DNA of 63,879 bases, the filler included, from Octopus bimaculoides (taxonomy: Eukaryota): NCBI RefSeq assembly GCF_001194135.2. It is 6 parts of 5 records of this genome, joined end to end, with 100 filler letters (N's around TTAATTAATTAA, not from the genome) between each part and the next. Parts side by side here need not be neighbours in the genome. Positions count along the whole stretch, not along the records: positions 29,302 to 42,077 come from NC_068999.1; 5 more parts are not named here. The stretch is one strand, 5' to 3'. Every line of letters starts with the position of its first letter. Position 1 is the stretch's first letter. The notes below the pieces were generated by a model, which saw nothing but the letters and a program-made list of their open reading frames with translations, was not told the DNA's origin and did no database searches. The position numbers were made by a program, and so were the translations under genes. Shown one piece after another: positions 1 through 63,879 of this stretch.

Positions 1-50
1 GTATATGTATATATATGTGTGTGTGTGTGCGTTTGTATGTTTGTGTGCCT

Positions 51-240
51 GTGTTTGTCCCCCCCCCCCACATCGTTTGACAACCGATGGTGGTCTGTTT
101 ACGTCCCCGTAACTTAGCAGTTCGGCAAAAGATACGATAGAATAAGTACTAGGCATCCAAAGTCCTGGGGTCGATTTGCTCGACTAAAGGCATTGCTCCA
201 GTATGGCCGCACTCAAATGACTGAAACAAGTAAAGAGTAA
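51..240 (+). mobile_element. SINE family A, 3' half
   Basis: Matches the 3' half of the full copy at 52709-53160 (ttgacaaccgatg...gtaacttagc...ggggtcgatttgctcgactaaagg...aaatgactgaaacaagtaaa). Confidence 0.85.
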
Positions 241-656
241 AGGATGTGGGCAGTTCTTGTCAGCACAATCTTTTGGATTTCTCTGAGACATGGTTTTCCT
301 GGGATCTTATCTCGATGCTTCTGACATCGCTTTTTTATACCTAGCGCGCCTACAATAACAGGAACAGTTCTCATTTTAAGATGCCATATCTTTTGTCTTT
401 TATAATTGGATCGTTCTGTCAGTGTTGGCTGGAAAATCTCAGAGAATAGTGAAATTTTTGCCTTCAACGATTGGCTCAGGATGATGTTCATACCAGTAAG
501 CAGAAGTGCCGATTTTGTAGTGTTTACATATTTTCCAATGTAAATACTGTCCTACCCTGTCGTAGCGGCTTTTGTATTCGTTTGGTGTCAGCACAGGACA
601 TCCCGAGACGAGACGGTCTATTGTTTTGTCAAATGTGTTGCAGAATCTGCTTCTAG
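241..656 (-). mobile_element. R4/Dong-like non-LTR retrotransposon relic (zinc knuckle plus restriction-like endonuclease)
   Basis: SRFCNTFDKTIDRLVSGCPVLTPNEYKSRYDRVGQYLHWKICK...WYEHHPEPIVE and TVPVIVGALG...EIQKIVLTRTAHIL are typical RLE-clade C-terminal motifs; frameshifted. Confidence 0.8.
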
Positions 657-1070
657 GGTCTTGATGGCGGAGTGATTCACCGAGTAAAGAGAGATATCTG
701 AAAGAGCATGATTGGTGTAAGTAAACCATCGAGGCCAAATACTTAAACTGGCACCCGTATCCACCATAAAGGACTTTGAAGAATTGGCGTCTCTGATAAA
801 GAACGCACGATATGGTGAATCGATGGGGGAGACGACTGACGTGCCCAGCTCCTCCCTGTTGAGTTTCCCTGAAAGAAATGTAGCTGTTTCTTGCAATACT
901 TACCAATACATACATGCAAAGCAAACAATTCGTCACGTAGGGTGTCCAACGAAAACCACTCTCCTTACCAAGCAGGCTTGGTAGGGTCGCCGGTTTAATA
1001 GCCGACAGCCTGGCCAAGAGACAGGTTGTACTGGGTTTCATGCTAACAGTAACACGAAGAGTGACCTGAT
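657..1070 (-). mobile_element. Ty3/Gypsy gag-protease relic
   Basis: FFIRDANSSKSFMVDTGASLSIWP...LYSVNHSAIKT contains the retroviral aspartic protease DTG motif; disrupted gag-like sequence upstream. Confidence 0.7.
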
Positions 1071-1299
1071 AAACACACACGCACACACACACACACATTA
1101 TTTCGCTTAGGCAAAGCAATACTAATAACCTGGTGTCAGAACACATACTCTTCTTTTGTTTTTAGCACTTTAGTATTGATAGCATCAATACAGGTTTTTT
1201 ATTATCTCTTCTATTTCCCTTATCATATTCATTTAGCTTTAACTGTATCAGATGAATCATCTCAGATTTCTTACATTGCTTTCAGTTCACGTGGAAATT

Positions 1300-1560
1300 T
1301 AGTATAAAGATGTCAAAAGTGGTCTTTCTAGCATTGAAAATCCTCAGCTATGCTTGTCTGTATATTGCCATCTTTATCTTTGCTTTTCCTGCATGTTTTT
1401 TTCTGCTCTTTCCTTCCACTTCACGAACCACCTTCAATAGTTAGTACTTACTGTTCTGAAACCCAGATTTCAATAGTTCCGGGGTTTTTTTTGCTACTTT
1501 GTTCAGTTGTACTTTGTACCGTTCGTTCGGCTTCAACAATATCGTCTGGGTTGTTCAATA
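1300..1560 (-). mobile_element. Degraded RTE-type LINE relic
   Basis: Minus-strand KDKDGNIQTSIAEDFQC*KDHF resembles the LINE endonuclease-RT linker (KDKDGN...RWKEHF); many stops. Confidence 0.35.
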
Positions 1561-2100
1561 TTTCTAATCTCGTATTTTTTTTTTGTCTTTATTCATAGGT
1601 TAGCTCTATGTCTGATGACAGGCGTGTCACTTGTTTTGAAGCTTTCAATCCGATGGTTACTTCTGTGATTTTGTAGTTTCTTTGAAAGGCACGTAAACTT
1701 CGTATTATGTCAACCGCCTCGATGTAAAGCAAAGAAGCGAAAGGGTAGCCTCTCTGTATTTTTAATTTTTGTGGCAGTCTTTATCGAAAATTTTCTTCTC
1801 ATTATATTGTTATGGTAATTTACAAAATAAATTATGATGATGAAATATATCAATAGTCTTTTTATTTCGTTAAGAAGATTAAATTGATCATAAGGAATCA
1901 AAATCGGATAGGCTAAAACAACAGCAGTAATCTGGGGCAATCTTTTGACCCAGCGTAACTCTTCTTTGTGTATGGCCGAACACAGCTGATTTCTTCCTGT
2001 AAAAAGACAGAAAGAGAAGAATCAATCCAAGTACAAGAGTGGTTCTTTATTGACCTCGAAAAGGAGTGGAAAAGTTACATCATAAGTTTAGTTCAGTAGA

Positions 2101-2600
2101 TGTATCATATGACATATCAACTTGACTACACCTTTGACGCGACCTCCCCGCATGGCTGTCACATGACCATAATATACAGACGTAGCTGAAACCTGACTAA
2201 AATTTCCCTTACCTCACCAGGTGAGCATCTTCAACCAATCAATCTGTGTGTTAACTGATAGTGATCTGAGTCACATTCTCTCTATAAAAACAAACGGCTA
2301 TGAGAACAATCGCCAGAAACGATAGTTCGTCACACTCCTTCACGTTCTTCATAGCGTGATAGACCACCAAATTACTACTGAACGCTGGCGTTCCGGCAAG
2401 ACTTCAAAGACCCTACACCACGACCTCTCAGAACCGCAAAGACACGGTTACCACTTGCAACAATAGAGAAAAGAACACCCTGTAGCAGGCTAGATTTGAT
2501 GTACCATATCAATTCGATATGAGGTAGCCTACTACTAAATGTAGCGTATAGATGTAACGCTTCAAGGTTCTCGCGTCAGAGTAACCAGTGACCATCGAAG
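2101..2600 (+). mobile_element. Possible LTR with PBS-like segment
   Basis: Begins TGT, has a TATA-like ctataaaaa at about 2283, and ends gagtaac-cagtgacc, resembling a Gypsy LTR end and primer-binding site. No second LTR seen. Confidence 0.3.
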
Positions 2601-3039
2601 AATTAACTCCAAGAAGGAAGAAATGTTATTTGCATATATTTATTCGTTTATCCGACAGGTTGATACAGAGACAGTAGCAATTCTAGTGATAGTGGCGACA
2701 AGGATGACTCGCTGGTTAGTAGTTGACATGTAGAAAAAGGCTGTCTGTCAGTAGAGAGGGAAAGATAAGAGGAAGAGATACAAAAATTCTCTCTGTTATA
2801 TAGGCCATGGTCAGAAATGTAAGTCAAACCTTAAACAAAGGACTGACCTCTTCTTGACCAGCACAGACCCTAGGGTCGGAGTGTTTCCTCATCAGTCATC
2901 ATTTCCAGTAATCAAATGAAAAGAAGAGAGAGAGAGAGAGAGAGAGGCTACGGTTTGTTTATGGAGAAGACACAATTGACAAGAGCCATGTGCAGATAGA
3001 TGAAGATTAAAGAAAGGGAAGCCAGCATTGTAGACAAAG

Positions 3040-3655
3040 CACGCAGTTGGAGACTATCGATTCCGACCACTGACCCAAATCACTAGCGAATGCGAGCTTA
3101 TCGGACAACTGGACAATGGTCACAATGCATTACAGAAAATGGTAGAAAATATTAGGTATCGGAAAGTGTGTGCAAAGTGAATACCTCGGCCGTTGACAAC
3201 CGATTTGAAGGAGCAAAGGGTTGAATTCTACTCTGATCTGCTGGAAGTGTTTCAAGCCAATGAAGACACTTTTTTTTCCTTTTTTCTTTTCTTTTCTGAT
3301 GTGATGACAGAGGAAGAGACCTGGTCGTATCTTTACGGCCTAGAATCGAAGGCTCAGTTCATGGAACGTCGTCACAGTTCTTGTCCAAGACCTACAAAGT
3401 CCAAGGGCCAGCTGTCGACTTAGAAAGTCACGGTAACTGTTTTGGGCGATGTCAAGGGATCATTGTCCTTGATTTTCTGGACCGTTGAGATACCCGCAAG
3501 GCATAGAGAAGCCATTAAGGAGGAAGAGACCGAACAGCAATCTGAGAATAATCCCCATTCATCATGACAATGCGAGATCACACACATCTTCAGCAACAAA
3601 CCAGAGAATCGGAAAAACTAGGCAGGTTACTAACTCCTCGCCATCCACAGAACAA
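3040..3655 (+). mobile_element. Mariner (Tc1/mariner) transposase relic
   Basis: YRKVCAK*IPRPLT (WVPHEL-like), VMTEEETWSYLYGLESKAQFMERRHSSCPRPTK (TGDETW-like) and HHDNARSHT motifs; stops and frameshifts; truncated at the inverted repeat. Confidence 0.85.
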
Positions 3656-3658
3656 CTC

Positions 3659-5336
3659 CACATTCAATCCTTCTCATCATTTAATGTCATATATCTAAGA
3701 TAGAATACTTTAGGAAAAAAGTTGAGTCTTGGAAGATTATAGAGAGGATATTCACAAATGCAAATGCATTCTTCAATGAATAGCCAATGAGAAACATTAG
3801 GCCTAAAAGATTATTTCTGGAAATCAGTTACATGGAGACTGATCAGGCAACTTCCATGCATCTCTGTCTCAAAGAAAGGTTAAGACTATTTGAGTGTCAT
3901 GCAAACACCAGGAATATACAGAAAATAGACCCCCTCAAGTGACAGGGGGAATCTTTGGAAGTAGTNNNNNNNNNNNNNNNNNNNNNNNNNNNNNNNNNNN
4001 NNNNNNNNNNNNNNNNNNNNNNNNNNNNNNNNNNNNNNNNNNNNNNNNNNNNNNNNNNNNNNNNNNNNNNNNNNNNNNNNNNNNNNNNNNNNNNNNNNNN
4101 NNNNNNNNNNNNNNNNNNNNNNNNNNNNNNNNNNNNNNNNNNNNNNNNNNNNNNNNNNNNNNNNNNNNNNNNNNNNNNNNNNNNNNNNNNNNNNNNNNNN
4201 NNNNNNNNNNNNNNNNNNNNNNNNNNNNNNNNNNNNNNNNNNNNNNNNNNNNNNNNNNNNNNNNNNNNNNNNNNNNNNNNNNNNNNNNNNNNNNNNNNNN
4301 NNNNNNNNNNNNNNNNNNNNNNNNNNNNNNNNNNNNNNNNNNNNNNNNNNNNNNNNNNNNNNNNNNNNNNNNNNNNNNNNNNNNNNNNNNNNNNNNNNNN
4401 NNNNNNNNNNNNNNNNNNNNNNNNNNNNNNNNNNNNNNNNNNNNNNNNNNNNNNNNNNNNNNNNNNNNNNNNNNNNNNNNNNNNNNNNNNNNNNNNNNNN
4501 NNNNNNNNNNNNNNNNNNNNNNNNNNNNNNNNNNNNNNNNNNNNNNNNNNNNNNNNNNNNNNNNNNNNNNNNNNNNNNNNNNNNNNNNNNNNNNNNNNNN
4601 NNNNNNNNNNNNNNNNNNNNNNNNNNNNNNNNNNNNNNNNNNNNNNNNNNNNNNNNNNNNNNNNNNNNNNNNNNNNNNNNNNNNNNNNNNNNNNNNNNNN
4701 NNNNNNNNNNNNNNNNNNNNNNNNNNNNNNNNNNNNNNNNNNNNNNNNNNNNNNNNNNNNNNNNNNNNNNNNNNNNNNNNNNNNNNNNNNNNNNNNNNNN
4801 NNNNNNNNNNNNNNNNNNNNNNNNNNNNNNNNNNNNNNNNNNNNNNNNNNNNNNNNNNNNNNNTGTGTCAACAGCAACAAAATTGGTTGTGTGATCACTT
4901 TTAGGACATTTTTCAGATATTTTCTGTATGGCTCTCACTTTTTGAAATTTGGGATATTTTCCACTCTGAATCTATGCAGTTATATACTTGTTCCAAATTT
5001 GAAACCTACTGGAATAAAATTCCTATGGTGGACGGTAGAATTAAAGGAAAATGAGATCTTTTCTGTTTGGTTTTCACTTTTCACTTCCTATAACAAAATT
5101 ATAGGAATTGAAAAGTGAAAGATCTCATTTTCCTTTAATTCTACCCATCCACCATATATTGGCTGACAGCAAAGTGAAAGGAAAACAATTGCCAAACTAT
5201 TAGTTGGTAAAATGTAAGTTTTCATTTCGTACAAAAGTTAGCCCATACCTTAAGTTTATGAAAATGACGCCAAATAAAACTTGTTACGGCGCGAGTTTTA
5301 ATTTTGATGAAACTCCAAGTCATTTCTATTGTGTTT
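3659..5336 (+). repeat. Left arm of a long inverted duplication (partner 6768-8476)
   Basis: 3659-3965 is the reverse complement of about 8168-8476, and 4864-5336 of 6768-7243, with only scattered mismatches. Each arm has an internal N gap. Confidence 0.9.
5024..5156. mobile_element. Fold-back MITE-like palindrome (mirrored at about 6947-7079)
   Basis: tatggtggacggtagaattaaaggaaaatgagatctt...aagatctcattttcctttaattctacccatccaccata with a nested inner stem (ttcacttttca/tgaaaagtgaa; ttcctataa/ttataggaa); TA ends. Confidence 0.65.
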
Positions 5337-5873
5337 TAGTAGTTATGCCCTAAAACAGTTTCCTCGCTTCTGATATACCGTAGCTCGATCTCCTAAAAGT
5401 GGTCAAGTTACACTTTTCTGGCAGAAAATAATTAAAAAAAAAAAAGAAAAGAAAATGTACGAGAAACGTGTATCTTGGAGAATGTATTTCTGAACCTGTA
5501 AAACATTAAAAATAGACAATATGATCTGATTCCGGCTGATCGAACAACTCAAACGGGGCTAAACAACATACATTATTTTATTAAGTGAATGCAGTGTTAT
5601 CGCAGTTTTCTATATGTTGCTTAAGCTTGTTTAGCCTATAACCACCGGCATTGCAGCCGTGACCGCCTCGTTTTTCTTTCTGAAACTATTTAGAACTACA
5701 CTATCCAATAGGTTTGGCAACTATTTCTAGCAGATGACCACGTGTAACGTGACCTAATTAGTAATAAAGAGGAAGAAACTAATTTCAAACTAGAAGTTAT
5801 ATTTCTTGTTTCTTTTTTTTTTTTAGCACTACTCTCTTTGAATCATCGGTTTTATTTAAACTGTAGTAACGCC

Positions 5874-5901
5874 TGCGCATGCGTAGTCTTACGCATGCGT
5901 A
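5874..5901. promoter_or_regulatory. Two NRF1-like palindromic motifs
   Basis: tgcgcatgcgta (5874-5885) and tacgcatgcgta (5890-5901) resemble the GCGCATGCGC NRF1 site. Confidence 0.4.
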
Positions 5902-6767
5902 GAATTAATAAAGCAAGCGTTTCCCGCTCAATTCATTCTCTTTCTCGCTGGCCAGCGATTGAGCATGGACGTGTGTTTAAAAGCTGTCTCTACATCTTTC
6001 GGTCTTACACTCGACAGCTCGTTATTCTCACCTCTAAAGATGTATAACTAAAGATATGTATGTTTAACCAAGTAAATAAATGTTGTTTAAGTTGTTTAGT
6101 CTGGAGTTCAGCGTTCGTCTATTTCTTTAATTTTATAGTAGAAAGTCAGGTATACAATCTAAAGATGTATAACCCACTTTCTACTAAAAAACCAAGAATA
6201 AATTAATAACGACTCTGGTAACACCAGGATGATGAAAAGATATTTAGATGTTCTTTCGTTCTTTACTGTGTTGCTGACACTGGATTTTGACGTAGCTAAA
6301 CAAGTATAGGCTTTTAAAATCGGCAGAAGCCTCGAAATAATTAAAAGGTATTTTATGGTTTTAGTTTTACCGAAAGCTTTTAGTGTAATTAGTGCTTTCC
6401 TAGCTTTACGTAACCTAAAGCCTCACCACCATGTGAAAGCTAAGGGTTATGGAAACGGTCAGAAGATCAAAATATATCTGATGTTTTTGGTTTTTCACCG
6501 TAGTTGCTGGAAACATGAAAATATTTCTAGCAGATTAACTGGTCATGTAAAGGCTCGGTAGCGGGAGTAATATGATAGCTCCACAGTTGGTGTTTTGCGT
6601 ATATTTCGTGGTAGTCATCACTTGAAAGTATCAAATTCAAGGACATTAGTATTCGTCGCCTTAGTCTGGCGATCTTTCGTTTGATGTTCATAAACTGACA
6701 GGCAAAACGATTATATGGTAATCTACAGTCATCATTTCGTACGTCCCAACGACGCAATATCACATAC

Positions 6768-8476
6768 AAACACAATAGAAATGACTTGGAGTTTCATCAA
6801 AATTAAAACTCACGCCGTAACAAGTTTTATTTGGCGTCATTTTCATAAACTTAAGGTATGGGCTAACTTTCGTACGAAATGAAAACTTACATTTTACCAA
6901 CTAATGGTTTGGCAATTATTTTCCTTTCACTTTGCTGTCAGCCAATATATGGTGGATGGTAGAATTAAAGGAAAATGAGATCTTTCACTTTTCAATTCCT
7001 ATAATTTTGTTATAGGAAGTGAAAAGTGAAAACCAAACAGAAAAGATCTCATTTTCCTTTAATTCTACCGTCCACCATAGGAATTTTATTCCAGTAGGTT
7101 TCAAATTTGGAACAAGTATATAACTGCACAGATTCAGAGTGGAAAATATCCCAAATTTCAAAAAGTGAGAGCCATACAGAAAATATCTGAAAAATGTCCT
7201 AAAAGTGATCACACAACCAATTTTGTTGCTGTTGACACATATTTACTATGTAGACTCTCCATCTGATCAATGTGGAAACGAAAGTTCCTTGGTTCGGNNN
7301 NNNNNNNNNNNNNNNNNNNNNNNNNNNNNNNNNNNNNNNNNNNNNNNNNNNNNNNNNNNNNNNNNNNNNNNNNNNNNNNNNNNNNNNNNNNNNNNNNNNN
7401 NNNNNNNNNNNNNNNNNNNNNNNNNNNNNNNNNNNNNNNNNNNNNNNNNNNNNNNNNNNNNNNNNNNNNNNNNNNNNNNNNNNNNNNNNNNNNNNNNNNN
7501 NNNNNNNNNNNNNNNNNNNNNNNNNNNNNNNNNNNNNNNNNNNNNNNNNNNNNNNNNNNNNNNNNNNNNNNNNNNNNNNNNNNNNNNNNNNNNNNNNNNN
7601 NNNNNNNNNNNNNNNNNNNNNNNNNNNNNNNNNNNNNNNNNNNNNNNNNNNNNNNNNNNNNNNNNNNNNNNNNNNNNNNNNNNNNNNNNNNNNNNNNNNN
7701 NNNNNNNNNNNNNNNNNNNNNNNNNNNNNNNNNNNNNNNNNNNNNNNNNNNNNNNNNNNNNNNNNNNNNNNNNNNNNNNNNNNNNNNNNNNNNNNNNNNN
7801 NNNNNNNNNNNNNNNNNNNNNNNNNNNNNNNNNNNNNNNNNNNNNNNNNNNNNNNNNNNNNNNNNNNNNNNNNNNNNNNNNNNNNNNNNNNNNNNNNNNN
7901 NNNNNNNNNNNNNNNNNNNNNNNNNNNNNNNNNNNNNNNNNNNNNNNNNNNNNNNNNNNNNNNNNNNNNNNNNNNNNNNNNNNNNNNNNNNNNNNNNNNN
8001 NNNNNNNNNNNNNNNNNNNNNNNNNNNNNNNNNNNNNNNNNNNNNNNNNNNNNNNNNNNNNNNNNNNNNNNNNNNNNNNNNNNNNNNNNNNNNNNNNNNN
8101 NNNNNNNNNNNNNNNNNNNNNNNNNNNNNNNNNNNNNNNNNNNNNNNNNNTAAGTAATGGAAACTGTCTACTACTTCCAAGGATTCCCCCTGTCACTTGA
8201 GGGGGTCTATTTTCTGTATATTCCTGGTGTTTGCATGACACTCAAATAGTCTTAACCTTTCTTTGAGACAGAGATGCATGGAAGTTGCCTGATCAATCTC
8301 CATGTAACTGATTTCCAGAAATAATCTTTTAGGCCTAATGTTTCTCATTGGCTATTCATTGAAGAATGCATTTGCATTTGTGAATATCCTCTCTATAATC
8401 TTCCAAGACTCAACTTTTTTCCTAAAGTATTCTATCTTAGATATATGACATTAAATGATGAGAAGGATTGAATGTG
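6768..8476 (-). repeat. Right arm of the long inverted duplication
   Basis: Reverse complement of 3659-5336; the ORF track gives the same peptides on opposite strands (e.g. MITQPILLLLT). Confidence 0.9.
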
Positions 8477-8509
8477 ATTTAAGAAGCTGATTAACATCAG
8501 ATGTATTGG

Positions 8510-8680
8510 TCATCATCATCATCATCATCGTTTCACGTCTGTCTTCCATGCTAGCATGGGTGGGATGGTACCACAAGAGCTGGCCAGGTCGAAGCCTACA
8601 CCAGACTTCTGTGTCTGTTTTGGCAGGATTTTTACAGCTGGATGCCCTTCCTAACACCGACCACTCAGCAGAGTGGTCAA
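8510..8680 (-). mobile_element. Short interspersed repeat family D with (ATG)n tail
   Basis: catcatcatc-gtttcacgtc...ttttacagctggatgcccttcctaac recurs at about 12838-12970 and, with an internal duplication, at 16278-16560. Confidence 0.65.
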
Positions 8681-9429
8681 TTAATGGAAAATATAGTAAA
8701 GTTGATGATAACATATTTATTGTGGTAAACGCAAGAATTTTAATTAATATTACATCATAATGAAGAGGAAAATAATTATTTTATTGATGATTAATTCTGT
8801 TAAGAAAGGTAGGGGAAGTAACTCTAGAAAATGACGAAAATAGAATATGGCTGGTGTTTGTTCTTTAGCAGCACGGTGACCATTCTGGATATTTAATGCA
8901 AAGATATTATGCAGACTAGGTGAATAAGTGCATTTATGGTTGGGGAAGAACTGGCAATGTCAGGTTTGAGAACATTAGATTTCAGAATCATGTCATAAAA
9001 GTTAAGATGTATCACAAACTGGTTTACTCTATAGAGTATCTGAAATTAAGTGGCAATTTACTTTTACCAGTTAATGATCAGAATTTTGTATGGTATTCCA
9101 TACAAACAAATTCAGTTTCATTTACTGAAACCACATACTGTCACAGAACAAAAAAAAAAAGAAGATAAACACTACATTAAATATAAGCATTGTAAACATA
9201 ACATTAAAATATTCAAAACTATTTAAAAACATTTTTATGCATTGAATTAGCAACACTGAGTACACAACCCACCAAACGCAGGATGAAAACTAAAAATTTT
9301 CTATATAAGAATATATATTGTAAGTTAGCTGTGAAGGAAATTTGAAGGGTAGATAGCCTGGTTCTCTGAAAATGGATCTCAGGGTAGTTGTACTTTGCCA
9401 GAGTCTGCTTGAATGATTGTGGTGTTGAA

Positions 9430-9735
9430 GGCACAGGTTGTGCGGTAAGAAGTTTGCTTCCCAACCACATGGTTTTTGGTTCAGTCTCGTTGCATGGCAC
9501 CTTAGGCGGCCCAAAGCTCTGTGAGTGGATTTGGTAGAGTGAAACTGAAAGAAGCCCATCATATATATGTATGTGTGCGTGTATTTGTGTTTGTCCCTAC
9601 CGCATGATATCACAACCGATGTTGGTTTGTTTACCTCCCTGTAATTTAGAGGTTCAGCAAAAAGAGACTGATAGAATAATTATCAGGCTTAAAATCAAAT
9701 AAATTCTGGGGCCAATTTGTTCAACTAGATCCTAC
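9430..9735 (+). mobile_element. SINE family A, degenerate near-full copy
   Basis: Colinear with 52709-53160, including gtgagtggatttggtaga..gaaactgaaagaagccc and the central microsatellite. Confidence 0.8.
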
Positions 9736-10689
9736 AAAAAAGAAAAGGTTAAGAACCATTGGTATATAATCTTCCTGTGGAATGATACTATGTTCCTTCT
9801 GACATGTAAATGCCTGCGAGATGAAATGCAACTGTTTGACTGATATGCAGAAGCTTTGGATTTAAAATAGTTTTGTTAAGCATCAAAAGTTTTACTCAGT
9901 GCTTGGGGAAAATTAGAAGTAATGTCCACCCAAGATAAATTTTAAGCAATTTTATTATCCCTTGATTATGCCTTAAAAGAGGTCTTCATCACTAATGAGA
10001 CAGTGATCAGCTATGTTGTACCTTGGTCTGCTAGAAATAGAAGCCAAATCTCTCCAAAATCATGCTGTCATTGTTTGACAAAAATGGAAGGAAACGTTGG
10101 GATAACAATGGTCTGGCAACAAGGGAGACAATGCAAATGATGCTCATCGGGCAGGTGAGACATCACCCTTTGCCCTTTTCTGTGACTTGTCTCCCACCAC
10201 CACCAATGATGGATGGCATTATCATGTAGTAACTATTCACTATCCCTCAACTGGACAGGGAGTTGGGATGATGGGATCCTAGGGATAATGTAATCTTAAA
10301 AATACACTATATTTGAAAGAAAGCCAGGAAGGCCATAGTTGGAATAGCTCTGATGAGAGGCCTGCTAAGTCTGGGCTGACCTGAGGCTGAATAGCCAACT
10401 GACCAACACACAGTAAAGTGGCTGGTGATAAAGAAACAGTAACAAAGTAGGCCTGTCTTATTTGTGACTGTGTTGGATAATGAAAGACAACAATAAAAGG
10501 CAAAATGGTTTAAGCTTCCCTAACCCGTGCCACCACTGAAAAACAGACGTAAAACTATCAGAGAAAGTGTTTGTAAGCAATATGTTATACATTGCATTAA
10601 TGACCACCAACACAGTATCTCTGAAGCCAGATCCACTGGTGGCCAACACTCCTAGGCCTCTCACTTGTGGGTTCTAGTCTAGAAAAAAT

Positions 10690-10960
10690 TTGGTGAAAGC
10701 AATGTTCTTGCCCTTCACATCAGCTAAGCTTTCAACTATATTTGGCATGCAAACCTCTTATAAAACCTGTTTATTGGCTCACCTTTATCATATCTTAGAT
10801 TTATAGCATCTTCATCACATCATCGTATTGCAGCACATCTGGACAGATTTCTCTTCCTCATTTTACCTTCTCTAGGGTGCCCCACCTTTAAGCACAAGCA
10901 CACGACCAGAGCCCTCACCATTGTGCCAAATATTAGGTTTCACTATCACTGAAACATGCA
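10690..10960 (+). mobile_element. CR1/Jockey-type RT relic
   Basis: GESNVLALHIS/KAFNYIWHANLL resembles the LDISKAFDRVWH RT motif; frameshifted. Confidence 0.5.
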
Positions 10961-11149
10961 AACAACCAACCCTTCTCTTCAGGATCAGCTGATACTTCGG
11001 CCCTCAACAATTACTATCTTTGAAACTCATGTGAGACACACTACCGGGTATTGTTCCCACATCTGGGACAGTGCTGCCGAGCACAGGCACTCTAGACTGC
11101 CCCCAGAAAAGGGCCACCCAACTGATTGGTATTAAGTCACTCAGACATG

Positions 11150-11325
11150 TTCCGTCCTCTAGCTTACAGACATACTGTATTCTTCCTACCTCTACTCCAC
11201 TGAGGTTGGCTTTACCTTTCATCCTTTCAGGGTCGATAAAATAAGTACCAGTTGAGTGTTGGGGGGTCGATGTAATTACTTACTCCCCTGAAATTGCTGG
11301 CCTTGTGCCAAAATTCGAAATCACT
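11150..11325 (+). mobile_element. SINE family B fragment
   Basis: ctttcatcctttcagggtcgataaaataagtaccagttgag...gtcgatgtaat matches the family B core. Confidence 0.75.
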
Positions 11326-11626
11326 GTTGAGGAGATTTGAAAACAAATTTTTTAAAGTCAATATAATGAATAAAATAAGTTATAAAATGAAGAAATATTT
11401 ATTGCATGAGAAAAAAATGTGTGAGAGAGAAAGAGAGGGAGAGAGGTGGTGAAAAAAGGTAGGAATGAGAAAAACTTGAGTTCATGACAGTTTGATGATA
11501 TTCCGACTATCTGGTCTGTATAGAAAGGATCTTGAGGATATGAGAAGTCTAGGTTGATTGATACAAAAATAATAATAATATTAAAAAAATTGATTTAAAA
11601 AATAAAAAAGTAGAAATAAATAAAAA

Positions 11627-11682
11627 CTATTTTCTTCTTTGGAACACATTTCCTCGACCTCCACGACCTCGACCTCGGGCAG
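11627..11682 (-). CDS. SNRPD3: Sm D3 terminal coding exon (RG-rich tail)
   Basis: Acceptor tttcatttcag|CT at 11683/11682. A phase-1 join gives ...LRAQ-A-ARGRGRGGRGNVFQRRK*, matching the Sm D3 C-terminal RG tail. Intron is 7501 bp and the protein 125 aa. A candidate AATAAA lies at 11403-11398. Confidence 0.95.
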
Positions 11683-11899
11683 CTGAAATGAAATAAAAGA
11701 GGAAGATTATAAAACAAGTATAAAATATACAAATGGAAGTTCTATCAACAAAAGACAGCTTAATGCTTATTATGTAAAAGTCAGAATGATTGAGAGTCCT
11801 CAAGTTGTTAAGTGACAATGCTTCTATCAGTATAAACAGCCTCGGTCATCTCTCAACAAACTTCTGATGATCGAAAACATTCCAACCATAACCATCCTA

Positions 11900-11935
<36 letters not shown>

Positions 11936-12528
11936 NNNNNNNNNNNNNNNNNNNNNNNNNNNNNNNNNNNNNNNNNNNNNNNNNNNNNNNNNNNNNNNNN
12001 NNNNNNNNNNNNNNNNNNNNNNNNNNNNNNNNNNNNNNNNNNNNNNNNNNNNNNNNNNNNNNNNNNNNNNNNNNNNNNNNNNNNNNNNNNNNNNNNNNNN
12101 NNNNNNNNNNNNNNNNNNNNNNNNNNNNNNTCATTCCAGCCAAAGTTGTGTGATGACCAAACATTACAAGACCCATACATTTACATGCCGTGCAAACAGT
12201 GAGACACAAGGAACAACTCTGCTTGGATATACGGTATAGAGTGATATCATCATGGGGATCTTTTATGATCATACACACTACCATATAGAGAGCAGGAGCA
12301 CTATTATGGTTTGCAATCATCCATGTAATATCTATGTTTTCTTTTTATGGTGGCATGAATTAGATGCAGGGTGACTCTGAGGCATGATTTTACAGCTGGA
12401 TGCACTTCCTGTCATCAATGCTTAGTAAGGGATTTTTTTCTTTTATTCCAAAGGTCTTTAAATGCACAGGACAAGCAGTAATAATGTCACCATTCCCACG
12501 TGTATGTCTATGTTGTGTGTGTGCACCT

Positions 12529-12742
12529 GAAGGCAGCGAGCTGGCAGAAACGGTAGCATGCCGGGTAAAATGCTTAGCAGTATTTCATCTGTCTTTATGT
12601 TTTGAGTTCAAATTCTGTTGAGGTTGACTTTGCCTTTCACCCTTTCAGGGTTGATAAATTAAGTACCAGTTGTATACTTGGGTTGATCTAATTGACTGGC
12701 TCCCTCAATGAAATTTTGGGCTTTGTGCCTATAGTGGAAAAG
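12529..12742 (+). mobile_element. SINE family B, full-length degenerate copy
   Basis: ggcagcgagctggcagaa...gagttcaaattc (B-box-like)...ctttcaccctttcagggttgataaattaagtaccagtt...gtgcctatagtggaaaag. Confidence 0.8.
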
Positions 12743-12762
12743 TATGTGTGCACATGTATATA

Positions 12763-12795
<33 letters not shown>

Positions 12796-14245
12796 GCACA
12801 CACACACATACATACACGTGTGTGTATAAGTGTATGTATCACCATCATCATTTAACATCCATTTCCCATGCTGGCGTAGGTTAAATGGTTTGACTGGAAC
12901 TGGTAAATTGGACAGCTGTACCAGGCTCCAGTCCAATTTGGCTTGGTTTCTACAGCTGGATGCCTTTCCTATATATATATATATGACCGGTTTCTTTCAA
13001 CCAAATTCCTCTACAAAGCATTGGTTGGTCCTAGTAGAAGAGACTTATCCAAAGTACCAAAGTGAGACCAATCCCAAAGTTGACCATAGTAGAATCTGAA
13101 CTCAGAATGTAAAGAGCCAGAAATGCCACTAGACAATTTATTCTACAAGCTAAATAATAATGGTTTCAAATTTTGGCACAAGAGCCAGCAAGGTTGGGAA
13201 AGGAGTAAGTTATTACATCAACCCCAGTGTTCAACTGGTATTTATCTTACAAACCCCGAAGAGGATGAAAATAATGCTAAATAACAACGAACCAAAATAG
13301 CCATAAAGATTATGGAAAGACAGTAAAAATGACATTATCGAGTCAAAGTAAATGTATGTCATTTGTATTCTCCCTATCATTAATCAACACAAACTAATTA
13401 ATGTTTAGTAAAGTTGGTTAAATTAAAATTAATGTTTACTGACTGATTTTAATTATTACCCATCTACCCCCCCCCCCNNNNNNNNNNNNNNNNNNNNNNN
13501 NNNNNNNNNNNNNNNNNNNNNNNNNNNNNNNNNNNNNNNNNNNNNNNNNNNNNNNNNNNNNNNNNNNNNNNNNNNNNNNNNNNNNNNNNNNNNNNNNNNN
13601 NNNNNNNNNNNNNNNNNNNNNNNNNNNNNNNNNNNNNNNNNNNNNNNNNNNNNNNNNNNNNNNNNNNNNNNNNNNNNNNNNNNNNNNNNNNNNNNNNNAA
13701 AAAAAAAAAAAAAAAAAAAAGAGCAGTTTTATAAAGGTTATCCCTTTCAGGTCTTCGATTATTTTGCAAAATAAAATTGAATGAAAAGTATTGAGAATAT
13801 CAGTATAATTGGTATTCTGATAGCCTTTGGAAGAAGAGAGAGTTGGTGTGTGTGTGTATATATATGTATATATATTATATATATGTATAACATTAAAGTC
13901 CGTGTAGAAAAAAAAAAAGAAAAAAAATCACACATTTATTAATTCAAACTCAATGAAGCTACAGAGACAGTTTTATTCAGGATGGTAAAGTCACCAAGTT
14001 TATACCACAGCAACAAACAAGTCCAACTTCCGTTGAATTTTGAGTACAAGGTGAGTACTTTCAATAAAGTTCATTAGCACAGGTTAGTCAGTTTCAATGC
14101 ACAATGATGCTGTGCAGTGCCGTGGCAAGCATTTAACTCTCACTGGCTCAGTCTACCAAGTTGTAGATAGAGACTATGCAGAGGTTTAATTAATGCTCAG
14201 CTCAAATCTACTTCAGAGTAGCAGGAATATTATTAGAACGCTGGA

Positions 14246-14809
14246 TTAACCCTTTAGCATTCAAGCCAGTCATATCAGGCATCTCACACCTACCCTACAA
14301 TGTCATTCTAAAAATTAATTAGCACATCATCGAATTTCCAAAGCTACAAGTATGATTAATTCAAAACAATGTGAATAAATAAGCATTACATCTGAATGCT
14401 AGAGTCAGATACCTAACTGAATATTTTGTCCAAACTCTGCATAATTGGTTGACTTTGCCTTCCATTGCTCAAGGCGTATATTAACCAGTCATATTCTAAG
14501 CTTAAATTAATTTCAAGTGCTCCTCTTTCAAATTTGTATCCTTGCAGCAATGCAAGAGATGATTGCCAGTGTTGTTTCATCAATAGAGATCATTAACTCT
14601 ATAGCATCCAGATTATTCTGCCGAATTTAATGCTTTATATACTCACAGTTTTTAATTAATCAGGTATTACCCTGCAGCTTCAATATTTCAATGATGTGAT
14701 TGTTTATTTTTTGAATGACATTGTACAATAACCAGACCTGGTCAGTTTGAACACAAAACAGGTGGAATATTTGGGCGAGATATGGCCAATTTGAATGCTA
14801 AAGGGTTAA
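14246..14809. mobile_element. Pair of oppositely oriented piggyBac-like MITEs (14246-14408, 14593-14809)
   Basis: TTAA-CCCTTTAGCATTCAA at 14246 and TTGAATGCTAAAGGG-TTAA ending 14809. TTAA target plus CCC termini are piggyBac hallmarks. A related ttaacccttt...aaagggataa element lies at about 15193-15420. Confidence 0.6.
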
Positions 14810-16654
14810 ACTGTTAAAGAATGAAGTCGAGTATTTGGTGTAAGTGAGTGGTGATGATGGTGGTGGTGTACTATACATCAGTGGATTTAGACCTTTCAGG
14901 TTTTTTGCAACATCAGCATTGCAAAGATGTGGCATAAGAAAACACTAGGCCCTTCAGTTTTTTTAAATTCTATTTTTTCTTAATGACTTAATCAAGGGAC
15001 GAAAGGTAGCACATTGGAACTGGTGGGAAGAAGTTATATACTCAGACTGAAGCTGTGACTTGAATGAATGTGACAGAGTGGACTCAAAGGGCTAAGTGGT
15101 ATAGACATAGTTTCTGCCAAACAGATTTCATTCAGAAGGCTTTGGTCAACCAGATGCTGCACAGGGGTAGTGAAGTAGTGAAGTAAAACTCTTTAACCCT
15201 TTTGATTCCAACCTACTTGAGACCACCCCAATTCTATGACAGCAAAAAAAAAACCCCCAAAACAACATCTTGTTTGAAAACGGTTCAAATTAAAACCTTC
15301 CACTAAAGTGTCATGTTAATTTATGCTCTAAAGACCAACTTAATGATTGTTTTTTTATTTTCGAAATTAATTGAAACAAAGGCAGTATATCTCAACAGGA
15401 ATATGGTCATGAAAGGGATAATCACACAGCCATGCCTGGATCCAATTAATCCTTGTAGGGTAGAACCTTTTTTACTGGTTCTACAGACTGCAAGGTGTTA
15501 ACTGTCCCAGCCAACTCTATAAAAAGAGACAATGCAGCAACAATAACAGCAGCAGCCCTTGCTTGCTAAGGAGTTCTATGTTGCCAGTATAAAGTATAAT
15601 TGTTCAACAGCACATACAACAGATCAACAAGTAATTCATTAACCATCAAGACAATAAAAGGTAATAAATGAGTGGAACTACTTTACAATGTGAATAAAAA
15701 AGTATCAGTCAGTAACAAATTAAAAACTTGTAAAGAATCTAGGAGAAACTATGGCAAATACTTATTAAGTGATGATACAAACTGGGATACGGTATTTACA
15801 AAAATCTTACAACCCAGAATGTATGTGTGTGTGTGTGTGGGGGGGGGCTACCCCTTATTGCCAATTGATAACTCATATATATTCTTTTAATTATTTTAGT
15901 CAGTTGGCATCAGCAGATCGCCCCAGGACTTATTTTTTAAGCCTAGTACTTATTCTATTGATCTCTTTTGCCAAACTGCTAAGTAACGGAGATGCAAACA
16001 CACCAACACCAGTTGTCAAGCAGTGATAGGGGAACAAACACAGACACACACATATATACATGCTGTAGAGAATTAGTAATAATGGTTCACCCCTCCCACG
16101 TGACAAGTGGAATGAGCCTGTTACTACAAGTAAGGTGATGTTGGCCAGTATCAAGAGTATGTAGAGTACCCCGAGTGCATGTTAGACTGTGTTGTTAGGG
16201 ACGTAAACACACCTGCTTTGGTTGTAAATCAATGTGTGTGTGTGAGGTAGGGGTAAACACCAACACACACACATACATCATCATCATTTAACGTCCACCT
16301 TCCATGCTGGTGTGGGTGAGACAGTTTGGCAGAAGCCTGCACCAGACTTCTGTGACTGTTGTGACAGGATTTTTACAGCTGGATGCTCTTCCTAACACCA
16401 ACCACTCAGCAGAGTGGACTGAGTGCTTTTTACGTGGCACAAGCACAGGTGAGGTCAGTTTTGGCAAGGTTTTTACAGCTGGATGCCCTTCCAAATGCCA
16501 ACCACTTTACAGTGTGGACTGGATGCTTTTTAAGTGCACTGACAGGGTCACCAAGTACCTTGCAAGACAAAAAAAATCTTTTGAGAGGGGAGGGGGCATT
16601 GGAGGAAGTGATCTTGTGTCGGATGATGAAAGATCACCTCCTCCAATATATATA

Positions 16655-16822
16655 TACACAACAGATTTCTCTCAGTTTCCATTTACCAAATCCACTCACA
16701 AGGCTTTGGTTGACCTGAGGCTATAGCAGAAGACATTTGCACAAGGTTTCACACTGTAGGACTGAACCCGGAACCATGTGGCTGGGAAGCAAACTTCATA
16801 CCACACAGCCACACTTGCACCT
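16655..16822 (-). mobile_element. SINE family A, 5' half (a 3' half lies at about 15890-16050)
   Basis: Reverse complement of the tRNA-like head ggtgcaagtgtggctgtgtggt...ggttcagtcct. Confidence 0.8.
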
Positions 16823-17291
16823 ATGCTGAGGAAAGAAAAACATGACCAAACTTATCACTAAACATAGTTATTTCCTTCTTCAAAACAGTTCTAATTCTAC
16901 AAATCAGGATCCTGCAAGGAAATAAGCAGTTCCAAGACGGCTCAATCAGCTAAATACAGCAGTCAAATCTCCCTCAAATAATACCTCATCATTTTTTAAA
17001 AAAAGAACACACTGAAGAATACACTTTACATATTTCATGAAAATAGAATGGTCAAGTGTCACTGATAATAGGTTGGCTTGATTATAGTTGACCTCAGGGG
17101 CCTACAACATCAGTTCTGAAGATTAATTTAGTACTGGCTCCATAGCACCAAGTTCCCTAAACATAACCGATATGATAAAACTATCAAAGCCAAAATATAA
17201 TGCCAGAGGTGACCCTTACTTGAAAAACAAGGGAGAGTTAATGACAAGAAGGCCATCCAACTGTAAAACAATGCCTCAAATATATTTAAGT

Positions 17292-17807
17292 CAAATGGGT
17301 TCTCAACTGGGGTCCACACAACAAATTAGTAAATTAGGGATCCACAATTAAGGGACTCTGAAAACATTTTGCTTTAGGCGTATGTATTGATATGTATTGC
17401 AAGTAACAGCTAGGTTTCACAAGTTAATGTTCAAAAATCAAATAAGACTTTTGAAAGAAGTATTTATAAAACTAGTTTTTAAACATTGAATGGCTATGGG
17501 GTCCACCAGAATAAAATAGTAATGAAAGGGGTCCATAGATAAAAAGTGGTTGAGAACCCCTGGTCTAATTGCTTCTCAACCATTTTCTGCCCATGGACCT
17601 CTTTGATTCTTATTTTATTCAAGGAGGAGGAACCCTTGCTGCCATTCAATGTCTACAAGCTTTTATTATAATGCAATGATTAAATATTATTTAGGAACTG
17701 TATTAAGAAAAATGCTTAAATATTTTGTGTATTGTAGAAATGTAACCAGTTTATTGGACTTAAATTTTAACAACAAATCTTACATGGACCATGGTTGAGA
17801 ATCACTG
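17292..17807. mobile_element. Two adjacent hAT-like MITEs (17292-17562, 17570-17807)
   Basis: Terminal inverted repeats gggttctcaac...gttgagaacccctg and ttctcaaccat...atggttgagaatcactg. Confidence 0.55.
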
Positions 17808-18184
17808 GTCAGACCATACTCGCATAAAAAGGAAAATACATATAAGCAGAGTTATGCATTAAGCATGCCATATAACGACCCTCATAACTTTATTTTTCGG
17901 AATTTTCACAATTTTTTTGCGAATTTGTATTATAGACACGTACATTCATACAATTACGCAAAAACTAAACAGGAAAATGTTTCAATGTGTGATTTAAGAA
18001 CTATTTAGCTGTTATTTTTAGCACATCTCATGACCACCTCATTTGTTTTGTCAATCTGATGTATTGATGTTCATCAATATCTTTCTCCCCACAAACACAT
18101 TTAATGGCCGGCCTATTGCTGGGATTTAAGCCAAAAATTCAGACTGTCCGTATTTTAAACTCTGAGTTAAAACAATTTTTTTAA

Positions 18185-18475
18185 AGAAGCTTACTTCCCA
18201 AGTGCATGGTTCTGCGTGACACTTTGGGCAAATGCCTTCTACTATAGTCTCGAGCCAACCAAAGCCTTGTGAGTGGATTTGGTAGACAGAAACTGAAAGA
18301 AGCCCACTGCATATATATATATATATTTAGGTATGTGTCTTTGTTCCCCCTCTATCGCTTGACAACCGATGTTGGTGTGTTTATGTCGATGTAACTTAGC
18401 GGTTTGGCAAAAGAGACCAGTAGAATAAGTACTGGGTTTACAAAGACTAAGTCCTGGGATCAATTTTCCGAAAAT
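18185..18475 (+). mobile_element. SINE family A copy
   Basis: Colinear with 52709-53160. Confidence 0.8.
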
Positions 18476-19183
18476 AACCGCCAATAAATACATGAAACTC
18501 CTTTGATTATAGGTCTGTCTGCTTGATGAGGGTTACACGTTTTTAGCCACTCTACCGCAGCATACATGGTCCACAGATGTGAATGTTTTCAAAAAATCTC
18601 AGTAAATACCACGAAATTTAGAAAGCAACACATCTGTTCATATATATATATGGGCGAAGGGGACGAAGTCTTTTTTTTTAAAAGATTTGTTTCCATAAAC
18701 AAGCTTTTCCCCCATCATTTTGAAGTGCGGAGTGAAAAAACATGGAAAAACAGGCTTCAAAACGTAGAAAATCGAACTATGGGCGACCTATTTCAGACTT
18801 CCGCCTCTAATTCGATAGATATTGTGTCTGAAAAGACGGAATGGTCACGGTTAGAATGGTTGTGGTTAGAGATCAACAATCAGGGCTGAGTTAAGTAACA
18901 ACATTTTTGTTTTTACACTATTTCATTTATGCATTTTAAGGGTAGCATTTAAATATCAATCAATGTGGATAATAACAAGCTTTCATCAACGAAATACAAA
19001 TGTTTAAAATTTAAAGAAACGGATTTTAGTATTGAAAACTGGTAGTTTATTAAAGTTAGTGGCGACGGTACCTCTGCCAAGGTTAGCTATGATAAATACA
19101 CGAGTAAAATAGCACATACACACACACACACACACATACATATATATATCAGTGGATGAATAAAAAACAGATGAACAATATAC

Positions 19184-19505
19184 CTTGCGCACGTAAAATA
19201 GCAGATTTTCCGCGGCCAGCTCCGCCGCTGGTTCCACCTTTGCCCTGGACTTTCTTAAACATGGGAGCATTCTTTAACATATCTGGTAAAATCAAAAATC
19301 GTATTTTACTACCGCGAATAAACACATTCTCCAACGTAGCCACACGTCCATCGCGATATGTTACATTAATATTGGACATTTGGCAATTCATGTTGTCTTC
19401 GGCTTCGACCAATTTTCCTCGGTAAACTTCGCCTGTTGTAGTTTCACAGGTCACGGTGTGACCTTCTGCTTCGTGCAGCACCTTGATTGGAACGCCAATA
19501 GACAT
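19184..19505 (-). CDS. SNRPD3: Small nuclear ribonucleoprotein Sm D3, coding exon 1 (codons 1-107 plus 1 nt)
   Basis: Translation [83 protein letters not shown]...[11 protein letters not shown] is near-identical to known Sm D3. Donor CAAG|gtatat at 19184/19183, phase 1. Confidence 0.98.
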
Positions 19506-19640
19506 ATCGTATTAATTGATTTAAAAAGTTCTTTTACAAAGATAAGAACGAAGAATAAAGAAGCTGGCGCAAATTTCAAACTGAAGAAAAAGGATTCAGT
19601 TAATGATGGCGCCCAAACACGTGTTGTGTGAATGAAAGTG
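19506..19640 (-). promoter_or_regulatory. Probable 5' UTR / core promoter of SNRPD3
   Basis: Directly upstream of the ATG. YY1-like GGCGCCATCATT (19613-19602) and E2F-like TTTGCGCC; no splice acceptor seen near the ATG. Motif function is inferred. Confidence 0.5.
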
Positions 19641-19768
19641 GTTTCTGTGGAATTAGAGAGTTTTAATGATAAGGGAGGTAACTACTTCACGTTGAAATAA
19701 ACGATATTCATTTCGCATATGAAAGTAAATGTGTATTTGTTTGATGTATGTGAGAATTAATGTGTGTA

Positions 19769-19819
<51 letters not shown>

Positions 19820-21545
19820 NNNNNNNNNNNNNNNNNNNNNNNNNNNNNNNNNNNNNNNNNNNNNNNNNNNNNNNNNNNNNNNNNNNNNNNNNNNNNNNNN
19901 NNNNNNNNNNNNNNNNNNNNNNNNNNNNNNNNNNNNNNNNNNNNNNNNNNNNNNNNNNNNNNNNNNNNNNNNNNNNNNNNNNNNNNNNNNNNNNNNNNNN
20001 NNNNNNNNNNNNNNNNNNNNNNNNNNNNNNNNNNNNNNNNNNNNNNNNNNNNNNNNNNNNNNNNNNNNNNNNNNNNNNNNNNNNNNNNNNNNNNNNNNNN
20101 NNNNNNNNNNNNNNNNNNNNNNNNNNNNNNNNNNNNNNNNNNNNATATATATATATATATATATATATAGCAGAAACAAAAGAGTGACACAAGAAAATCA
20201 AAACCGCTCAGTGTTCAAGCATAAGGGAAGTAATCATTATTTGTAATAAAGAGTTATTTACCTTGTTAAAATCTCTACACGGTTTTGGGATTTCAAATTG
20301 CTACTTTCATCTATTGCTAAAACATCATTGTTATTTCAGATTAAGTTTATATCAATTAGCAATAAGATGTGTTGCTAAATGAATTTTTGCTGCCGTTTAT
20401 TTACCTTGCTAATCACGAATGGCCAATTTGTGCCTGGTCATCGCTCTTTCGTTGTATAATGGTAGAACGAGAGAGCCTAGTTATATATAAGTTACTACAG
20501 TTTAGCCGTCCCAGGACAGTCTTCATTGATCGGACCATGGAGAAAATACATTTATGACCTGACCATCATGTCGTTTTTAGGCAATACATAGGCGTGTATT
20601 ATTTAGTGCGGCTATTCCTTGTTTAAGGCGGTAGGACGTAATTTGAAAGAAATTTGCTTACTACTTGTAGCAGATCGAGCAACCACTGGTATTATAATTC
20701 ACCATTGAAAGCTGTGACAATACTGTAGTATCAATCATTATTTTGTTAGAGAATAAGTAATACAAATGTTATTCATTTGTCATGTCTCTCTGCACGGCAA
20801 GTTCAAATACCGCCGAGGTCAACTTCACCTTTTATCCTTTCGGGGTAGATAAAAAAAAATGTATCAACCCAAGGCGATGGATTAATGGAACTGGATACCT
20901 TGTGGTATTTGTTTCAGTTCTTTGAGTTCTGAGTTCGAACACCTCGCCTTTTGGGGGTTGTGACACAATTCGTTATCCGGTTTGGACAGCGAATTATAGG
21001 GGCTCGTTTATAAAGCGCTTAGCTTTACAGTGTCCCTTCAGACCATAATGACCACTGTACATCAACGGGACCAAGCGTTGCAAGCTGCGCACAACTGTGT
21101 CTGCGTGCTCAACAACTTGCCACGAGGATTTTCTTTTGAATAGAGGTTACAGGCCACCGGCCATTAGGGTCTGAAGAGACGTTGTAAAGCTATGCGCTTT
21201 ATGGACGTGAAACTATGGGTAACTCCGTAGAACGGCTATAACTATCTTTATCTAGTACTCACTCACACACACACACACACACACACATTAGGTGGTGCCC
21301 CAGCATGGCCACAGTTAAATGACTGAAACAAGTAAAAGAATACACACACACAGACACAATACACACGTGCATATACATACATGTATACATGCATGTGTAT
21401 ATACATACATGTATACATGCATGTGCATATGTGTGTGTGTGTGTGTGTGTGTATGCGTGTGTGTGTGTGTACATGTATAATGATAACGTTCTTTCCAGAA
21501 ATTCGATTTTATCATAAAATATCAAATTGATAAACAAATTCAATC

Positions 21546-21588
<43 letters not shown>

Positions 21589-21609
21589 TTTCTTTTATTT
21601 CTTTAGTTG

Positions 21610-22390
21610 CCAGACATCGGAGTTTCAATGTATCCATGCCCAGGGAAGGGAAGCAAAGCGTTCAGAGTATGGTAGATGCCTGATGGAGGGCATTCGTTTG
21701 GTTGCCCGTCTCTGAACAGTTTCCAGGAGGTCAATGTTCTGAGCAAGATAGGGGTTCCAGACTGGTGATGCGAATTCCAAGTGTGTCCGCACCATAGCCA
21801 TATACAACCTTAAATAGATAGCTGGAGAGCAGTTGACAAAGGTCTTGCTGAGTGATACCAAGACACCCTCGGCCTTCTTGACAATTTTAGACATGTTCTT
21901 TGTCCAGTGTAAGTCGCTGCTGACAGTAATGCCCAGGTCGTGTTCACAAGAAGACTTCTTGATATTAGTGTTGTGGCGGGAGGATGTGGACGCTGGGTTT
22001 TTCCTCCCAAATGCATGGTGGTACACTTGTCCACAGCCAGACTGAGTCCCAGTCCGTGATCCATTGCTCCATTGTGTCCAGATCTGTTGCAGGAAAGATC
22101 TAATAGTATTCAGGATTTGTCCTTTTTATCTCATGGTACAGCTTGATTTCATCTGCATATTTCAGCTCTGTGGCATTATTTAAAATGGTATCTGTGTTAT
22201 TTATGTATGCAACAAACAAAAGAGTACCAAGAACAGATCCCTTGCGGTACATCAGATGACACCTCATAGCGTGGAGAATGCTGTCCTAGAACCGTGACTA
22301 CCTCTTTCCGATTGAGAATGAAGGACTCCAACCAGTTAAAAAGATTATCTTTCACACCCAATGCAGAGAGTTTTGTCATAAGTTTTACAA
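21610..22390 (-). mobile_element. CR1/L2-clade LINE RT C-terminal relic
   Basis: LFNWLESFILNRKEVVTV...VSSDVPQG, LKYADEIKLY, EHDLGITVSSDLHW, LYMAMVRTHLEFASPVWNPYLAQNIDLLETVQRRATK. Confidence 0.9.
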
Positions 22391-22515
22391 CTCCTGGTAT
22401 TTATGTAAGAGTCATTTCCCCTAAATTAAAGAACTAGAGGCAAAGATACACACAAGTGGAGGAAAAATAAAGTTGAAGAGGCTAGAGGGAAAATGCAGAA
22501 AGGATAAAAGGTATG

Positions 22516-22557
<42 letters not shown>

Positions 22558-22845
22558 CAAATTTGGGATTTTACCAATAGGACCACAACCTTATTTTGTG
22601 GAGTACACATAGAAAATTATATCCAAAATACTAATCTAATAATATAAGCATTTTAAAGCCTACTATAATATACAATAAAATAAAGTACAATAGAATTAAT
22701 TAAAAATTATTTAAACATATTAAAAAATATATATATACCTTACCTGTTATTAGTCTGTGGGGAAAGAAAATAATATTAATGAACGCTACACGTGTTTCTG
22801 CCCTGGTGGTTTGTTTTCCCAGGCTATACCTAATACATAAATCCA

Positions 22846-22894
<49 letters not shown>

Positions 22895-23484
22895 TGGATG
22901 TGAGTATGTGTGTGTGTGTGTTCAGGGTCCTCTCAATTGCATTAAGGTATCCGGTCTAATCATTCATTGGTTTCTGCAGTATTTATTTATTGACTGCAAG
23001 CCATAGTATATACGGAAGATCGGAATTGAGCCCTGAGACCAGTGAGGTTCCTGGGCAACTGTCCAGTGTGCTTATGCTATAAGATGGCACCATAAGTGTA
23101 TGGGTGTGTGTGTGGAGGGGTGCGCTCGAGTATGTCTGCGTGTGAGTATGAAGTAAGTAAAAAAGGTGAATAAAATAGAAAAATAAAAGTGGAAATACTT
23201 ATTTTTAATTTAAAATCGAAATGTAATTGTCAATTATTCTCCCCCTCCTCCATTCCTCTATTTCCGTCCTATTCTTTCTGAATCTCCCACCCCCTGTTGT
23301 CTTCTTAACCTTTCTCTTATGGACACAAGAGTGAAGCAACTCCTACGTAAATCTTATGAATTGTTCCCCCTATTTTCATCAAATGGTGCAATTCAAATAT
23401 GAAACTCAGAGTTATAGCGTATTCTCTCTAAATTCTGTATCACTTTATTTCATTCACTCTTTCTTTTCATGGAACCAGGCTTTA

Positions 23485-23760
<276 letters not shown>

Positions 23761-24031
23761 TATATATACATATATGTATATAGATATACATACATATATA
23801 TATTTGTGTATATTCTATAGATATATATGCCTTCACACACGCACACACACGCGCGCACGCGACTCAATGGTTAGAGCGTCGGGTTTACAATCGTGAGGTT
23901 GTGAGTTTGATTTTTGGACTGCGCTCTTTGTTGCATCCTTGAGCACTTTATTTGACGCTGATCCAGTTAACTCCTATGTACAAAAGGCTTGCGCCATCGC
24001 TGATACCAAGCTACACCGGTTTTTTTCCCTT

Positions 24032-24072
<41 letters not shown>

Positions 24073-24667
24073 TACATACATATATTTATACATACATACA
24101 CATCTATATATACATGTATGTATGTATGTATGTATGTATGTATGTATGTATGTATCTATTTATCCATGTATATATGTATATACACACACAATAGTATTTG
24201 TATATAATCATGTACTAGCGATTCAGCTCGCCTCCAATTCGGTTTACGTACGTTATGTTGATAAGTCACAAAAATGGCGAAACATCGATGCCCATCGCTC
24301 CTGAATGGGATTTGGGGTGAGTTGCCTCACCTGTTTATGACTTTCAGGTGTTATAGCTTTGAGAGAGTTATCCCCAGCGCGCCAAATCGCAGGCTACGGC
24401 AAACAAGCAGCGCACCCACACTGAGTATATGTGGTTGATAATGTTTAGTCTATTGACTAGATTTGTTCTTCACGCTAGACCACTGCTGGCAAAAAATTTC
24501 TAAATAATTTTTTGCTACCCTGAAATTTATTAATAATGATTTTTTTGGGGGATCTAGTTCAAAACGGGGGCACCAGTATTTTCTTAACGAAACACTTTGA
24601 AACTTGGGACACTGGTAGAATGTGTCATATAAAACATCTTTTACTCTTAGTCTTCTTAACAAAAAAC

Positions 24668-25069
24668 GTACATCGCAAGTTATTCCATGTTAAAGTTGTC
24701 GTATTTCTATAATTTCAACCAATCACTGACGTCTATTCAGCTGAATAGAGTTACTGCTGGCCGGTCATAAAAATGTTATCCCCTGTGACATATTTCATCC
24801 GGTTTAATCGTAATTTGTACGCATATATTGTTTATATAATAAATTACGCTGTGCGTATCTATGTGTGTAACAATTTTAGAGTTCAGATTCTAGAGTTAGG
24901 GTTAGTTTTAGGGTTAGGGTTAACAGTCTAGTTAGGGTTAGGGTTAGGGTTAGGGGATTAATACGATATACACCGTTACAGCGCTAACTGTTTTCAACTG
25001 AATACTTGTCAGTGATTAGTAGAAATTATCGAAATAAGACAATTTTTTACATGAAATAAATTCGAATAC
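24668..25069. mobile_element. MITE with long imperfect TIRs carrying internal TTAGGG repeats
   Basis: ttattccatgttaaagttgtcgtatttctataatttcaaccaatcactgac... pairs with ...gtcagtgattagtagaaattatcgaaataagacaattttttacatgaaataa; TTAGGG units at 24896-24955. Confidence 0.65.
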
Positions 25070-25369
25070 AAAATTCTTTTTCTGTTCTATAACACAAAAT
25101 AGATAAGTATACGAAGTTTGAAAGTCTTTCGGTACCAAAAACACTACATAAAACATAAATGAAAACTGGTGCCCCGTTTTGAACAAGATCCTTTTTTTGG
25201 CTAATTTTGGAAGAAAATCGGCATTTTTTATATTTACTGCCGATAAAAAAACTGCCGACCTCGGTGGAGTTTGTACTCAGTACGTAACACACATACACAC
25301 ACGAGGGGTTACCTAAAAGAAATTAGATTTTGCAATATTTACTTAGTTTTACATGTTTTACACTTTTTT

Positions 25370-25635
25370 CGCCAGATGAGGCTGCTGCACTTTATTGCTG
25401 AGCAACCTCCACATGTTTTGTTTATAGTAATTAGATGTTTGCGCTGTGTATTAGCTCACTCTCTCTATCAAATCAGCATCGTCCGTACAGGTACACGTCA
25501 GTTGTCAAAGTGATTGCAGAGTAATGTGAGGTGAAGTGTTTTGCTCAAGAACACAATGCACCGCCTTACCTGGGAATGGAAACAACGGTCTCGCGGTCTT
25601 GTGCGCAACATCCTAAGCACTTGGCCACGCACCCT
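25370..25635 (-). mobile_element. SINE family C copy
   Basis: Reverse complement has a tRNA-like head and the gtgttcttgagcaaaacacttc core shared with 46770-47080, 55070-55290 and 59830-60015. Confidence 0.65.
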
Positions 25636-25643
25636 CACTCACA

Positions 25644-25683
<40 letters not shown>

Positions 25684-26354
25684 TTGTGCGTGTGTATATA
25701 TATATATATATGTATATATGGGTACAAGCATCAATGTATGCACGTAATGTATGTGTGCGTACGTGTGTATACACTTGCATCGAAATGTTTGTGTATGCGT
25801 CACTATACACAGAGACAGAGTGCGAGGTGGGAAATTTTCTGTGAATATTTGGGTACTTGTGTATATTTTTTTGGATGATAATGAGTGCCTGTCTGTGTGT
25901 CTGCCTGTCTGTGTGTCTGCCTGTCTCTCTCTTTCTCTCTCCCTCTCTCTCTCTCTCTGTCTTTGAGTGTATGTGTTGGTCTTTGTTTGGAGTATGTTAT
26001 ACGTGTAACGTGAGAAAAGTACTCAACATACACACGTACACACACATACACATATACAAACACAGATATACACACACATATATAACACATATATATATAT
26101 ATATATATATATACCATCTATATATACATATGAATATATATATGAATACACATACATATAAGTACATACACACATTTACGTATAAGTATCTATGTATGTA
26201 CGTAATGAACCTGTGTGCGTACGTGTATGTGTGCATGTAGGTGTGTATGTGCATGTAAGCTTCATCCAAATATTTGTGTATGCGTCACTATGCACACAGA
26301 CGGAGTGGGAGGCGGAAATTTGTCTGTGAATATTTCTATGCTTGTGTATGTTTT

Positions 26355-26465
26355 CGAACAGCGTAGGCTCGAAATGTAAAAGACTTTTCCATTTTCGGAA
26401 AAGTCCCGAGCGTTAAACTAATACACCAACTTGTTCGTCTTTTGTTTTCGGTAAATCTGAACTAT
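26355..26465 (+). mobile_element. Short repeat resembling a Penelope terminal region (second copy at 60960-61080)
   Basis: gagcgtaggctcgaaa..taaaagacttttccatttt.cccgagc..taaactaa.acacc recurs, next to TA microsatellites. Confidence 0.45.
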
Positions 26466-26486
26466 ATACATATGAGTTATACATAT

Positions 26487-26523
<37 letters not shown>

Positions 26524-27334
26524 ATGATACACACACACTTGCAAATTATATATCGGTAATTGGAAAATACAGCATATTCTAGCAAGTGACAGTCTCCTGC
26601 AATTTTTTCAGAGCGATTGAATATTTTGTAGCTGTGAAGTTATTTCTGTTTTAAGAAATTGTATATTCTCTGAAGAATATAGTAGATGATAACTTTGACG
26701 CCGGAAGACATCTGGTAGGGTAACTGCCTTTTGATATGGTAAGAATGGGTAGCAACACGGATATTACCTCTGGATATCCTTGTTGCTTACTTTTATTTTG
26801 ATTTTAATCACCTTATTTTGAAACTGTATGGATAATACCGTACTAAATTCTGGTGCCTCAACTTAAGTACCTTTATTCATCTGAATCTAAATTTTTGCTG
26901 AACTCATCTACCATACCCAAACGATATATATATCATTACAAATAAAAGGGCAAAGGATTATTAATTTATTAATAAATTAATAATTAATAATTTTTACCAA
27001 GCCCTTCGGTATGTAAACACCATTATCGGTGAAGAACTTATTTAAAAGTTCTTATACATTTATTGCTATAAGTATTGCTATCTGTTGGAGTTTCAGCACT
27101 TTAGATGCTATTTCTGAACTTCGGTATGTGGTGAAGCAACTGTTGCTGATCCCTTAATTATGTTTATATATATATATATATATATATATAGTCAAAATAA
27201 GGAACAAGGATATCCAAAGTACGATCGTTTCATGCGACTCCATTTAATTAAGCAATGAAACGATCGTATTGCATTAACTGTGGATATCCTTGTTGCTTAT
27301 TTTGACTTTAATCACCTTATTTTAAACTGCTCGA

Positions 27335-28823
27335 GGTCTGGTTTGGTCCGGACCTCCAGGTGGCCAAGAACTAGGAGGCGGTGACGAGCAGAGTGGCCAA
27401 TCTCACCCAGAAATGGGCAGAGAGGAAGCTGTCCCTGAAGGATCGGCGGAGGTGGCGAATACATACATCACTTCCGTCATCCACTACCGCCTGACCGTCG
27501 TCTCTTGCTTCACTTCGTGGCTGATCAAGCTGGAACGCTTCCTCATCCGCTTTTTGTGGAAGGGATGTGTTCCGCTCGTCAGACGATCTATCAACTGTCA
27601 ATGGCCGCTAAGTGGAGGACTGGACATGCCGTGGCTAATATTGCGCAGACATGCGCTGAGGCTGTGACATCTCCAGCGAGCTTGTTGCCATTTGTCGGAC
27701 GGGATTTCCCGTAGCTCGTTTCATTGACGGAGCTACAGTCCTGGATCAAGCGTAAATCAAGAAAGGGCGCTTGGCACCTGGAGTGTCGGCAAGCACTCAG
27801 TTTGTTGCCAGTCAGGCAACGATTGGCAATTATGGGGTCACCTCGATGTCCTGGATCAAGCGTAAATCAAGAAAGGGCGCTTGGCACCAGGAATGTCGGC
27901 AAGCACTCATAGTTTGTTGCCAGTCGGGCAACGATTGGCAATTATGGGGTTCTATAGGGGATTGGTGGAGGGAAAGAGCGACGACGTTCTCGGGGAAACT
28001 CTGGGCGTCGGGAGGGATCGATTAACTAGTTTTTTCGGAAGAACTTTCGGGTCGGTGCCTATGTATAACTTCCAGAAATCCCTGGCCTGGCAGTGCTACC
28101 GGGGAGCTCTGCTAGTTCGAGACAAGCTCTAAAAACACGGAAGTGCTGCCAGGTGGACCTTTCCAAGATGTGCGCAAGGCGACGAAACCGTCCTGCATGC
28201 ACTCATCCAGTGCCCGGGCATTACTGATTTGCGTCAACAGCCGTTGACGCGTGTATGATGGATCCGGTTATCATCCGAGTCCATCGTAAAGATCGCCCCC
28301 ATCGCTTTCTTTTGGCTGGGAAGGAAGGGCAGTTTTCTTCTGTCTGGTGGCTGTGGCAAATGAGGCACTGTGGTGGACGGGACTGAAAGGACTGAAGACA
28401 GAGTCTTTCCTCTTCGGCCAAACCCTCATTGACTTTTTCAAATTCCACTTGAAAAGGGAACTGGGGGTGGAGAGGGAAGTACTTCCCCACCCCAACCACC
28501 AGTATTTTTGTTGAAAGGGGGATGAATGTGACGAAGGTGGCTCATCTGAATGGGCCCACGCTGAACATTCGCTTAAAAACTGGAAGAGTTGAGAAGGAGA
28601 GGCACCTGTTGAGGTGCACTGGTGGTTGGAATAACCTGAATGTTTGGGGTTCCTCGGTTGCCCCTAGGATGGACTCCCCACTTTTGGGGTGTTAACTGTT
28701 ATTTTTGAACGACTTTGTACTAAACTCCTCTTGTCCCTTGTGTTGCATTGTTCCTATGTGTTTTGTGTTTAGACCTTGTGACCAATAAAGAAAGCATAAT
28801 AATAATAATAATAATAATAATAA
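27335..28823 (+). mobile_element. Tx1/L1-clade LINE, 3' portion with 3' UTR and (AAT)n tail
   Basis: QKWAERKLSLKDRAEVANTYITSVIHYRLTVV...RFLWKGCVPLVRRSINCQWPLSGGLDMP and PRCAQGDETVLHALIQCP (CCHC-like) motifs; aataaagaaagc followed by (aat)n. Confidence 0.8.
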
Positions 28824-28824
28824 T

Positions 28825-28967
28825 ATAGACCTTGGTGGACTTTGAATATAGACCTTGGTGGACTTTGAAATATAGACCTTGGTGGACTTTGAAATATAGA
28901 CCTTGGTGGACTTTGAAGATATAGACCTTGGTGGACTTTGAAGATATAGACCTTGGTGGACTTTGAA
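28825..28967. repeat. Six tandem copies of a 23-25 bp unit (core atagaccttggtggactttgaa)
   Basis: Directly visible. The unit is the reverse complement of the SINE B B-box region, and the SINE head continues to about 29045. Confidence 0.9.
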
Positions 28968-29099
28968 CACTGAGAACGTAAAGAAAGATGAAATGACAGC
29001 AAACATTTCGGCCAGCATGTTACCAATTCTGCCAGCTCACTACCAATAATAGTAATAATAATAATAATAATAATAATAGTAATAATAATAATAATAATA

Positions 29100-29136
<37 letters not shown>

Positions 29137-29301
29137 TAATAGTAATAATAATAGTAATAATAATAATAATAATAAGGAGAGACTACACCGGGGAAGTTTA
29201 ANNNNNNNNNNNNNNNNNNNNNNNNNNNNNNNNNNNNNNNNNNNNTTAATTAATTAANNNNNNNNNNNNNNNNNNNNNNNNNNNNNNNNNNNNNNNNNNN
29301 N

Positions 29302-29348
<47 letters not shown>

Positions 29349-32300
29349 GTACATATATATGTGTGTATATATATATATACATACACACACATATATTTAT
29401 ATATGTGTATATGTGTGTGTGTAAGTATGCAAGAGTTTGTTTTTGAGTTGATGTTTATCTCCTATCATTGTTTGATAACCAGTGTTGGTTTCTTTATGTC
29501 CCGTAACTTAGCAGTTCGTCAAAAGAACTTTCTAAAAGTGGCAGATTTAAAAATAAGTCTCGGGGAATTTTTTTTAGTGTCTCATCATGGCTGCAGTCCA
29601 ATGACTGAAACAAGTAAATGATGAAAGATGTTGTTTAATCGATTTCTCAAAGAAAATAAGAACTGGATTAAATTAGTTAAACCGAGAATGGAAGCGAAAT
29701 CGTGCTTTGCTGAGAGAGTACAGTTACCTTCAATATCTATTTTCTAAGGATAAAAATATATTGAATAGATGGCTAAGTGGATATATTATTAGCTTCATCA
29801 GTTGTTACTTCGTTTCAGTTCAAAGATATTTTACCCTATCAGTTTCAGTTTACAGAAGAAACCTAATTTTAAACCCCAAATTAATTGAAATATACTATGT
29901 TGAAGAACAAGTTTAAACTAAACTTCCATTTATATCTGTCAAAACTCATGGTGATCGACATCCATCTCCAAGTTTGTATACATACATTCATACACCACAT
30001 GTATTCGTCTTTTGTTTTCTTTTTGTGAATTCTCCCTATATATTATATATTATATATATCAATCAAAACCACAATCACTTCGAATGAATGAGTTTTTCAA
30101 CGTTTCGGAAGCATTGAATTTATCATTTGTGAATAACCATAGAGAAACTGGAAAATAGTATGGTGGCCAGGAAAGTTGCTATAGTAACTAATCAATAATC
30201 GTTTCGATTATATTAATGTGCATCAATTAAATTAAACGTGAAATTGTAACGGTAGCAAGTTTATATTCTGGTTGCCAAGTAACAATGTTCTTTTTCGCTA
30301 ATTTTGCAGAACACTTTTCATGCTGTCACTGCTGGAAAAATTCTTTATGGCAAATGTTTAGATTTTACTGCTATCCAAGGCTAACGTTGGGAGTTATTTC
30401 ATTGATTAAGTATTTATCAAGTTCAAGATTCAAGTAGCGTGATATAGTTGATAATATTGTTCCTCTTTGTTGACAAAAGACTGCAGTGCTCTTGTATTGA
30501 ATATCTATTTGAAATTATTGTTAATTCTATTTTATCTAGAAGCCTGAAAAATTGTAAAAAAAAAAAAAGGGGGTTTTTAGACTACAGTCAAATCTGATTG
30601 AACAAATCTATAACCAAAAGCATTCCTGTAGTGACTATACCGTCTTTTCGTATATCTAGGACTATATAGTATAATGTATCCTTCTTTTAAGACTGTGGGG
30701 TATGAGGAGGAAATTTGTTTGCTATTTCTAATACGTAAACCTACTACATAGAGACTTTCTATTGGCTCGTTATTATAGAGCCTCTTATCGTTTAGCCTCA
30801 GATCTGCCCTGATTAAGAAGACTCATGACCACTGTCATTCCAACCACGACTAGAGGAATATAAGTCTGCATTATCTATTGCGTTCTTTTTATTTTTGAGT
30901 CAATAAGGGTGAGATATGAGTGAGATTTGGCTGCAGTTTCTAGTTAGTCAAAAGACCACCTGAGAGTTCCCTCATAGACTTATTATTATAATGGCTGTCG
31001 ACAGCGGTGGAGCTGAGTTTTAAAGCAAAAGCTTAATGATTCCTTTATTTTAATATAAAAACAGTTCCAGTTTCGTTTAAATGCTTGTGCTGTTTTTGAT
31101 TAATGGAGATGTCTTAACTAGCACTGAAATCTTGACAGATAAGACTCGAACTAGTTTGAAATTGAATGATGTAGTACGTAATTTAGAAAAAGAAAATCAA
31201 TAGTCATTTATAGTTACATGAAATACAAGTACACTGAACTTTTTCACCTAAAGCAAATGTAAAGCTATGATTTGATGTTTGCAATCGTCGTTTACGACAA
31301 TGTCTCATTCTGAAGGTGACCCAGAAGAGTGTTTTTCAGTTAAGAGAAATAATGTGTGAGGGCATTTAGTGCGTGCGTTTGTGTCTGCCTTCTTCAACCC
31401 TTTCCACTTTCTAAACTCCACATTAACCAGCACCACTCCGCAATTGAATTTCCTGCACACATCTCTCTCTCTCTCTCTCTCTCTTGATCTTATCTACCCG
31501 TGTCTTCACAAACGTTTCATCTCACCCCACTATACTTTCCATACTTTATTTGCTATCTCCTATTTGAAATTCATTCTATTCCGTTGCCTCTGTAACTGTG
31601 ACCCCAAATTTGATACGCAGCTGTCCTAAATAGTCTGCTGCTTCACACAATGTACTTGTCTCCAATTGCTGTCTCTGATCTGTTGACCACGCCTCTGCCC
31701 TTATGTTCCGTATCTACTCTAACACCGACCATCATTTTTTCCCCTTCATCTGCCATCATGACGCCTTAACTTTCCAATGCTCTAGCTTATGGCTCTTTCA
31801 GTTTCTCTAAATGACCAACTTATAACAATCTTCCCTTAAAGCCCTTTTCCTTCGTTCTGCATGAAGGAAACGCAGCCAATTCTCTGTGACTTGGCCTATA
31901 CTCCTATCTTACTTCACGACACTCAACTTGGACCCTTTGTTTGTCCCCGCGGTAATACCTCTCCATTAATCCGAAATATTACTACATTATATGGAACCTA
32001 ACTTCACCTACTATGTCACCGACTTTATGATTTATTGAGTAATTATTGATCAATAATGATAAATATGAACTTGGAGAAACCCATGGAGATTATCAAACCG
32101 CTTTAAAGACCGTCTTTTAGGCACCTGAGTTAATAATATCGGAACACTTCGAGTTTTAGACCGCCAATTTATTTCTCTCCATAACTACCAGTCCCTCTAT
32201 CCGTTAATCTGCAGTCTACACAGCTTACCTATTTAAATTTACTAATCTCTTTGTTTTCCTTAATAACACTGTCTCTTCCAAACACATTCTGCTCGATAAA

Positions 32301-35300
32301 CACCCGCTTCTAGATTTCGCAGACTATCTCCAGCTCCACATACGCATAATGACGCCAGTTGATTGAAATTTTTGGACAGACAATGCAGTTTGGAGTGGAT
32401 TTGGTCTTTAAAGTCAGATGGTGAAAGGAACGGACATGTTTCGGCATTATTAGACCTTCTCAGTGAATTATATTCCACAAAGTTGATATGACTAAGAATC
32501 ATCGACTCAAAGACATAGAGGGAATGCTGTGAAGCTGATTATGAATATTAACAATATGGCTGAGGTAAAATAATTCAGCGTTTGATCATTCTTGAAATTC
32601 ATTAAAATAATTCCCTTAGAGATGATAGCAATCGTTATCTAAATTATTAATTCTGGTAAAAAGAAAGAAGAGAGTACAACACCGAAATGTAATTATTTAA
32701 TTAAAATGGATTATTGAATAAATTTGTTTTTTTACAGAACCATTACGCACACACATGTAATGATTCTGTAAATTACTAATTCATCAATGGAAAACGCTCT
32801 ACTTGGTCACAAACTATAAAACAGAAGAACGAAGGAGAATTTTAAAACTCTTCCCAGTTCGTAATTATCTTTTACATAGCTTCTTACACAGCAATAAAAT
32901 CTGACATTTGAAATTATATGGAGCTTCATGATTTGTTTTGCTTAGGAATCGTTAGAACAAAAATAATCTTAAGAAAAAAGAAAAAAAAAACTAGGTTATT
33001 TAGAAGAAGTATATCCCCCTTCGCCACCGCCACAAAAGTCAACGTGGAGAAGTTTGGAAAATAAAATACTAATTTACATTTGAGTAATGTTTTGATTTTT
33101 TAAAATAGGGGAAACCTCAATTTAAATGCCAAGTCAACAATATTTGGATTCGATTTCAGAAGTGTAAGCGCGTGCACGTGTGTGTGTGTGCGTGTATGTA
33201 CAACACACACACACATACAATATATATATTCAAATTCAAGCATCTACTAAAGTTCGGCACCTACCATAGTTGGCTCAGTCTGTACCTAACTTTCCCAAAG
33301 CGACATATCAGTTACTGAGTAGCCGCTATATGCTCCGCTATGCCTATAAATATAAAGCTTGTAAGGCTGGCGCTTAGCTCAAGCATCAGTAGCTTTATGT
33401 ATTCAAGTTTTATGCATTTACCTCTGGATGGAATCGTTATAGATCGCAGGGACTTGCATCCTATTCTCCTGATAGATATGTAGTCAGCAGCTACAAAGTA
33501 ATTAAGCTAAGATTCGAAATCGAATCTACGTTTTTTCACATTGTCAAACAAATCTTCAACCCATTGTTTTAGCCTTTTTCGCACTCGGAGATAAATATTC
33601 TACTGCACCTACAAGCAAGCTCTGTACACGCAAACAAACCACCCAAGGAAGTTGTATACTTCTTATGTATTGTAACGACTTGCATTATGATTGATAAATA
33701 ATAAATGATTATCTAATCAAATAATTAATTATTTTCCCGTCATTTCTCTGATGCACTATGGCAACAAAATTCACTCGATACAGATATATTAAATTAAATT
33801 ATATTAACAGCACAATAAACGCTACCTTATTTAATCAGTCGAAGTAATAAACCAAAGGAACACATACAAGTATTAAAATAATAACAAAATGAAACGTGTA
33901 AAAATGAAATGTTTTATTTTCTCAACAAATCTCAATGAACAGAAGTACAAGCAAAAACAAATGGAAGAATAAGCAATTTGTGTTTACATGCATTTCACAC
34001 ACATGTATGCATTTCTATGTGTAAAAACATATGCACATCAGTGCATACGCTTGTCCTTTTCCTACCGGTGCAAACTGAATATCTTGCTTGTCACAAACTG
34101 TTAAAACAGAAATGATCAACAAAGAAAGGTGGAACAATTACACAAATCTGTCACAAACAGCAATATTTTGAGAGTCAAATCTAAACAACGACTGTATGTA
34201 CTTAATTTTATGAATGGTGATACTTGAAACCATAGATTTAACACATACGCTGTTGAATAATAATTCTTGAGAACGTGTGTAAATATATGTATGCATGTGT
34301 GTGTGTGTAATGTTAGTTAAAATAAAATCTAAGAAGGTCAAAATCTCAGAGTTCAAATTACGTCGAGCAAGAACGGCTGCCAGTAAAAATGACTGCTTTC
34401 CTGAGATGGTGTAATTGAGATGAGATCTGGAAAACGTGGTCAAAGCAGCATCTGTTTATAAGCAATATAAAAGGTTCTACAATACACGATTTTTATTAAT
34501 AAATAAATAAAATGAATAAATAAATTCAACTTAGTAGTTTGTGGGAAAGACTCGCTTATTTGGTTTTTGCGTGTGAGATCGACTGGGGGTATCGAGTTTA
34601 GTAGACTTTTATATGGTTGATATTGCTGTGGTTTTGATGTTTACCGAACTTTGCCTTCACTGTCATTCACGTATCCTTCTCTTCGTAACTCTAGCTCTTT
34701 CTTACTCTCTCAATCTTCCTTCCTAGATCTGTCTCATTGATGACTACCAAATATACATGAAAGTGTAAGAGAAGGAGTGGGGGTATGTTGCAGAACAGGA
34801 AGCTCTGCTTAAGGCACGATATCATAAGGGTCAAGTGTAGGTGTTAAATAAATGTTACAAGCAGAACAGAAGTCGTGTTAGATCGTACTATAGTGGAATG
34901 TTTAACAACAGCAAGAATCAGAACTTTGCGATGCGATGTAGAAAAGGTGTGGAGATCAAATTTGCAAAATGGCTTCAGAAATCTGAAGCATTCGATTGTA
35001 TTTTAATGGGTATGTTCTTTACTTGTCAGTATTTGTATGTGAGTGTGCGAGTGTGTGTAGGAATGAGGGAAATGAATAGAACTATTTCTTAAATTTAGTT
35101 TATAATTGAACTCCTAAAGATGTTTGCTTTACTTTGAAATAGATAAGTAAGCAAGAAATTTTTTGAAAAAAATATATGTACTCATAATATATATTTACAA
35201 ATAAATTTCACGTTCTATGTGCATGTGTGTGAGTGTGTGTGCATATGGATACTTTATTATCTACGTGAAAATGTTTTAAAGGGCAAAGGCTATGTCAATA

Positions 35301-37067
35301 AATATTTAATTATACTTTGAAATAAAATTCTCAGTATTCAGTTTTAAGTTTAAATGTTACAATTTTGTCTATTTTGTGAGTGATATTGAATCTTATTGAG
35401 TTATGTGATTGCTTTGAATAAATAAATATTTTAAGAGCATATACTGAATATAAGCCAGAAGGGAACATAAACAACCATACAGTAAAAAGGAAACCTTAAC
35501 TCCCCTGTATTTCTTTGAAATTATATAGTATTATTTGTGCGCTGGTAAACCCCCAAAAAATCGATCTTAGAAGACAATTTAAGTAACCTAAACTAGCTGG
35601 CGCCTTCCATATGTCTACATATATTTACCAAACAAATGGTGAACTACGCTATTTGAAGAATAATTTCTACATATCAGAAATGTATGACAACTAAGCTACT
35701 CGATTTTTTTTTTATTGCTTCGAATCCAAACTACACTAAAATAATATTACTTCGAAATTACAGAAGAGAAACAGTCCCATATATATANNNNNNNNNNNNN
35801 NNNNNNNNNNNNNNNNNNNNNNNNNNNNNNNNNNNNNNNNNNNNNNNNNNNNNNNNNNNNNNNNNNNNNNNNNNNNNNNNNNNNNNNNNNNNNNNNNNNN
35901 NNNNNNNNNNNNNNNNNNNNNNNNNNNNNNNNNNNNNNNNNNNNNNNNNNNNNNNNNNNNNNNNNNNNNNNNNNNNNNNNNNNNNNNNNNNNNNNNNNNN
36001 NNNNNNNNNNNNNNNNNNNNNNNNNNNNNNNNNNNNNNNNNNNNNNNNNNNNNNNNNNNNNNNNNNNNNNNNNNNNNNNNNNNNNNNNNNNNNNNNNNNN
36101 NNNNNNNNNNNNNNNNNNNNNNNNNNNNNNNNNNNNNNNNNNNNNNNNNNNNNNNNNNNNNNNNNNNNNNNNNNNNNNNNNNNNNNNNNNNNNNNNNNNN
36201 NNNNNNNNNNNNNNNNNNNNNNNNNNNNNNNNNNNNNNNNNNNNNNNNNNNNNNNNNNNNNNNNNNNNNNNNNNNNNNNNNNNNNNNNNNNNNNNNNNNN
36301 NNNNNNNNNNNNNNNNNNNNNNNNNNNNNNNNNNNNNNNNNNNNNNNNNNNNNNNNNNNNNNNNNNNNNNNNNNNNNNNNNNNNNNNNNNNNNNNNNNNN
36401 NNNNNNNNNNNNNNNNNNNNNNNNNNNNNNNNNNNNNNNNNNNNNNNNNNNNNNNNNNNNNNNNNNNNNNNNNNNNNNNNNNNNNNNNNNNNNNNNNNNN
36501 ATATATATATGTTCATTAAGAAATAGAGGATCTATACGGATTCTATTTGCAAAAGTTTGGTTTTCTAACAAGATTCCATGTCATGATGGAAATTTATTTG
36601 TATTGTCTTCCCTTGGATGCTAAGTAGTGTGGGCTATTTTACACGAAGTATGAAAATATATATTTCTCTGACTCAAAGTGAGTTGGGGAAGCAAATATGA
36701 TTTGTATCACTCACACCATACACACGCATATATACATATAGATGTTAATACAAAGACAACTTTATATACATAACTTAATGTTGCGTACTTTCACATTACA
36801 TAACTACACAAATATTAGTGGTTGCAGATAAGCTCAAACGAAAGAATTCCTTATACGATTGTACCATTTTGTTTGGACGAACAGGGAAAACTCCAGGGAT
36901 CTATTTTCTTCATGTCTACACACATAATTGTGTGTGTATGTCTGTGTGTGTCTAATTTGGCTCATTCACGGAAGTTTTGCAAAGTCTGTGGCCATTTCTT
37001 TTCTGAGACAATTTCCCAAGCTGCTGGCGGCAACATTTTTGCGTTGGTTCTGGTGGAATTTAGCTTT

Positions 37068-37195
37068 TTAAAACATTGCGTATCTTGCTGTAGTTGAGTT
37101 CTTTTGGGCTTTCGTCATGATTTGAACCAGGAAGCTGGACAAACTGCGTTTACGCCTTTGAACCATGTTGGATATGTTGTCCAAGTCGCTGGCAA
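37068..37195 (-). CDS. Probable terminal coding exon of the putative prepropeptide
   Basis: Acceptor ttttttattttag at 37196, with a GC-richer island downstream. Phase 1 reads (V)ASDLDNISNMVQRRKR-SLSSFLVQIMTKAQKNSTTARYAMF*. The join to 39850 is inferred from matching phase only. Confidence 0.5.
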
Positions 37196-38319
37196 CTAAA
37201 ATAAAAAATATATATATATATGATGGCGTGATAATTAAAGAGCAAAAGTAAGAAAGTAACATCAATATATAGAAAAATAGAAAAGTCAGATAGAAATATT
37301 TTGCATATGCACAAGATTACATATTTATAAGGTGATAAGAGTTTTAGTAAAGTGAAAAAAAAATTACATTAACGAGGAATAAAAAAAAAAGCAACAGCAA
37401 TGGAGTCGAGGCCAGATTACTTAATTCACGTTGTTTATGTACCCGAGAAATCATGAATAAATTAAATTAAATCAAGAGTATACGACCAATTTCTTGAATT
37501 TCCTTATCAGAAATAGTTAAATAGTAATTAGCTTTATTGATTTCAGGATCAGGTAAAAGAGTTCGAATCTGTTCAAGAAAAATTCGAAATGCAAGTGAAA
37601 TACCTATAGCCAAAAATATTAAATTATTTGAAGAGTCAGCTGGTCGAGGGTGTTCCGCAGATTTGGGCAAAAGAAAAAATTCGTTCACATTTTATCACAG
37701 TAATCGATCTGCTTAGCAATGGACACTGATTTAATAATTTATCTCTGAACAAATGAAGTAAATCGTTTCTTCGTATTAGATAGTTCTCTCCGCATATTAG
37801 AATAAAAATTTAGGCATATACTTTAAAGGATGGTTATTAACATTAAGCCGAATTAATTTTGACCGACATATAGCGGCTATTTCTGTTCCAACAACAGCCT
37901 TGTAATGTGTCTATTTTTAACGGTTTTGTTCACTTTCCTGTCAATAAGTATCGTGTCTAGATGAAGCTCACCTCCGGGCAAAGGTTCAACACTTTGCATC
38001 CCTTCACTTGAATTGTGTCACTGGAAAACCATTCAACTTTCAATGACCCAAACAACTTAATGTAAATAGGTGCTACACACAGTTTCTGCTCATTACTGTT
38101 AGCAAACGAATCACAATTTAACTGACGATTATTTCATCCGCTTGTTCTGTTAATTCCAAATCCACATAGATTTGAGAGGAAGGATTAATTTTACAGTGTG
38201 TAGCGGACAGATTTAATTTGTTAATTTTATAGATTGATTGAAAAATCTGCCGAAATGCTGTATTCATCACACTTACAAAAATTCCGAATTTTTTTGTTTC
38301 AGTTCAATAAGAAACAAAG

Positions 38320-39038
38320 AGACGGGATTTGAAAGCGAATCGTTCAGATACTGGAAGAAATGCCGCTAAGCATTTCGTCCGATGCACTCGCCACCATGAA
38401 TGAATACATAAATAAATTTCTACTATAGGCACAATGCCTGAAATTTCGAGGGTCAGGGCTAGTCGAGTGCATAGACTCCAGTGCTCAACTGGTACTTATT
38501 TCATCAACCCCATAACGGTGAAAGGCAAAGTCGATCTTGGCGGAACTTAGAGCATAAAGAGCTGGAATGACTACATAAATAATCTTTTCTACTATAGGCA
38601 CAAACCTGAAATTTTGGGGGAGGGGGCTTATCGATTACAGAGACCCCAGTACTCAACTGGTACTTTTTTGTCGACCCCGAAAAAATGAAAGGTAAAATCG
38701 ATCTAGGAGGAATTTGAATTTAGAACATAAGGGCGGACGAAATGTTGCTAAGCACTTTGTCCGGCACGATAACAATTCTACCAGCTCGCCACCTTGACTA
38801 CATAAATAATAATGATTTCAAATGTTGGTACAAGGCCAACAGTTTCGGGGAAGGGTGTAAGTCGATTACATAAACCCCCGTGCTCAATTGATATTTATTT
38901 TATCGACCCAGAAAGGATGAAAAGTAATGTCGGCATCGGAGGAATTTGAACTCAGAAAGTAGACAGACGAAATGCCGATAAGCATTTTGTCCGGCGTGGT
39001 AACGATTCTACTAGCTCGCCACCTTGAGTACATAAATA
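38320..39038 (-). mobile_element. Array of SINE family B copies separated by TGANTACATAAATA
   Basis: Motif at 38401, 38568, 38795 and 39025, with a SINE copy between each pair. Confidence 0.8.
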
Positions 39039-39849
39039 GTAACGATCATAGGTATAACAGTAATATATCTTTGAATGGTTGTTGCAAGGAGGAAATAAAT
39101 AAGTTATGATTTTTATAGTGTATCCAAAAACATAAGATTAGTAGCTAAAGAATATTTGGAATAGAAACTCTGCCATGGATTTAATTTTCCGAGAATTAAC
39201 TACCAAATCAGCGTTTATGGAAAGATTTTGTTTTCCTTGGTCTTATGATCTGGATTTACAGAAAAGTAAGAAATTAGTTCTAATGTTTATGACTGTATTG
39301 AGTTAATAGCGATGCTAACTAAGAACCATACAAGCGTGATGGACCTGGTTTAATAGATAATTATTGTCACAGTAGACTCGCTATATAATGATTTTTTTAA
39401 ATCATTGCAAGGTTCATATTCACAAAGAAGACAGCGATGGGTGATTTAATCGATTGCAACATCTTCCTGTTGCTATGCTATTGACCCTGGATAGATAAAG
39501 AGTGAATACCTTCAATGATCTTTGAATAAACTCCAAATATGGAAGCAAAACTATCCATATTTCAAATACAGTCACACCTCATCTTATGTCGTTTCGAATT
39601 TTGTCTTTTTCGACTTTACGTCTTTTGTTTTTTAGATATTAAAAATGATTATCTTATAAAAATGCAGTATTGCTGGTAACTTATTTTATTGATTACAAGG
39701 AGGTAAAAGACAAATCAACCACGACGATATTGAGATCTGTGATGTTGCGAGACGAAATTTAATACAGCTAGATATTTTAACTAATCTATTATTGTTTTTG
39801 TTAGCTCCTCGACTTTCTATAGACAATGAGGATTCTTCAAAGAACTTAC

Positions 39850-39991
39850 CATCAGCTAATTTTTTCAAATCTTCGATACTGATGTAGTGTGTTACGGTAT
39901 TACCTTTGGTGTCATCTAGGTAGGAAGGTGCAGCCAGTACGAAGCCCATGGTGGAGCATGTAACGAGGAGGATGAAAACAAGGCGAGACAT
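39850..39991 (-). CDS. Signal-peptide exon of a putative secreted prepropeptide
   Basis: Strong acceptor ttgtttctttctttgcag at 40001, ATG at 39991, MSRLVFILLVTCSTMGFVLA-APSYLDDTKGNTVTHYISIEDLKKLAD, then donor GATG|gtaagt at 39850/39849 (phase 1). Confidence 0.65.
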
Positions 39992-40261
39992 AGTTGAAAT
40001 CTGCAAAGAAAGAAACAAATGAATAATAATATCTTATTTTTCATTTAATACAATATTGCAAAGATGGATGTTCTTATGTTCATGCTTCCCAAAGCATTAG
40101 CAGCGAAAGTAAACTGAAATGGTTTCAAACTGAAGCTCGAAACTCCAGTCGAAATTACAAATTCCGACAAAAGTAATTTCAAAATTACGTAATAAACGAA
40201 AGTAGAGTGAAATAGTTCTCTTGTGAGGATCGAATCCGTCTTGAGACGCTTTTACGCGATC

Positions 40262-40572
40262 ACCTTAATATTGGTTTCAAATTTTGGCACAAGGCCAGTA
40301 ATTTTAGGGGTGGGGTAAATCGATTACATCGATCCCAGTGTTCGACTGGTATTTTTTTATCGACCCCGAAAGAATAAAAAAAAAACAAAGTTAACCTCTG
40401 CAGAATTTGAACTCGGAACCTAAAGACGGCTGAAATGCCGCCAGACATTTCGCGCGGCGTGCTAACGATTCTGCCAGTTCACCGCCTTAAATTATCTCAA
40501 TATTGTGTTTCGTATATAAGCATAAAAGCAGTGACATTGCCGTGTGAACAGCGATCTTATACTTGCTGAAGT

Positions 40573-40607
<35 letters not shown>

Positions 40608-40617
40608 NNNNNNNNNN

Positions 40618-40660
<43 letters not shown>

Positions 40661-41177
40661 CTTACAAATAAAGTCAAGTACCTTCCTTTTCAGTTTTATG
40701 GTGGGTAGTTCTACAAATTCCTCATTTAGAGTTTTTACATGTACCTAATGTTTATAGGGTAGGAAGTGAGATTACATGATATTCATATATTTCTCCTGGA
40801 CATTCTCCAAGATCTTGGTGAGGCTTAATCAGAGCAAGGAAGGTCGGAGAGGAAAGTAATTCGACTGCATCGAACCCATTACATTCCTGGTGTTTATTTC
40901 ATCGACCTCGAAAAGATGAAAGGCAAAATTGACCTTAGAAAAAACCCCACGAACTTTGAAAATAATCACGAACAGGGCCAGCAATTTTAGGGGAGTGGTA
41001 AATAGGTTACATCGACCACAGTAATCGACTGATACTTATGTTATCGACCTCGAAGAGATGAAAGGCAGAGTGGACCTCGGCGGAATTTAAACTCAGAACG
41101 TGAAGGCAGACGAAATCCCGCCAAGCATTTTGCTTTGCATGCTAACGATTCTGCCAGTTCACCGCCTTCACGAACAG
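40262..41177 (-). mobile_element. Cluster of SINE family B copies (about 40262-40490, 40840-40940, 40966-41177)
   Basis: Family B core and head. The last copy is flanked by a direct repeat tcacgaacag (40966-40975, 41168-41177). Confidence 0.8.
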
Positions 41178-41771
41178 AAATAATAGTTATTAAGTTTACA
41201 ATTTACGACCACGGTTTACTCTGCATCATGAATCAGTCTTTAGTAAAAGCTGATCTTCTTGCTTCTTAGCTATATTTTATAACAGAATCATAATGAGCCT
41301 GCTTCAGTAGAATGGCAATGATAATGTTTTTACAACTATTAAACAATATAAAGTGGCTCAAATACTTTTGAATTCTCTAAGTGTGCAAACTGGAATAATA
41401 AAGATTTCCAGATGATGATTGTGCACATCAGTGTCTGAGCAAATAATGAAACATTTTTATTGAGTCAATGATATTTTCTTTTAACTTTCGTAACTCTTAA
41501 TCGATTGCTGAATCGTTATCGAAAACTTCGACATTATGTGGCACAAGAACAAGGTAAAAGGTAAGCCAGCTGAGCCCATCTTTCATGATGTATATTTTTC
41601 TATTATACTTTTGGCATCTATTTAAGGAAGTAAAATGGTGGCAACAATCCAGGTATTTACAGGTTCAACAAGGTTGGATGCTGCTAGGATGCAAGTCTAA
41701 CATTTCCACGCGTGCGCGTGCGAGCTGCTTAGGAGAATGTCAGAGGAGAAAGAAAGTCGGATTGTAGATCC

Positions 41772-42011
41772 TTATTTCTTTATTGCCCACAAGGGGCTAA
41801 ACATAGAGGGGACAAACAAGGACTGACAAAGGAATTAAGTCGATTACATCGACCCAGTGCGTAACTGGTATTTTATTTATCGACCCGAAAGGATGAAAGG
41901 CAAAGTCGACCTCGGCGGAATTTGAACTCAGAACGTAGCGGTAGACGAAATACCGCTAAGCATTTCGCCCGGCATGCTAACGATTCTGCCAGCTCGCCGC
42001 CTTAATGTGTA
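41772..42011 (-). mobile_element. Young full-length SINE family B with 12-bp target-site duplication
   Basis: Flanked by gattgtagatcc at 41760-41771 and 42012-42023. tRNA-like head ggcggcgagctggcagaatcg...gagttcaaattcc; tail gggcaataaagaaataag. Confidence 0.9.
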
Positions 42012-42121
42012 GATTGTAGATCCGCGACACAATGAAGTTATAAAATGCCAAAGATGTTAATGATTCAATGCAAAGGGNNNNNNNNNNNNNNNNNNNNNNN
42101 NNNNNNNNNNNNNNNNNNNNN

Positions 42122-42133
42122 TTAATTAATTAA
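42122..42133. other. Assembly gap spacer TTAATTAATTAA (also 29246, 52222, 61246, 62555)
   Basis: Identical 12-mer centred in 44N+12+44N = 100-base gaps; has stop codons in all six frames. Confidence 0.9.
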
Positions 42134-42177
42134 NNNNNNNNNNNNNNNNNNNNNNNNNNNNNNNNNNNNNNNNNNNN

Positions 42178-42493
42178 TAGTTACTAGCGACATTCGCTCC
42201 ACAGACTGGTCTTGTTGGTGGTCCCACTACAGGATTAGTTGTTACTTTGTGGTCCTTACGGAGCCCATACAGCGTCGGGATATCATTGTTCCAGGCTTGG
42301 AAGTTGTTGGCTGTGCGCTTCTGGGGTCTAAGGACAATTGTCCACATCATCATGTGGGCATTGAGGACTTTTTCTCTTTCCTCATGCGCCTGTAAGGTTG
42401 TTACCTTTGTATTGGCGATGTGAGGTTGCATTGCCTGGATATAGTTCGGCAGGCTGTCTATTGACATTCTGCCGGACTTATCTGTGGGAAGGC

Positions 42494-42495
<2 letters not shown>
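42178..42495 (-). mobile_element. Penelope-like element RT N-terminal fragment
   Basis: LPTDKSGRM...PTLYGLRKDHK...GPPTRPVCGA matches the PLE pattern DKG...LYGLPKIHK...PLRPIVS; open frame up to the gap. Confidence 0.7.
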
Positions 42496-42527
<32 letters not shown>

Positions 42528-43017
42528 GCACTTTAATATAATTGCACTCGTATAAGCATGCATATATTATATTCTAATATTCTAAAATTCACGCATGCGT
42601 ATACTCACACGTGCACATGCACACACATACACACACAGAGAACCATCAAAGTATATACACCCATACTTATACACATCTATAATTCATGTCTGATACCTTA
42701 TTCCAAAATAAGAAAATATATATATATACCAAAATTAAAAAAAAAATAGTAAATGAAATATAAAAATGAAATAAATATTAGCTAAGTAGATTTGTCGGAA
42801 TGTGTCAAGCTATATTCCATATATGGTAAAGTGCCTACCCGAAACCCTTGGGGCACAAAGTCAGACAGATGTATGTATATTATAAGGGACCCCATACCCT
42901 GCTAATATTGCTGCTGTCTGGAGAAATGGGTGTGGCAAAACATTGGTACAGACATTAGCAGCATATTGTACACCAACATGATGTGTGCGTGTGTGTATAT
43001 ATATATTTATGTATGTT

Positions 43018-43051
<34 letters not shown>

Positions 43052-43251
43052 NNNNNNNNNNATATATATATATATATAAATATATATATATATACATATA
43101 CATATATATATATACATGCACACACACACATATATGTATATATGTATATATGCATATATATATACATATTTATACACACACGCGCGCGCGCACTCACACA
43201 CACACACACACACACACATACTTTTACTTGTTTCAGTCAATGTACGCTACT

Positions 43252-43832
43252 AGCTCAGAAAGAATATGAGACGTCATGACAATATAGCCAGTCTTGTCCA
43301 TTGGACACTTTGCAACAAGTATGGAGTTGGCAGAGCAAAAAAGTGGTATAACCGCAAACCTGAAGGCATCGTCGAAAATAGAAATGCAAAGATCCTATGG
43401 GATTTTATGATTCAATGCGACCATGAGATAGAGAATAGGAAGCCTGCTATAGTCTTAATTGAGAAAGAAAACATATTATGCTGGATCATAGATATAGCAT
43501 GCCCAGCTGACAACAAGGTATGCGATAAGGAAGAAAGAAAAGTCGAGAGATATAACAGGTTAGCTTGGGAGGTTAAGCAGTTGTGGTTGATGAAAAAGGT
43601 GGTAGTAGTACCAATAATTGTCGGAGCCCTGAGAACAGTGAGTAAAAATCTTGAGAAGTACATGGAACAAATAGCAGCTGCAACAAGGGCGGAGCACTTG
43701 CAGAAAACAGCACTGCTTGGAACCAACCAAATACTCCGGAAGGTGCTCGAAAAATAAGAGGTGTTACCTTAGTTCACTGGTAGTGAACAGCTGACACCGT
43801 AGTACATCTCCAGCGATAGAGGCTGTGCAAAG

Positions 43833-43835
<3 letters not shown>
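43252..43835 (+). mobile_element. R4/Dong-like RLE LINE 3' end, nearly intact frame, with 3' UTR
   Basis: RRHDNIASLVHWTLC...KILWDFMIQCDHEIENRKPAIVLIEK...CWIIDIACP...KVERYNRLAWE...VVPIIVGALRTV...LQKTALLGTNQILRKVLE*; followed by (CAA)n(TAA)n. Confidence 0.9.
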
Positions 43836-43867
<32 letters not shown>

Positions 43868-43880
43868 AATAATAATAATA

Positions 43881-44250
43881 ATGGAGACTAGCAAAATCCT
43901 CTGGGATTTCCCAATCCAAACAGATCAGTTGCTAGGGCATAACAGACCGGACCTTGTGGTGGTAGACAAGGTGCACCACATGTATTATATAGTTGATGTT
44001 ACTTGTCCCCTTGACCCACGAATAGTCAAGGAGGAAGGCGAAAAGACAAATAGATACAACCCTCTTAAGTATGAAATAGACCGGCTGTGGAAAATGAAGA
44101 TGGCGAAGACAGTGTCAAATATTGTTGGGTCCCTGGAGACAGTATCAGACGGCATCAAGAGGAATATAAAGGAAATTGGGATAGAGTGACCAGTAGAACT
44201 GTTACAAAAGGTTTGCCTCCTTGGCACGGCCAGAATAATCAGGTATTATA
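43881..44250 (+). mobile_element. Second, divergent RLE LINE 3' fragment
   Basis: KILWDFPIQTDQLLGHNRPDLVVVDK...IVDVTCPLD...EKTNRYNPLKYEI; PD-(D/E)xK-type endonuclease. Confidence 0.85.
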
Positions 44251-44794
44251 TAGCATACCAGTACTGCCCACGGCCTTAGAAAAACCTTATCCATTTAAAT
44301 GTCTGTGTTGTATTACATGAAGATATTTCGCTGCTTCCCCTTCTCAAGCTTTCAGTCATAATGTAACATCTCTTGTCCTTCACTCGCCCCAGGACACTGG
44401 GTGTGTCTCGGCAATAATAACGTGGTGGGTTTTACAAGTGCCCCTCCCGTCATCCTCCGACCCACAGTCATATACACAAGCATATACTGCGGCACGTACC
44501 CACGAATTCAGGCTACGTTCGTTACTGCCACCCCACAGTTAATAGTTAATAGCTGGGTTGGGGCAGCATCTTTCTCTCTCCAGATTCACCTTGGAACATA
44601 GAAACGACGATGGAAGGAAGTGTTTTGTCTTCAGTCTTTGCAAGTAATGTAGGCCGAGGGACAGGAATTTGAAGGAAGCTTAAATGAACCTCAACGTATG
44701 ACTGGTATGTTGTTTATCGGCTTAGGACGAATGAAAAAATAACGGTGGATTCCTGTGTGATTAGAACTCTGAACATAAAGGTATGTAAATGCAC

Positions 44795-44796
44795 AG

Positions 44797-44833
<37 letters not shown>

Positions 44834-44930
44834 AAGAACAACAACAACTTGCGGCTGCTGTTCCCTCATCAACTTCGCTATTTTCCTGTTGCTCCAGTTC
44901 TATTTAAATAGAAATCCTTTCCACAGGATC

Positions 44931-44972
<42 letters not shown>

Positions 44973-45557
44973 NNNNNNNNNNNNNNNNNNNNNNNNNNNN
45001 NNNNNNNNNNNNNNNNNNNNNNNNNNNNNNNNNNNNNNNNNNNNNNNNNNNNNNNNNNNNNNNNNNTGAGCCCCTTTAATTTCCGCTCTGCTGAAAAGGT
45101 TGATCCATGTCCGATGATAACATCGTAAAATACACCAACATTATTTATTTTATTGTTGTTGCTGTTGATTTTGTTATTGTAGTTGTTGTTGCTGTCATTT
45201 TTGTTCCTCTTCTTCTTCTTCTTCTTCTTCTTCTTCTTCTTCTTCTTCTTCTTCTTCTTCTTCAATTCTTCTTCTTCAATTCTTCTTCTTCTTCTTCTTC
45301 AATTCTTCTTCTTCTTCAATTCTTCTTCTTCTTCTTCTTCTTCTTCTTCTTCTTCTTCTTCTTCTTCTTCTTCTTCTTGCTCCTACTTTACTTTTTTTTT
45401 CTTTCTAATTTTCTGCTTTTATTTTTTCCCTTTCTGAGTCACCCGAAGGTTTTCAGTCAACATCGATCCGTAAACCGAACTTAATCAAGAAATTGGCATT
45501 GATGACGATGATGACGATGATGACGACGATGATGACGATGATGACGATGTTGACGAC

Positions 45558-45593
<36 letters not shown>

Positions 45594-45620
45594 AATGATG
45601 ATGATTGTAATGATTGGCGG

Positions 45621-45654
<34 letters not shown>

Positions 45655-45905
45655 GGTGGTGGTGATACCAAAGAAGGGTTTGACAACATATGTAAGTGTA
45701 TACATGTACATACGTATATGTATGTGTGTGTACGCATATATGTATAAACACACACACACACACACATGTACATATACATCCACACACACACATATGTAAT
45801 ATGGTAGAATATAGAAGAAATGAAAACGTAAGAAAAAGATATAAACGGAACCAAAGAAATTAGGAAAACGATGTGTACACATGACATAATAATAATAATA
45901 ATAAC

Positions 45906-45948
<43 letters not shown>

Positions 45949-46046
45949 TTGATAATAATAATATGGAGACATGGCTATAGTTTTCTATGATTACCCGGAA
46001 AGGCTGTGATTTGGTGCGTCATAATTGGATCACACGCATACATACA

Positions 46047-46078
<32 letters not shown>

Positions 46079-46192
46079 CGTACATACATACATACATACA
46101 TACATACATACATGTATATACGTACATATACACATACATACATGCACGTACTTATATATATGTATACTTTATATATATATATTATATATATG

Positions 46193-46258
<66 letters not shown>

Positions 46259-46381
46259 TATACAAACACACATACACATATACGTACATATATATATACA
46301 TATATGTATACACGCATGCATACATACACACATAAATGCATACATACACACATACATACATACACATATACTTACATACAT

Positions 46382-46412
<31 letters not shown>

Positions 46413-46480
46413 TACATACATGCATACACACACACATGCCTTCATTCATGCATGCGTGCACACACACACACGCATAGATA
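44795..46480. repeat. Dense microsatellite cluster: (CAA)n, (CA)n, (CTT)n, (GAT/GAC)n, (GGT)n, (TAA)n, (CATA)n
   Basis: Directly visible. Confidence 0.95.
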
Positions 46481-46769
46481 CATCCATGTACCTGTACAGA
46501 TATATCTCTTCTCTCTTTTTCTCTTTCTCTCCCTGTGTGTGTGTGACCCTCCATAAATTCCAAACTTTATTTTGGTGTTTATGGGAGCAACTATCTTCGA
46601 AGACTCATATTGTCATTGAATACTCGAAATGAGTAGATAGACAGCCGACAACAGATGAAGGGTCGTTCTTTGTGTTGGGAAGCAAGCTTCTTTCCACACA
46701 GCCACTCCTGCGCCTATATTGTGAAAGAAATCAGGAAGTTAGACTTAGTAAAAATAATTTCCTTATTTG

Positions 46770-47080
46770 CGGCACTCTAATCGTGGCACTCCGTCGTTTA
46801 CGACGATGAGTGTTCCAGTTGATCCGATCAATGGAACAGCTTGCTCGTGAAATTAACTTGCAAGTGGCTGAGTACTCCACAGACATGCATACCCTTAATG
46901 TAGTTCTCAGGGAGATTCAGCGTGACACAGACTGTGACAAGGCTGGACCTTTGAAATACAGGTGCTACTCATTTTTGCCAGCTGAGTGGACTGGAGTAAT
47001 GTGAAATAAAGAGTCTTGCTCAAGGACACAACGCATTGACAGGAATCGAACTCATGATCTTACGATCGTGAGGCCAAAAT
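46770..47080 (-). mobile_element. SINE family C, near full length
   Basis: Reverse complement: gagttcgattcct (B box), gtgtccttgagcaagact core, ccagtccactcagctggcaaaaatgagta. Confidence 0.75.
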
Positions 47081-47676
47081 CACTTTGATTAAACAGAAAC
47101 CATTCGGCCATATTCCAGTGAGACTATTTCAAATGATTTGTTGCCATTTAACCCTAGGTCAACCGAACTGAGTAGACTTCTGATCAAAAGTGTTTCAGAG
47201 CTGCCGTTTCTTTTTCGAAAAAGACTACCATGACTTCGTTATTAATTAGAGACCTGGGCAGATTGATGTTCCGTAAAATGGTAGAAGGACGGTGTAGAAG
47301 ACAGGCCTTGGAAGAATGGTGTTCCATAAAGGGAGTGGTGGTGGGGTAAGTTGGTATGCCTTGAAAACCGGGTATAGTTATAGTTGGATGGGAAGAAATA
47401 GGTAAAAGAAGGATTGGTATTCTAGAATTATCTACTGGAATCTTAAAAGGTACCCCCCCCCCAATAATTACTCTTAATAACTAAAGTATAATCATTAGAA
47501 AGATAAAACCGAAAAGAAAGAATTATTTTCGACATTAATTGGTAAATCTATGAAGAGTTTGTTTCATCGCCAACGTTTAAGGAAAAAATTTGTAACGAAC
47601 CGAAGAAATGAAGAATTTAAAAGAAAAGATAGCAACTGTAGAAAGTGAATGCAAGATAGAGAAAGCGTTCATCATA

Positions 47677-47707
<31 letters not shown>

Positions 47708-47913
47708 CCACCGCCACCACCGTCACCACCAAGAACAACAACATGATGAACGATTTATCTCCCCTCCTTTTTTTAAATTTTCATTATCCATCATTTATTC
47801 TATCTGGGTGTAAAACATTCTCTAGAAATGATTTTATTAAAGAATTAAAGACCTAACAGTGCAGGGCGGAATGATAAAGAAATAAAGAAATTCAGTTTTG
47901 GGGGGAAAAAACA

Positions 47914-47955
<42 letters not shown>

Positions 47956-48634
47956 AAAACAAACAAAAGAAAAACTGGGACGAAACAGAGATAACAAGCG
48001 CAAAACAACGAACGCAAGTAAAAGATTTCACTTTGTAGAAAAAAAAACAACAAAAATCAAAAATCGTTCATATGGATTATTGATATCGCTTGTCAGAATG
48101 AACAAATAAATTGAAGAAAAATCGGGAAACAAGGAAAATATTAAAAAGTAAGTTTTGTGAAAAAATGAGAGAAAATAGATTGTGTCAAGTGGGAATGGAA
48201 TTTTATTTTTGTGGAGTGAATAAATAGCAGGCGTTGAACTATGAGAAACGGAATAATGGTTTTGAAGAGAATAAGCAGCGAGGGTTGAACTATCAGCAAA
48301 CCGTGTTATTAATGAAAAAAAAAATAAGAAAAAAAAATGAAGGGGTTTGAGGAAGTGTTGAGAAAGATTAATAAAGCTGTGTTGTGTTAGAGTGATACAA
48401 TGTTAAGAATGAAAGGGTGCAGAAGGGAATAAGAATTCCAGGATTTCACGGGACTTCCCTATCAAGACTGACCATTCTATTGAAGCAAGAAGAGCAGAAA
48501 TAATTGCTGAGGACAAAAGAAAACAGAGTAAGATCATAGACTTTACAATGGCAAACAGAATGGATACGAAAGGAATTGAAAGAAAAAAAAAATCGAGAAA
48601 TATCAGGATATATCAGAGATCTGAAGAGACTGTT

Positions 48635-48870
48635 GTAGAGTAAAATAACAATTATTCCTGTAATAATTGGTACACTTGGCACCACACCCAAGCAGCTACC
48701 TAAAAAAAGTGAATGAAAGATATTGGAATCTCGGCTTGTATTGCCGACCTTCAGAGAAGTGCAATCTTATATTTTGCAAGAATCCTAAGAAAAATTCTCG
48801 AGATTTGTTGGAGACGTGTTCCGCCAAAACTCAAGGCAACATTCTTAATAATTATATAGTATGTAATAGT

Positions 48871-48956
<86 letters not shown>

Positions 48957-49520
48957 CAACAACAACCAGAATGATAATAATGATATCATTAAGGCAAAAA
49001 TAGACAAATCCGCGAAAACTTCAAAGTACAGAGAATGTAATGAGAAAGAGGAATCCGTTATACTCATAATAAGTTGGTTCCGTGTCACAGAAGGAATATA
49101 AACACAGACACGATTATGTGGCCAAAGAACCACCCTGGGACACATTATGGCAAAGAGGATTTAAAGTAAGAAGAAAGATCGACCAGGAGGTCTTAGGAGA
49201 TTTTTAATGCACAAACTGGCCGCGAACTTCATGAAAGGTGATCAGATATTATCGTTCTGGACAAAAGTAAAAGTGAATACGTGCATCGTCATAGATGTGG
49301 CTATATCTGCGGACATGATTGTAGCAGTCAAAGAACAGAAGTAAAGATAAAGACAAATGGTTGAAGGTGATTGGAATGGAATATTTGCCACTGAGGAACA
49401 GGAAGAATTACCAGAAGGGTTTTGAGCACTTGAAAGATTACTGAAAGCTTGTAGACACCTAAGGTTACAGGTAGTAACTCGCAACCCTCATAAATTCTAC
49501 CAGGAATAAGACCAAACCTA
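48635..49520 (+). mobile_element. Two RLE LINE 3' fragments separated by (AAC/AGC)n
   Basis: IIPVIIGTLG...DLQRSAILYFARILRKILE (48640-48800), then IKAKIDKSAKTSKYRECNEKEESVI...EYKHRHDYVA and PDIIVLDK...IVIDVAI (48990-49520). Confidence 0.8.
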
Positions 49521-50976
49521 AGTCAAATTCTTTCTATCATTGGCACAAAGGCTGAAATTTGTTGGGGAGAGGGTTAGTCAATTACATCGACCCCAGTACA
49601 CGACTGGTACTTATTTTATCGATCCCGAAAAGATGGAAGGCAAAGTCGACTTTGGTGGAACTTGAACTCGCGACGTGAAGACGGACGAAATGTTGTTAAG
49701 CATTTTTTCCGGCGTGCTAACGATTCTAACTTTGGAATTAAACCACAAGTTTCTAAGAAAGGATGGGAGGGTTGTAAGTTAATCGTATATAAAAAGAAAG
49801 ACTTTAAGAGAATGAATCGCCTGGAAGGGAATCCAAAGTGCCAGTGTTCGGCGAGACGCAATATATTTAAAATAGAAGAAGACGTCTGCAACGTTGTTGG
49901 AAGACCAAAACACGAATGATGTAAACTGGTTTTCCTGATCTCTTTAGATCGAGGCCAAATACCAACAACAGCATCAGCATAGTCAACAACAACAACAACA
50001 ACAATAAATAAAGCGACATAATGTTAAGGAAACGGAAATATTTAATAGTCGTTAATGTAAAGGAAATATTTTAGCAGAAGAAAGAAAAGCAGAATCAATT
50101 GGAATCTCGAAACAATTGTAGCGACAGAAGGTCTGTGAAATAAGTGAACCTGTTTGACATACGATCTTATTTTATGTGGTTTACTGTTTGGTCTCTCAAA
50201 GAAAGACAAGCAAATGATTGACGGCGTTGGTGTTCATTAACTTTGCTGCCATCTGATAGAAAACATGGACCAGTTTTTAATCGTTTTACGACTAAACGAG
50301 TCTGGAAGGAACGTGATTATGGCAAATGGATAAAAGCAAACAAGGAAACACTCAGGACATAAGCGTATACAATATAGACACGTATACATACACACAGAGA
50401 CACAGACACACACATGTGTGTGTGTGTGCGTGCTGAAATGTCCCCGCGCCCCCTGCTGGAGATAAGGTCGGACAGCGACTAACCGACAATTTGCATAAAT
50501 GAAACGAAATTGAGCTTAGAGAAATAACTCGGAACACACACACACATACGCAGTTATATATATATGAATGAGTACATATATACATATATATATATGTATA
50601 TACATATATATACATATATATATACATATATATACATATATATGTATATATACAGGAAAACCAAATAAGTTGCAGCCACTCCGTTCTGACGGGGATTTTC
50701 CCAATTTCTGTTTAACCCTAACCCTTCGAAACGATGGGGACGGGCATCTTTTTTATGAAAAAAAAAATTTTTTTAATTGTTTTTTGTAGAACTCTGCCCC
50801 CTCTCATCCCACTCCGGACCGATTTTAGCCAATTTATTTTGCACTTCAAAGCCATGGCAGGAGCCTTTTCGGTAAAAAGAAAAAAGAAAAATTATAAAAA
50901 TTCAGTTCTATATTTAAGAGATGAGGAATTATGTACATTATTTACATTTGAAGGATATTTGTCTTCATCTTGTTAC

Positions 50977-51018
50977 CACAACGTTTCGGCTGGTATACCC
51001 TCCAGCCTTCATCAGGTG
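50977..51018 (-). ncRNA. Minimal type I hammerhead ribozyme motif
   Basis: cac-CTGATGA-a-ggctgg(agggtata)ccagcc-GAA-ACGT-T-gtg: conserved core, perfect 6-bp stem II, palindromic ACGT in place of stem III, 3-bp stem I. Confidence 0.65.
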
Positions 51019-51097
51019 TCTTGGGGAAATTTCGAACCTGGGTGCTCATTCCTTAGGTAATTTTCGATCTTCTTATTATTACTATTATTACTATTCA

Positions 51098-51170
51098 GGT
51101 CACTGCCTCGAATCGAACTTGGAATTTTGGGGTTAGTAGCCCGCACTCTTAACCACTACGCCATATGCCC
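51098..51170 (-). ncRNA. tRNA-derived Pol III promoter segment in the Penelope 3' region (not a functional tRNA)
   Basis: GGGCATATGGCGTAGTGGTTAAGAGTGCGGGCTACTAACCCCAAAATTCCAAGTTCGATTCGAGGCAGTGACC: A box TGGCGTAGTGG, B box AGTTCGATTC; acceptor and T stems broken. Confidence 0.6.
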
Positions 51171-51189
51171 TTGGGCAATTATGGAGTGA

Positions 51190-51760
51190 ATTTTAGGGCT
51201 TATAAATCTAATATTTTTCCATCCTTCCTTAATACTGGTTCCCATATTCTACTCATATCTGCACTCGGTCTGCTTAGGAGGTTGTTGTCTCATAGCATAT
51301 GTGCTGCTTCTTTCAGTTTTCATATTTTCCAGTGGTGTTCTCTGTCTATTATTTTGACTTCATCCCACAGGGGAGGTGGTCTCCATTTTTCCATACATGG
51401 TCAGCTATACCCGATTTATCAATATCTCCCCGTGTCACAGCTTTGCAATGTTCCTCTACCCTTATTTTGAGGGGGCGACATGTTTCGCCTTTGTATAACC
51501 TACCACAGCCGCATGGGATGGAGTACACGCAGTTTTTTGGTCATATTCTCTTCTATTGGTGGCTTTATCTGAAGGAGATATTTGCAAAGTGTTGTATTAC
51601 TCTTGAATACTGTCCTGATGTCATATGGGCCGCATATCTTTTGTATCTTTTCGGAGAGGCCTTTCACACAGGATAGACAGACTCTGGACAGTTAATCGGT
51701 TTCATCCCCTCTTGTCTTCTTAATTGGAGTGGAGAGTATGCTTTTTGAGGTAGTTGTTGC
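51190..51760 (-). mobile_element. Penelope-like element GIY-YIG endonuclease region
   Basis: VKGLSEKIQKICGPYDIRTVFKSNTTL...KNCVYSIPCGCGRLYKGETCRPLKIRVEEHCKAV...SGIADHVW...WDEVKIIDREHHWKI*KLKEA; a few stops and a frameshift. Confidence 0.9.
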
Positions 51761-52277
51761 TCACTGTTTGAAGTGTTTCAATATTTTTCTTCCCATAAAT
51801 ACATATATCTTAATATATAAATCTGAAATTGTGTGTTTGTGTGAAGCCTTTTTGAATGTTTATAGAAATCCACATTTTCCACTTTTTCGTAAAATTTTTT
51901 ACATCAATGGAATTTTCTCGATCTGAACTTTCCAGTGCAGTAATTAGATTTTTTAAATTCCGTTTACTTTGTGTGATTTAAGGGAGATTTGGCTGTTGTT
52001 TCTAGCAACTTTTATATTTCATCCCTGCTACCTGGAACGCCATTCTTACACAAGCGCTCAACATAAAAATATAGAGAGTAAGAGTAAAAGAGGGAGAGGG
52101 AGAGAGAGAGAAAGTGATACATACAACGTCATAGATTAAACTTTCATCTCAGTATTCTTTACCTATTTTTCATAACANNNNNNNNNNNNNNNNNNNNNNN
52201 NNNNNNNNNNNNNNNNNNNNNTTAATTAATTAANNNNNNNNNNNNNNNNNNNNNNNNNNNNNNNNNNNNNNNNNNNN

Positions 52278-52315
<38 letters not shown>

Positions 52316-63879: not shown

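Follow-up and report, generated by a model that had tools for sequence, protein, structure and literature searches.

The locus analysed here raises the question of whether a small gene on the minus strand of the Octopus bimaculoides window (the whole 63,879-nucleotide stretch that was analysed) encodes a cephalopod member of the ELH/CRF hormone family, a lineage-specific peptide precursor, or no functional peptide at all. The features of the gene are given in Table 1. It consists of two coding exons and specifies an 89-aa precursor (start at 39991, end of the stop codon at 37068), and the exons, start, phase-1 donor, acceptor and stop proposed in the initial annotation proved exact to the base. 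The donor reads GATG/GTAAGT after 39850, in phase 1, and the acceptor reads TTTTAG/TTGCC before 37195. In both public octopus models a 5′-UTR exon, which lies upstream of and beyond this piece of the window, is spliced onto the exon that begins at 40000. Three SINE-like repeat copies are found inside the intron, at approximately 38398–39070, and the piece gave no matches in Rfam or tRNA searches.

Table 1. Features of the two-exon precursor gene, in positions of the window
Feature	Position	Strand	Basis or remark
Polypyrimidine tract and CAG acceptor of the ATG exon	40001..40020	-	sequence; same acceptor in O. vulgaris and Argonauta
5′ UTR, last 9 nt ATTTCAACT	39992..40000	-	exon begins at 40000; A at -3 of the ATG
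ATG and predicted 20-aa signal peptide MSRLVFILLVTCSTMGFVLA	39932..39991	-	ATG at 39991-39989; predicted cut before Ala-Pro
Codons 21-47 and base 1 of codon 48 APSYLDDTKGNTVTHYISIEDLKKLAD	39850..39931	-	N-terminal part of the 40-aa acidic peptide
Phase-1 intron, 2,654 nt, GTAAGT...TTTTAG	37196..39849	-	sequence; position and phase kept in orthologues
Remainder of the N-terminal 40-aa peptide VASDLDNISNMVQ	37158..37195	-	within the conserved, predicted amphipathic helix
RRKR tetrabasic putative furin/convertase site, residues 61-64	37146..37157	-	unchanged across Octopus, Argonauta and Sepia
25-aa basic C-terminal peptide SLSSFLVQIMTKAQKNSTTARYAMF	37071..37145	-	free C-terminus, no amidation signal; 25-26 aa across species
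TAA stop codon	37068..37070	-	sequence
Start of the 3′ UTR	36860..37067	-	better conserved than neighbouring non-coding DNA

The gene had been taken to be unannotated, but it is already public as XP_014773698.1/LOC106871639 on CM046619.1, in the interval 22.64–22.68 Mb, with which the piece of the window is 100% identical, and is merely uncharacterised functionally. An identical 89-aa protein is held in UniRef under a label of uncharacterised (A0A0L8HBJ6, O. bimaculoides), and the annotated O. vulgaris orthologue follows the same model with one substitution. A literature search by accession, LOC identifier and peptide strings found the protein nowhere mentioned. Two misleading database labels are corrected by the present analysis: the name "RxLR effector protein", and a model of 188 aa whose N-terminal extension is not conserved.

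Transcription and splicing were seen directly in the cuttlefish Sepia, for which ten mRNA contigs carry an identical 91-aa ORF. Comparison of the Sepia mRNA with a genomic contig showed that the two diverge exactly at AG/ and /GT, indicating that both splice sites are used; the AG is that of the acceptor before the ATG exon. In the Sepia 5′ UTR there is no earlier ATG, and a stop stands in frame, so that translation starts at MSR. Its 3′ UTR extends for 2.4 kb; a 239-aa "gene" called within it is interrupted by stops and is therefore artefactual. These transcripts were assembled from whole larvae (at least 24 runs) and are uninformative on neural or endocrine specificity. The proposed joining of the two exons is therefore borne out by a spliced mRNA in Sepia, with which the octopus annotations agree.

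The same architecture is kept across the orthologues. Those of Argonauta hians and Sepia esculenta are 63% and 35% identical to the octopus protein, respectively, and the position and phase of the intron are common to O. bimaculoides, O. vulgaris, Argonauta and Sepia, with lengths of 2,654 nt in O. bimaculoides, 3,106 nt in O. vulgaris and 3,883 nt in Argonauta. The counterpart of the acceptor at 37195 accordingly serves the same phase in the orthologues, the signal-peptide exon is retained in Argonauta and Sepia, and reading on past the donor soon reaches stops in both of these genera. None of the three refuting conditions named in the initial annotation speaks against the gene model. Segment lengths are likewise kept at 20/40/4/25 aa (with a C-terminal peptide of 25–26 aa across species), and the invariant columns of the cephalopod alignment are the AP that follows the predicted signal cut, RRKR, SLSS, STT and Y86. 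The gene model is more than a chance find, to judge by the identical UniRef protein, the O. vulgaris orthologue and the shared exon structure in Argonauta and Sepia. Paralogues were sought, and none were found, in the piece of the window and the O. vulgaris and Argonauta loci, or within ~40 kb of either Octopus locus. Outside cephalopods, neither HMMER, run exhaustively on 1.84 billion representative proteins, nor a profile search yielded a relative, the dog ankyrin protein P0007 (E = 5.7e-4) being a chance match. By these searches, the peptide family is one without detectable relatives outside cephalopods.

Substitution patterns bear on whether the frame is translated to any purpose. Between O. 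bimaculoides and O. vulgaris, the exons differ by 5 substitutions in 270 nt, 4 of them synonymous, and by zero indels, whereas the introns differ by 6.2% substitutions together with many indels (binomial P = 6e-4 against the exons). The start of the 3′ UTR is 96–98% identical to that of O. vulgaris, against a background of 93.8%. The dN/dS ratio between Octopus and Argonauta is 0.14, with 0.05 for the N-terminal "propiece" and 0.27 for the C-terminal peptide. Judged by these comparisons, the gene is under purifying selection. They also dispose of the suggestion that the frame is a fortuitous ORF of some non-coding transcript, for which one could cite its shortness, the lack of domain matches and the absence of octopus transcript-derived copies from the protein collection, where the transcript-derived copies are from Sepia only. 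From octopods to Sepia the frame and its length, the phase of the intron, the signal peptide and RRKRSLSS are all kept, and the exons are indel-free beside introns with many indels; we regard this suggestion as having negligible probability and as already effectively refuted by cross-species conservation.

We next consider the features of the precursor itself. The hydrophobic, signal-like N-terminus noted initially is present as residues 1–20, and positions -3/-1 hold small residues. In all species it combines a basic n-region (R3) with a hydrophobic core of ~15 residues (mean Kyte-Doolittle 2.5–3.4), and a rule-based assessment found V-x-A/S at -3/-1 followed by the invariant Ala-Pro; a cleavable N-terminal signal peptide is predicted on these grounds. 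The RRKR site and the 25-aa C-terminal peptide are likewise where they had been placed. The C-terminal half of the 40-aa peptide is amphipathic in all species, with a hydrophobic moment of 0.45–0.55 that exceeds ~95–98% of shuffles, while the hydrophobic moment of the C-terminal peptide falls within the shuffle range in every one of them. The pro-region carries a net charge of -4 to -7 in octopods, and the C-terminal peptide carries +3, +5 and, in Sepia, +1. As had been remarked, there is no C-terminal amidation glycine, and this holds at both ...NMVQ-RRKR and ...AMF-stop in Octopus, Argonauta and Sepia. Because the precursor has neither an amidation signal nor cysteines and does not repeat any peptide, several common neuropeptide hallmarks are missing.

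From these features a processing pathway can be proposed. The signal peptide would route the protein to the ER and be removed before Ala21-Pro22, a furin/PC-type convertase would cleave after R61-R-K-R64 in the secretory pathway, and a carboxypeptidase would remove the basic residues. Two peptides would result. The first, APSY...NMVQ, would be acidic, with 40 aa and a monoisotopic M of 4393.16; its C-terminal half could form an amphipathic helix, and it might be N-glycosylated at NIS. The second, SLSS...AMF, would be a basic peptide of 25 aa (M 2822.45) without amidation, and might be glycosylated at NST/STT. For S. esculenta the corresponding predicted masses are 4442.24 and 3173.56. Functional constraint seems to act both on the helix that precedes the cut and on the SLSS/STT-x-Y positions that follow it.

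Cleavage at RRKR might nevertheless be questioned, and the gene product be taken as an intact helical secreted protein of ~69 aa or a signal-anchored protein with a basic patch. AF2 predicted one continuous helix over residues 39–80 that runs uninterrupted through RRKR (pLDDT 86–92), which would be compatible with an uncleaved form, and conservation peaks flanking the site on both sides; this model was built from four sequences with a pTM of 0.37, by a method that tends to favour helices generically. However, in a protein of the secretory pathway, invariant R-R-K-R with Ser-Leu directly after it makes a canonical furin substrate, and a Foldseek search of the PDB gave nothing at E < 1 and hence no helical-protein relative. 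The intact protein therefore seems to us improbable, and it is the cleaved prepropeptide, with a role in signalling, that we infer from the sequence.

The initial annotation had drawn attention to strings resembling the N-terminus of ELH and had inferred a precursor of either the ELH/CRF family or a lineage-specific kind. ELH and DH44 have not been found in cephalopods and are proposed to have been lost (PMC6425005), and thus the slot is open: the octopus gene could be the missing ELH/DH44/CRF-type hormone, diverged past profile detection, with the ISIEDLKKLAD helix as the homologous part. A single CRHR-like gene has been reported in molluscs, with Octopus not specified (PMC7200681). Such an identification, if true, would overturn the proposed cephalopod loss of an ancient bilaterian hormone system. 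Smith-Waterman alignment of the Octopus protein with Aplysia califin-C scored 38, against 21.5 +/- 4.1 for shuffled sequences, a score that 0.5% of shuffles reach, and the predicted helix spans ~42 residues. The Aplysia ELH prohormone, too, reportedly undergoes its initial processing cut at a tetrabasic RRKR site.

Family searches nevertheless demonstrated no kinship. A Pfam scan at E <= 10 found neither PF02323 (ELH) nor PF00473 (CRF), BLASTP against Aplysia califin-C produced no alignment at E <= 100, and hhalign, comparing the cephalopod family with 11 ELH/CDCH/DH44/CRH sequences, gave a probability of 0.4% and aligned an unrelated 12-residue stretch. The shuffle signal is nominal in 1 of 15 post-hoc comparisons, weakens to 5% in Argonauta and 22% in Sepia, and does not appear with CDCH, DH44 and CRH. 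The motif itself reads ISIEDLKK in Octopus, ITVEDLEK in Argonauta and MTPNDMDK in Sepia, and the sole invariant column of the ELH/CRF alignment, a Ser, reads S/T/T in the orthologues. ISIEDL lies 16 residues past the predicted signal cut and follows ...NTVTHY, a stretch that lacks basic residues and any processing site; a processing site upstream of the motif and an amidation Gly-basic signal are absent in every species, and the conserved intron cuts through the motif. The ELH-like strings are thus present, but the resemblance is statistically weak, specific to Octopus and not conserved in Argonauta or Sepia, and a missing cephalopod ELH is, in our estimate, highly improbable. Of the two possibilities offered at the outset, the lineage-specific precursor is upheld by the signal peptide, RRKR, purifying selection and splicing in Sepia, and membership of the ELH/CRF family is not.

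A secreted, convertase-processed peptide need not be a hormone, and a role in host defence or as a glandular or venom component was also weighed. An acidic pro-region joined to a basic C-terminal peptide (+3 to +5) is found in many antimicrobial precursors, RRKR followed by Ser is optimal for furin, which is constitutive and ubiquitous, and assemblies from at least 24 runs of whole Sepia larvae recover the transcript robustly. However, the C-terminal peptide is scarcely amphipathic and its charge is merely +1 in Sepia, which leaves the antimicrobial reading weak. By the segment ratios given above, constraint on the propiece is no weaker than that on the C-terminal peptide, so that the propiece is not a mere spacer. 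The gene is in addition single copy, forms no tandem arrays, occurs in decapodiforms and lacks the tachykinin or neurotensin motifs found in the octopod venom family SF1. A non-hormonal role is accordingly unlikely in our judgement, if less so than the intact protein.

Taken together, a coleoid-restricted orphan prepropeptide is the best reading of the locus. We put at roughly 60% the probability that this is a single-copy, expressed coleoid gene for an orphan secreted prepropeptide with a probable role in signalling. That role would most likely lie in signalling between cells, as an orphan peptide akin in function to a neuropeptide or peptide hormone; if the product is not a signalling peptide, an ordinary orphan secreted protein remains. 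That the gene founds a coleoid-specific family of peptide hormones or neuropeptides is possible, at somewhat less than even odds, and this proposal is both less radical and more probable than a missing ELH. It would amount to a lineage-specific innovation in peptidergic signalling, such as surveys based on homology have reported not to find (PMC6425005). A survey has described the complex cephalopod brain as having arisen without new peptide families and has allowed that lineage-specific families were possibly missed (PMC6425005). Since the gene has been under purifying selection from before the octopod/cuttlefish split and has no relatives elsewhere, it offers a concrete, testable candidate for a family missed by the cephalopod neuropeptide catalogues, which rest largely on homology, with two defined peptide products for mass spectrometry and orphan-receptor tests.

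The coleoid prepropeptide can be set beside several known systems. With ELH, CDCH, DH44 and CRF it shares a secreted precursor with a helical region of ~40 residues, and its ISIxDLK-like string in Octopus resembles the N-terminus of ELH/califin, but it is far shorter than the gastropod ELH precursors. The octopod venom family SF1 (octopus tachykinin/octotensin precursors) similarly comprises small, cysteine-free, cephalopod-specific secreted precursors with basic sites that release short peptides. SF1 is confined to octopodiforms, lies in tandem arrays between FABP and NR-GRF, and yields FxGLM or RRPYIL peptides (bioRxiv 10.64898/2026.02.02.703354), whereas the octopus gene has no second copy within 40 kb, is found in Sepia too and lacks the SF1 motifs, whether of tachykinin, neurotensin or myosuppressin-like peptides; SF1 was rejected on this phyletic spread, copy number and motif content. 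Aplysia sensorin-A (P29233), for which an m/z of 2770.5 has been published, is also a basic peptide of ~22–25 aa with ...ARY...MF near the C-terminus. In contrast to the octopus peptide it is amidated, the resemblance is lost in Sepia, alignment scores are not above those of shuffles, and the best alignments fail to pair the C-terminal residues; with shuffle tests not significant and alignments inconsistent, this resemblance was set aside. The layout is paralleled by small single-site prohormone precursors of the PDF/cerebrin type, which likewise have ~90 aa, a signal peptide, a single basic site and a short C-terminal peptide, and are likewise under purifying selection. The octopus precursor differs from these in showing no similarity to named families and in the non-amidated end of its C-terminal peptide, and also in that its associated and terminal peptides are equally conserved and its putative cleavage site is tetrabasic rather than a plain KR.

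The initial annotation proposed a two-exon gene, which lies on the minus strand, and this exon, intron and ORF model was exact, with every coordinate matched by the sequence (see the table). The genomic piece that carries it (window 29302-42077) is 100% identical to the Octopus bimaculoides chromosome CM046619.1 (assembly GCA_001194135.2). The encoded precursor of 89 aa reads MSRLVFILLVTCSTMGFVLA / APSYLDDTKGNTVTHYISIEDLKKLADVASDLDNISNMVQ / RRKR / SLSSFLVQIMTKAQKNSTTARYAMF. An assembly gap of 713 N lies at 35788-36500, and the 3' UTR may reach into it; a second gap, of 10 N at 40608-40617, is bordered by (TA)n and (GA)n microsatellites (~40560-40660). Downstream of the gene, window 31302-32301 is strongly enriched in C and T (GC skew -0.37, AT skew -0.17) and contains CT-type simple repeats.

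Features of the candidate gene in window coordinates
Feature	Position	Strand	Remark
Polypyrimidine tract and CAG acceptor	40020-40001	minus	sequence
Start of ATG-bearing exon	40000	minus	sequence
ATG	39991	minus	opens 142-nt coding segment
Donor ...GCTGATG/GTAAGT	after 39850	minus	ends 142-nt coding segment
Intron, phase 1, 2,654 nt	between 39850 and 37195	minus	sequence
Acceptor ...TTTTAG/TTGCC	before 37195	minus	sequence
TAA stop	37070-37068	minus	sequence

Orthologues were found in Argonauta hians (GAB1605380.1, 63% identity) and in Sepia, where an 86-aa ORF with 35% identity lies on 47 RNA-type contigs; two sequencing runs behind these contigs are named in a Sepia esculenta larval transcriptome paper (PMC10571815). 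The one further match from a profile search was a genomic Sepia contig whose exon 1 runs into the intron. Comparison of this contig (L013) with a Sepia mRNA contig (L002) revealed divergence exactly at ...TTTGCAG/ATTTCTAAAAATG and ...AGCAAAG/GTGAGC, which shows directly that Sepia uses both splice sites and has a distinct 5'-UTR exon. In this species the proposed joining of the exons was borne out. The same 91-aa ORF is present on all 10 Sepia mRNA contigs that were examined. Argonauta shares the Octopus pattern at the ATG exon, with acceptor context ccag/AACTCAAACATG and donor AATG/GTAAGT, and its second exon opens in the phase seen in Octopus. In Argonauta and in Sepia, reading past the donor runs into stops after no more than a few codons, and only the spliced frame is conserved. 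The signal-peptide exon is present in O. vulgaris, Argonauta and Sepia. A gene caller lists a 226-239-aa "gene" in the 3' UTR of L002 (312-1031), overlapping the last part of the real ORF; because the standard code gives it internal stops and its length differs among contigs, it is an artefact. An exhaustive HMMER search covered 1.84 billion representative proteins and brought up no credible relative outside cephalopods; a dog ankyrin protein (E = 5.7e-4) was a chance match.

The window and the O. vulgaris locus (L001) are collinear, with 93.8% identity at non-coding aligned positions and abundant indels. The coding sequences of the two species differ by 5 substitutions in 270 nt and no indels (binomial P = 6e-4 at the intron rate); four of the five are synonymous (dN/dS 0.07), and the splice signals are identical. 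The O. vulgaris intron is longer (3,106 nt), with ~420 nt extra (L001 27888-28311) at window ~39560. Two intronic patches, 38370-38498 (99%) and 37414-37608 (97%), exceed the interspecies background and could be regulatory elements or chance. A SINE-like dispersed repeat (GGTGGCGAGC...GACGAAATGC...) occurs at 38398-39070, 40262-40510, 40856-41190 and 41836-42025, with three copies within the intron and further copies upstream, and the O. vulgaris locus has dozens of copies; no tRNA or RNA-family match to it came from ARAGORN or Rfam.

Across the alignment of Octopus, Argonauta and Sepia orthologues, segment lengths are fixed: a signal of 20-21 aa, an N-peptide of 40 aa, RRKR and a C-peptide of 25-26 aa. 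Invariant are the Ala-Pro pair where signal cleavage is predicted, the helix positions D41, K44, L45, L52, N54 and M58, and, further on, R61-R-K-R-S-L-S-S68, S81-T-T83 and Y86. All species have an amphipathic second half of the N-peptide (hydrophobic moment 0.45-0.55, a value exceeded by only 2-5% of shuffles). The basic C-peptide (+3, +5 and +1) shows no notable amphipathicity. Octopus-Argonauta dN/dS was 0.14 overall, with dS saturated, and by segment 0.05 for the N-peptide versus 0.27 for RRKR plus C-peptide, so the N-peptide is no mere spacer. AlphaFold2, run on a four-sequence alignment, predicted one helix (residues 39-80, pLDDT 86-92) continuous through RRKR, and Foldseek found no meaningful match.

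The gene had been taken as unannotated, but databases already hold it, uncharacterised: UniRef A0A0L8HBJ6 (O. bimaculoides) is the identical 89-aa sequence, O. vulgaris CAI9736542.1 (89 aa) differs only by F6L and is accompanied by a 112-aa isoform, and the 188-aa Gnomon model XP_014773698.1 (LOC106871639, NCBI) shares both coding exons and adds upstream ones. The longer models carry N-terminal extensions that are unlike between the two species and would place the hydrophobic segment in the protein interior, and in Sepia the 5' UTR contains a stop in frame but no earlier ATG. Translation therefore starts at the conserved MSR methionine, and 5' UTR is the best reading of the extensions. The 99-aa extension of XP_014773698.1, outside the window piece (L015 12871-13008 and 21546-21698), is unconserved in O. 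vulgaris and Sepia. Its first coding exon adjoins a SINE copy (L015 13006-13236). A TATAAAAAG box just within its annotated second coding exon resembles the TATAAAAG found at the 5' end of Sepia contig L004, which suggests that the true transcript begins there. A0A0L8HBJ6 bears the automatic name "RxLR effector protein", which has no basis: RxLR effectors are proteins of oomycetes, and no Pfam domain matched.

Kinship with the egg-laying hormone (ELH)/CRF family, as the initial annotation proposed, would be important if real. A broad survey reported ELH/DH44 absent from cephalopods and proposed their loss (PMC6425005). The protein matched neither PF02323 nor PF00473 in a Pfam scan (E <= 10). 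Against an alignment of retrieved members (Lymnaea ovulation hormone, Aplysia califin-C, insect diuretic hormones and vertebrate CRH), hhalign gave the cephalopod family a probability of 0.4%, covering an unrelated 12-residue stretch, and BLASTP gave no alignment with califin-C (E <= 100). A Smith-Waterman shuffle test of Octopus against califin-C scored 38 versus 21.5 +/- 4.1, with 0.5% of shuffles as high, a nominal signal in one of 15 post-hoc comparisons; it weakened to 5% for Argonauta and 22% for Sepia, and CDCH, DH44 and CRH gave none. In the ELH-like motif, offered as a sign of kinship, ISI becomes ITV in Argonauta and MTP in Sepia, and a conserved intron cuts through the motif. The precursor has no processing site before the motif and, as had been observed, no amidation glycine. 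Since defining features of the family were looked for and are lacking, we do not file the gene with ELH/CRF. Very short, fast-evolving peptides can slip past such homology tests, so we keep a slim chance, very improbable as it is, that the gene is a relative diverged beyond detection.

What stands of the original interpretation is a lineage-specific secreted peptide precursor: the ORF is conserved, spliced and under selection, its N-terminus resembles a signal peptide and its tetrabasic site is invariant. The precursor would enter the ER co-translationally, as secretory-pathway biology leads one to expect, and lose its signal before Ala21. R-X-K/R-R followed by Ser-Leu is a canonical furin/PC-type convertase substrate; such an enzyme would cut after RRKR64 and a carboxypeptidase would trim the basic residues, releasing two peptides, one acidic and helical (40 aa), the other basic with a free C-terminus (25 aa). 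Constraint on either side of RRKR points to a function for both products or for cleavage as such, and the most likely role is that of a predicted signalling peptide.

Literature searches by accession, LOC id and sequence, within the searchable library, found no mention of the protein. Octopod venom superfamily 1 was excluded on distribution, copy number and motifs. A resemblance of the C-peptide to Aplysia sensorin-A (...ARY...MF) was not significant. The gene is an unnamed new one of a familiar kind, a conserved coleoid-specific candidate signalling peptide.
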